Part shown: one piece after another, positions 1-64,000 of the stretch
Layout of the letters: each line of letters begins with the position of its first letter
Position numbering within the stretch: position 1 is the stretch's first letter
NCBI GenBank assembly: GCA_964016885.1
Contig: OZ024746.1
Span: forward strand, 69,440,001 to 69,504,000
Length of the DNA stretch: 64,000 nt
Direction: 5' to 3'
From: Eledone cirrhosa
Taxonomy: Eukaryota
Position numbers and translations under genes: made by a program
The notes under the pieces: model-generated
Told to the model about the DNA's origin: nothing
Databases searched by the model: none
Seen by the model: the letters and a program-made list of their open reading frames with translations, nothing else

Positions 1-130
1 CCCTTTATGATCTGAGTTCAAATCCCGCCGAGGTTAACTTTACCTTTCATCCTTACGGGGTCGATAAAATAAAGTACCAGTAATGCACTGGGTAATTTAT
101 GGCCTTGTGCCAAAAGTAGAAACAATTATT
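1..130 (+). mobile_element. tRNA-derived SINE, family A (5'-truncated by the window edge)
   Basis: Pol III B-box-like GAGTTCAAATCC at 14-25, body ccgaggttaactttrcctttcatccttacggggtcgataaaataaagtaccagt, (ATT) tail; about 12 copies in the window. Confidence 0.8.
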
Positions 131-829
131 AGCTCCACCCACTACACGATACGTCACGAAGGTAAATGTTTCGAAAAAATTTTAAACTGTATATCGCAAC
201 AATATATTGTTTAAAGAAATTTTTTTCTGTTGTTAAAAACTGTAAATCTGTTAAAAAAAAATGTATTTCGCAGCAATTTTTTTCTGTTAAAAACTAAATA
301 AATATTCATGTAAAAATGAAGCATAGTGTTTCGGTTAAATACATTTTTTTAAAAACAGATTTACAGTTTTAAACAACAGAAAAAAATTTTCTTTAAACAA
401 TATATTGTTGCGATATACAGTTTAAAATTTTTTCGAAACATTTACCTTCGTGACGCATCGTGTGTTAAAAAAAAATGTATTTCACAGCAATTTTTTTTCT
501 GTTAAAAACTTTAAAAACTAAATAAATATTCATGTAAAAATGAAGCATAGTGTTTCGGTTAAAAACTTAAAAACTGTAAATAAATATTCATGTAAAAATG
601 AAGCATAGTTTTTCTGTGAAAAACTGTAAATAAATATTTATTTTGTTCAAAAAATAAATCAAAAATCTAATTTTCTCTGTTAATATTTTAATAAATATTT
701 ATTTTAAAAATTCAATGTTTTTTCGTGTAAAAATGAAGCATGTAAGAAAATGAATATGTAAAAATCAAGGAGCAGCAGCAGCTGATGACGTGTCGTGACG
801 TATCGTGTAGTGGGTGGAGCTAATAATTG
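123..829. repeat. AT-rich fold-back element with terminal inverted repeats
   Basis: 123-159 is the reverse complement of 793-829 (37 bp); ~143-268 is also inverted at ~337-463; internal direct repeats of aaatattcatgtaaaaatgaagcatag. Confidence 0.75.
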
Positions 830-1137
830 AATGTCGATGATGATAATTTAGGACACTAAAACCAAGTATCGCCAAACCCTTAAATTGCGAAGAAGGGACG
901 CGTGTTTTTATTTTAATTTTAATACATGTTAACCACCATTAACAGTAAGTAGTATTTTTCAAATTGCATATAATCGACATTGCTATTTCGCTGTTAATAA
1001 ACAACGCTTTTCACGTCGCGCCACTTCTCATTGTACGCCGTCCAGCCCCAAGTGCATATTTTTATTTTTTTCCTGAAACTGCTTCTTTATAATAAACTTT
1101 CAATAATATTTTTCAAATTATTGACTTAATAAAAAGT

Positions 1138-1167
1138 AGCCCCGGGTGCAACCGGGCTCAGCTACCA

Positions 1168-1170
<3 letters not shown>
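1138..1170 (+). mobile_element. Possible decayed Helitron 3' terminus
   Basis: GC-rich hairpin cccgg-gtgcaa-ccggg followed ~10 nt later by an imperfect CTAG-like end (ctaccag) next to (TA)n. Confidence 0.35.
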
Positions 1171-1223
<53 letters not shown>

Positions 1224-1810
1224 CTATATATATATATACATATATATACATGAATATATATGTACATGTGTGTGTGAGTGTGTATCACTTTGATCACATA
1301 AACGAACTGCTACCAAAAGTAAACAGAAAGCTAAGGACAAGATAAAGACATACAGAGATACATAAGAACAAAACTAATAAAACAAGCCAGGCACACACAG
1401 ATAAAACAAGCAACCAACTAGTGACAAGTTAATGAACGTATGAATAAATAAACCTACATAAAACATACTCAGATATAACGCATGCGCAGCACACACCTCA
1501 CAGGTGACAAAACCGAGATGGGTTAGTAAAGAACAAAAGAGACAAAATAACAATTTAGTCACTGAGGAGGTCACAGAATGTGTGACGAATGAGCTTTGAC
1601 AATAAACAAATAAACAACCATCCAGTTACTAAATTAACCAAACTGGAGGTTTATAATAAATTGAAATGAAAACCGACATGTGCATGTATTTTTATTGGCA
1701 GCATGACCCTCCCAAAGTATAACATTATCTGTTTCAGCACTCGTTTTCAGATAAGAAAGCACTCGTTTTCAGATAAGAAATCTTGTAAAACAAATACAAT
1801 ATATATATAT

Positions 1811-1881
<71 letters not shown>

Positions 1882-2012
1882 GATAAATCTACCAAAAAGT
1901 ACGGTAGTGTCCAATCCATATGAAGAACTCAATGTAATCCAAATATCATGAAAAGAGAAGATGTATTCAAACATTTTTTCGATGAAAAACACAGGAAAAC
2001 AGAGTCAAGATA

Positions 2013-2519
2013 AATTAATAAAAATAATGAATAAAAACAAAGAAACAGTTCGTTATATTAAAAAATTCATCATTTTACGATCGTTTCTAGGATATATATG
2101 TGTGTATTGGTATGTATATCATATAGATCTATGTAAAATTTTTACAAACTATCAGAGGGAATATACATACCTACACATATATATGCTGTCTTCAGAAATA
2201 ATGATATTTGTTCATTGAAAAAAACCAACAAAGATTTAATATAATCGGTCTGTTTGGAAACATGTTTTGAATTGACCAATAGAAAGGTAGTAAGTGGTCA
2301 AGATGGTAGAATAGTAGTAATGGAACTTTAAATTAGGGGTAGAGGAAGACAGCATATATATGTGTAGGTATGTATATTCCCTCTGATAGTTTGTAAAAAT
2401 TTTACATAGATCTATATGATATACATACCAACACACACATATATATCCTAGAAACGATCGTAAAATGATGAATTTTTTAATATAAGGAACTGTTTCTTTG
2501 TTTTTATTCATTATTTTTA

Positions 2520-2523
<4 letters not shown>
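2013..2523. repeat. Inverted duplication (~180 bp arms) of a hammerhead-bearing, Penelope-pLTR-like sequence
   Basis: ~2013-2193 is the reverse complement of 2345-2523; the near-identical opposite-strand ORFs 1961..2218 and 2236..2511 are a by-product. Confidence 0.8.
2067..2204 (-). ncRNA. Type I hammerhead ribozyme with long stem II
   Basis: Minus strand: UCAUUAUUU CUGAAGA [~100-nt stem II with AUAUAUAUGUGU/ACACAUAUAUAU and GGUAUGUAUAU/AUAUACAUACC helices] GAAA CGAUCG UA AAAUGAUGA; 9-bp stem I, palindromic stem III ACGAUCGU, GUA cleavage triplet. Confidence 0.75.
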
Positions 2524-2557
<34 letters not shown>

Positions 2558-2596
2558 ATATAAATGTGATGTCATCTCAGACCCTGATGAAGAGAG

Positions 2597-2629
<33 letters not shown>

Positions 2630-2632
<3 letters not shown>

Positions 2633-3612
2633 CTCTCTTCATCAGGGCCTGAGATGACATCACATTTATATACAATATCCTTTGTAAGGCATTTATTGCA
2701 GAAGGGACATGCAGCCTTATCGTGGCAGTTGCACAGGACCTCAGAACCGGGATTTCGGAGGTAGTAGACTTATTTAACTTAGTAATATTAATATTGGCTA
2801 AGTTCCTAGCTAGATTTGGTGTAGTGGAGTAAGAGAGTCTGATTGTATTCTTATTAAAGATGGTGTAGTACCTATGTTGGGTGGGGAAGTGTTTGTGCAA
2901 TAGAGTAAAGAAATGTTTTGCTATAGGTGTAGATACCTCGCAGTTGAATGGGGATTGTACCAGCTAATTTGCCTCTACCTATTCCTCCTGGGTGGGCGTG
3001 GGGCTATTCTGAGATAAGAGATCTTATCTTTAAAACCGCTACGGGCTAAGGCTTCGTTGTAATAGGGGGCCGCTGCCCTAAAGATATCCTCATTGGCGGA
3101 GAGGCCAGAGATCCTAAGGGAGACACTTTTAACTAAATTATCTGTGATGTTCTTGGGGTGATTCGAGTTAACGTCTATATATCTAAGAGATTCGTTAGGT
3201 TTGTGGTACGGATAATAAAGGGATGTTTCTAAATGGAGAGTTACATCTAAGAAGTTGGCTTTAGTTAAACTCGAATCTATAGTTATTCTGAGGCCTAGGT
3301 TATTGAAGAAAGCGTTAAGGTTTTTCCGTAACCCATCGGTAGTCCTGGGGTTAATTTTATGCAGGGCAAAGAGGCCGTCATTCCGGTATAATCCGCCTGT
3401 AAGGCCTGTGAAGAAGGTTTTCATCCGGTTAAGGATAAACAGGCCCACCAGATCACTAATCTCTGCCGAGTCACGAGCACCCATGCTGACATCGAAGGGA
3501 GTCTCCGATTTTTTGTTGATCCAGTAGGACGCGTTATGGTACAAAAAGGTCTTACGTGCATGGAGGATCACATCCTGCTCGGCGTCGGTTATGGTGGTTA
3601 GGTTTCTTGCGA
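2630..3612 (-). pseudogene. Penelope-like element, decayed RT C-terminal part and 3' end
   Basis: ORF 2975..3640: FDVSMGARDSAEISDLVG, GLYRNDGL (YRDD-like), NFLDVTL, YHKP..YIDVNSNHP are typical Penelope RT/thumb motifs; frameshifted continuation 2577..2900; both ends in (TA)n. Confidence 0.85.
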
Positions 3613-3639
3613 ATATATATATATATATATATATATACA

Positions 3640-5745
3640 AGTGGAAGCTTAGTAAAATCGAAGTTATATATATATATATAAGGAAAAAAGATAAAATTGA
3701 AAATGCAACTGGAGTCTTTTTTTTTTTTAAATATATTTATTTGGTTCCTTTACCGGTTTCACAGTTCTTGTGCTTTTCAAAAGTAGAATTGAGATGGAGG
3801 ATTTGTGGTTTTTCTCGCATCTGGTTGATGTTCGAATGTTACTTCTGTTTAATATGGAAAAAAGTGGCTCGAAATGCTAGGTTTTTAGAAAAGTAATTTG
3901 GTTGGTTGATGACTGTCATGTGAATAAGTATAATAAATTTCGCGCCAGTTCGCGTTACAAAGTTCTTATTATATTTGCCTTTAAAAAACGTGTGTGTGTG
4001 TGGGGGGGAGGGGGGGGGGGCTCAGATTGTTTTTTCATATATGAGTGAAGTTTGGTTGGTTGATGCAGTCACGTGAATCAGCTTTCGCGCCAGTCTGTGT
4101 TTGAATTTCTTTTTACTTAAAAAAGCTCACGAAGGCTTTTTTTTTATAAATGTAATTTGATTGGTTATAAATGAAATTATCACTGTTACGTGAACAAGTA
4201 CATTAAATTCCGCGCCGTATTTTGGAATTTTTTTGTAGCCATTTAGAGAATTTTGTGCCAAACAAAAGATAATGGTCAAGAAAAAGGGGATGGAAAGAAT
4301 TGTTCTGGTTCAGTGAGTATGGCTGATGTGGTGAAATGTAATTTGATTGGTTATAAATGAAATTATGACTGTCACGTGAACAAGTACATTAAATTTCGCG
4401 CCCGTATTTAGGAATTTCTTTTGTAGCCATTTAGAGAATTTTGTGCCAAACAAAAGATAATGGTCAAGAAAAACGGGATGGGGAGAATTGTTCCGGTTCA
4501 GTGAGTATGGCTGATGTGCTGGGGTGTCAAAATTCAGACTTTCTATTGAAATAAAGAAAGTAGAGATATGTATGTTTATTTGTGTTCTGGTGTGTGTGTG
4601 TGTGGGTGGGGGGGGTGTATGTGTGTGTGTGTGTGTGTGTGTAGGAAGATGATTCTATTAGTAGAAATGGGGGAGGGAGTTGTGTGTGTGTGTGTATGGA
4701 TGTTATATGTGTGTGTGTGTGTGGGGGGGGGGTATGGTTAGCATGTTAAGATGGAGAGAATATATATTTTTGTGTGTGTGAGTGTAGGAAAATGATTCTG
4801 TTAGTAGAAATGTGGAAAGGAGTTATGTGTGTGTGGGGGGTATTGTTATCATATTAAGGTGTTAGAGTATTAACGTATGTTAAGGTGTATTTAGCTCTGG
4901 TTTTTATTTTCGAATATAGAAGGTGTTATGTGTGTATGTATGTGTCTGTTTGGGTGGTTAGCATGTTATGGTGTTGACATAATGTATATTAAACTATATT
5001 TAATGCTGGTCTATATTTTTGAATAAACATATTTTCCTTATTTATTCGTATTTGTTCTGCTGCATTGTCAGCGCAAAGATAAAATGGGAAGACTTGGAAT
5101 TTGGGTGTCTTATTACTTGCGCATATGTCTAGATGTGCACTGAGTGGTATCTGTCTTGTGGTAGGGTCTCGTAATTGTTGGCGATGAATTGTCATTCTGT
5201 TTCTGTGTGAGTTTAGTTTGTCCTATATAATCTTCATTGCATCCTTTACATTTAATGGCATAAAGCAAATTTTTTGATGAGCAAGTGAAGTGATTTTTTA
5301 CAGCAAAATTTTGTCCTGATTGAAATGTATACATGTTGCCTTCAATGAGGTGAGTGCAGGTTCCACAATTAGAACGACCACATTTTTTGACAGTTTGTTG
5401 TGGGTTTGTGGTAGGTAATTTGGCATTGGTGTGTAATGTTTTTAGTGATTTCGGTTGTCTTTTGCTTTTGATTATTTTGTGTGTTTCAAGGGCTTTTTTC
5501 ATTCTTGGGTCTTGTTTCAATAGTGGGATGTTCTTGTGAATAATCTTGTAAGCTTCCGCATTTCTCGGGTTGTGTGTTGAGATATATAATAGAATATTGG
5601 ACGTACCTTGAATTTGTTTCTGTTTTCGTAATTCATCAATGCCTATTGCTTTAGCCCTTTCTATTCCGTTATTTATTAGTAATGGTGGGTACTGTCTTTC
5701 GAGCAGAATTTCCTTTAATTCTTGAAGTCTTTTATTTCGCGTTTC
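3640..5745 (-). mobile_element. Penelope-like element (Neptune-type) 3' part: Cys linker, GIY-YIG endonuclease and long 3' UTR/pLTR
   Basis: ORF 5113..5520 KCGRSNCGTCTH...NLLYAIKCKGCNEDYIGQT; frameshifted 4989..5195 with R..H..E.MFIQKYRPALN; downstream AC-rich UTR with tandem duplications (4140-4330 ~ 4335-4520). Confidence 0.85.
3745..3788 (-). ncRNA. Minimal hammerhead motif, U3-A8 variant, in the PLE 3' end
   Basis: Minus strand CUU UUGAAAA GCACAAGAACUGU GAAA CCGG UA AAG; palindromic stem III ACCGGU, only 3-bp stem I, AAUAAA just downstream. Confidence 0.5.
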
Positions 5746-5764
5746 ATATATATATATCTATCTA

Positions 5765-6000
5765 TCTAGGGCGGGTAAAATTCCCGAGATCCATGACGAG
5801 TTCTCTCCAGCGGTCTCTGTCCCTCATTATCGCTGCCATGTCCTGCGTCTCCAACAGAGCAGTGCCTGTCCTTAGGGCACCAACATACGTTAACCTTGGT
5901 CTTCCTCTTCCAGTGTGTCCAAGCAGGGGCTCCCACAGGAGCACTGAGTACAGTGTCAACTCTGGATGTCGGTGAGCATGTTCAGCTAACATCAGTCTCC
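5765..6000 (-). pseudogene. RTE-clade LINE C-terminal fragment
   Basis: HAHRHPE...LLWEP..GHTGRGRPRLTY...MRDRDRWR in ORF 5762..6280 matches the RTE ORF C-terminus. Confidence 0.75.
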
Positions 6001-6030
6001 TTTGTGTCACTTTTATATATAGGAAAAAAG

Positions 6031-6068
6031 TCAGGACCCCGACGGCTGAGCTCCGGCCGTTTCGACAG

Positions 6069-6070
<2 letters not shown>
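6031..6070 (-). ncRNA. 3' half of a hammerhead motif (second copy at 12951-12992)
   Basis: Minus strand GCUGUC GAAA CGGC-CGGAGCUCA-GCCG UC GGGGUCCUGA: GAAA, 5-bp stem III and GUC triplet; 5' half replaced by (TA)n. Confidence 0.5.
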
Positions 6071-6107
<37 letters not shown>

Positions 6108-6144
6108 ACCATACAACAACTATACACACACACACACACATAAC

Positions 6145-6232
<88 letters not shown>

Positions 6233-6240
<8 letters not shown>

Positions 6241-6466
6241 GGAGAGTAAATATTATCGAAGGATTTATGAAGTTGTGCATATATTTACTCAGGTATTATA
6301 AATACTTCTCTGGGGTTGGTGACCACGTGGTGCGATCAATACGCCACCGTCGCACCACCAGGTCATCGACCCCAGAGATATATGTATAATAGCTGAATAA
6401 TAGCTGAATAAATGTATGCACTTCTTCATGTGACCTTTCGTTAATATTTACTGTACTGTGTGTATA
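6233..6466. repeat. Imperfect long hairpin (MITE-like or fold-back)
   Basis: tctctggggttggtgacc..gtggtgcga pairs with tcgcaccac..ggtcatcgaccccagaga; outer arms agtaaatattatcgaagg / cctttcgttaatatttact. Confidence 0.6.
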
Positions 6467-6584
6467 CTCCACCTTGAACTATTATAACGAACTTGGATAG
6501 GAACACGTCGTAGAAGGCTTCATTCTATTGGCATCGGCGTTAACTGATTCGAGGTGTGAATTACACAACTCGAGTCAATTAACA

Positions 6585-6619
<35 letters not shown>

Positions 6620-6623
6620 AAGG

Positions 6624-6840
6624 AACGATCAACTTTCGTCAAATCGGACCGAGGGAACAATGTTTCCGTTGGTCTTTCCAATTGCTAATACTATCTATCG
6701 GTCGCAACTCCAGGTAGAAGGAGCAACGTGAAATAAAGTGTCTTGCTCAAGGACATAACGCATCGCCTGGTCCAGGAATCGAACTCACAACCTTACGATT
6801 GCGAATCCAATTCTCTAACCACTCAGCCACACGCCTTCAC
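6624..6840 (-). mobile_element. tRNA-derived SINE, family B
   Basis: Minus strand A box TGGCTGAGTGG, B box GAGTTCGATTCC, then TGTCCTTGAGCAAGACACTT; related copies at ~12320-12460, 41716-42000, 42790-42900, 50575-50760. Confidence 0.8.
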
Positions 6841-6859
6841 AATATATATATATATATAT

Positions 6860-7196
6860 TTATTAAAATAACAGATTAAAGTTTAAGCAAAGAATCGCTG
6901 CTTTCACCCTTAACGGGATCTTCTGAAACTAACAAAGTCAATCTGTAAACGCAGAAGTGGATATTTCAAAAAACGTTGCAACCGGAGGAAGACAGGAAGA
7001 CGATACTTTGGTTCGTGGAAACGTTCGCTGGCAAAGAACGGGAAAATACGAATATAATACGTCATTAATAGGAGCGGTGAAAAACAATTACGCGCAAAGA
7101 CAGAACCACGTTTATGGTATAAAAGAGGTCGTAGACTAATGTTCTCTTAGGTGGTTCATAGAGACGTTCTCTGGCAATGAACGAAAAAAAAACGAA
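6860..7196 (-). mobile_element. Non-coding hammerhead-bearing repeat (copy A)
   Basis: Near-identical to 49917-50248 and 8245-8470; no meaningful ORF; abuts (TA)n. Confidence 0.8.
6871..6946 (-). ncRNA. Extended type I hammerhead ribozyme, U4A core variant (copy A)
   Basis: ACAGAUUGA-CUUUGUU-AGUUU CAGAAGA U-CCC-GUUAA-GGG-U GAAA GCAG-CGAUUCU-UUGC UU AAACU-UUAAUCUGU: stems I (5+9 bp with 7-nt bulge), II and III all pair. Confidence 0.7.
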
Positions 7197-7684
7197 TGAG
7201 CATGAGCCAGAGTCGGTGATAGAAAACGATCAGGCGAAGGTGTTATGGGATTTTAGTATACAGACGGATAAGAAACTAGAACACAATAGGCCTGACCTGG
7301 TTGTTTTGGACAAGGAAAAAAAGATCGTGCCTGATTGTAGATGTAGCCTGCCCATTCGCCACGAGAGTGCAAGAAAAGGAGAGGGAGAAAATTAACCGAT
7401 ACCAGGACTTAAAGTGGGAGGTAAAAAGGATTTGGAACTGCCATGAAGTCAGAGTCGTCCCGATTGTCATAGGCGCACTAGGTACTATCTCAAAGAGTTT
7501 CCAAGGATGATTAAAGAAAGTTAGTCCAGCCCCGCTTTTTGGAACACTTCAAAAGGCATGCTTGCTGGGAACAGCAAGAACCCTCCGATACCTCCTGAAT
7601 ATCTGAGACTGCAGGTAGCGGCTTGATATTCATTTCAACAAACTTTCCAGTTAAATAACATCAATGACTGAGACTCAAAAGAAC

Positions 7685-7720
<36 letters not shown>
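7197..7720 (+). pseudogene. R4/Dong-clade LINE 3' fragment (restriction-like endonuclease) with (AAT)n tail
   Basis: VLWDFSIQTDKKLEHNRPDLVV..CLIVDVACP..EKINRYQDLKWE..VVPIVIGALG; tail aacaataataat. Confidence 0.85.
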
Positions 7721-7724
<4 letters not shown>

Positions 7725-7916
7725 GTAAAAATAAATGTGAAGACTAAAATCCAAGGAGGGCTCGAAAAGGATAAATATATATCAAATATATAAGAACCCT
7801 AGAGCAAATATTTATTAAAGTTTAAGTTTGCTTAAACTTTAATCTGTTATTTTAATATATATAAGTAAGTATGTTTTGAAACAGTGAGCAGGTTTGAAAT
7901 TAGAAAATAGAATAGC

Positions 7917-8096
7917 TTTCATCGTATTTTTTACTAAAGAAATTTTAGCCTGATAATGGGGTTTAGAACCCTCAGATAAATGGGAAAAGATGAGTATTGA
8001 CGTACATGTACGTCGCTACATATCTTTTTCCATTTATCTGAAGGTTCTAAACCCCATTACCAGGCTAAATTTTCTTTAGTCAAAAATACGGTGAAA
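7917..8096. repeat. Fold-back hairpin with ~75-bp arms and central 16-bp palindrome
   Basis: 7917-7991 inverted at 8021-8096; gacgtacatgtacgtc at 7999-8014; abuts long (TA)n. Confidence 0.75.
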
Positions 8097-8241
<145 letters not shown>

Positions 8242-8244
8242 TTA

Positions 8245-8590
8245 TTTATTAAAATAACAGATTAAAGTTTAAGCAAAGAATCGCTGCTTTCACCTTTAAC
8301 GGGATCTTCTGCAACTAACAAAGTCAATCTGTGAACGCAGAAGTGAATATTTAAAAAAACGTTGCAACCGGAGGAAGACAGGAAGACGATACTTTGGTTC
8401 GTGGAAACGTTCCCTGGCAAAGAACGGTAAAAAACGAATATAATACGTCATTATTTGGAGCGGTGAAAAATAACCACGTAAATGGTAGAACTGAAGTCGT
8501 AGATTACGACTTCAGTTATACCATTTACGTGGTTTCGTCTTTGCGTGCAATTGTTCTACCCGCTCCACATACTACGACTTCAGTTAGTCA
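8245..8590 (-). mobile_element. Hammerhead-bearing repeat copy B with internal fold-back
   Basis: Hammerhead 8257-8332 (CAGAAGA kept, one mismatch each in stems I and II); 30-bp-arm hairpin 8472-8534, then inverted family sequence to ~8590. Confidence 0.75.
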
Positions 8591-9092
8591 CATCTAATAT
8601 AGCGTTGTAACTTGTTTATAATTCAGCGAGGGAAGTAACTCTTGTAAGAATTTATTAAAAATTATCTTTTTGTTGATTTCCCTTTGGTCATACATTCAAA
8701 TGTTTTCTTTTTACAATTTTCAATCATCGGACTGTGGTTATGCTTGAGCACCACCCTGTATGGTATTGGGCGTAACGAAATTTGAACTTAGTACGGACCT
8801 AACTAAATCCTGCGTGTGTGAATGTGTGCGCGCACGTGTGTGCATCTGTGTGCGCCCGCGCGTTCTTTTATTATTGTATTCTATCAGTCATTGGACTATA
8901 GCCATGCTGGGGCACCTACCTAGGTTTTAGTTCATATTTATTACACATAGAAGCACCTATTTTAGCCTGGTACTTATTTTATTAGCAAAGGTTTATGTTA
9001 CTTTTTAACATAAAGGGACACAATTCGACACACCAGGTTACACCAATATAGACAAACAACACACACGACTTTCCTTCGCACATACACCTCTA

Positions 9093-9214
<122 letters not shown>

Positions 9215-9639
9215 TTATAATTACTTCTAATTTTAAATTATTCTTTCTTTAAAACTATTATATATGATAGCATTTTTAATTAAAAAAATATTCTATGAGA
9301 AATCGTTTCGAAAAGAAATTCATTCAATAATAAATTGTTTCGATAAAATTCATGATCGTTAACTGACATTCCCCATATGCATCAAACGCAGTCGTCTCCC
9401 CTGCTTTTCTCTTGCGTCTTTCACACATTCTAACATAATATAACAGAATGAGAATACTTTATTTCTTTGTAACTGTCACTAATTCTCTTCATTCAAAGAA
9501 TCGTCTATCTAGCAGCAACATAGTAATTCGTACATAAGCATCATATAATGTACTCTTCACCCACAGAGAAACCTTTTGTTGATAGCAGAAGTAAAACTTC
9601 CTTGAACTTTTTCCACCTGATTCTCACTTCTGTCTCTAT

Positions 9640-10365
9640 GCTCTCTTCACATTCTTCTCATCTACTTCACCTAAGTAACAAAAGTTATAAACTATTTCTA
9701 TCGAGTCTTCTGGGGATTTTAGGGAAATAATTTCGCATATACTGCTGCCTATTCCTCTTAATCCGCATACATGGAATCTCACTCCTTTTGTGTGTCTATT
9801 GTATAAGCTGGGTACGCCGCATGGAGTTTTAACCTAATCCTTGCCTTCACAGCCATTTCCCTGATAGTAGCAAGGGCTTGTGTTCTTTCCTACTGTCTAA
9901 AAGTTTGGTATTTGCTAAGTTTTCTTTGAGGCCTTTGTACTCTGTGTCTAGAATTTCTTTTTTAATTCTACAGATTCTTCTATAAGGGGTAGGACTTCAA
10001 TAGAAAGTTGCCACAGACATCCGGTCATAAACTCCCCAGTTATAACCGGGGTGAGCTGACTTTTGTGATAAACAGGGGTGAGTTCAGTGTTGAGGCCTGG
10101 TGCCTTCCTATCTGCACGCTAAACTGGCCACAGAACTCATTGCCAACATATCTTGCTATATTTCACCTCTGTACATGTCCTTTCATCTAGCTCTTACTTT
10201 CTTAATGATCAGCAAATTACAGAGCGTGGAACTTTGTCAAAGGTCTTTTTCAGGTCGATAAAAGCTAAGTATAGGAGATTACTTCTAAGTACTTCCACTG
10301 CAGTTGTCTTACTAGGAAGATGGCATCAGTAGTGCTTCTGCTAGGCACAAAGCCAAACTACATGA
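9640..10365 (-). pseudogene. Decayed RTE-clade RT fragment
   Basis: Manual translation of minus 10365-10205: FGFVPSRSTTDAIFLVRQLQ..LYLAFIDLKKTFDKVP; left boundary approximate. Confidence 0.65.
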
Positions 10366-10725
10366 AATTTAACTATGTTCTTAATTGCATTATCGTTGTT
10401 GTTGTTGTTATTACTGATGTTGTTGTTGTTGTTGTTGCTGCTGATGCTGTTGTTGTCGTCGCCATTAGTTTCGTTTAACCGTAGCTTATCTCGCATCAAG
10501 CAAGCCTTTGATTAAAGGCACTTCAACCATGATCTCTTGTGTTTTTACAGTATGCTGGATTAAATTAACCAATATGTCTTTTCTACATTCAAGACGGCAG
10601 GGTATGGCGAAGGCAAATTGGCTGCTAACTCTACCAAATCGAATGATCAGGTTAAAACTCCTTCCTTGACTAATGTGATAAAAACACTTGATACGTTTTA
10701 AATATAAATATATATTTCAAAGTAA

Positions 10726-10747
10726 TCTATATATCTAAAACAGAGAA

Positions 10748-10840
<93 letters not shown>

Positions 10841-11197
10841 GACTGACTCCCTAAAACTCGAGAACCACCCAACCGATTTTTTTCAAACTTTGAACAAAAA
10901 GAATTTCAAATTTTCAATGCCATAGGGACCACATTAGGCGCCGAACGTCGCGTCCTTATAATATTTGGTTGTGTATCTGGCTGTCTGCATTACGACATTA
11001 TGACGTTATCTGTGTGTGTGTATATATATGTGTATATATATAGTGTGTGTGTGTGTGTATATATATATATGTATATATATATTCATATAATTGTTCTGCA
11101 TCCCCTTGCATAGAACCACAAAGTTACTAAGACATAACATATATATTTGCTAGCATAGGTATACATCTGTATACATATGTTGGTAGATAAACTAATT

Positions 11198-11261
<64 letters not shown>

Positions 11262-11379
11262 TGTAACGTTTTTTTTTTCGAAATATTTACTTCTGTGTTC
11301 ACAGATTGAATTTTTTTAGTTTCAGAAGATCCCGTTAAGGGTGAAGGCAGCGGTTCTTTGCTTAAACTTTAATCTGTTA

Positions 11380-11427
<48 letters not shown>

Positions 11428-11874
11428 TATATTTGTGTACAGATATTTTTGCATACACAAAAACAAAATATAAACAGCAGCAAAAACAACAAAAAAGAGA
11501 GGGAACGCAATTACATGCTTTTGAAAAATCGTAATGCAAAATGATTTGCCTATTCACCCAAGGCGACTTCACTTTTCATTAGCTGTAACTATTGCTTTCA
11601 TTGTACCATAGCACAACAAATACATGTTCGGTTTCTCGAATGCCTTTTTACTTAACCCTATCCTCTTGGCTTTCGTGGGTTGAACATTTTACTCTCAGGC
11701 ACCCAATTAAGTTAAACCCCTGGTAATCTAAGACGAATTTTTGTTATAAGCACAACATGTAGACACCTTTCCCAGGCCGAGGTATTCCGTACTTCTCTGT
11801 ACTGTTTCAGAAAGGAGGGATAAACATACTAATCTATGTTTAGAATCCCGAGCAAGGCCGGGCCATTCTGCTAG
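10726..11874 (+). mobile_element. Non-autonomous Helitron carrying (TCTG)n and a hammerhead fragment
   Basis: A|TCTATATATC 5' end, subterminal hairpin cccgagcaaggccggg, CTAG|T 3' end; second copy on minus strand 44361-46610. Confidence 0.85.
11301..11376 (+). ncRNA. U4A hammerhead copy C inside the Helitron (A15.1 changed to G)
   Basis: acagattga..agttt CAGAAGA tcccgttaagggt GAAG gcagcggttctttgc TT aaact ttaatctgt. Confidence 0.55.
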
Positions 11875-12576
11875 TAATTCTATAAAATAGAATTATATAT
11901 ATGCTTATGACCGCCCACGTGCGCGCACGCCCCCCTCCCCCACACACACATGGATAGGTAGATTGATAGATGTGTGTGTGTGTGTGTGTGCATTGCTTTT
12001 GTTTCCCAACCTATCATGTCTTACTAATTTTACACGGACGTTTAAACTGATTAAATGAATAAATAGATTGACATGTCCTGCGTTGTCAATCAGCAACTCA
12101 CTTGGTTCAGTTCAGATAATTGTCGTTCTATCGCTTCTCTCCACGCCTGGTCATAAAACTGGTAAGTTATCTCCCTTACATTTAAAAAAATGACTGGGTT
12201 GTCTGTCCTTACAATTCAACAATCGCAGAGCCAGCGACAGAAAGCTTTTAACGTAGGCATGTTCAACAACAGCAATGAGTGAATGTGATTGATCCATCAG
12301 AAATCACAATTAAATATCCACTCAGGAAGTGTATTGTTTTCTTGTGCAAAATACTTACTTCATGTTGCTCCTTCTACCAGGAGTCACAAGTGATAGGTAG
12401 TATCCGCAAGGGAAAGACCAATGGAAACATAGTTTCCTTGGTTTGATTTGCTGATCAGCTCTGTTTTATTTTTATCCAAGCACAACAACTCCAAGTTTGC
12501 TGACACATATCACAACTCGTTTCCTCAGACTCACATTTTGATAGATGTTAGTGTGTGTAGAGAGAGAGAGAGAGGG

Positions 12577-12610
<34 letters not shown>

Positions 12611-12627
12611 AGAGAGAGAGAGAGAGA

Positions 12628-12856
12628 GGGTAAGATTGGAAATAGCACGGAAAATATATTTAAGGGCCTGTTTTTCTTTTTTTACTAACACATCGAAGCC
12701 GGTTATACTTTATATACTTTATATACTTTATAAACATTATAAAACTCATTTTAAAAAGAATTGTCCCTCTTTGACGAATCAAAGAAAGGGAAAAATTGAA
12801 AAACAGACCCTTAAATATATTTTCCCTGCTATTCCAAGCTATTTCCAATCTGACCC
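12628..12856. mobile_element. MITE-like element with long imperfect inverted ends
   Basis: gggtaagattggaaatagc..ggaaaatatatttaaggg..ctgtttttc inverted as gaaaaacagacccttaaatatattttccc..gctatttccaatctgaccc. Confidence 0.6.
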
Positions 12857-12897
12857 TTTCTCTATAACCACTGTTTTGTATAGAACCTTACTTCCCT

Positions 12898-12947
<50 letters not shown>

Positions 12948-13016
12948 AGAGTCAGGACCCCGACAGCTGAGCTCCGGTCGTTTTGACAGCTAGATCCGAA
13001 CGAGTATATATATATT

Positions 13017-13079
<63 letters not shown>

Positions 13080-13084
13080 GAACA

Positions 13085-14130
13085 GCAAAAGGTATTCAGA
13101 GAACAAACACCCTTCAAGCGAGTGTTTCGGCCCTTCATACACTTTAAGGGGGCCAGGGCCGCAAAACCAGGTCATGACACCTGAGTGCCCCTCTGCTGAC
13201 ATTTAACCATTCGGAGACTTGCTGTGTATTTAAACTGCATGGAGATTTTGTTGACATGATCTGGCTGGAATTCATCTCCGTTACCGCTGCTTTCAAACTT
13301 ATATTTAGATGCTTTCTTGAATTGGAAAAATAACGTTGGTAGTCATGGTAACGGTTAGATGTCAACAGTATCCCGTCACCGCCGCCAACACTAAAAACTA
13401 TGACTTGCTCAGAGTTACTTCCCTTACTATGCGTTAAAATACAAACAGTATGCTTCTGACGTGGTATGAAAGTTGGTTTTGTTCCTCCTCGACCAGATCC
13501 AGCTGGTACTCATTTCACCTGCCTCTGATATTGTCTTTAGGGCTTCGGTCCTCGTCTTCCCAGAGACTGTAAATTGTTTCATAAGATTGTAGTTAGATTT
13601 GTTACAAAACCTCTGGTTCCAACCTTTGACGAGAACTTTGACTCGGACGTCGGCTTCTTCCAGACTGTTGGTCAAACTGGCGTATTTTTCGGTCTTACAG
13701 ACGTGTGCTTCTTCTCATCTTATTTCAAATGACACCGTATATTCAATCAAAACCAGCTGTTTTGATGAACAGGAATGGAGTACGATATCCGGCCTCAAAC
13801 CCCTGTTTCTGATGATTTCTGGTTGTTTTGCTGATCCTGTGAGGTCTGCTGTACAGTCACAGTCGTCCGCACCACTCAGAAGACTCAATTCCCGTACTTA
13901 TCACATGTACGATCTCTTTCAGCACTTATTGTGTCTCCACGTGTATCTACCCTGGGATAGTGCTACTCTGCATGAGCTCAGAACGTGTTCCACTGTCTAC
14001 CCTGACAGAGTTGACACTCGGGTTTATCTGCTTTGCCCCACTTGACTAAATTCGTATTCGGGGGCAGGAAATCATAGACACACCTGAGGAGAAACTGATT
14101 CTGAGAGGCGCCATAATCCACACACTCCAC
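13085..14130 (-). pseudogene. HERO-like RLE LINE 3' fragment (CCHC knuckle plus PD-(D/E)XK nuclease) and 3' UTR
   Basis: Manual minus-strand translation: KWGKADKPECQLCQG..EHVLSSCRVALSQGRYTWRHNK; LRPDIVLHS..QLVLIEYTVSFE..EEAHVCKTEKYASL; ends SWIWSRR; 3' end in (CT)n. Confidence 0.8.
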
Positions 14131-14172
14131 TTATATATATATATATATATATTACCCGAATTACTTGATCGT

Positions 14173-14203
<31 letters not shown>

Positions 14204-14360
14204 CTATGCGAATGATTGTTTAACTATCGTCTCAGTGTGTTTGGCCTTTAACGTTTGTTATAGCTCTGGTTCATCTGAATCATTGAGCACTTGCCGCACA
14301 TCTCGGAGGTTGTTTTTCGTTATTTCGTGGGCCGAAATGCGGATCTCGATAATTTATGTT

Positions 14361-14393
<33 letters not shown>

Positions 14394-14594
14394 TTAGTTA
14401 TACTATTTATGGTTATGTAAACACAAAACCTTAAGCAGTTGTAAGTATTTTACACACACCCTAAATAGTGGTAGGCAGTAATGTATTACTACCTTATTAC
14501 CAGTAAGTTAAGTAGCTCAATGTAAAAACATCAGATGATTTACAGAGCAGTTATATGAAATATAAGAATCAAAGAACTGTTCAAAACATTATTG

Positions 14595-14641
14595 TGCTTA
14601 CAGCTGTTTCCTCCAAACCGAGGTTTGGATTCTTCGGAGCA
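14595..14641 (-). ncRNA. Minimal type I hammerhead, U4C variant
   Basis: Minus strand UGCU CCGAAGA A-UCCAAAC-CUCG-GUUUGGA-G GAAA CAGCUG UA AGCA; 7-bp stem II, palindromic stem III ACAGCUGU. Confidence 0.65.
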
Positions 14642-14989
14642 ATTTATTAATGCATGGACAGTTATATGACCTCCTTTTCAGCCGAGAGACATACCAACAC
14701 ATATTCAAACATTGATACATATTCAAACATTGTGGGTCAACATTCATTACAGAATTTAGATTGGCAGTACACACTTTGAGATTACATTTATATTAATAGG
14801 TACAATCAAAAATCAAAGATATAGGTTAAAGTACAACATGAAGATAAGTGGTTATATAGTGCAAATGTTATATGTGTGGCACGCATGTGCGTCTTGTTTA
14901 TATAGTGTGGCAGAGAGATATGTGTGGTAGAGGCACTTAGGTAGGTAAATAAGAGTGTTAGGTTGGTAGATCTATATATATATATATAT

Positions 14990-16280
14990 ATCCTGCAAAG
15001 CGGGCTAGCTTCCTCCTTGTCAATATGATGTTTCATCCACTTTGTTCTAAGAGCTTGCTCCTGTGCAGCCAGTAGCATTCCCCCAGAAGCTTTCTTGAGG
15101 TCCTTATTTTTTAACCAGTCCCATGTCTGCAGATCTCTAAATTCTGTTTTCTTAAAGAAGACGCAACGAAGAGCTTTTTCATTCAGGTAATTCTTCCTCC
15201 TCGTCATTACTTCCTTCTTGTGCATCCCCTGGTCTATTGTCTGCTCCTTCAATATAGCCTTAAGCATTGGCTTGTTACTCATGGACACATATTTATACAA
15301 ACCGCTTTTCTCCATCTGAAGTCCTCCACGCTCATAAGACCTTTCCCGTCTTCAGCTCTCCTTACGCACAGTCTATCAACACCCCCTCCTTATGAAACAT
15401 ACTGTAGGTAGTCATTAATTTCCTTGTCTTTCTATCTAGTTCTTTCTGTTCATTTAAGAATTCCCGCACTAAACCTAATAATAGACACAGCTCAGGAATG
15501 TATTTCACTCATGACATTTCTACTATTCAGGTGTGATTTCAGTACATTTCTCACTCTCCTTACGTATTCAGGCCTTATCCTCCCCATCGTTTATTTTTTG
15601 TCCTTGGTGTTATCTTCTTCCATGATATCCAAATACCTATATCCTTCCTCAGTGTCAATCTCCTTTATCACCTTACCCGTTGGTATCTTGATTCCTTTGT
15701 TTCTTTTCAATTTGCTCCCTTTCATCACTAGGACTCCACACTTATTAATACTAAATTCCATACAAATTTCATTACTGAAAATACAAACAGCATTAACAAG
15801 TATATCTAGCTCCTCATTGTTCCCGAAGAGTTTTAGGTTATCCCTGAAAAGGAGGTGATTGATGGTAAGTTCTCTTTTTCCCAGTTGCTATCCAGCCTTC
15901 ACTCTTCTCAATACATGGGAAAGTGTAAGGACAAACAACAAAGGAGAGAAACTATCTCCTTGGAAGATACCTCTTCTCAAGGATTCTCCCCCAGATATTA
16001 ATTCTGTCTCTCAGTTCTTCATGCTATTACTTAATAGCAGTCTGATGTTGTCGGCCATCTTGAATATATCTAGACACTTGGTTATCCAAGAATAAGGAAC
16101 CATGTCGAATGTCTTCTTGTAGTCAATCCATCCCATAGCAATGCTAGTATGTCTCCTCTTGCAGTTCCTTATCATCTTATCAATAAGTAACTGGCCCTTT
16201 GTACCACAGGACAACTTTCGGTATCCTTTCTGTTCCTCCGGCAATAAGTTGTTTATGTTAAGTTGGTTGTAGATTCCATT
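14990..16280 (-). pseudogene. R4/Dong-clade LINE RT fragment
   Basis: [29 protein letters not shown] (16011..16310), RRGIFQGDSFSPLLF near 15950, LLAAQEQALRT..PLCRI (14806..15315). Confidence 0.85.
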
Positions 16281-16282
16281 AT

Positions 16283-16735
16283 TATACGGCCCTTTATGAT
16301 CCGAGTTCAAATCCCGCCGAGGTTAACTTTGCCTTTCTTCGTTACGGGGTCGATTAAATAAAGCACCATTAATGCGCTGGGGTAATTGCTGGCCTTGTGC
16401 CAAAAGTAGAAACATTATTATAACTTTGCCTTTCATCCTTACGGGGTCGATAAAATAAAGCACCAGTAATGCGCTGAGGTAATTGCTGGCCTTGTGCCTA
16501 AAAATAGAAACAATTATTATTATTATTGATATTTAAAGAGCGGTGGATTGTCAGTATCGGTAGAGGGTCGAGCGCTATGCTTTGAAGCATAGAGTTACCT
16601 CCCTTTATGAGCTGAGTTCAAATCCCGCCTAGGTTAACTTTGCCTTTCATCCTTACGGGGTCGATAAAATAAAGTACCAGTAATGCACTGGGATAATTGC
16701 TGGCCTGGTGCCAAAAAGTAGAAACAATTATTATT
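16283..16735 (+). mobile_element. Three tandem family A SINE copies
   Basis: Repeated gttcaaatcccgcc..ggccttgtgcc..agaaaca(att)n units. Confidence 0.8.
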
Positions 16736-16749
16736 GATATTTTTACTTG

Positions 16750-18432
<1,683 letters not shown>

Positions 18433-18758
18433 CTTGCACACTCTATTATTATTGTCTCAAGTTTTCACAAAATGTTTAATTCCAATATTAATAAAAATAT
18501 GTCAACACATATATTAAACATACGCGACTAACCGCATAGATTCACCGATCAAACAAACTACAGTCTATTCAACAAAACTCAGTAACGACAACACCATCAC
18601 TATTGTCACCGCCGCCACCACCCCATCCATCATTGCTACCACTATCCCATCACCGCCGCCACCACTCCTTCATTGCTACCACCGCTATTCCCCCATTACC
18701 TTCTGTTAACTTACAAAAGGGGAAGGTGGCGGTATCACTAAACAATATTAATAAACAA

Positions 18759-18803
<45 letters not shown>

Positions 18804-18804
<1 letters not shown>

Positions 18805-18977
18805 GTGGTCTTTTAATGTCCCTCGGAAGTCTCCCCCCTATTGGGGAATTTTTCTTTGTTATTTTATTACATCCTCTGTTTTTTTACACGCAGAAATGCC
18901 CATTTGTACCGTCCTGTATTGTCCTGTACTGTCCTTAATGTCTACTTTATGTAAACCCTTGTGGTTAATAAAGAAAA

Positions 18978-18978
<1 letters not shown>
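18804..18978 (+). mobile_element. Solo 3' UTR fragment of the Tx1-like LINE
   Basis: Matches 24097-24292 (AATAAA, ATT tail); flanked by (ATT)n on both sides. Confidence 0.85.
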
Positions 18979-19041
<63 letters not shown>

Positions 19042-19254
19042 GGCGACCTACGTAGTAAATCGTACTATCGTGAGCTCCGCAAAGGTTTGTTATTTTCAGT
19101 TGTTTAAAATTGCCATTTATGGAAAATTTTATTGTTAACAGTATATAAGTGCACATACATTGTTTTCTGAAAAGAACACTCAAAAAGATTGGGGTCTTGA
19201 GCCCAAAATTTAAACTTTTATAATTATCAAACAAAGATTTTTCTTTGAAAAATC

Positions 19255-21178
19255 ATGGACGACTCACAGTCACACCTTCCTCACAAACTAACACCTCACA
19301 CCGACACCACCATTGTAAATATTACTACGTTTGCCAATACTAAAAATATAAGCAGTAGCAATATTTTAAATTTGTCTCAGGCAGACATTCATTTCCCGCC
19401 ATTACCAATGACTGCAGGTGTTAAAGCCGCCACCCCCACCACCACTACCGCAACAACAGAAACAAAAGAAAAAAATAAATTAACTCGTGATATCGAAATG
19501 AATTCAACCAAAATGAACTCTTCCACACCGAACACCACTGACGCCACCACCACCACAACTGAAACTAAAATTAACAATAACAAAAATAACGATAACAACA
19601 ACAGCAACAATGAAATTAAGAAAACCACCCTGAGTTTTGCCAGAGTAGCAAAAAAGTGCGAAGCATTACAGGTAACTCAGGAGGAATTAGAAGAAGCCAA
19701 AAAAATTGTAAAGAAAGATGGGTACAGGATCAGCCTTACCCCCCCCCACTTAATAAAATGGAGCATCGGCGCCTATGCACCGTGTCTTATCGGACGATTA
19801 ACGTAAAATCGCGCCGAGTGGAACGGGCATCCGAGTCCCAAATCCAAAAAGCTTTGGGACATGTGTGGGCAAAAATACCCCACATCAGACGTGGGCAGAA
19901 ATATGGAACCGTGGACGTGTTCTTTGGAACACCACAGGAGGCCAGAGAACACTCCATGGCCCCATTAAGAAGTGACGACTTCACACTCGTCCCAAGCTAT
20001 TGTGGCCAGAGACTCGTGAAGATCAGGGTGACCCACGTTCCACCGGCCATCGAAATTCCCTGGCTAATGGCTGCCGTCCTCGGCGGCATCGAGGCCAACA
20101 CCAAGATAATCGAAATAGCGAAAGAAAAGCAGAACTGGTCCGGATCTGGGATGGAGCTCCTGATCCAAGCGGACCAAAAAAGCACTGAGGAGATCCCAGA
20201 GGTAATAGACCTCACTGACGGCAGCCACCTCACCGTAATCGTCGAGGGCAGAAGGCCTAGGTGTGTCGTTTGTGGTGAAGGAACCCACTTAAGGGCTTTC
20301 TGCTCTCAGGCTAAAAGGTTGAGGCCACCTCTCTTACCCACCCCAGTGACTCAACCATCAACACCACCAGCAGCAGAAATGGCAGCAACAACTGTAGCAG
20401 CAACAACAGAAGCAACTGTAACAGCAACAACCCCAGCAACAGTAGCAATACCAACACCACCACCACCCAACGCGCCAGAACTAGCACCAGCGCCTACACC
20501 ATCTACAACGCCACAACCAAAACCAACGCCTGTGGAAGATTTTCCACTCCCCGACCTATCGCAACTGGAGACAGATTGTGACGACGAGGAGTGGGAAACG
20601 GTATCAGGAAAAAGAAAAAAAGAAGCCAAAAAAGAAAAAATTCTCTTCCTTCCCCCTCCAAAAACAAAATACAGAGGGAAACAAATAAACTATCAAACAA
20701 AAAAATTAGGACAGCTATGCCACCATCCACACCAGCATCACCAACCCCATCACCACAAACACCAACACCATCACCATCATTAACCCCAACACCACCATCA
20801 CCAACACCACAAAAGTCACCAAAAAGCGAAACAGAAACAAACCCACAACAAACGCAAACAAAACAAAACAACCAAAACGATACACACTACACAGCATTAA
20901 ATTTGAACAACAACCAATTATTACACTACATCAAACACAACACCAGCATCACAGAAAAAGACTACACAACACCCCAAAAGTTCACACCACCTCCACACAT
21001 ACAAATCACTCGCATCACACAGAAAACGTACACGACACTAAAACAAAAATTCCCCAAAGACATCGGAGACTTCCGACAAGCACTCTCCAGGAGGATTTAT
21101 AAGGACATCCTTCCGGAGGAGGCTACAAGTAGTGAAAAGGATGCAGAAACCATCATTCCTCTACGAGAAGTAAGGTAA
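19255..21178 (+). pseudogene. Tx1-like ORF1 (gag-like, CX2CX4HX4C knuckle), frameshifted
   Basis: SFARVAK motif, RRM-like VKIRVTHVPPAI, VEGRRPRCVVCGEGTHLRAFC, Pro/Thr-rich tail with EWETVSGKRKK; split over three frames. Confidence 0.8.
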
Positions 21179-21212
21179 GTGGTTTTTCCCATCTTTTCCA
21201 CTCCATTTCAAC

Positions 21213-24044
21213 ATGACCTCACTCGGAATAGGCAGCATAAATGCGCGTGGCTTGGGGTCGTCATGGAAGCAGGGCCACCTGCTCAACGACCTCAGGTCAC
21301 TAAACATAGATGTAGTGGCCATCAGCGAGACCAGAATCTCCAAACCTCGGGCCTTCGCACCGATCTTCGGCGGCTACGATGTGTACGCATCTCCCAGCCG
21401 TCCTGGATCGGGGGGAGGAGTTGCTGTGCTTTTACGGAGAGGTTTGGATCTCGCCATACGGGACATCTTCCTGGATCCAGAAGGTAAGTTGGTGGTGCTG
21501 GACGTGACCAGCGGAGACTGGCAAGCTTTCAGGCTAGTGGCCGTCTATGCCCCGACAGGAGCAGGGCGGCCTGATTTCTTCCGGCGTCTAGAGACCTTTC
21601 TTGGAACGTCCCGCTCTTTAGTGTTAGTGGGCGACTGGAACGTGATCTTAGATGCACGCTAGGACTGTGTGGGATTAGCGGATAGGGGAGGAGGGTGCAA
21701 GAGTCTCACCAACCTGCTCAGATGTTTTGAACTGTCTGACAGTTACCGATTGGATTTCCCGAATGTGACAATGTGGACTTGGACAAATCGCATAGGGTCA
21801 TCCAGATCATATCTAGATAGAGTATTTTGTAGGGAAATAAATAGGTCTAGCATAGGCTGTCCACAATTCAAGATAGTCAGCTACACGGACCACAAATTCG
21901 TGATCTGTGTGCTTGACTTAGATAGGCTTCATAGACGAGGACCCGGCTACTGGAAGCTAAACGTGTCCTTACCAGCGCGCAAGGCCTACAGAGACCGGAT
22001 TAGCGAACTAGTTAAGCGGGCATTGACGGGGCCCATCGTCAACAACATGTGGTGGTTTGCTCTGAAAAGAGCGATTAGAATAGAGTCCATTAGGTTTAGT
22101 AAGGCTTTAGCTATAGAGAAAAATAGAGTAGAGGGAGAAATAGTTAGAAAATTAGGCGAGGCGCTTAGCAAAGGCATCGCGACCGACGTACTTGCGGCGA
22201 AATTGGCCCTTCACCAATTCTTCAATGCAAAGCACGAAGGTTGCGTTGTCAGAGCTAGGGTGCGTGCTCTCAGACACGAGGGGACGAAAGCCGTTCAATG
22301 GGCCCGAGTGGCGGAGGCGCGTCGTGGCAACAAAGCCACGATCCGGTCTTTGGTGGACCACGACGGGCGCATGCTACTCGATCCCGGGCAAATGTGTGAA
22401 GCTTTTCAGCGACACTTCGCACAGCTGTTCGGGGGCAGCGGCGGGCCGGATCGAGCGATGGACTTTAGTGTCTACCGCGACGGACTGCCGCGGCTCTCGG
22501 CCACTGAGGGGGAGTGTTGCGAAAAGCCGATAACAGCCGCTGAAGTACGGGAGGCAATGACTGGCTGCACAAGGGGTAAATCGCCTGGTTTGGATGGTCT
22601 GCCCTATGAACTTTACGTACAGATGCCAGACTTGTTCGGAGGCGGACGTCGACTGCAACTGGCAACAGAACGGGAGAATTCCCAGCTCTGTGAGCCGAGG
22701 AGCTGTGGCGCTGCTGAGAAAGGATCCGAACAAGGGGATAACAGATAATTTCGGGCCCATAACTCTGCTAAACACAGAGTTCAAGATTTTGGCCAAGGTG
22801 CTAGCAAAAAGGTTGGCGCTTGTTGTTGGTGGTCTGGTGGGAGAGGCGCAGACATGCGCCATTCCCGACAGATCCACCCACGACAACCTCCACCTCATAC
22901 GATACATCGTAGAGAGGGTAGCTAGGGAACCTGGAACGTTGTGGTCCTTGATCAATTTAGATAAGTCGAAAGCTTTCGATAGGGTCGACCATCGTTACCT
23001 AGCGGCAGTCCTGAGGGCGGCTGGCTTTGGGCCCGTCTCCAGAGGTTGGATCGCTGCCATGCACAGCGACATCTGCTCTGTGGTGAGAGTGAACGGTCAC
23101 CTTTCGGAACCGATCAACATCATGCGCTCGGTCCGCCAAGGATGTCCCCTCTCGTCCCTCTTGTACGTATTGACTCTCGAGCCATTACTGCACAAACTGG
23201 AGACGTTGAGGGGGATGCCGCGCGAACTAGGATGCGGAAGATCCGTGTCAGCATATGCGGACGATGTCACCGTAGTGGTGTCGAACGCCAAACCCATCGA
23301 GGCGATCGGCACTACACTAAGAGAATACAAAGCAGTGACAGGAGCAATGATCAAACAGGAAAAGTCAGTGGGCCTGCAGCTCGGCACCTGGAGAGGCAGG
23401 TCCATGCCGTCCAACAGCGTCGTCGGGCGCTGGACGGGCGGACCAGTTAAATTGCTAGGGGTCTGGTTCGGTCCGGACCTCCAGACGGACAAAAACTGGG
23501 ACGAGGTGACGAGCAGGGTGGCTTCTCTCACCCAGAAATGGGCCGAGAGGAAGCTATCCCTGAAAGATCAAGTGGAGGTGGCTAACGCGTATATCGCGTC
23601 CGTCATCTACTACCACCTGACCGTCGTACCTTGTCCTAAGCCCCGCCTGACTGCGCTGGAGCGTTTGCTCTTTCGCTTCTTGTGGAAGGTACACGCTCCG
23701 ATGGTCAGGCGGTCCACCTGCTGTCACGTGTAGGACGGATCCGGCTATCAGCTGAGTCCATCGTGAGGATTGCCCCGCCCTCTTCCTTTAGCCGGGAAGG
23801 GCAGGCAGTTTTTATCTGTCTGGTGGCCATGGCGAAAGAGATAGTATGGTGGACACGTTTGAAAGGGCTGAAGACGAGCACTTACCTCTTCGGTGATGCC
23901 CTGATTGACCTTTTCAAATTTCATTTGAAAAGGAAAATCAGGGTAGAGAGGGAAGTGCTCTCTTCCCAGCATTTTGTTGAAAGATGGGTGAGAGAAGCAA
24001 GAATGGCCCGAGTGAATGGGCCTACTCTGAGTATGTGTCTGTAA
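21213..24044 (+). pseudogene. Tx1-like ORF2 (APE endonuclease plus reverse transcriptase)
   Basis: SINARGL, ISET, VYAP, GDWN, SYLDR, TDH; KSPGLDGLPYE, PITLLNTEFKI, LDKSKAFDRV, RQGCPLS, YADD; in-frame TAG at 21660, frameshift ~22645, internal deletion at ~23725. Confidence 0.9.
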
Positions 24045-24428
24045 ATTAAAGGTGGAAAACTGGGAGAGGGCACTTGCCCTGGTGGTCAGGGTCACTGTGG
24101 CCTTTTAATGGGCTTTCTCCACAAATGTCCCTCCGAAGTCTCCCCCCTATTGGGGAATTTTTCATTGTTATTTTTATTACATCCTCTGTTTTTGTTTTTT
24201 ACACGCAGAAATGCCCATTTGTACCGTCCTGTATTGTCCTTTACTGTCCTTAATGTCTACTTTATGTAAATCCTTGTGGTTAATAAAGAAAGTATTATTA
24301 TTATTATTGCCTTTCATCCTTACGGGGTCGATAAAATAAAGTACCAGTAATGTACTGGGTAATTGCTGGCCTTGTGCCTACAGTAGAAACAATTATTATT
24401 ATTATTATTATTATTTGGCGTTCGACAT

Positions 24429-25977
24429 ATCGAGGCGATCGGCACTACACTAAGAGAATACGAAGCGGTGACAGGAGCAATGATCAACCAGGAAAAATCA
24501 GTGGGCCTGCAGCTCGGCACCTGGAGAGGCAGGTCCATGCCGTCCAACAGCGTCGTCAGGCGCTGGACGGACTGACCGCTTAAATTGCTAGGGGTCTGGT
24601 TCGGTCCGGACCTCCAGACGGACAAAAACTGGGACGAGGTGACGTGCAGGGTGGTTTCTCTCACCCAGAAATGGGCCGAGAGGAAGCTATCCCTGAAAGA
24701 TCAAGCGGAGGTGGCTAACGCGTACATCGCGTCCGTCATCTACTACCGCCTGACCGTCGTACCTTGTCCCAAGCCCCGCCTGACTGCGCTGGAGCGTTTG
24801 CTCTTTCGCTTTTTGTGGAAGGGACGCGCTCCGATGGTCAGGCGGTCCATCTGCTGTCAACACCCGCTACCTGGAGGGCTGGGCATGCCGTGGCAGATGA
24901 AGCGTAGACACGCGCTCAGGCTACGACATCTCCACCTCTTCCTCGACGGTGATCAGGTTTGGTCGCCGTTTGCTAGACACCTCTTTCTCCAGCTCGTCTC
25001 CTTGACGGAGCTGCAGTCCTGGGTCAAGCGAAGACCGAGAGGGAGCGCTTGGAGACTGGAATGTCTTCAGGCGCTCACAGCCCTCGACCAATCGGGCAAT
25101 GTGATCGTGGAAACTCCACCTTGGCGTTCTATAGAGGATTAATGGAGGGGAGGAGCGACGACGCACTTGGAGAAACTCTAGGCGTCGACGAAAATCAACT
25201 AGCCAATCTCTTCGGAAGGACTTTCGGGCCGGGGCCTATGGACAACTTCCAGAAATCCCTGGCCTGGCAGTGCTACCGAGGAGCTTTCCCAGTTCGGGAT
25301 AAACTCTACAGGCATGGAGATGCCGTCAGCCAGGCATGTTCGAGATGCGCACAGGGCGACGAAACCGTCCTACGCGCACTCGTCCAGTGTTCGAGCATTG
25401 CTGACTTGTGGGTTTATGTCGAACACCTGCTGTCACATGTAGGACGGATCCAGCTATCAGCTGAGTCCATCGTGAGGATTGCCCCGCCCTCTTCCTTTAG
25501 CGAAAGAGATAGTATGGTGGACACGTTTGAAAGGGCTGAAGATGAGCACTTACCTCTTCGGTGATGCCCTGATTAACTTTTTCAAATTTCATTTGAAAAG
25601 GAAAATCAGGGTAGAGAGGGAAGTGCTCTCTTCCCAGCATTTTGTTGAAAGATGGGTGAGAGAAGCAAGTATGGCCCGAGTGAATGGGCCTACTCTGAGT
25701 ATGTGTCTTTAAATTAAAGGTGGAAAACTGGGAGAGGGCACTTGCCCTGGTGGTCAGGGTCACTGTGGCCTTTTAATGGGCTTTCTCCACAAATGTCCTT
25801 CGGAAGTCTCCCCCCTATTGGGGAATTTTTCATTGTTATTTTTAATACATCCTCTGTTTTTTTTACACGCAGAAATGCCCATTTGTACCGTCCTGTATTT
25901 CCTGTACTGTCCTTAATGTCTACTTTATGTAAACCCTTGTGGTTAATAAAGAAAGCATTATTATTATTATTATTATT
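24429..25977 (+). mobile_element. 5'-truncated second copy of the same Tx1-like LINE
   Basis: Near-identical to 23296-24292 and retains the C-terminal CX2C..H..C region missing from copy 1; (ATT)n at both ends. Confidence 0.9.
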
Positions 25978-26033
25978 ATAAAGTACCAGTAATGCACTGG
26001 GTAATTGCTGGCCTTGTGCCTACAGTAGAAACA

Positions 26034-26084
<51 letters not shown>

Positions 26085-26352
26085 GTTCTTTGAGTCTCAG
26101 TCATTGATGTTAGTTAACTGGAAAGTTTGTTGAAATGAATATCAAGCCACTACCTGCAGCCTCAGATATTCAGGACGTTTCGGAGGGTTCTTGCTGTTCC
26201 CATCAAGCATGCCTTTTGAAGTGTTCCAAAAAGCGGGGCGGGGCCAATTTTCTTTAACCATCCCTGGAAACTTTTTGAGATAGTACCTAGTGCGCCTATG
26301 ACAATCGGGACCACTTTGACTTCATGGCAGTTACAAATCCTTTTTACCTCCC

Positions 26353-26403
<51 letters not shown>

Positions 26404-27309
26404 AGTTGCATTTATCTTGCTTTATGTTCATACGAGTTATCACCAAGTCACAACCAGTGACCTCAAGAGATAACAAGGTCCGCCATGTTCAGGAAAGAAC
26501 ATACATACTCACACATGCATCTTTAGTGTTTAGACTTGTGATGTACTTATATTGACAGAATCTTCCTTAGTATATGGGCAGTTCCCATTAGTACTATCTT
26601 TTGTATTTCTCCTATACGCGGGTTTCCTGGGATTTGCGATAAGTAATCATTAGACCCCTTAGGTATCATTCCCAGAGCGCCTACAATTACTGGTATTGTT
26701 TTAGTTCTCAATTTCCACATTTTTCCAATTTCTATATCCAGGTCCTTATACTTGCTCAATTTTTCAAATGTTTTTATAGATACATTCTTGTCTATTGGAA
26801 CAGACATATCAATTAGCAGGCATACCCTCTTTTTAAAGTCCTTCAATATTATATCAGGTCTATTTGCATCTATTTTTCGGTCTGTTTGGATGCTAAAGTT
26901 CCACAAGATTGAGATGTGATCTTTTTCAAGTATGGGAGGTGGTTGATGCTCCCACCAATTCTTTTGATGGGGCAGGTCAAAATGCTTACACATTATCCAA
27001 TGTATGTATTGTGCAGCTCTGTCATGCCTGTTTAGGTATTCGGTTGGAGCTATAGGACTGCACATTGAAATTATATGGTCAATGGTCTCTGGTTGTTTTT
27101 TGCATACGGCATAATGGGCTGCATCCATTTTTTATTATGTTGGCTTGGTAATTTTTTGTTGGCCGACACTGATCTTGTGCTGATATAATCAGTCCTTCAG
27201 TCTCCGATTTCAGTCCAGAGGATGCCAACCACTGATGGGTTAAAGTTTTGTCAACATCGGGATTGTTAGCTCGCTCTGGGTATTTTCCATACAGAGGCTT
27301 TTCTTTTAC

Positions 27310-27310
<1 letters not shown>
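26085..27310 (-). mobile_element. Two R4/Dong 3' fragments in tandem within (ATT)n
   Basis: ORF 26547..27128 CKKQPETIDHIISMC..RHD..NRPDII..IPVIVGALG; same families as 17259-17851 and 18107-18432. Confidence 0.9.
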
Positions 27311-27357
<47 letters not shown>

Positions 27358-27744
27358 CATTGACACCATGCTTTGCAGCATAGAAGTACGTCCCTTTATG
27401 TCTGAGTTCAAATCCCGCCGAGGTTAACTTTGCCTCATCCTTACGGGGTCGGTAAAATAAAGCACCAGTAACGTACTGGGGTCGATTTAATCCGACTTTC
27501 CCCTCCCCCCAAATTACTGGCCTTGTACTAGAAATCATTATTATTATTTTTTTTTTATTGAAGCGGTTATTTCCTCTCACCTGCAATGTTGGTTGAAGAA
27601 ATATAAAAGAAATCTGTCTTCAAAAACAAAAACGAAAAGCAACCACAAATATAATAAAATAATACTTTTTATTTTTCAGAAGAAAACCTTTACCTGAAAG
27701 AAGGACTTTAGACATGTTATCTAGGGCAGTGTTCTCCAACATTT

Positions 27745-27990
27745 CTGTACAACACGTTCCCCAAATATTACACTGCTCAAGGCCGAAGAGAGCAAACTAT
27801 CGAAATATCGATCTCTCTCTGATAGGTTTGTGGTCACACCTGTAGCAGTGGAGACTTCCAGCGTTCTTGGTCACCGGACGACAACCCTACTCACTGCTAT
27901 AGGCACGGAGTTGACTACGCAGAGGAGCGAGTGACCCTCCTTCCAGTTGGAATGGCTATTTCAATGTGTCTCCCTCACTGTCCTTCAGAT
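27745..27990 (+). pseudogene. CRE-clade LINE C-terminal fragment
   Basis: Manual translation AEESKLSKYRSLSDRFVVTPVAVETSSVLG..EWLFQCVSL, homologous to 31030-31428. Confidence 0.55.
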
Positions 27991-28044
27991 ATATATAAGT
28001 ATATATATATATAAGTGTATGTGCTTGTGCAAACGAACCAAATA

Positions 28045-28430
28045 TTAATAATTGTTTCTACTTTTGGCACAAGGCCATCAATTACCCAGTACATTACAGG
28101 TACTTTATTTTATCGACCCCGTAAGGATGAAAGGCAAAGTTAACCTCGGCGGGATTTGAACTCAGACTGTAAAGGGACGTAACTATGCTGGAAAGCATGA
28201 CGTCCGACCCTCTACCGATACTGCCAATCCAACATAATATTATCATAAGGCGATGGATTGGCACTATCGATAGAGGGTCGGACGCCATGCTTTGCAGCAT
28301 AGAGTTACGGCCATTTTTGATCTGAGTTCAAATCCTGCGGAGGTTAACTTTGCCTTACGAGGTCAATAAAATAAAGTACCAGTAATGCACTGGGATAATT
28401 GCTGGCTTTGTGCCAAAAGTAGAAAGAATA
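28045..28430. mobile_element. Two family A SINEs head-to-head
   Basis: Minus copy ~28045-28230 and plus copy ~28250-28430, each with B box. Confidence 0.8.
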
Positions 28431-28574
28431 ATATTATCATTATTCAATCACGAGTACATTTAGGTATCCACCATGCTAGAGCGAAAACAAATTTTCTTTT
28501 TATACCAACACATAATCTGCTAATATCGTTTACAAAGAAGTAAGTCATTACTATGGAATGTTAATAAAGTTAAG

Positions 28575-29036
<462 letters not shown>

Positions 29037-29278
29037 TTTGTACCTTGAGGATTAAAAGGTTATCACCCTGCTTCTAAAATATGCAGTTTTGTGATATCTT
29101 GAAGACCAACCTAATTAACAAGGGCTCTTAGTTGGATAGTGTTCCAAATTGATGCAGTTCTAGGAAGATGTGCGTCTGTGTGTATATACATGTGTGCGCG
29201 TGTGATTGCATGCGTGGGTATGCGTGTGTGTATGCAAAGACGTATATGGACACATGTGGCATCGTTTATATATATATA

Positions 29279-29354
<76 letters not shown>

Positions 29355-29558
29355 ATAATAATAAATTTGAAGACTAAAATCCATATATATATATATATAA
29401 AATACATATATATACATACACACACATATATATATATATATATATTGGTGTGCCCGGCCGACTGAACTCACTCGATATGCAAATTAGGCTGCTCAGCCGT
29501 TAATATGCATAAGGAAAGTATATACTTTCAGACGTTCAACCATCAGGCAGGAAGGTAT

Positions 29559-29601
29559 ACGATGCTGACGATAACTAATAAGCTTGAAACTAATACATCG
29601 T
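29559..29601 (+). ncRNA. Decayed minimal type I hammerhead
   Basis: ACGAUG CUGACGA UAACU-AAUA-AGCUU GAAA CUAA UA CAUCGU; perfect 6-bp stem I, one mismatch each in stem II and the stem III palindrome. Confidence 0.6.
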
Positions 29602-29871
29602 TCCTGTGTCAGTGTTGAACAAAAAGGTGACGTGGTTGCCTAAACACTGTACGGCGTAATTCGAGCTGTTTGTTTACAAACAAACCGAGCATTATAATAA
29701 ATGTTCGGTAAACCGATACGTGCATATATATATGTGTGCATGTATGTATACATATACATACTACTGTACGTCTGTATACATATATGTATGTACGTATACA
29801 TACATACATACTTACATTTAAGTAAATGCCGTACTAAGAGTGAGAAATGAAATTTCGTTTCATTCTATTCC

Positions 29872-29940
<69 letters not shown>

Positions 29941-30119
29941 AGTTCTATTTAAATTGTTGGGATACAACAAGCAAATATTTTTATAACTGATATAAAGCAC
30001 TCAACAAATTATTGGAGTAAAAATACGATATATTAACAAATGAAGACTATATTTATAAAACCATATTTATTTCAATATATATGTAAATAGATATATATGT
30101 AAATTGAAAAGTAAATTGA

Positions 30120-30780
30120 CAATATCTTCGTCACCCACTTATCTGAGAAGGTCGTGGGGGCAGAGTCCTTCTCAAACACTCTTTCCAGCGAGTCTGTCAG
30201 TAGCAAACATCTCTAACTGACCCAGCTGGATCCCAAAGCGTGATCAGCCAAGCACATGGATGTTATCCAACTATCTTGCTCAGGGTCTACCTCTGGGTCT
30301 CTTGCCGGTTAGTTTTGCCTGTAAGATGTGTCCAGCGATTCTTTACTGAGACATTCTAACCACATGCTCATAATATCGGAGTTGTGATCTCTCAATTCGG
30401 AGAAGTAGCGGCTCTACCAGGAGTGACTCTCTGGTCTCTGAGCTATGCACTTTATCGAGTAACATTACTCCAAAGACCCTTCGGAGGAATCTCAATTCTG
30501 CCACTTTTATTTGCAATTGTATTCTATTGGTCAATACTCAAGATTCATGTTCCTCGGTAAAAGTTGGCAGGAATACCAGGAAGATAGCGAGTTTGGCTTT
30601 TACACCCCCCCCCCCCCATCCTTCATCTGATTGCTGAGGCTGGCGCTTTACTGCATCAGCTTTTGCAATTCTTGCACTTAATTCAGCCTCCTGCATTCCA
30701 TCACTCATGAACACGGCTCCAAGATACTTGAACTTCTCTAACTGCTTCAGTAGAACTCCATTCACATGTATATAAATTTG
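30120..30780 (-). pseudogene. RTE-clade LINE 3' fragment
   Basis: LKQLEKFKYLGAVF..ARIAKA (30538..30807); AELRFLRRVFGV..IERSQLRYYEHVVRM (30343..30534). Confidence 0.8.
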
Positions 30781-30974
30781 AGGGACTTCTGTCCACCCGT
30801 CCATCACGCAATGTGTATGTGTGTTTGTGTGACTGTATGTGTGTGTAAAAGGAAAGAAAGGGATTCACACATATATGTCTCTAACTTAAAAACAGTGACA
30901 CACACACACACACACACGTGTCTCTAATTTAAGAACGCCGACAAACTCACGCGCGTTCACATACACACACTGTC

Positions 30975-31430
30975 TTATTACCACTCAAGAGCTTTGGTCC
31001 GGGCAAACATCCCCTCAATTTTGGAACCGTCTGGGTTGTCCTGAATTGATGAGAAACTTGACGGTCTTACTCTGTGCTCCTGGTCAAGAGGCAGGTGCCT
31101 TACCTGGGACGTCACAGTTAGTGACTCTTTTGCTTCTTCCCACATCCTGGATGCAGCGGTAAGGGCGAGAGCTACAGCATCCGCAGCTGAACGGAACAAA
31201 ATCCTAAAATACCGTGTTCTGTCAGCTAAATACATTATCCAGCCTGTGGTATTCGAGACGTATGGGGGAGTCGGGCTACTGACAGCGAGGTTCTTATCTT
31301 CACTGGCAGCTCGCCAAACAGAGGTAACTGGTGATGCTCGTGAGGGCACTTGGTTGTTCCAGCACCTCAGCCTCGCCATCACTCCAGGTAACGCTGCGAG
31401 CGTGTTGGCCTGCCTCAAACATTATTAGAG
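30975..31430 (+). pseudogene. CRE-clade LINE C-terminal RLE fragment
   Basis: DGLTLCSWSRGRCLTWDVT..KILKY..PVVFETYGGVG..TGDAREGTWLFQHLSLAITPGNAASVL. Confidence 0.75.
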
Positions 31431-31591
31431 AGGTTTCCCAACGCTCCTCGCTATATTGCTATCTTTTGCTCTGGTAGCGGCTCGTTTTTCCACCCCTTTC
31501 GTCTACATTTTGTTCTATGGGGTCTAAGATGTGGGTATTACGTGCTTGTGTATTTTTTCTCTTTCTTGTTTTCCTTTCCCTTTCCTTTGTA

Positions 31592-34104
31592 TCTCTATAT
31601 ATAAATCTGAGGATGTGTGTGTTAAGGTTTGTAACGTATGCACGTCCACAATTTCCAACGGATTTTATTCAAAGTCGGGACAATTATTGATTTTGGTCCG
31701 GAGAAGGTCATGAGGTAAAAGAATTTCAAATCCATCAACAATAAGGACAAAAATCGATTATGATCATTCCCCCTCTCTATAATTTAACTGCTTTACTCTC
31801 TCTGTCGCTCTTCACTCCCTATATGACAACACTGCAGAGAGAGAAACAGTGTGTATGATCAAATGGAGCGTTCCGTATATTCCCTCCCTCTATAATTTAA
31901 CTGCTTTACTCTCTCTGTCGCTCTTCATTCCCTATATGACAACACTGCAGTGGAGCGTACGTATTGAGCGTTCCATGTTGAGCGTTCCGTATTGACATAC
32001 GGCTTATCTGGGGCATTTTCAATCGGCTTATTGCAAATAACAACCCGTAAAATAACACTTCATATAACAGATTAATGCTATAGATATATGAATCGGAATG
32101 TAACCCGTGAACTTTTTCCTGGGCAAAATTATTCGAACAGACATGACCTCATTGCCAGAGTGTTCAGACTGAAACTGGCTAAACTCATGGCTTTAATCAA
32201 AGAGGGTCAGGTATTTGGGGCTGTAAAATGTGACATGTCGAATGGCAAAACCGAGGGCTGCCAAATGCTCACATTTTGATTTGGTTAGCTGATAAAATCA
32301 ATTCAAATGCCATAGACAGCTTCATTTCGGCTGAAATCCCTAACCCAGCAACTGACCAGAAATTACATGACATCGTCAAAGCTAACATGGTCCGTGTGCG
32401 TCGGGTCCTAATGAGCATCACACGTGTCTGAAAGGGGGATCGTGCAGTAAGGGATACCCAAAAAGATTTGTTGACCAGACTCAGACTGGTGGCGACGGGT
32501 ACCCCCTGTACAGGCGGAGACAGCCCGAGAACGGTGGCTTCACCACAACAGTAAAGGGGGGTCAAGTCGCCTTCTTCTGCATGAAGTTGTAGGCCCACAA
32601 AGTTTTCAGGACCTCAAAACTGTTGATGGAGAAATATGTGATACGTACCGGGAAGCCTGCTTTAAGCGTGGTCTTTTGGAAGATGATTCGCAATGGGATT
32701 CCACTTTAGCAGATGGTGCTTTGCTGAAATCACCTAAAGGTCTACGGGAACTCTTTGCCATTTTGCTTCAAAAGTGTGAATATGGGTCAAGTACAGAGAC
32801 TTCATGTCTGAGGACTTCCTGCGCCTGGCTCATCTGCAGAATCCTTCAGTGGAAGTTGGTTACAGCGACATTATCTACAACAGGGCAGTCATTGATATCG
32901 AGGACACCCTCCTCGACATGGGGAGGAGTGAGTTGGCGACATATGGCTTGCTGTCAACCATCAGAGAGGAAGCTAACACGTTGGCCCCGGATTTGTTGCG
33001 GGAAACAGCATATGACATCGAATCTCTTTCCCAATACTTAGAGGAAAATGAGCCCAAACTACTGTCGGACCAAAGGTTGGCCTATTTAACTATCATTGAC
33101 GCGGTTCAAAATCAGAGTGGGGGTATTTACTTTCTCGATGCTCCTGGGGGTACCGGAAAAACTTTTGTAACGAAATTGATTCTCGCTAAGATTCATCAGG
33201 AGAAAAAAATTGCGTTGGCCGTTGCATCGTCCGGGATCGCTGCTACTTTGCTGCCGGGAGGCAGGACAGCACACTTTGTACCTGAGCACAAATATGCGTG
33301 CTCATTTACATGGTGACAACATGTCTGCAGCAATTTGCTCAGAACATTTTAGCACTTCGTGAGGGCAAGGTCTCTGCGGATGACAAGGGCGGCAGAGCAA
33401 TCGACTCCCTGTGCAACATTGTGAGCAACCCTTCTGACCTTTGGGAAGCAGTTTTTTCTAATGTCTCATCTAACTTTAAAAAGCTCGATTGGCTCAGCGA
33501 AAGAGCCATCCTTGCTCCGAAAAATACCATGGTTAATTTTATTAAAGAGCAGCTGATTGAGAAAATTCCCGGTAAAGAGCACATCTTCAAATCTATCGAC
33601 CGGACATCAAACCCCGACGATATCGTTAATTATCCGGTTGAGTTATTAAATTCCCTTGAGCCCCCAGGGCTCTCACCTTACATTCTTAAGCTTAGGGTTG
33701 GCTGTCCCATTATGCTAATAAGGAACATGCATCCAACAAAGCAGTGCAACGGTACTCGCATGGTCGTCAAGTCACTGACTCCCCACTTGATTGAGGCCAC
33801 CATTGTAACGGGATGCGGGAGAGGGGAGAATATTTTCATTCCAAGGATCAACCTTTTCTCCTCGGCGTCAGATATCCCGTTCGATTTTCGGCGATCCCAA
33901 TTCCCGGTGAGACCATGTTTTGCCATGTCCATTAACAAGTCATAAGGGCAAACATTGTCGGTGGCGGGCATCCATTTGGCGGAGCCATGCTTCTCCCATG
34001 GCCAACTTTATGTTGTCTGTTCCCGCGTAGGGAGCAGGAATGGACTTTTTGCTTACACTCCTCAAGGGATGACACGCAATATCGTCTACAAAGAGGTGCT
34101 ATAG
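31592..34104 (+). mobile_element. Decayed autonomous-type Helitron (Rep plus PIF1 helicase), internally deleted
   Basis: A|TCTCTATATATAAA 5' end; Rep motifs RHDLIARVF and EWQ.RGLP.AHIL; helicase DAPGGTGKTF, VASSGIAATLLPGGRTAH, ERAILAPKN, CNGTRM, QFPVRPCFAMSINKS, TRNIVYKEVL*; no 3' hairpin/CTAG seen. Confidence 0.9.
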
Positions 34105-34288
34105 ATGTTGGTGCAGGTGTTGGAGGTGTTGGAGCTATGCCGTCTGGAAAACTATTTCCTGGTAGGGTCACCCATGGCGGCCAGATCTGACACCCAGCGG
34201 CATCAAGGCCATCATCTTGCAACTTTGGTCTACTAAATTTGCTAAGTTCTTCTTCCTGATTATGTCAATATTTATAAAACAAACTTTG

Positions 34289-34349
34289 TATTTTATCTGA
34301 TGAGGGCGTATCAAAGTTTTGGTACACTTGAAATATATATAATAGAATA
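34289..34349 (+). ncRNA. Type I hammerhead ribozyme with canonical core
   Basis: UAUUUUAU CUGAUGA GGGCGUAUCAA-AGUU-UUGGUACACUU GAAA UAUAUA UA AUAGAAUA; 8-bp stem I, ~10-bp stem II, palindromic AUAUAUAU stem III. Confidence 0.75.
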
Positions 34350-34969
34350 AATAGAAATTTGTATATATATATATATGTATATCTAAATTATAATAAAGTA
34401 AGGAGTGCGGGACTGCGTACGGTTTATAATTTTTTTTTATCCCATTAGTAAAATAAGTTAGATTACTTTGAATAAATAATGAATGAATATTACATAATTT
34501 ATCTGCTAAATTTCGTGGCTGTTGATTAAATATATTTTATTGTTTATTTAAAGATTCACTTCTTCAAAATTTTCAAATGTCAACACTTCCGGTTAGTGAT
34601 CGCTTAAATAAATATTCAAATATTTCCGTCACTAACTTTCTCCTAATGCAGTTTATATATAACATCGTCTTTTTTTAATGTATCATGGATTACATTACTG
34701 ATTACATAAGGGAGTGTAACACAGTCTTCGTTCAATTTCTGTGTATATTGTCAATTACGATTTTATTTGATGTATCATATCCACATGCATATATACTTGC
34801 GTATAATATCCAATATATTTTTTCTGCTAGTATATATAATAAATGTAATCTGAGTTTTTCGAATATTAATAATAATATTCGATTCTTTTGCAATTATGCA
34901 AACACCCTCTTTTTCAAAGCCATGTCTGTAGAATGAGCCCCTCATTCTTGCTCTTGTGTTGGCATATAA

Positions 34970-35043
<74 letters not shown>

Positions 35044-35044
35044 G

Positions 35045-35091
<47 letters not shown>

Positions 35092-35523
35092 GTATGTGTG
35101 TGTGGTGGTGGTGGTGATGGGGGGTGTATGTGTATATATATATAATATATTTTGTAATAAAAATCCCATTCTTTTTCTAGATGCCTGAATGCTGTACTCA
35201 TTTGGTGTAATATTATATAGTGCTATAAAACATATATAGAATTAACACACATTAGGTAACTTAAGATCGCTTTTTGAAAACATAGATTTCTCTTCAGATA
35301 GTTTTACTTTCTTGAAATTCCACCAAGTGTTCCTTATCATTAAAACCAAGTAATAAATATGAATACGAAGGAAAACACAGTATGTTGCATAACTTATCTA
35401 AATATGCAGAGTAATATACATCAATATGCTACCTTATCCGTGGTTTTAATAAACTGTCTTGTTATCATCTGGAGGATTTTGTTTGTTTTTCTAACTCCTT
35501 CCTGCTTCTATGTATGTATGTAC

Positions 35524-35554
<31 letters not shown>

Positions 35555-35584
35555 TGTATGTATGTATGTATGTATGTATGTATG

Positions 35585-38364
35585 TTCTTCTGGTTTTATA
35601 ATTTCACAAAGTTTTACCAATAGAGAGAGAGAGTCGGTTTCTAACATAGACACAAGACTCTCTCATTGGAATTTACACATCAACTAGGTAGGTATGTATG
35701 TATGCATGCATGTGTAGATATGGATGTTATTGTATGTGTGGATGTGTATGTTTTGAGTTGTATGTGTGGATGTGTATGTTTTGAGTTGTATGTGTGCATG
35801 TGTATATGCTTTGCATCTGTATATGCAGTTATTAGATGCAACATTTTTGGAATGTCTTACATATTTTTACTGTTCCATTAATGGATTGTACTTGTGATTT
35901 CCTAAATAGTTGTGTTCTTTCTGTTCCTGTGAAGCCTAGCTTCTCAAGATTTGTATTGGGGCAGTTACTAACATATCCCAGTGCCCCAATAATCACAGGC
36001 ATACATCTGAAGGTGTAATCAGGGTGGAGTATCTGCAGATTTCTCATCAGTTCTGCATAAATATTCTCCTTTTCACTAATCTTTGATATTATATTGGCAT
36101 CTGCTGGGCAGCTAATTTCCACTACTGTGCATGCTTTCTTCTCCCTGTCCCATATCATAATATCTGGTCTGTTATGCCTGCATTTTATCGGGGTTTTTAC
36201 TGGAACATTCCACCAGTACTCTTTCATATTATGTACATGGATATCTTCCACATTGCTGTAGCTTTTAATGCGTTTATTATCGGGGCTATCTTTTTTACGA
36301 ACTACATTGTACAGTGTTTTGGCCACTACATCATGCCTCATAGGTAGATAGTACCGCGATGACATCTTTGGACAGCTGCTGATGACATGGGTGATATACT
36401 CGATGTTAGTTTTGCAGAGTATGCACTTGTTATCACATCTAGGTATTTTGCGTGCATCCTATCTCTTTTGTGAATCAATTATTTCGTGCTAATCTCCTGT
36501 TCCTGGATTGCAAAAGCGTATCCTTAAAAGTGGGAGCCAATATAGCGGTTGTTGGTCCAAGATAGACTACTTTCCTTATCTATATTACTCTCACTCTGGA
36601 GCTTCCTGGCAACATATCCATGCATGATTTTTTGCTGATAGGCATGCAGTTTTTCATCCATGGATTCACTGCGATACTGCTGAACGACATCCCTGGGTGT
36701 GAGTTTTTGATTATCACACAGGGAATATCTCTCGAGGAGTTCCTTCCCAACTCTCATGATTTTATCTGTTTCATGCAGATAGACTTGCTCGAGAAACGGG
36801 CTCCTACGCTTCGAGGTTCGTAGATGTTGTCGGAGAGATATGATGCGACATTCAAATGTTGTCTGGACTGATGTTAGGCCTCTGCCTCCCTGCTTACGTT
36901 TCAAGTAAAGGCGGTCAATGTCACTGTTGATGTGGAAGTTCCGGTGTTGTTTAGTATTTTTCGAGTTCCAACATCAACTGCTCGGATTTCGTCTATCGTC
37001 CAATTGAGTATTCCAAACGTTGGTGTTAGGACAGGCACAGCAAACACATTGTGAGCCACTGTTTTGTTTTGTGCAGAGAGTTCCGATGACCAGATCTTTC
37101 TTAATCGGGTGTAGTATTCCCTTGTTACGCGTTCTTTATTACAGATACCATTATAGGATATGTTCTCATCTATCCCCAGGTATCTGTAGCAGTCCTCATC
37201 AGATATCGGTGAAACAGTTAGGCCATTGATGACAATGTTGCTAGATTGGGTTGTTGTTTTTCCCCGCTTTACAGTCATGTATGAGTATTTATCTTGGCCA
37301 AACTCCATTCCTATATCTTTTGAGAACGTTGTAACCAGGTCAAGATTTTTCTTCATCCCATCCATGTTCTAGGCATAGAGTTTCAGATCGTCCACAAAGA
37401 AATGGGTTAGGTTCGTATTTCTGTCCTCCTGTGAGCCAATGATGTATCCCTCACATTTCTTGAGTAGAAAGGACAAGGGGTTTAATGACAAGATGAATAA
37501 TATCACAGAGAGACTGTCCCTCTGAAATATATCCCTGCAATATTTAATTTTATCAGTGGAAATAGAGTCCACCGTCTCTATCTTTAATCTTAGGATAGTA
37601 GCCCAAGAAGAAGACAGCCTCTCTATGACTCTGACAATAATGTCTGGGACTTTAGCAAGTTGGAGGGCTTCTATCATTCAAGAGTGGGGAACAGAATCAA
37701 AAGCTTTCCTGTAGTCCAGCCAGACTGTAGTCATATTCCTCCTGAGTTGTCGCACCTCCGACATCGCAGTTTTGTTGATTAGGAGTTGTTCAGCACATCC
37801 CAAACCCCCTTCTTTCCAGCTGCTTGTTCATCTGTGATGATGTTATTATTTTCACAGTGATCTTGGAGGAATAGGTTCAGGCAGGCTGTATACATCTTAT
37901 ACATCAGATTCTGGCATACAATGGGTCGGTAGTTTTTTGCCAAGTGGGTGTCTTTGTTCTTGGGGACCAGTAATGTTTGTGCTAATGTCAACCATTCTGG
38001 TATAAGTGTATCTCCCTTAAGAACTTGTTGGTAGAGGTCAGTAAGATACCTCCGATAGAATATCAGTTTTTTTGTACCAGTAGCCGACAATCATGTCTCT
38101 TCCTGGTGTTTTCTTATCTTGGAGTTTTCCTATCACAGTCTCAAGGGTACCCTCACTTATTTCGTATGTTTTTGTTGTAGTGTAAGAGCAATAGTTCTTT
38201 CGGATTTCTCTTAGCCACACTGCATCTTGGTTGAAATTCCTCTTTTCACCCCATATTTTGCTCCAAAAGGAATCTATGTCTTTCTGGGATGGGGCCTTAG
38301 TGACACTTATTATTTTGCCCTTCATATCTCTATAGACTGATGTTTGCTTTCGTCTGAATCTTTT
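35585..38364 (-). pseudogene. R4-like RLE LINE, 5'-truncated (RT plus endonuclease), embedded in (CATA)n
   Basis: NYRPIVCQNLMYK, WLDYRKAFDSVPH, IFQRDSLS, FFVDDLKLY, YRYLG, RHDVVAK..HNRPDIMIWD..VEISCP..PVIIGALG; (TATG)n on both sides. Confidence 0.9.
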
Positions 38365-38656
38365 ATGTATGTATGTATGTATGTATGTATGTATGTATGT
38401 ATGTATGTATGTATGTATGTATGTATGTATGTATGTATGTATGTATGTGCGTGTGTATGTATGTATGTATGTATGTATGTATGTATGTATGTATGTATAT
38501 GTGTATATGTATGTATTATGTATGTATGTATATGTGTGTGTGTATGTATGTATGTATATGTGTATGTATGTGTGCAAGTATATGTGAGTGTGTATGTATG
38601 TATGTTTATATGTATGTATGTATGTTTGTATGTATGTATGTATGTATGTATGTATG

Positions 38657-39255
38657 TACCAGTTGGTGCTACTGGTAACATGTATCCCAGTACAACCTGA
38701 CTCATGGTCGGATCGTTGGCGACTAAACTGGCAACCCCACCAAGGTTTCTCGGTGAGGAGGGTGACTTTGGACATCCTCCAGGACTAAAAACAAAACCTG
38801 TCAAAGGGCAAAGGAGCTCTTAAGAGTCAATGGCCATCCAAAATCACCGGGAGAGATGACCCCTTAGCCTTCGTCAAGGCAGAATTCTAGGAGAAGGAAA
38901 ACTCTGATATAACACCTGCAACCCTGATGGTATCCAATGATGTTGTTTGTTCTTTTTGGTAAATATCATCTTGGTTAAGAGAGTGGGACTGGCTTTGTGC
39001 AGTGCCTTTGCTCACTATAAAACCTTCACGGCACAGGCATTGCTTTATATATGGATATCTCTCTGCACTTGTCATCCCATGGTACCATGGGCCCAGCACT
39101 ATGTGTCAATAATTGTCACAGGTATAGTGTTTGTACCAGAGTTTTCAAGTCGCTGGCTGGACTAAAATGTCACACTCGTTCAGCGCATCGGTAGGGGTTC
39201 TCCTACATGGATATACATTAGTGGCCGTACTCGAAAACGAGTTGGCAGCCACCAT
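38657..39255 (+). mobile_element. Non-coding interspersed repeat (~600 bp), possibly derived from a LINE 5' region
   Basis: Close copy at 60536-61012 and diverged relative at 39286-39690; shared ggagaaggaaaactctgatataa motif; flanked by microsatellites. Confidence 0.65.
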
Positions 39256-39782
39256 GTATGCATGTATGTATATATGTATGTATATGAGTCGGTGACTAAA
39301 CCGGCAACCCCACCAAGTTTACTTGGTGAGGAGGGTTATTTTGGACACCCTGCAGGACAAAAAACAAAACCTGACAAATGGCGGAAGAACTCATAAGAGT
39401 CAACGGCCATCCAAAACTGTGTAAATATGTATATACACATGTACCGCGCGGTTAAACCACTGGGAGTGAAGGACATCTAGCCTTTGTCAGGGCATTCTTC
39501 TCGGAGAAGGCAACTCAGGAAACTGGGATAACTCCGATATAAAACCTGCGGCTCAGTAGTTACCGATGATGTTGATCTTTTCTTCTTTTCTTGTTATAGC
39601 GGCTGTCGGTCAGAGAGTGGGATTGGCTCAGTGCACAGTCTTTCCTCACTTTAAAAAATATCTTCACGCACAGACATTGCACGATAGAATTAATTAATAA
39701 TCATTAATAATGGCATATCGTGCAATGGCCATACTCGATAACGAGGCAACAGCCATCATGTATATGAGTATGTATGTATGTC

Positions 39783-39814
<32 letters not shown>

Positions 39815-40554
39815 TGTATGTATGTATGTATGGAAACATATATGCATTTATGTATGCATGCATACGTATATGCATACGTATATGCATGCATACGTATATG
39901 CATATATGTATGCATGCATACGTATTAGCATATTCACCCCCCTTCCCGCATATACATAGTGTCCCCCCCCCCATGTATACACACTTTGATTATCTGTACA
40001 AGCAACATTTATTAGAATGCTGTTGAAGAATGTATATATATTGAATAATATTTTTCTATTAGTGCTAATTAAAAAAAAAAAAAAAAAAAAGGTTTAGGGG
40101 TAGCAGGGATGACTCAAGTAAGATCTGAAAGAAATTAATGAACAAATAAAGTAAAGTGTAACATTTAGTGGAATGTTCTAGAGCTGAAGAATTTCAGGTG
40201 AAATTGTATCTTCCTCCTTTCCTTGCTCTCAGTGTAACAGTTTCATGTTGGCTCCTTGCCAAAAACAACCTTTTTTTGAGGGGTGGGGTGGGGGTGGGGA
40301 TCCAAATCTCTGTATAAGTGGTGGATTATCAGAGTAGTTAGAGCAGAGATTCTGAAACAGGAGGGGCCTGGTTCCCATAGAGAAGGAATATATATCCCAA
40401 GGGAGGAATTTTAGTCATGGAAAGAATTGGAGAGATATCCAAACTGGGTAACAAAAGTATACATTGTGTATATATATATATATATATATCATGTGAAAGA
40501 CCAATATATCCAACTATAGTGTATATTGTGTATATATCATGTTACCGTTACCTA

Positions 40555-41231
40555 TGCGACCGACCATTTATATCATCAACTCTTTGGCCTGTTGCAGTGA
40601 CTATAGAACCTCGGTACTTAAAGGCCAAAGAGTTGAGGATATAAATGGTCGCACCATTAACGCTCGCCTCACCTTCTGTCGTCTACGCGCTCGGCTGACC
40701 ACCAAAATTCGGATCTACCAAGCCCTTTTCCGAATAATCCTGTTATACGGCTGCGAAACCTGGCCACTGAGAGCAGAGGACATGCGCAAACTTGAAGTGT
40801 TTGACCATCATTGTTTACGCCGCATCCTATCCTTCGTATTCGCTGGCAACAATTCATCTCGAATTCTGAAATCCGTCCATGTTGCAAAATCTCCTCCCCC
40901 CAGCAAGCTCTTCTCGCGAGGCGTCTTCGCTGGCTTGGTCATGCTCTCCGTCAACAACCGGGCGACTTCATCCGCGAAGCCATTGATCCATCTCCTCCGT
41001 TGGGATGAAGGAAACGTCGTGGAGGCCAACTGAAAAGCTGGCTTAGGACGGTGAGGCAAGACGCTGAGTTTTATCTTAGGCCCACGCCTGTATGGGGTTC
41101 GGCGGTGGAACCGCGAATGGCTGACACTCATATCTTCGATAGCGTCGGACCGTCGTGCTTGGTCGGCCTTCATTCGGGATACGGTAAATTCGTTGAACGG
41201 AGCCGGCTCACCCGACCCAGGGTGAATGCCG

Positions 41232-41232
<1 letters not shown>
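40555..41232 (+). pseudogene. RTE-clade LINE 3' fragment with 5' inversion and (CA)n tail
   Basis: TKIRIYQA..LLYGCETWPL..LEVFDHHCLRRIL, RRLRWLGHALR; inverted 5' piece encodes KYRGSIVTATG. Confidence 0.85.
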
Positions 41233-41330
<98 letters not shown>

Positions 41331-41474
41331 TATATCATGTGAAATACCAATATAGCCAACTATAGTGTATATTGTGTAAAATATCGATATACCCAACTAT
41401 AGCGTACATTGTGTATATATCATGTGAAATGCAAGCAAGGAAAAGCGGACGGAAAATGATGATGATGATGATGA

Positions 41475-41552
<78 letters not shown>

Positions 41553-41715
41553 ATATATCATGTGAAATACCAATACACCCAACTACGATGTTTCTATCGT
41601 GTGAAATAGCAATATACCCAGCAAGTTTACATTGTGCATATATATCACATGAAGTAGCAATATACCCAACTATAAGGGCGATTACGAATTAACAGTTCAC
41701 AAAACACAACTAGAT

Positions 41716-42000
41716 TAAAGCCTGTCCCGGGCCCGAAGGCTCACCAGGCCGGTGCTTATCCCGGTATCTGTGGCGAGAAGCGACCGACAATACAAGACTC
41801 CACCCTGAACAGGACGCCCGTCGATCTCAGAGTTAAACCCCCCCCCCCCCCCCCACCCAGTTTTCAGCTGAGTGTACTGGAGCAACGTGAAATGAAGTGT
41901 TTTGCTCAAGAACACAACACATAACCCAGTCCAGGAATCAAAGTCACGACATTATGATCATAAGTCCAACACCCTTACCACTAGGCCATGCGTTCTCACA
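41716..42000 (-). mobile_element. Family B-related tRNA-derived SINE
   Basis: Minus strand tggcctagtggtaagg A box, ttgattcctgg B-box remnant, tgtgttcttgagcaaaacactt. Confidence 0.7.
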
Positions 42001-42586
42001 GAAAACAAAACACAACTGCTTCATACTTAATCTTGTTTCGGGACTATACAGTTATTGAGGCTTGAAAAGCTTGCCCATGTTATATGGTTCTCAGGTAAAA
42101 AAATTACTAAGGGACAATTAAAAATGGGAAGAAATTCGAGAAACACAGGATTGTAAAGGGACAAATGTGATTTGGATCTTTGAGAACCACAGCGTTAGTA
42201 TGTTGAATTTTATGTCTCGGTATTTGTTTCGGCTCATTGTGCCCTGATTTCAAATCTTGGTATGATCAAATTTGCTGGTCATCGTTTCGGGGTCGATAAA
42301 TAAAGTACCAGTAACAATTAGGGGCAGTATATCGGCAGAATTGTTAATGAGTTAGACAGTATGTTTTGTGCATGTGATCCAGCCGTGTACAATCCTGTCT
42401 GAATCCAGCTTTCTTCTTTCAGAAGATACTTGTCTGGCAGATAATTGTTGAATTTCCATCGGATTTGAAGATGAGTGTTCCAGTTGTTCGAACAATAGAT
42501 TAGATGCTGGTGAAATCCATGTGTACTGAGCATTTCTTACACACGTGTACTTGTAGTGTAGACTGTCCTTTTGACTCACATGTTTA

Positions 42587-43403
42587 GCCCTTCCCTTTTC
42601 TTTTAATGAATTACATAGGTATGGCTGGCTTCGCATCAAGAGGTCCAGGGCTGGATCCCAGTATGTGGCATCATGAGCAAGTATCTTTTACCATGACCTT
42701 GGGTCAACCCAGAAGGGTTCAGCATGACAAAGTGAGTGACAAGACTGTCCTTTTGACTCACATGTATAATTCATGAGTGGATTTGAACAGCATAAAATAA
42801 AGTGTTATACTCAAGGACACTCCGTGTCAACCCGGAATCGAACTCACAACCTTATGATCGTTAGTCGAATATTCTAACCGTTACCCCGCGTACCTTCATT
42901 AGTGTCAGCAACGGGAACATTGTTTCTTTGGTCCGGTTTCAAGATTGGCTCTTTTCCTTTTTGTTCTTAATCGGACATTTTGGAAATAAAGAAGTGATTT
43001 AAGTAAATGTTTGGTGAGGGTTTTGTATATTGGTTTAGGTGGAGTGTAGTCAATATTGTAGCAATAATTTGTGTCACCAGAAGTACCCATAAAGTGCATC
43101 TGTTAGTGCAGTGCTGTAGTGACTTAAAATAAACATTTAAACAGCTTGTATTTTTATTAACTCCACTGAATATGTCACTCTCAGCACCTTACGGCTGTTA
43201 TGTCTAACATATGTCTCGTCTACAAAAGCCAGATCTGCAATATGTTTAGTTTGTTTAAAATATATTAAACACTGGTTAGTCCTTCCCTTTTCTTTTAATG
43301 AATTACATAGGCATGGCTGGCTTCGCATCAAGAGGTCCAGGGCTGGATCCCAGTATGTGGCATCATGAGCAAGTATCTTTTACCATGACCTTGGATCAAC
43401 CCA
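42587..43403 (+). repeat. Local ~125-bp direct duplication (42587-42711 and 43280-43403)
   Basis: ccttcccttttc..aatgaattacatagg..catcaagaggtccagggctggatcccag..ccttgg.tcaaccca present twice. Confidence 0.8.
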
Positions 43404-43622
43404 AGCTTTGTCAGTGAAATGAATAGACGGTAAGTGTACGGAAACCATGTAACACACTGTCACATTGAATTTCAGAAAATTCCGTTAAGCGTACACATAT
43501 TTATGGAATGCGCAGCCACTTACACTGCAACAGAAGATGGACTGTACCAGTAATTCAAACATCGAGCCTTGTCAAACACTGTGTCAATCTCTGAAAATTG
43601 CATTAAGGGTATACACTCACAC

Positions 43623-43788
43623 CAGGCCTGCTAACCCCTAAAACCCCAAACGGGGAGAAATGAGGCAAAATGAAGAGATTTTACATAATGAAAGCGATAC
43701 CCATTTTCACAAGAGAAGACATCTCTCACCCACCCAAAAGCTATTGAAAATCTCCCCGTCGGACGGACGGAGAGAGTTGACAGGTCTG
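43623..43788. mobile_element. Small hAT-like MITE inside a degenerate tandem repeat
   Basis: Ends caggcctgctaac / gttgacaggtctg; ctcaca on both flanks; host repeat attaagggtacac.tgtctgtggaatactcagcc recurs 43480-44140. Confidence 0.4.
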
Positions 43789-44360
43789 CTCACAATGTTA
43801 TACAAGATAGATTGAACCTGTAATTGAAATGTCCAACCATATCACATACTGTGTCATTGATTCTGTGTGAAGATTACATTAAGGCTACACATGTCTGCGG
43901 AATACTCAGCCACTCTAATACAATATGGAATGTAATTCAAAAGCCTAGCCATGCCGCACTGTTTCGTCTAAGGGGTTGTGTTAAGGGTACTCGTGTCTGT
44001 AGAATATTCAGCCTCTTGCACGATAATAGATGAACTATATCTGTAATTCAATGATGCAGCCTTGTCACATATTGTGTCACACTGACTGTATCTGAGGATT
44101 ACATTAAGAGTACACGTGTCTGTGGAATACTCAACCAGTTAAACGTTAATTCAAGAGCTGGCTGTTCCGTTGATTAAAGGACTGAATTCTCGTCGTTGAA
44201 ACCGACAGAGGACCCAGCATATCTCTCTTAAAATGCAAAGCTTCTATTTTTTGTGTTCATAAATGTGTGTGTATCTATGTGGATGTATAAGCGTGTATGT
44301 GTGTGTAAGAGAGACTTTTGTTGTGACAAACATTTACTATACAATAATTTTAGATATTAA

Positions 44361-46610
44361 CTAGCAGAATGGCCCGGCGTTGCTCGGGATTCTAAACATA
44401 GATTGGCATGTTTATCCCTCCTTTCTGAAACAGTACAGTACCTCGGCCTGGGGATGATGTCTACATTTTGTGCTTATAAAAAAAATTCGTCGTAGATTAC
44501 CAGGGGTTTAACTTAATTGGGTGCCTGAGAGTACAATGAAAGCAATAGTTACAGAGCAGTAAGCATGTGGGACTGCAGTGGTGGAGAGTGGTGTTGTTTT
44601 ACTCCTTTCAATGTTTCGTCGTATGTTCACCAATTGAAGCAGAAGTCCTAATGAAAAGTGAAGTCGCCTTGGGTGAATAGGCAAATAATTTTCCATTACG
44701 ATTTTTCAAAAGCATGTAATTGCGTTCCCTCTCTTTTTTTGTTGTTGTTTTTGCTGCTGTTTATATTTTGTTTTTGTGTATACAAAAATATCTATACACG
44801 AATATATAATTATATACATATATATATATTAAAATAACAGATTAAAGTTTAAGCGATGAATCGCTGCTTTCACCCTTAACGGGATCTTCTGAAACTAAAA
44901 AAATCAATCTGTGAACGCAGAGGTAAATATTTCGAAAAACGTTACACACTATATATACACACACACTATACACCCCCACCCTCCCCCCCACACACACAGA
45001 GATAGCGTCATAATGTCGTAATGCAGACAGATATATTTCTTTATTAGCCACAAGGGCGCACAAGAAAAGGGGACAATACAAAGACATGCCGGGGATTTTA
45101 CATACAGTTGTGTAAAAAATATAAAAACAAACAATTACAACAATCGAAATCCCCAATAGGGGGGGGGCACACATGGGTTGTTTAATACCCCGTCGATAGA
45201 ACAACCCTCAACTCCAGGAGCGTGTTGTGCAAGTGCTCCTTTCTTCCTTTTGCTCTCTTCTTCAACGTACAGGCTTATAAACAGAGAAGGCCCAATCACT
45301 CGGGCCATTTTCGCTTCATTCACCCACCTTTCAGTAAATTTACTGGGGTGCAGTGCCTCTCTCTCCACCCTAATTCTCCTTCTAAAGTGATACTTAAAGA
45401 AGGGAATCAATTGTTGTCCGGAGAGAAAGGCATCTGTTCTCAGTCCTCTCAACCTCGTCCACCATATAACTTCTTTCACCATAGCCACTGTACAGAGGAA
45501 AACCGCCTCTCTATCGTTTTTGAAAGAGGCTGGCGATTTGATCCTTACTATGGACTCGGCAGTCAACTGGATTTGTCCCATACGCGACAGCAGTTGTTCT
45601 GCATAGTTCCACAGGTCGGTTAAGCCCGAGCAGTGTACAATTGCGTGCAGGACTGTTTCAATATCCTGCGCGCATCTTGGACACGTCCTCTTGGAAGGAT
45701 CCCTGCCGGGGTGTCCGTGCCTGTAGATCTTGTCACGAACCGGTAGAGCTTCTCGGTAGCACTGCCAGGCCAGGGACCTCTGGAAGTTGTCTATAGGTCC
45801 CGGGCGGAAAGTCCTACCAAACAGACTGGTGAGCTCATCGTCTTCGACGCCCAGAGTCTCTCCGAGCACGTCGTCGCCCTTGTAACGTACAATCCCTCTA
45901 TAAAATGTCGAAGTGGAGTCTCCACTGATTGCTGCGCCCGCTTGCCAGAGGACTGTGAGCGCCTGAGCGCATTCAATGTGCCAGGCGCCCATCATTTTCG
46001 GTCTTTTCATGACCCAGGACTGCAGCTCCGTCAGCGAGACGAGCTGTGGGAAAGCCTGTCTCACAAACGGTGCCCACACCGGTTGGGGGTCGGTGAGGAA
46101 TACCTGGAGATGCCGCAGCCTCAGCGCATGTTTGCGCATTATCAGCCACGGCATTCCCAGCCCTCCGCTGGAAGGGTGCTGACAGCAGACGGATCTCCTC
46201 ACCAGCGGAGCCTGCTTCTTCCACAGAAACTGGAAGAGCATGCGTTCCATCTTGCGGAGGACAAGGCACGACAGTCAAGCGGTAGTAGATGACGGACGCT
46301 ATGAATGTGTTCGCCACCTTCGCTCGACCTTTCAAGGACAGTTTGCACTTCTGGGTGAGTGCAAACACCTTGGCCGTGACCTCGTTCCAGTTTTTCTCCA
46401 CCTGGAGGCCTGGACTGAACCAAACCCCGAGCAATTTCACCGGTCCGTCCGTCCAGCGTCCAACTACGCTGTCGGACGTCATCGGCTTGCCTGTCCACGT
46501 ACCGAGTTGCAAACCGACAGACTTGTCCGGATTTATTTTTGCTCCCGTCAGCGTTTCGTATTCTTTCAGTAATGCAGACAGACAGACATTCTCTGTTTTA
46601 GATATATAGA
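44361..46610 (-). mobile_element. Non-autonomous Helitron, second copy, interrupted by a Tx1-like LINE
   Basis: Reverse complement of the 10726-11874 family with TC..CTAG ends at an AT target; contains hammerhead copy D at 44837-44912. Confidence 0.85.
45032..46568 (-). pseudogene. Tx1/L1-clade LINE 3' fragment (diverged subfamily) with 14-bp target-site duplication
   Basis: ORFs 45973..46632 and 45135..46250 (CPRC..ETVLHAIVHC) homologous to 24585-25712; gtaatgcagacaga at 45018-45031 and 46569-46582. Confidence 0.9.
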
Positions 46611-46871
46611 TTAACCCGTTTACGTTAATCACAATTCAGAAATTAATTACAATAAATTGTTTAATTAACAGAAGTTACGAAATATTTTAAACATTAGGAA
46701 ATACTCGCGTGTACCAACAGAAGATTGATCAAATTGCCTACATTCCTTCTGTATTTAGGTTTTTACATACACACATAAAATCTATATTATAAGAGCGCTG
46801 TCTATCCGTCCGTCCATCACGCTCATTTTATATAGAGAGGGGGAGCGCCAAGCGAGAGATATGTACATAGA

Positions 46872-49565
46872 TAATTTTCTTTTTATTTGCCACCAGGGCA
46901 TCAAAAAGTGGGACAAGTACAATGGGGGGAGTTTACATAACAATAAGGAGGAGGCAATAACAAAATATAAAAATAAAATAAAATATAACAAAATAAATTT
47001 TATAACAAAATCCTCAATAGGGAGGAGGCGCCTTGGGGAGTCGCACACACCCCCGAAAAAAAAAGTGTGCAACCCTTCTCCTCAGGAGCACAGAGAGGGG
47101 GTGCTCCCTTGATCTTTCATCTTCCTCACCTATAGTCTGATGTAGAGTGAAGGCCCATTCACACGGGCCATTCTCGCCACTTTCACCCATCTTTCATAAA
47201 AACGGCTGGGGTGCAGCACCCCTCTCTCCATCCTGATCCTTCTTCCGAAATGATATCGGAAGAAACGGAGCAGTTGTTGGCCAGAGAGAAAGGTGTCTGA
47301 CCTCAGTCCTTTCAGACGCGTCCACCATACAACCTCTTTCGCCATGGCTATTACGCAAAGAAACACCGCCTCTCCTTCGTTTTTGAAGAGGGGAGGCGGC
47401 TTGATCGTTACAATAGACTCGGTGGTCAACCGGATCGGTCCCACCATTGACAGCAGTTGTTCGACATAGTCCCATAGATCAACAATGCCCGAGCAGTGTA
47501 CCAATGCGTGTGCAACGGTTTCCTCGTCGCACACGCATCTGGGACAGATCCTTTTCGAGGGGTACCTACCCGGGCGCCCGTGTCTGTAGAGCCTTTCTCG
47601 AACGGGCAGAGCCCCTCGGTAGCACTGCCATGGGTCCCGGGCTGAATGTCCTACCGAACAGGTTGTCCAGTTCGTCTTCCTCCATGCCCAGGGCTTCTCT
47701 GAGGGCGTCGTCGCACCTGCTAACCACCAGCCCTCTATAGAATGATGAGGTGGAATCTCCACTGACAGCCGGGTCAGACTGCCAGAGAGCTGTGAGCGCC
47801 TGGGCACACTCGGTGTGCCAGGCGCCCAGTTTTTTCGGTCTTTGCTTGACCCAGGATTGCAGCTCGGTGAGTGAGACGAGTCTGGGAAAGGCTCGCCTCA
47901 CAAACGGGGCCTACACCGGTTGACCGGTGAGGAATACCTGGAGGTGCCGTAGCCTTAATGCGTGTTTACGTATCATTAGCCACGGCATCCCCAGCCTTCC
48001 TTTCGAAGGGTGTTGACAGCAGATGAATCTCCTCACCATAGGAGCCCGCTTCTTCCAAAGGAATTGGAAGAGTGCGCGCTCCATTTTGGCGAGCGTTTCC
48101 CTTGGGCAAGGCACAACGGTCAGGCGGTAGTAGATGACGGACGCTATATAAGTGTTCGCCACCTCCGCCCGACCCTTCAGGGACAGTGCAAACACCCTGT
48201 TCGTTACCTCACCCCAGTTCTTCTCCACCTGGAAGTCTGGTCCGAACCAGACCCCCAGCAACTTCACCAGGCCCTCCGTCCAGCGCCCAACGACTCCATC
48301 GGAAGGCATCGATCTGCCCCTCCACGTGCCGAGTTGCAGACCGATCGACTTGTCCCGGTTCAGCTTAGCCCCTGTAAACCTTTCGTACTATTCCAGTAAG
48401 GTGCCGATCGCCTCGATTTCCGAGGCGCACGACACCATTACTGTCACGTCATCGGCGTAGGCCGACACCGCTTTCCGCAATCCCGGTTCCAACGGGATGC
48501 CCTGCAACAACTCCAACTTCCGCAGCAGTGGCTCTAGAGTCATTACATACAGAAGGGAGGAGAGAGGGCACCCTTGTCGGATGGGCCGCGCGATTTCGAA
48601 CGGCTCCGAGAGGTAGCTGTTCACCTTGACCCTAGAGCAGATGCGGCTGCTGTGCATGGCATTGATCCAGCCCCTGAAAACGGGTCCGAAGCCTGCCGCC
48701 GCTAGCTTCGCATCCAGGTAACCATGGTCGACCTATCGAACGCCTTAGATTGATCCAAGTTGATCAGGGCCCCACCAAAGCCGGGTTCGTTCCCAACCCT
48801 CTCTATGATGTATCGCATGAGGTGGAGGTTGTTGTGGATGGACCTGGACTGGATAGCACATGTCTGCGCATCTCCCACCAGGTTGCCTGCGACAAGCGCC
48901 AACCTCTTTGCTAGCACCTTGGCCAAAATCTGTAACTCTGTATTTAGCAGAGTTATGGGCCTGAAATTATTTATATTATTTATATCGTCCCCCTTGTTCT
49001 CGTCCTTCCTCACTAGCGTGACTACGCCCTTGGTCACAGCACAGGGAATTCTCCTGTTCTGTTGCCAGTTGCAGTAGACCGCCTCGAGGAGATCGGGGAA
49101 CAAGTCCGGCATAGCTAGATATAGTTCGTATGGAAGACCATCGAGACCCGGGGATTTGCGTTTGCCGCATTGGCTCAGCACGTCCTCTATCTCAGCGGCT
49201 GAAATCGGCTCCTCGCAGGACTTCGCCTCCCTGTCCGAGAGACGCGGTAGGCCGTCGAGGTATGGACCGAAGTCCACTTCCCCAACCGGCTCCCCGCCCC
49301 TTCCGAACAATCTGGCAAAGTGCTTTTGTAAAGCCTCGCACATCTGCTTAGGTTCAAGGATCACCCGTCCATCCTGGTCTCGCAAAGACCGGATAGTGGA
49401 TCTACTCCCTCTTTTGGCTTCTGTCACGCGGGCCCAGCTAACAGCTTTGGTCCCCTCGTTTCCCAGAGCACGTATTTTGCTTCGGACGATGCAGCCTTCG
49501 TGTTTCGCGTCGAAGAACTGGCCCAGGGCCGTTCTCGACGCTAGCACTCTGGCCACGTCGCCGAA
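46872..49565 (-). pseudogene. Tx1/L1-clade LINE, 5'-truncated (third subfamily)
   Basis: KSPGLDGLPYE, NFRPITLLNTE, LDQSKAFDR, RQGCPLS, YADD, CPRC..ETVAHALVHC across frameshifted ORFs. Confidence 0.9.
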
Positions 49566-49715
49566 AGAGAGAAAATGAAACGCCATGTGTCTTCGAGGTG
49601 ACAGAAAGAGGTAGATACACAGAACGTTGTGACGTTGCCCTCATCTAAATATAGCGACGGGAAGCGCCAAGCGAAAGAGATGTACATCAATAGAGTGGGA
49701 AAAGGAACGACATTT

Positions 49716-49746
<31 letters not shown>

Positions 49747-49796
49747 GCTATTTGGTCTCATTCTTGGTCAACTTATGAACTTTTCAGCCGACCTTC

Positions 49797-49828
<32 letters not shown>

Positions 49829-49832
<4 letters not shown>

Positions 49833-50575
49833 ATAATAATAAAATTGAAGACTAAAATCCAGAGAGGGCTCGATAAGGAAAATATATATCAAATATATAA
49901 GAACCGAAGAGCAAATATTTATTAAAATAACAGATTAAAGTTTAAGCAAAGAATCGCTGCTTTCACCCTTAACGGGATCTTCTGAAACTAACAAAGTCAA
50001 TCTGTAAACGCAGAACTGGATATTTCAAAAAACGTTGCAACCGGAGGAAGACAGGAAGACGATACTTTGGTTCATGGTGACGTTCGCTGGCAAAGAACGG
50101 GAAAAAACGAATAATACGTCATTAATAGGAGCGGTGAAAAACAATTACGTGCAAGGACAGAACCACGTTTATGGTATAAAAGAGGTCGTAGACTAAAGTT
50201 CTCTAAGTGGTGCATAGAGACGTTCTCTGGCAATGAACGAAAAAACGAAGATAATAAGTCATATGTGGAGCGTGGAGAACAATAGCGTGCAAAGACAAGA
50301 CCACGTAAATGGTATAGCAGAAGTCGTAGACTAAAATTCTAACTAGGAGACCGAATGAATCTCCGCTACAGAGTTAAGAACAAAGTAAATAAATACAATA
50401 CAGAAGTAATAGGAACAAATAAATACATACACGCAAACAGATACGTACATACACAAGCATACGCAAAACCTTACCATAGGTATACAAAACCACGCACATA
50501 TAAATATGTGTATGTGTGTTGCTTGTGTACAAATAAATAAATAATTATATAAACGTATATAAGTAAATAAATACG
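49829..50575 (-). mobile_element. Longest copy (E) of the non-coding hammerhead-bearing repeat
   Basis: Includes the segment seen separately at 7722-7815 and 29351-29382, the hammerhead at 49930-50005 and an internal ~70-bp tandem duplication. Confidence 0.8.
49930..50005 (-). ncRNA. Extended type I hammerhead, U4A core variant (copy E)
   Basis: Identical to copy A over the 76-nt motif. Confidence 0.7.
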
Positions 50576-50760
50576 TGGATTCGCAATCGAGAGGTTGTGA
50601 GTTCGATTCCTGGACCGGGCGATGCGTTATGTCCTTGAGCAAGACACTTTATTTCACGTTACTCCTTCTACCTGGAGTTGCGACCGATAGAGAGTATTAG
50701 CAATTGGAAAGACCAACGGAAACATTGTTTCCTCGGTCCGATTTGACGAAAGTCGATCGA
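50575..50760 (+). mobile_element. Family B SINE, 5'-truncated
   Basis: GAGTTCGATTCC B box, tgtccttgagcaagacactt; reverse complement of 6624-6810. Confidence 0.8.
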
Positions 50761-51360
50761 CTATATATATATATATATACGAAGGTCGGCTGAAAAGTTC
50801 ATAAGTTGACCAAGAATGAGCCATCATGTGTGTATGTATGTGTGTGTGTAAAAGTCTAGTGACAAAACGGCAAGTTTTTTAAAAGATATTCTTAAGAATC
50901 ATATACTTGTTACAAACACTGTGCAAGAGAATTCCTGCATTGCAACACATTAACACATTGAATTAGGTATATTATATACAGCAGACTATAACTTAGGGTG
51001 TGGTGTATACTCGAGAATATTTACTGAAATATATACAATTTATAAACTGATTTCCTTCTTTCTGTGCAGTTGCCAACCATAATAACACATTTGTTAATGT
51101 TATAGCGTTAAATTATGAAAGATTATACATAACATTTTGGCAACGATAGCTTTGTATACAGCTGATAAATATTTACCATGATTAAACTAGATGTACAGTC
51201 ATGATTGCGATTTATGTTACTGTTTAGTGAACGAGAGAAGGATGGTATATATTCCTATTTTAAGAGCCACAGAAATAGCTAGGAAGAAGAGAGTGAAGAA
51301 AGTATCCCCAAATTAGGGATTTTTTCTAAATGCTTGCAACAGAGTAACTCTACTAAAGTT

Positions 51361-54300
51361 ACCCAAAGTCCACATGGTCGTGTTAAACCAGGTGACAGAT
51401 AAGTCAACTACCCAAGGTCCACATGGTGCTGTTAAACCAGGTGATAGATTAAGTCAACTACCCAAGGTTCACATGGTGCTGTTAAACCAGGTGATAGATT
51501 AAGTCAACTACCCAAGGTCCACATGGTTGTATTAAACCAGGTGATAGATTAAGTCAACTACCCAAAGTCCACATGGTGCTGTTAAACCAGGTGATAGATT
51601 AAGTCAACTACCCAAAGTCCACATGGTGCTGTTAAACCAGGTGATAGATTAAGTCAACTACCCAAGGTTCACATGGGGCTGTTAAACCAGGTGATAGATT
51701 AAGTCAACTACCCAAAGTCCACATGGTGCTGTTAAACCAGGTGATAGATTAAGTCAACTACCCAAGGTCCACATGGTGCTGTTAAACCAGGTGATAGATT
51801 AAGTCAACTACCCAAGGTCCACATGGTGCTGTTAAACCAGGTGATAGATTAAGTCAACTACCCAAGGTTCACATGGTGCTGTTAAACCAGGTGATAGATT
51901 AAGTCAACTACCCAAGGTCCACATGGTGCTGTTAAACCAGGTGATAGATTAAGTCAACTACCCAAGGTCCACATGGTCGTATTAAACCAGGTGATAGATT
52001 AAGTCAACTACCCAAGGTCCACATGGTCGTATTAAACCAGGTGATAGATTAAGTCAACTACCCAAGGTCCACATGGTACTGTTAAACCAGGTGATAGATT
52101 AAGTCAACTACCCAAGGTCCACATGGTGCTGTTAAACCAGGTGATAGATTAAGTCAACTACCCAAGGTTCACATGGTGCTGTTAAACCAGGTGATAGATT
52201 AAGTCAACTACCCAAGGTCACATGGTGCTGTTAAACCAGGTGATAGATTAAGTCAACTACCCAAGGTCCACATGGTGCTGTTAAACCAGGTGATAGATTA
52301 AGTCAACTACCCAAGGTCCACATGGTGCTGTTAAACCAGGTGATAGATTAAGTCAACTACCCAAGGTCCACATGGTGCTGTTAAACCAGGTGATAGATTA
52401 AGTCAACTACCCAAGGTCCACATTGTCGTATTAAACCAGGTGATAGATTAAGTCAACTACCCAAGGTCCACATGGTGCTGTTAAACCAGGTGATAGATTA
52501 AGTCAACTACCCAAGGTCCACATTGTCGTATTAAACCAGGTGATAGATTAAGTCAACTACCCAAGGTTCACATGGTGCTGTTAAACCAGGTGATAGATTA
52601 AGTCAACTACCCAAGGTCCACATGGTCGTATTAAACCAGGTGATAGATTAAGTCAACTACCCAAATCCACATGGTGCTGTTAAACCAGGTGATAGATTAA
52701 GTCAACTACCCAAGGTTCACATGGTGCTGTTAAACCAGGTGATAGATTAAGTCAACTACCCAAGGTTCACATGGTGCTGTTAAACCAGGTGATAGATTAA
52801 GTCAACTACCCAAGGTCCACATGGTGCTGTTAAACCAGGTGATAGATTAAGTCAACTACCCAAGGTCCACATGGTGCTGTTAAACCAGGTGATAGATTAA
52901 GTCAACTACCCAAGGTCCACATGGTGCTGTTAAACCAGGTGATAGATTAAGTCAACTACCCAAGGTCCACATGGTCGTATTAAACCAGGTGATAGATTAA
53001 GTCAACTACCCAAGGTCCACATGGTGCTGTTAAACCAGGTGATAGATTAAGTCAACTACCCAAGGTCCACATGGTCGTATTAAACCAGGTGATAGATTAA
53101 GTCAACTACCCAAGGTCCACATGGTCGTATTAAACCAGGTGATAGATTAAGTCAACTACCCAAGGTCCACATGGTACTGTTAAACCAGGTGATAGATTAA
53201 GTCAACTACCCAAGGTCCACATGGTGCTGTTAAACCAGGTGATAGATTAAGTCAACTACCCAAGGTCCACATGGTACTGTTAAACCAGGTGATAGATTAA
53301 GTCAACTACCCAAGGTCCACATGGTACTGTTAAACCAGGTGATAGATTAAGTCAACTACCCAAGGTCCACATGGTTGTATTAAACCAGGTGATAGATTAA
53401 GTCAACTACCCAAGGTCCACATGGTTGTATTGAACCAGGTGACAGATAAGTCAACTACCCAAGGTCCACATGGTGCTGTTAAACCAGGTGATAGATTAAG
53501 TCAACTACCCAAGGTCCACATGGTTGTATTAAACCAGGTGATAGATTAAGTCAACTACCCAAGGTCCACATGGTTGTATTAAACCAGGTGATAGATTAAG
53601 TCAACTACCCAAGGTCCACATGGTTGTATTAAACCAGGTGACAGATAAGTCAACTACCCAAGGTCCACATGGTGCTGTTAAACCAGGTGATAGATTAAGT
53701 CAACTACCCAAGGTCCACATGGAGCTGTTAAACCAGGTGATAGATTAAGTCAACTATCCAAGGTCCACATGGTCGTATTAAACCAGGTGATAGATTAAGT
53801 CAACTACCCAAGTATCACATGGTGCTGTTAAACCAGGTGATAGATTAAGTCAACTACCCAAGATTCACATGGGGCTGTTAAACCAGGTGATAGATTAAGT
53901 CAACTACCCAAGGTCCGCATGGTCGTATTAAACCAGGTGATAGATTAAGTCAACTATCCAAGGTCCACATGGTGCTGTTAAACCAGGTGATAGATTAAGT
54001 CAACTACCCAAGGTTCACATGGTGCTGTTAAACCAGGTGATAGATTAAGTCAACTACCCAAGGTCCACATGGTGCTGTTAAACCAGGTGATAGATTAAGT
54101 CAACTACCCAAGGTCCACATGGTCGTATTAAACCAGGTGATAGATTAAGTCAACTACCCAAGGTCCACATGGTGCTGTTAAACCAGGTGATAGATTAAGT
54201 CAACTACCCAAGGTCCACATGGTGCTGTTAAACCAGGTGATAGATTAAGTCAACTACCCAAGGTCCACATTGTCGTATTAAACCAGGTGATAGATTAAGT

Positions 54301-57300
54301 CAACTACCCAAGGTTCACATGGTGCTGTTAAACCAGGTGATAGATTAAGTCAACTACCCAAGGTCCACATGGTGCTGTTAAACCAGGTGATAGATTAAGT
54401 CAACTACCCAAGGTTCACATGGTGCTGTTAAACCAGGTGATAGATTAAGTCAACTACCCAAGGTTCACATGGTGCTGTTAAACCAGGTGATAGATTAAGT
54501 CAACTACCCAAGGTCCACATGGTGCTGTTAAACCAGGTGATAGATTAAGTCAACTACCCAAGGTCCACATGGTGCTGTTAAACCAGGTGATAGATTAAGT
54601 CAACTACCCAAGGTCCACATTGTCGTATTAAACCAGGTGATAGATTAAGTCAACTACCCAAGGTTCACATGGTGCTGTTAAACCAGGTGATAGATTAAGT
54701 CAACTACCCAAGATTCACATGGGGCTGTTAAACCAGGTGATAGATTAAGTCAACTACCCAAGGTCCGCATGGTCGTATTAAACCAGGTGATAGATTAAGT
54801 CAACTATCCAAGGTCCACATGGTGCTGTTAAACCAGGTGATAGATTAAGTCAACTACCCAAGGTTCACATGGTGCTGTTAAACCAGGTGATAGATTAAGT
54901 CAACTACCCAAGGTCCACATGGTGCTGTTAAACCAGGTGATAGATTAAGTCAACTACCCAAGGTCCACATGGTCGTATTAAACCAGGTGATAGATTAAGT
55001 CAACTACCCAAGGTCCACATGGTGCTGTTAAACCAGGTGATAGATTAAGTCAACTACCCAAGGTCCACATGGTCGTATTAAACCAGGTGATAGATTAAGT
55101 CAACTACCCAAGGTCCACATGGTCGTATTAAACCAGGTGATAGATTAAGTCAACTACCCAAGGTCCACATGGTACTGTTAAACCAGGTGATAGATTAAGT
55201 CAACTACCCAAGGTCCACATGGTGCTGTTAAACCAGGTGATAGATTAAGTCAACTACCCAAGGTTCACATGGTGCTGTTAAACCAGGTGATAGATTAAGT
55301 CAACTACCCAAGGTTCACATGGTGCTGTTAAACCAGGTGATAGATTAAGTCAACTATCCAAGGTCCACATGGTCGTATTAAACCAGGTGATAGATTAAGT
55401 CAACTACCCAAGGTCCACATGGTGATGTTAAACCAGGTGATAGATTAAGTCAACTACCCAAGGTCCACATGGTGCTGTTAAACCAGGTGATAGATTAAGT
55501 CAACTACCCAAGGTTCACATGGTGCTGTTAAACCAGGTGATAGATTAAGTCAACTACCCAAGGTCCACATGGTGCTGTTAAACCAGGTGATAGATTAAGT
55601 CAACTACCCAAGGTCCACATGGTGCTGTTAAACCAGGTGATAGATTAAGTCAACTACCCAAGGTTCACATGGTGCTGTTAAACCAGGTGATAGATTAAGT
55701 CAACTACCCAAAGTCCACATGGTCGTATTAAACCAGGTGATAGATTAAGTCAACTAACCAAGGGCTACATGGTGCTGTTAAACCAGGTGATAGATTAAGT
55801 CAACTACCCAAGGTCCCACATGGTCGTATTAAACCAGGTGATAGATTAAGTCAACTACCCAAGGTCCACATGGTGCTGTTAAACCAGGTGATAGATTAAG
55901 TCAACTACCCAAGGTTCACATGGTGCTGTTAAACCAGGTGATAGATTAAGTCAACTACCCAAGGTCCACATGGTCGTATTAAACCAGGTGATAGATTAAG
56001 TCAACTACCCAAGGTTCACACGGGCTGTTAAACCAGGTGATAGATTAAGTCAACTACCCAAGTTCACATGGTGCTGTTAAACCAGGTGATAGATTAAGTC
56101 AACTACCCAAGGTTCACATGGGGCTGTTAAACCAGGTGATAGATTAAGTCAACTACCCAAGGTCCACATGGTCGTATTAAACCAGGTGATAGATTAAGTC
56201 AACTACCCAAGGTTCACATGGTGCTGTTAAACCAGGTGATAGATTAAGTCAAACTATCCAAGGTCCACATGGTCGTATTAAACCAGGTGATAGATTAAGT
56301 CAACTACCCAAGGTCCACATGGTGCTGTTAAACCAGGTGATAGATTAAGTCAACTACCCAAGGTCCACATGGTCGTATTAAACCAGGTGATAGATTAAGT
56401 CAACTACCCAAGGTCCACATTGTCGTATTAAACCAGGTGATAGATTAAGTCAACTACCCAAATCCACATGGTGCTGTTAAACCAGGTGATAGATTAAGTC
56501 AACTACCCAAGGTCCACATGGTCGTATTAAACCAGGTGATAGATTAAGTCAACTACCCAAGGTCCACATGGTCGTGTTAATCCAGGTGATAGATTAAGTC
56601 AACTACCCAAGGTCCACATGGTGCTGTTAAACCAGGTGATAGATTAAGTCAACTACCCAAGGTTCACATGGTCGTATTAAACCAGGTGATAGATTAAGTC
56701 AACTACCCAAGGTCCACATGGTGCTGTTAAACCAGGTGATAGATTAAGTCAACTACCCAAAGTCCACATGGTCGTATTAAACCAGGTGATAGATTAAGTC
56801 AACTACCCAAGGTCCACATGGTGCTGTTAAACCAGGTGATAGATTAAGTCAACTACCCAAGGTCCACATGGTGCTGTTAAACCAGGTGATAGATAAAGTC
56901 AACTACCCAAGGTCCACATGGTGCTGTTAAACCAGGTGATAGATTAAGTCAACTACCCAAGGGTCCACATGGTCGTATTAAACCAGGTGATAGATTAAGT
57001 CAACTACCCAAGGTCCACATGGTGCTGTTAAACCAGGTGATAGATTAAGTCAACTACCCAAGGTCCACATGGTCGTGTTAAACCAGGTGATAGATTAAGT
57101 CAATTACCCAAGGTCCACATGGTGCTGTTAAACCAGGTGATAGATTAAGTCAACTACCCAAGGTCCACATGGTCGTATTAAACCAGGTGATAGATTAAGT
57201 CAACTACCCAAGGTCCACATGGTGCTGTTAAACCAGGTGATAGATTAAGTCAACTACCCAAGGTCCACATGGTGCTGTTAAACCAGGTGATAGATTAAGT

Positions 57301-58298
57301 CAACTACCCAAGGTCCACATGGTCGTATTAAACCAGGTGATAGATTAAGTCAACTACCCAAGGTCCACATGGTCGTGTTAAACCAGGTGATAGATTAAGT
57401 CAACTACCCAAGGTTCACTTGGGGCTGTTAAACCAGGTGATAGATTAAGTCAACTACCCAAGGTCCACATGGTCGTATTAAACCAGGTGATAGATTAAGT
57501 CAACTACCCAAGGTTCACATGGTGCTGTTAAACCAGGTGATAGATTAAGTCAACTACCCAAGGTCCACATGGTGCTGTTAAACCAGGTGATAGATTAAGT
57601 CAACTACCCAAGGTCCACATGGTCGTATTAAACCAGGTGATAGATTAAGTCAACTACCCAAGGTCCACATGGTGCTGTTAAACCAGGTGATAGATTAAGT
57701 CAACTACCCAAGGTCCACATGGTCGTATTAAACCAGGTGATAGATTAAGTCAACTACCCAAGGTTCACATGGGGCTGTTAAACCAGGTGATAGATTAAGT
57801 CAACTACCCAAGGTTCACATGGGGCTGTTAAACCAGGTGATAGATTAAGTCAACTACCCAAGGTTCACATGGGGCTGTTAAACCAGGTGATAGATTAAGT
57901 CAACTACCCAAGGTTCACATGGGGCTGTTAAACCAGGTGATAGATTAAGTCAACTACCCAAGGTCCACATGGTGCTGTTAAACCAGGTGATAGATTAAGT
58001 CAACTACCCAAGGTTCACATGGGGCTGTTAAACCAGGTGATAGATTAAGTCAACTACCCAAGGTTCACATGGGGCTGTTAAACCAGGTGATAGATTAAGT
58101 CAACTACCCAAGGTTCACATGGTGCTGTTAAACCAGGTGATAGATTAAGTCAACTACCCAAGGTTCACATGGGGCTGTTAAACCAGGTGATAGATTAAGT
58201 CAACTACCCAAGGTTCACATGGGGCTGTTAAACCAGGTGATAGATTAAGTCAACTACCCAAGGTCCACATGGTCGTGTTAAACCAAGTGACAGATTAA
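51361..58298. repeat. 50-bp tandem satellite, about 139 units
   Basis: Consensus aagtcaactacccaaggtccacatggtgctgttaaaccaggtgatagatt; length/50 gives ~139; no unique spacers, no ORF. Confidence 0.97.
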
Positions 58299-58354
58299 TT
58301 CTGCTACTCGCAACGGATGTTGGAATCTGAAAGCGAAAAGGGAAGCAGTGGATA

Positions 58355-58565
58355 TGCATTATAGGTAGAGGGTCGGACACCATGCTTTGCAGCATAGAGT
58401 TACGGTCCTTTACGCTCCGATTTCAAATCCTGTCGAGGTTAGCTTTGTCTTTTATCCTTACAGGGTCGATAAAATGAATTACCAGTAATGCACTGGGGTC
58501 GATTTAATCAACTTTCCCCCTCCTCTTCAAATGACTGGCCTTGTGCCTAAAGTAGAAATAATTAT
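58355..58565 (+). mobile_element. Family A SINE
   Basis: tttcaaatcc B-box remnant and family body/tail; further copies 24308-24395, 25980-26040, 27362-27540, 61820-61920 (-), 62600-62785. Confidence 0.75.
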
Positions 58566-58630
58566 TACAAAACAACTTCACCGACGCTCTACCGATCGAT
58601 TCTGCCAATCTACAGCCCTAAACTGGTGTA

Positions 58631-58668
<38 letters not shown>

Positions 58669-58734
58669 GTTATTCCGGGTTGAATCGGAGGTAACCACAG
58701 TAAGTAAGGTTCTCAATACATTGCAGAGTATAAA

Positions 58735-58856
58735 AGTTTTAATATAGATGAGATTCTACTGGACTAGAACTGTTTCATTCTTTAGAAATCATCAGATTCC
58801 TGATGATTTCTAAAGAATGAAACAGTTCTAGTCCTGTAGAATCTCATCTATATTAA

Positions 58857-58860
<4 letters not shown>
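58735..58860. repeat. Near-perfect 61-bp-arm hairpin with a hammerhead-like core in each arm
   Basis: One mismatch, 4-nt loop attc (58796-58799); right arm begins CTGATGA-tttctaaagaat-GAAA-cagttcta-GTC. Confidence 0.85.
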
Positions 58861-58904
<44 letters not shown>

Positions 58905-58927
58905 ATATATATATATATATATGTATG

Positions 58928-59003
<76 letters not shown>

Positions 59004-59105
59004 CATATACCCTACGTATTGAGTACTTTGGTGCGTTATGGTCCATCTGGTTCCTTACCACATTTCCTTCGTTATATATATATATAATATATATAATATA
59101 TATAT

Positions 59106-59162
<57 letters not shown>

Positions 59163-59169
59163 ATATATG

Positions 59170-59228
<59 letters not shown>

Positions 59229-59241
59229 ATATATATATATG

Positions 59242-59292
<51 letters not shown>

Positions 59293-59446
59293 CATAGATT
59301 TTGAGTTTATGTTGGTTGTATACCAACACCCCTCAGTATGCAGGCTGGAGCACTCGACGAAGTGCGCAGGTTGGTTTGGTTACTCCGGAGTAGTGTAAAA
59401 TAAAGTTAAATAAAAGTCAAATGATTAAAATTTAGCTTCGTTTATT

Positions 59447-59501
59447 ACTGCTATATATATTTCAGTGACAGCCATCTTTGGCTGTGACCTCTTCAGGCAG
59501 T
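59447..59501 (-). ncRNA. Type I hammerhead ribozyme, canonical core
   Basis: ACUGC CUGAAGA GGUCACAGCC-AAAGAU-GGCUGUCACU GAAA UAUAUA UA GCAGU then AAUAAA. Confidence 0.8.
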
Positions 59502-59671
59502 TTGAATTAGTATGGTATAGACAAGTACATATGTTGTTTAGGTGTATGATATTGATATGACTCCAGTTCCCCAGTGAATTAACAACCCAACAAGGAACTG
59601 GGCATATCAGAGTATTGACAATATCATACACCTAAACAACATATGTACTTGTCTATACCATACTAATTCAA

Positions 59672-59726
59672 ACTGCCTGAAGAGGACACAGCCAAAGATG
59701 GCTGTCACTGAAATATATATAGCAGT
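59672..59726 (+). ncRNA. Type I hammerhead ribozyme, canonical core (mirror copy)
   Basis: ACUGC CUGAAGA GGACACAGCC-AAAGAU-GGCUGUCACU GAAA UAUAUA UA GCAGU then AAUAAA at 59727. Confidence 0.8.
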
Positions 59727-59779
59727 AATAAACGAAGCTAAATTTTAATCATTTGACTTTTATTTAACTTTATTTTATA

Positions 59780-60535
<756 letters not shown>

Positions 60536-61184
60536 CAGGACTAAAAACAAAACCTGTCAAAGGGCAAAGAAGCTCTTAAGAGTCAATGGCCATCCAAAAT
60601 CACCGGGAGAGATGACCCCTTAGCCTTTTTCAAGGCATAATTCTAGGAGAAGGAAAACTCTGATATAACACCTGCAACTCTGATGGTATCCAATGATGTT
60701 GACTTGTTCTTCTTTTTGGTAAATATCATCTTGGTTAAGAGAGTGGGACTGGCTTTGTGCAGTGCCTTTCCTCACTATAAAAGCTTCACGGCACAGGCAT
60801 TGCTTTATATCTGGAGATCTCTATGCACTTGTCGTTACATGGTACCATGGGCCCAGCACTATGTGTCAATAATTGTCACAAGTGTAGTGTTTGTACCAGA
60901 GTGTTCAAGTCGCTGGCTGGACTAAAAAGGCACACTCGTTCAGCGCATCGGTAGGGGTTCTCCTACATGGATATAAAGTAGTGGCCGTACTCGAAAACGA
61001 GTTGGCAGCCACCATATATATATATATTTATATATATATATAAAATATATATCATACACAAAACGCCAGCATCAACAGTTTTCCAAGAGATGTCAACTTG
61101 AATGGATCTGTTATTTTTCTCTAAAACCATTTTTTCCAAATCCACCCCGCCCGTCCCTTCAGTCTTTCTAATATCTCATTCTTT

Positions 61185-61218
61185 CTTCTGATGAAGGACT
61201 AGCGTCCTAAACGTTAAG
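61185..61218 (+). ncRNA. Decayed minimal hammerhead (G12 lost)
   Basis: CUU CUGAUGA A-GGAC-UAGC-GUCC UAAA CGU UA AG; GAAA reads UAAA; palindromic AACGUU. Confidence 0.45.
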
Positions 61219-61493
61219 CCCCTCTTCCTGCTATATCAAGCGTTAACCTAATATATTCCTTTCATATACTGTACCGATTGTATTGTTATTTCTGTTTACC
61301 TTTTACACACACACACACACACACACACTCACACACACATTGGAAAATGTGTGAAATACTTGGTACAGTTAGGTATGTTAAAAAAAAGGAAAAGAATGAC
61401 TTCACTTGTAAACAATGTAATTTAATTTTATATTATGATTTTACAATTTGGTTGTGTATATATACACGAATACACAGACAGATATGTGGCTGT

Positions 61494-61559
<66 letters not shown>

Positions 61560-62079
61560 AAATATAAGTGAGTGATGGAGAGGGAGGGATAGAATTAGAG
61601 GGAGGGAAAGAGAGCGAGGTGCAGTATTCCCTGTAGTTTACTTGTTGGTATTTTTAAATTAGATTTCATAAACAATTATTATATTATTTAGTATTTATTA
61701 CGAATTACTAAACTATGCCTGGCGGATTATTTATCATGTTTTTAATATATTTGTTAAATTTAATAATGCTTTCTTATATAGGCCAGTAATTTGTGTGACT
61801 GGTTTGTTAAATTTAATATTTGTTTCTACAATAGGCACAAGGCCAGCAATTATCCCAGTGTATTACAGGTACTATATTTTATCGACCCCCCGTTAGGATG
61901 AAAGGCAAAGTTAACCTCGACAATAAAATGGCAACAGGTTTTGGTAATGGGATTCACACACACACATTTGTATATGTACGTATGTATGTATCTATGTATG
62001 TATTATGTTTCTCTTAATTTCGAGTACATTTTTGACTGGTTACCTTCCTGGCGGCAAGGTTGTAAAAGAAAAGAAATTG

Positions 62080-62592
<513 letters not shown>

Positions 62593-63079
62593 ACACACAC
62601 GGCGGTGAATTGGCAGTATTGGTAGAAAGGTCGGCCATGCTTTCCAGCGTAGTTACGTCCTTTTACGATCTGAGTTCAAATCCCGCCGAGGTTAACTTTG
62701 CCTTTCATCCTTACGGGGTCGATAAAATAAAGTACCAGTAATATACTGGTTAATTGCTGGCCTTGTGCCAAAAGTGGAAACAATATATATATATATATGT
62801 ATATATATGTATATATATATATATGTATACACATACACACACACATATATATATCTTTATATATAATATAGTTAATACAAAGCGTAGTGAGATTTTTGAA
62901 TAACAACCGATAATTTTCCAAAAGCTTGTTCAATGCAATAGAAAAACACGAAGTGGAAACGATGACAAATAAAACAATGAAAGTAACGTTTTGCCCTGTG
63001 TATTCCAGGACTAATACTCTCTTTTCAAATGTGGAGCTGAAACAGTCCAAAACAAAACGAACGATAGATGCTGTCCGTA

Positions 63080-63640
63080 GTTAAGTCGATGGCCGGAGGA
63101 GGAGATGAGAACAGAAGTGGAATTTCAGAGAAAATGACTACCCTACTTCTCGCATCAAACACCGAAATGCCAAGGCAGCAACACTTAAAAGAACAATGAG
63201 GACACGTGCCCTAGAGGTAACATATGCTATCTAAAGCTGCCACACTTCAATGAGAAGACGCCAGCTGCATCAGAAAAGCCACCCGTAGTGAGGGACTGAA
63301 TATATATAGCTGACGCACACGGGACATTTATTAAGGAGACCGCTCCACAGACACCAACCCACATACATCGATATGTGCACACTTCCTAATTGTCCCATCA
63401 ACAACGCAGAAGTGTGCATGTGGTTTATAAGATCACATATAAAGTATAGCTCTTCGTACATCGGAAGTACTGTCCGGATGCTGAACATACGGATAAATGA
63501 GTACATGACGACGTGAGTTTCAGTTAAAAAACATCTTGACAGATGCCGCAACAGAAAGGCAACAGAAAGGAATGAAAGCAGCTTGAGAATCAAAGAGGCC
63601 ATATCATTAACTGGGAAAAACAAAACAAAACAACACAAAT
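63080..63640 (+). pseudogene. Decayed Penelope-like element thumb/GIY-YIG fragment
   Basis: Manual translation: FRENDYP, YLKLPHFNE, CTLPNCPINN, VVYKIT, SYIGSTVRMLNIRINEY, LRIKEAI, with frameshifts. Confidence 0.7.
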
Positions 63641-64000
63641 ATAATAAATTGGAAATGCACGAGACAAACTAGTTATTATAACGACTTAACGCATGCGTAT
63701 TACAGACACGTAGGCCAGTTAAGGAAGCTCACGGCGTTCGTTCGTTTTGTTTTGCACTAAGAATTATTGTTGTTAGATTTGCAGTAAGAATTTTATCTTT
63801 CAAGTATTTTTGTTGTAATATCTTAGAATACAAACAACAATGGTACTTTATAGTCTAGTTGGTCGTCTGCTTCTACTACGAGTCACGGTGGTCTAGTTGT
63901 TATCAAATTTATTTATTTTCCGTTTTGGTGTCACATCTGTTATAGAGATTGACATGGATTGATGTTAGAATCTCAGCACTGTTCTATGTGTAGGCCATAC

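Follow-up and report, generated by a model that had tools for sequence, protein, structure and literature searches.

What kind of element carries a hammerhead ribozyme with a changed catalytic core, and does such a ribozyme still cut? These questions are raised by positions 6871-6946 of the 64,000-nucleotide stretch of Eledone cirrhosa DNA analyzed here (the window). On the minus strand this sequence can form stem I (AGUUU/AAACU, continued by a 9-bp distal helix with two G-U pairs and a 7-nt bulge), stem II (CCC/GGG with a GUUAA loop flanked by a U.U mismatch) and a 5-bp stem III, with a CUU triplet and a predicted cut between 6885 and 6884. In the hammerhead numbering of core positions used here, three helices of type I architecture are formable around C3-N4-G5-A6-N7-G8-A9, G12-A13-A14 and A15.1-U16.1-H17, and the core reads CAGAAGA, with A at position 4. 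The initial annotation listed five copies of the repeat, at 6871, 8257, 11301, 44837 and 49930. All are present and near-complete over 76 nt, with identities of 93.5-100%, and CAGAAGA is read in 5/5 as claimed. The complete fold was correctly described for 6871-6946, but only two of the five copies are intact, and the minus strand given for the repeat applies to the 6871 copy but not to that at 11301, which lies on the plus strand. The features of the family in the window are as follows.

6871-6946, minus strand: hammerhead motif, intact copy; core CAGAAGA at 6925-6919, A4 at 6924, predicted cut 6885/6884.
6930, minus strand: putative transcription start and capped RNA 5' end, the first base of the stem I 5' strand (L096:3601), from genome-wide junction counts.
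6931-6946, minus strand: 5' strand of the distal helix and 7-nt bulge, upstream of the putative start and thus expected only in read-through (3' pLTR) RNA.
6850-7189, minus strand: 5'-truncated Penelope-like 3' end (3'UTR and hammerhead) terminating in (AT)n, 95.6% identical to the intact locus L096.
7718-7863, no strand assigned: sixth, partial copy, an inverted tail (7718-7819) fused to the 3' part of the hammerhead (7827-7863).
8243-8571, minus strand: copy 2, truncated (8243-8479), with damaged stems I and II, plus a short inverted 3'UTR piece (8505-8571).
11274-11398, plus strand: copy 3, with A15.1 changed to G, a passenger within a larger composite repeat.
29349-29383, minus strand: tail-end fragment of 35 nt.
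44818-44946, minus strand: copy 4, with damaged stem III, in a composite repeat as for copy 3.
49827-50576, minus strand: copy 5, with 660 bp of 3'UTR, an intact hammerhead (49930-50005) and a ~88-nt tail reaching the second of the two 3' end sites; 98.3% identity with L096.

These copies are dispersed 5'-truncated element ends with 91-98% identity to L096. One stem I pair and one stem II pair are broken in the 8257 copy, and one stem III pair in the 44837 copy. The copies at 11301 and 44837 have in common ~640 bp of flanking repeat (80% identity), and are therefore passengers of one composite repeat rather than independent insertions; among loci collected from this genome, the 3' part of the hammerhead adjoins 14 of 17 matches to this flank. 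The composite repeat (10700-11890 and 44347-45030) contains a (GTCT)n microsatellite and has a CTAG-containing end, which we take to be Helitron/Helentron-associated. A link between the hammerhead repeat and the adjacent RLE-type ORF fragment at 7222-7600 was ruled out, as that fragment lies on the opposite strand and comes from another element. It is part of a non-LTR retrotransposon of RLE type, of which a broken 3' end is present (7222-7734, plus strand) with a (TAA)n tail and an RPD...IVDVA motif, presumably Dong/R4-like, and has relatives at 16727-17140, 18091-18429, and 26069-26356. The window also holds a satellite at 51360-58298, with 139 copies of a 50-bp unit and 94% matches.

The A at position 4 was proposed to be the family consensus and not decay, and genome-wide counts bear this out. 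An exact 30-mer is found in the 3.0-Gb genome of the organism 17,933 times with A4, 71 times with T, and 110 times with C or G (18,114 in total), while the reversed pattern used as a control gives 0; among the 100 C/G4 matches listed, 37 C and 63 G were counted by eye. A4 is also present in 134/134 informative copies among 156 distinct copies picked through anchors outside the hammerhead, and contigs of four other organisms display no difference from A4 at a 15% threshold, with thin coverage in two of the four. The invariant U4 of the CUGA turn is accordingly not the state of this family. A separate or ancestral U4 subfamily was considered and rejected, since 71 T against 110 C/G is background level; the 30 U4 loci that were fetched have the flanks of the family, and many are found at junctions. 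It was also considered that A4 creates a used 3' splice site (TTTCAG|A), and no junction was found at that position. The 346 motifs found by descriptor in the collected loci of this genome form 27 clusters. The target cluster contains 161 A and 23 T, the latter mostly from a search aimed at U4, and the remaining ones comprise one C4 family, a single C4 match, a weak two-member A4 match, and otherwise U4.

The C4 family is itself represented in the window, at 14592-14644 (minus strand), by a hammerhead with the core CCGAWGA and a long, varying stem II. Six of seven aligned copies (75-100% identity; also at L328, L291, L269, L257, L094, and L184) have C4, and the seventh has U4. With C4 fixed in a second family of the same genome, position 4 may tolerate more than has been assumed. 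Canonical CUGA hammerheads are found in other repeats at 58793-58845 (plus), 34290-34348 (plus), 59445-59503 (minus), and 59670-59728 (plus). A literature search, covering mostly papers available without subscription, found no report of a U4A or CAGA-core hammerhead; U4A is absent from the available part of PMC11014351, and the available part of PMC13282606 makes no mention of hammerheads. The family, perhaps without its hammerhead, may already be in the Repbase/Dfam catalogues.

When the loci are extended upstream they lead into an ORF encoding a reverse transcriptase (RT) and a GIY-YIG endonuclease. The extension proposed earlier as a check for a linked Penelope ORF thus gave a positive answer, an intact ORF of 709 amino acids being found in L096 and in other intact copies, and the description of the repeat as ORF-less holds within the window only. 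We regard it as practically certain that the parent is a Penelope-like element (PLE), an autonomous one in which the repeat is the hammerhead of the pLTR. The assignment to a Penelope pLTR-type homologue of type I has been borne out by the A4 hammerheads that flank the intact ORF of L096, ~195 nt before the ATG and ~935 nt past the stop codon. In L096 an (AT)n tract is followed by an inverted piece (1831-1961), a partial tandem copy ending in a hammerhead (1962-3675), the tail and 5'UTR, the ORF, a 3'UTR of ~935-940 nt, the second hammerhead of the 3' copy, and (AT)n. L064 has a similar layout, and the combination of pLTR, inverted copy, and tail is that of an EN+ PLE. Just upstream of the hammerhead, the 3'UTR contains a 138-bp tandem duplication, ~79% identical (L096 3250-3522, corresponding to window 50068-50340). 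With the endonuclease half as query, 65,012 candidates came up at first look; 150 of them were scored, and several of these have open frames of 713 codons. No U4 was seen among the family hammerheads of 11 long-ORF loci, and A4 was found in 39/39 and 61/61 hammerheads of two locus sets selected by protein.

A model of the ORF (pLDDT 88.5) has telomerase RT (TERT) as its best Foldseek match (E 1.4e-8), and the single ORF carries both YRDD346 and YIG598, that is, the telomerase-like RT and C-terminal GIY-YIG that define EN+ Penelope-like elements. Pfam searches with three pieces of the ORF and a PDB sequence search gave nothing significant; a homologue of the ORF, P0102, has a Pfam match to GIY-YIG. 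No relatives were found in the viral contigs searched. By its motifs the element matches the Hydra clade: RWR37, DKT115, CxCx5C564 (CNCRNRADC564), YIG598, CxxC662 (CDLC662), and CxH690 (CKH690) are all present, and the (AT)n/(TA)n flanks are the insertion target of this clade. Its pLTR hammerhead is in the homologous place, but with a CAGAAGA core instead of the canonical one. Hydra-clade elements (Hydra-1_Obim, Hydra-1_Ajap, Penelope-x_HM), as far as they are described in the available part of PMC8557442, likewise have a ~700-residue ORF with RT and GIY-YIG, the RWK-like (here RWR), DKT, CxCx5C, CxxC, and CxH motifs, (TA)n targets, a partial tandem and inverted 5'-truncated structure with a tail, and a type I pLTR hammerhead where a U.U often flanks stem II. 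The present family differs from them in having A4 for U4, G15.2-C16.2 and CUU for C-G and GUH, a non-palindromic 5-bp stem III with a 7-nt loop, a ~940-nt 3'UTR, and a ~88-nt tail. It is distinct from Hydra-1_Obim, which has a different hammerhead; the similarity to the Hydra-1_Obim rows was judged by eye.

Judging from these and other relatives, A4 is derived within this lineage. CUGA is found in 26/26 listed Hydra rows of file S2 of Craig et al. (PMC8557442). Among metagenomic relatives with ~40% identity, a hammerhead was found in 58 of 79 loci, and 61 of 64 distinct motifs have U4; the others are one C4 and two weak U3-A4 motifs resembling matches in shuffled sequence, while C3-A4 does not occur. 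In 59 of the 64 the pair corresponding to G15.2-C16.2 is C-G, so that the family carries a paired swap. Closer to hand, sister Hydra-type families in the same genome (~50% amino acid identity) have their CUGAWGA core as far from the ATG as here; they too have the U.U mismatch, with a 4-bp stem III and other helix sequences. The hammerhead at 58800 belongs to such a family. A sister Hydra-type element is also represented by part of its ORF (2632-3613, minus strand; 53% identity over the RT), which ends in an inverted repeat enclosing (AT)n, at 2552-2677. Hydra-like metagenomic elements with U3-A8 covariant cores (L442, L446, L448) and one with a C4 core (L403:2668) were also observed.

Rfam scans of the whole window and of 6840-7000 found no hammerhead family at E<=10. 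A covariance model trained only on 31 unrelated metagenomic relatives of the motif, whose strong pairing partly reflects their selection via a pairing descriptor, recognizes three of the five window copies at 21.4 bits (E ~0.005), scores the one at 11301 with 17.6 bits, and does not detect that at 8257; natural U4 copies of the family score 30.1 bits. The hammerhead fold was calculated at -13.0 kcal/mol, 2.1 above the minimum free energy (MFE) of -15.1, with a stem I pair probability of ~0.08, and the MFE has a z-score of -0.63 against shuffles. Three canonical sister hammerheads likewise miss their own MFE, so this property does not discriminate. No compensatory stem changes were found within the copies of the family. 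The extended stem I is formable with its 9-bp helix and 7-nt bulge, but nothing independent speaks for the extension: the helix has a pair probability of ~0.99 in the isolated 76-mer and 0.03 or less in longer contexts, it displays no covariation among family copies, the bulge, which in an extended, tertiary-stabilised hammerhead would make contact with loop II, varies among subfamilies (2/7 sites), and no comparable distal helix was seen by eye in the canonical sister families.

The ends of the copies bear on the RNA from which they were made. Of 156 copies, 83 end at L096 3670-3678 and 56 at 3758-3765, next to (AT)n, which places two 3' end sites ~25 and ~115 nt beyond the predicted cut. Patterns for 5' junctions, with two required non-template bases upstream, were matched genome-wide. 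The first base of stem I gave 1,261 matches, against 174 for the predicted cut and 200 for a control site 8 nt upstream of the cut; among 30 loci inspected for each, 30, 29, and 25 were true junctions, respectively. The 30 copies with the stem I junction are mostly 75 or 164 nt, and none exceeds 165 nt. G stands immediately before stem I in 18 of 30 loci, at a position where T is the template base; a preceding G is seen in 10 of 60 controls (p=7e-5). A G preceding a 5' junction matches the cap-G signature of reverse transcription, and the RNA would thus have its capped 5' end at window position 6930; terminal transferase activity is another possible source of a G without template. With the pile-up at the start of stem I, and not at the cut, the likely template is a capped RNA that has not been cut. 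Penelope and Chlamys are known to have start sites inside their pLTRs, and among the literature search results listed there was no report of a start at hammerhead stem I.

The sister families extend this pattern. Their 5' junctions cluster at -7 to -2 from C3, with TATAAATA ~29 nt upstream of the cluster. In a small sample of the canonical U4 sisters no junction was found at the cut (+39), the nearest being at +34 to +36. The canonical sisters also lack a cut-site junction, and the test therefore shows that uncut RNA is copied, and not that A4 is slower than U4. TATA is mildly enriched upstream of the metagenomic hammerheads (20 of 43 matches at -48 to -33), which was not counted as support. 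With a start at stem I the mRNA would begin with the hammerhead and would lose its cap when cut; the distal helix and bulge, lying upstream of the putative start, would be absent from promoter-made RNA and present only in the read-through 3' copy.

The sequence is constrained from about the same point. Counting as variant those sites where a variant is common to at least 8% of copies, and removing 18 anchor sites each from the upstream and tail counts, 72 of 625 sites are variant in the 3'UTR (11.5%) and 30 of 258 just upstream. The hammerhead without its bulge has 0 variant sites out of 69 (p=6e-4 vs the 3'UTR), the bulge 2 of 7, and the tail 2 of 65. With 2/16 variable sites, the 16 nt preceding the putative start are at the background rate of the 3'UTR. 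The transcribed leader is thus conserved as a whole, loops included, and since the non-ribozyme tail is conserved as well the constraint is not assignable to catalysis or to selection on the fold.

The reading ranked first, with a probability of about 0.55, is that in a lineage with fixed U4A the ribozyme is strongly slowed and kept within a conserved 5' leader, and that the element is copied from capped, uncut RNA. The pLTR promoter would start transcription at the first base of stem I, making the hammerhead the first ~50 nt of the capped RNA. The element protein would then, by analogy with PAc in vitro, nick (TA)n and begin reverse transcription at either downstream site. Priming in the 5' leader would give the mini-copies of 75 or 164 nt that halt at the cap, and priming in the downstream read-through pLTR would copy the 3'UTR and ORF. 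Fast cutting would strip the cap or separate the priming sites from the ORF, and a slow core might be tolerated or even favored. The family has been amplified to ~18,000 copies or more despite A4.

On indirect grounds cleavage is more probably slow or absent than fast, and the ranking follows from published observations. A deep mutational scan in vitro, made pairwise on a type III hammerhead whereas the present motif is of type I, found low activity in all CUGA-turn mutants except a C3:G8 swap (PMC9901934). U4 contacts the A6-N7 phosphate, and a viroid U4C hammerhead is slow in vitro and sufficient in vivo (PMC3088659). Mutating the hammerhead of PAc, the Poseidon element of Anolis carolinensis, did not affect insertion in vitro (Frangieh et al., 2024; PMC11167929), and PLE hammerheads are generally slow (PMC4209133). 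PAc resembles the present family in having two internal RT start sites around the tail, AT-rich targets, an unprocessed RNA template, and no read ends at the hammerhead cut; it belongs to another clade, has a canonical core, and its hammerhead overlaps the start of the ORF instead of being found ~195 nt upstream (PMC11167929). Perreault et al. (2011) described rare core changes with reduced activity, namely U4C, A6C, U3-A8, and U10.1.U11.1 (PMC3088659). U4A was not found in the part of that work available, and here it is fixed in ~18,000 or more copies and in several organisms.

Three other explanations have to be weighed against a slowed ribozyme. The initial annotation favored a non-autonomous retrozyme amplified through circular RNA. 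Metazoan non-LTR retrozymes, described in partly available sources as non-coding tandem hammerhead units of 150-450 bp with circular RNA (PMC7229834; bioRxiv 10.64898/2026.07.22.740005), do resemble the family in their type I hammerhead, high copy number, and relation to PLE pLTRs, and the window copies have no ORF. The motif, however, flanks full 709-residue ORFs, as in L096, so that the family is autonomous, and its copies, dispersed or inverted, are truncated ends of an element with an ORF; they stop at fixed sites past the cut and not at hammerhead-to-hammerhead boundaries of tandem units. A retrozyme is for these reasons very improbable, and this part of the annotation was overturned. Tandem hammerhead repeats of the retrozyme type do occur in this genome, in the form of 310-bp and ~490-bp units with a canonical type I hammerhead each (L061:7077-9202 and L061:3105-6236).

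A ribozyme that is dead, its sequence being kept by overlapping core promoter, 5'UTR, and RT-binding or priming functions while the fold is irrelevant, would explain why conservation begins at the putative start and covers loops and tail as much as stems, why compensatory changes are missing in the family, and why the hammerhead is not the MFE fold; Naiads, moreover, proliferate without canonical hammerheads (PMC8557442, in the part available). Against it, every helix is still formable and at G15.2-C16.2 both bases of the C-G seen in 59 of 64 relatives have been exchanged, and drift might be expected over the time in which 11.5% of 3'UTR sites became variant, unless each base is otherwise used. 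We consider it fairly unlikely. At the other extreme the A4 hammerhead might be fully active, with compensation for the change coming from the distal helix, from the 5-bp, non-palindromic stem III, or from the element protein when bound; cleavage would then trim read-through or decap leaders and so limit the element, and cut RNAs would leave no trace in the genome. The other core bases and three helices are intact without a common variant, A4 is held in the contigs of the four other organisms (two thinly covered), and the distal helix is stable in the isolated 76-mer. The PAc hammerhead is reported to cut only with its protein (PMC11167929, available in part), which makes protein rescue of an A4 hammerhead possible, and the viroid U4C case points the same way. 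This has to be set against the missing excess of 5' junctions at the cut, the near-invariance of U4 in relatives, the low activity of CUGA mutants, and a distal helix that dissolves in longer contexts and whose 5' strand is missing from RNA starting at 6930. Full activity is unlikely, and it is equally doubtful that U4A still cuts, through the element protein or the read-through distal helix, weakly at the capped 5' end and more strongly at the 3' end.

Whichever holds, this is a real, high-copy core variant fixed in its lineage, in a ribozyme type and a retroelement class that were already known. The role of hammerheads in endonuclease-bearing PLEs is stated to be unclear (PMC8557442, as far as available). 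One genome offers a natural comparison between a successful U4A family, sisters that share its architecture but have canonical cores, and, as a third group, hammerheads with U4C, and the value of the family is as a natural test of the need for cleavage in PLE hammerheads. The junction census, in addition, maps the likely capped start at stem I from DNA alone. Should the A4 ribozyme prove slow or dead, an element of this kind can multiply to tens of thousands of copies without needing cleavage. Should it cut, the core consensus now accepted is drawn too narrowly, and entire high-copy families escape descriptors restricted to CUGANGA; together with the C4 family, position 4 would then be a tuning knob for Penelope-like elements, and elements of the Hydra clade would generally start transcription at hammerhead stem I.

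Follow-up and report, generated by a model that had tools for sequence, protein, structure and literature searches.

Helitrons are recognised by a 5'-TC, a CTRR end, a hairpin and insertion between A and T without target duplication (Guo 2014, PMC4038834; this and the other literature is cited from parts of the papers). In bats, retroposed sequences and pieces of retrotransposons were inserted into Helibat Helitrons and were then amplified (Thomas 2014, PMC4224331). Type I hammerheads sit in the terminal repeats of Penelope-like elements (PLEs; Cervera and de la Pena 2014, PMC4209133). PLEs have inverted 5'-truncated partners and a bias toward microsatellites (Craig 2021, PMC8557442), and tails of 30-40 bp and AT-rich or microsatellite targets are described for them along with the inverted truncated partners (Craig 2021, PMC8557442; Frangieh 2024, PMC11167929).

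The window analysed here is a 64-kb stretch of AT-rich, microsatellite-rich animal DNA with many LINE, SINE and Penelope-like fragments. Two copies of a Helitron in this window, C and D, share an internal slice of another repeat, and the slice contains a hammerhead-like motif. Compared by description, C and D are like Lep1-type Helitrons (PMC4038834) in their 5'-TC, CTRR end, insertion between A and T without duplication and acquired internal sequence, and unlike them in being longer and modular. As with bat Helibat (PMC4224331), transposition multiplies a sequence that had come to lie in a Helitron copy, and the cargo includes retrotransposon pieces; unlike in Helibat, the cargo of C and D is a 114-bp hammerhead-shaped fragment rather than an mRNA or a promoter, and no function is indicated. 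The motif resembles the hammerheads of PLEs and retrozymes (PMC4209133, PMC7229834, as far as the cited parts describe them) in being of type I, dispersed mostly as single copies, AT-rich and accompanied by inverted partial partners, whereas its A at position 4, its U.U at 10.1/11.1 and its 5-bp stem III, which is not minimal and palindromic, set it apart. A search by title and abstract opening, with subscription journals and supplements outside its scope, found no report of a Helitron-borne ribozyme or hammerhead-like cargo. In the part of one preprint that we cite (bioRxiv 10.64898/2026.07.22.740005), the single mention of Helitrons concerns host range.

With modest confidence, we favour the explanation that C and D share a 114-bp fragment of a very abundant, likely Penelope-derived repeat, which entered a microsatellite of their master Helitron before multiplication and is now probably an inactive passenger. 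C and D would then add a case to an already known process, in which a Helitron multiplies a piece of another repeat nested within it. The case also calls for caution, as a hammerhead-like match in a repeat-rich genome is not necessarily the sign of an active retroelement or an active ribozyme.

Two Helitron copies and their insertion sites

A sequence-only reading of the window had placed two Helitron copies at 10726-11874 (+) and 44361-46610 (-), and their ends, A|T sites and unrelated flanks agree with this. Copy C (10726..11874, +) starts with TC at 10726, and its 3' terminator (11847..11874) consists of a hairpin (11847-11862) and a CTAG end (11871-11874). Copy D (44361..46610, -) belongs to the same subfamily; it has its 5'-TC at 46610 and the same hairpin in its 3' terminator (44361-44388), with CTAG at 44361-44364. 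In both copies a (TCTG)n run is close to the 5' end, a GC-rich, interrupted hairpin of 16 nt lies 8 nt 5' of CTAG, and the element is placed between A and T without target duplication. The (TCTG)n run, a tetranucleotide microsatellite, is presumably a further likeness to Lep1.

The bodies of C and D are 95-97% identical, the blocks downstream of the slice matching at 156/161 and 164/173 positions. Two segments of C, of about 210 bp and about 200 bp, are missing from D, which contains a 5'-truncated LINE fragment of 1537 bp (45032..46568, -) with a 14-bp target duplication (45018-45031 and 46569-46582) and a zf-RVT match slightly below the cut-off. In public sequence data, the C-only segment and part of the D-only middle segment are found together in one contig of run X5 (second organism label), and the joint of the two segments is also present in 31 reads of run X13. 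C and D have therefore probably arisen from a longer master Helitron by separate deletions.

Lying 33 kb apart in one window, C and D might have been thought to be one segmental duplication with shared flanks, the outcome that the sequence-only reading had named as fatal to its own proposal. The similarity between C and D, however, ends where the element ends. Since global alignment of the flanks (179/259 and 177/261) is uninformative for AT-rich DNA, a shuffle test was used instead. The 500-bp flanks aligned no better than shuffled sequence, with 143/200 and 117/200 shuffles reaching the same score or better, while none of 200 shuffles was as good for the body block that served as control. 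The copies are also in opposite orientation, each with its own A|T site. A segmental duplication is thus ruled out by the unrelated flanks, and we give it a probability close to nil. C and D are genuine non-autonomous Helitrons and independent insertions of one subfamily.

The window also holds a decayed autonomous-type Helitron at about 31596-34100 (+) with matches to PIF1 (E 2.6e-21) and Pif1 2B (1e-12). Its 5' end is unlike that of C and D, and a search for its 3' end found none. A scan of metagenome contigs for the Helitron terminus pattern gave no matches. Elsewhere in the window, 51360-58307 is a 7-kb tandem array with a 50-bp period, and its units are about 95% identical.

The shared slice and the free repeat

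The slice is 120 bp long in C (11265..11384, +; fold 11301-11377, core CAGAAGA at 11323) and 114 bp long in D (44830..44943, -; fold 44837-44912, core at 44891). The two slices agree at 108 of 114 aligned bases and share both the left and the right junction. They lie about 490 bp inside the Helitron, with one half of a TA/GT microsatellite on either side. The earlier description of a shared slice of about 130 bp was right on position and junctions; the size is 114-120 bp and comes to about 130 bp only when the TA tail is included. Since C and D have the same junctions, the slice was gained before the two insertions. The acquisition of the slice predates the multiplication of the C/D subfamily, and in this the proposed order of acquisition before amplification is upheld by shared junctions together with unrelated flanks. 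The slice-core pattern had no matches in metagenome, prokaryote-genome or viral contigs.

Three copies of the same repeat stand free in the window, and the slice matches them at 104-106 of 114 positions. Copy A (6864..7200, -) has its fold at 6871-6946 with no broken pairs. Copy B (7719..8600, -) has its fold at 8257-8332 with two broken pairs, as well as a fold-back (8472-8534), an inverted 37-bp piece (7827-7863) and a downstream 110-bp part (7719-7819). Copy E (49830..50340, -) has two 138-bp tandem units, a fold at 49930-50005 and the downstream 110-bp part, and contains no long ORF. The free repeat thus measures at least 510 bp and comprises two 138-bp units, the unique part in which the fold lies, and an end of 110 bp with TA runs next to it; TA runs adjoin all three copies, and the type I fold is near the 3' end. 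A lone 35-bp piece of this 3' end is found between TA runs at 29350-29383 (+), about the size of a Penelope 'tail'. Identical 59-bp inverted ends at 49757-49815 and 50762-50820 face outward and bracket copy E; we take them to resemble mariner.

The free repeat is likely Penelope-derived, judging from its inverted truncated partner (the fold-back and inverted piece of B), its microsatellite neighbours, its type I fold close to the 3' end, and the strand-switch joints and 5' truncations that reads show around the core. Unlike in PLE and retrozyme systems as described in the cited parts, no RT or GIY-YIG ORF linked to it was found within the window, no full-length parent in the 64 kb, and no DNA match between it and the RT-like fragments at 2975-5757. 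Pfam gave no useful match to the RT-like fragment 2978-3616 or the GIY-YIG-like fragment 5116-5739. The Atlas clusters of the former contain HTH_animal (26% of members) and RVT_1 (11%). We assume both fragments to be Penelope from their motifs. A non-LTR retrozyme was considered for the free repeat and rejected: such elements are made of tandem monomers (PMC7229834; bioRxiv 10.64898/2026.07.22.740005, both cited in part), and in the window the 138-bp tandem units are without the hammerhead-like motif and no tandem monomers each with a hammerhead were found.

An uninterrupted look-alike of the TA/GT microsatellite flanking the slice is present in C at 11035..11077 (+) and is a putative empty site. 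The joined pattern without the slice (left flank, (GT)n, right flank) occurs once in 64 kb, at 11037 inside C, and the 14-mer of the left flank occurs in the window only in C (twice) and D. Having the look of an empty site, this pattern speaks for insertion into a microsatellite rather than for 3' read-through, with its weight limited by the low complexity of the DNA. Thus, the word 'captured', by which the Helitron itself was credited with taking up the slice, describes a less likely event than insertion into the microsatellite of the Helitron.

Nevertheless, the same neutral passenger might have been taken up by the Helitron machinery, through 3' read-through or a two-end composite, from a free copy lying between Helitron parts. 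Bypass of the 3' end has been demonstrated experimentally (Grabundzija 2016, PMC4778049, cited in part), and compared with B and E the slice is truncated on both sides. As its end is about 110 bp short of the end of these free copies, the slice is not clearly a 3'-anchored retro-copy. The Helitron family is also modular: in 750 X13 reads and 64 X1 contigs, its terminal 31 bp continue into a different piece of the free repeat. Against uptake, the slice is about 490 bp internal, between microsatellite halves whose uninterrupted form exists in C, and upstream of the slice a search for the hairpin of this Helitron family gave no additional terminator. We therefore consider uptake unlikely; nested insertion fits a slice within a microsatellite and a surviving empty form better than capture by end bypass.

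Under nested insertion, a fragment of the repeat would have been inserted at the GT/AT border of a compound microsatellite in the master Helitron, by the retroelement's own reverse transcriptase and endonuclease or as repair filler, and without target duplication. RepHel acting in trans would then have copied the Helitron together with the slice to new A|T sites, of which the two copies are the observed products; this step follows established Helitron biology (Grabundzija 2016, PMC4778049, cited in part). The two copies then decayed independently, as is seen in the deletions between short repeats, the LINE in D, A15.1G in C and the stem III changes in D. The damage that had been reported for the passenger copies is real: C has A15.1G, and D has two changes in stem III (44855 and 44857) that are rare in reads. 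Together, the two changes in D turn an imperfect palindrome into a perfect one of 6 bp, as a single template switch would.

Lesions are observed in the slice, and it probably decays neutrally as cargo. Neutral hitch-hiking, as had been proposed, agrees with the shared junctions, the unrelated flanks and the rare lesions private to the passengers. Damage is also present in free copy B (the two broken pairs), and five copies are too few to show a difference in decay.

The hammerhead-like motif

The motif has type I topology. Stem I consists of a 9-bp distal and a 5-bp proximal part around a 7-nt bulge, stem II of 3 bp, and stem III of 5 bp, with GAAA and a CUU cleavage triplet. In all five window copies the core strand is CAGAAGA instead of CUGANGA, with A at position 4, and positions 10.1/11.1 are U.U and not R10.1-Y11.1. 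The CUU triplet (NUH) is present in all five as well, and GAAA in four, C having GAAG. All pairs of the fold are possible in A, E and C, and pairs are broken in B and D. The hammerhead fold is never the minimum-energy fold in any of the five copies: its energy exceeds the minimum by 2.1 kcal/mol in A and E and by 4-8 kcal/mol in B, C and D.

Natural hammerhead cores with U10.1.U11.1 occur, and this is thus a tolerated variant, while the activity of a U4C viroid variant is much lower; no U4A is seen among the variants in the cited part of that study (Perreault 2011, PMC3088659). Every single mutant of the CUGA turn was poorly active (Roberts 2023, PMC9901934, cited in part), and a literature search found no published measurement of the activity of a U4A hammerhead. 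Since U4 is changed to A throughout the family, low self-cleavage is predicted even for the free copies. Our reading is that the motif derives from a hammerhead and is probably weak or dead across the whole family, the free copies included. The earlier statement that a DNA transposon is spreading a retroelement ribozyme is overstated: the CUGA turn is altered in all copies observed, the retroelement origin is a likely one only, and by read depth the C/D subfamily makes up a few percent of the copies of the repeat.

It is improbable, though worth weighing, that the motif is not hammerhead-derived at all, with the free repeat being another element (for example a Helentron-like one with 138-bp internal tandem units) and the fold a look-alike. 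The Rfam hammerhead models found nothing at the gathering cut-off in 64 kb, none of the 98 matches at E<=1 was a hammerhead, and neither was any of the three at E<=10 on copy E. The folding z-scores of the motif range from +0.10 to -1.63, the pairing probability of proximal stem I is 0.07 in A and E, where the fold is not the minimum as given above, and the core has three departures from the commonest hammerhead core. On the other side, a descriptor that tolerates a single core mismatch at most picked out A and E, but not B, C or D, along with one unrelated motif of the window whose core is intact, and it matched neither strand of any of 40 shuffles; it had been tuned after the motif had been seen. 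The natural occurrence of U10.1.U11.1 (Perreault 2011, PMC3088659, cited in part) also speaks against a mere look-alike. A hammerhead on the opposite strand was looked for and rejected, as there is no CUGANGA and no descriptor match there.

The intact-core motif is of type I and hammerhead-like, and lies at 58794-58845 (+) inside a fold-back (58735-58860) followed by a TA run. Its core is CUGAUGA/GAAA, with U.U at 10.1/11.1 and a GUA site, and its stems II and III are 3 bp and 4 bp long. Its build is the same as that of the U4A family (U.U, 3-bp stem II, long stem III) and its sequence is unrelated, which argues against a chance resemblance of the family to hammerheads; yet it scores only 20.9 bits in Rfam (at 58800) against a cut-off of 48.5, and thus Rfam is insensitive here. 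With this weighed, we continue with the motif as probably hammerhead-derived.

Hammerhead-like cores of minimal form, in which TATATA replaces stem III, are found at 2639 (-)/2584 (+), 34297 (+) and 59677 (+)/59496 (-). The first pair is in a fold-back right after the RT-like ORF fragments at 2975-3736, and the last pair is within a 1.5-kb inverted repeat.

Variants and joints in public reads

Reads and contigs of four runs (X1, X13, X5 and X6) out of 15 were aligned to the 3' part of D at 85% likeness, giving 7683 X1 contigs, 9157 X13 reads, 9 X5 contigs and 13 X6 contigs. The 15 listed runs included no RNA run with the sequence, which does not bear on its expression. The alignment left out 44728-44839 and 44941-45060, and with them both slice junctions. 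X1 and X13 carry one species label (organism A; 41% of words), which may not be the species of the window. Differences of at least 8% were taken from the best 40 of 46 rows, and loose ends and joints are those among the matches listed.

Among these best 40 of 46 rows, neither position 4 (44890) nor A15.1 (44868) has a difference of at least 8%, and A4 looks family-wide and the A15.1G of C rare. At 44855 and 44857, about 99% of X13 reads have another letter than D. Apart from these two letters of D, the common differences within the fold are all in the 7-nt bulge (among the matches listed). The free-copy letter is present in 564/2844 X13 reads and 44% of X1 word depth at 44899, in 624/2894 reads and 49% at 44903, and in 410/2577 reads and 11% at 44925. 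The C/D letters at these three positions thus make up 80%, 78% and 84% in X13. The U-rich bulge of C and D had been called private. Within the window this is so (2 of 5 copies), but in the reads the bulge is the majority allele, with about 80% in X13 and 51-56% in X1.

In X13, depth is 5302 at the core, 1399 at the Helitron terminus and 101-170 in the Helitron body adjoining the slice; the X1 word depths are 1.96 M, 105-154 k and 12-25 k. The slice thus exceeds the C/D-type Helitron body about 30-fold in X13, a RAD-seq run with uneven depth, and 80-165-fold in X1, where contig word depth is not copy number. The C/D Helitron subfamily makes up at most a few percent of the copies of the repeat, with the reservation that RAD-seq is biased and that word depth is no measure of copy number.

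The terminal reads that join the free repeat number about 750 of about 1230 in X13, along with the 64 X1 contigs. They leave the C/D body 31 bp short of the 3' end (window 44391) and run antisense into the 110-bp part 3' of the motif in free copies B and E. The commonest 3' end is thus the last 31 bp of the Helitron plus the antisense of the last 110 bp of the free repeat. Since these reads leave the C/D body so close to its end, most elements with the C/D terminus have another build. The joint also means that the Helitron family gained pieces of the free repeat at least twice. Beyond the terminus, flanks are mixed in 800 X13 reads and 80 X1 contigs.

The majority of C/D letters is also what would be expected if other subfamilies held many Helitron-borne copies. 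Helitrons might then be the main vehicle of the repeat, with the U-rich majority mostly in subfamilies with other bodies than those of C and D, and the free copies a minority. The letters of C and D are the majority at three linked positions, all three free copies in the window carry the minority letters, and most terminal reads show the terminus linked to a second piece of the repeat. The depths, however, do not fit well: U-rich X13 reads number about 2280 at 44899, more than the roughly 1400 on the terminus, and the excess is about 4-fold in X1. In addition, 549 and 231 X13 reads depart from the slice close to the core, and the flanks that they enter are mixed (agreement 0.51 and 0.70), the pattern expected of truncated free copies. 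We regard Helitrons as the main vehicle as doubtful, if slightly less so than a chance look-alike. If Helitrons did carry most copies, this would be a DNA-based spread of genomic hammerheads, with RNA cleavage sites planted in new transcripts.

More remote still is a combined account, in which a high-copy type I hammerhead (A4, U.U closing stem II, CUU) still cleaves alone, as a dimer or with a protein, and its U-rich majority resides mainly on a modular Helitron with two adjacent pieces of the repeat. If the U4A core were active, the hammerhead consensus would widen, and standard CUGANGA searches would miss a huge family. For the copies in C and D, we keep to the reading of a nested and probably inactive passenger.

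A loose-end consensus of nine X1 contigs has the middle pair of stem II changed from C-G to U-A, with both partners altered (agreement 0.72, median loose length 19). This paired change is a weak hint at past selection on the fold. An X6 contig with a different loop II was considered as support for covariation and rejected, as it breaks a stem II pair. Around the core, strand-switch joints are few, with 5-14 reads each among the matches listed, and 5' truncations are also present. Finally, a 66-bp tandem duplication across the core was found in 71 X13 reads.
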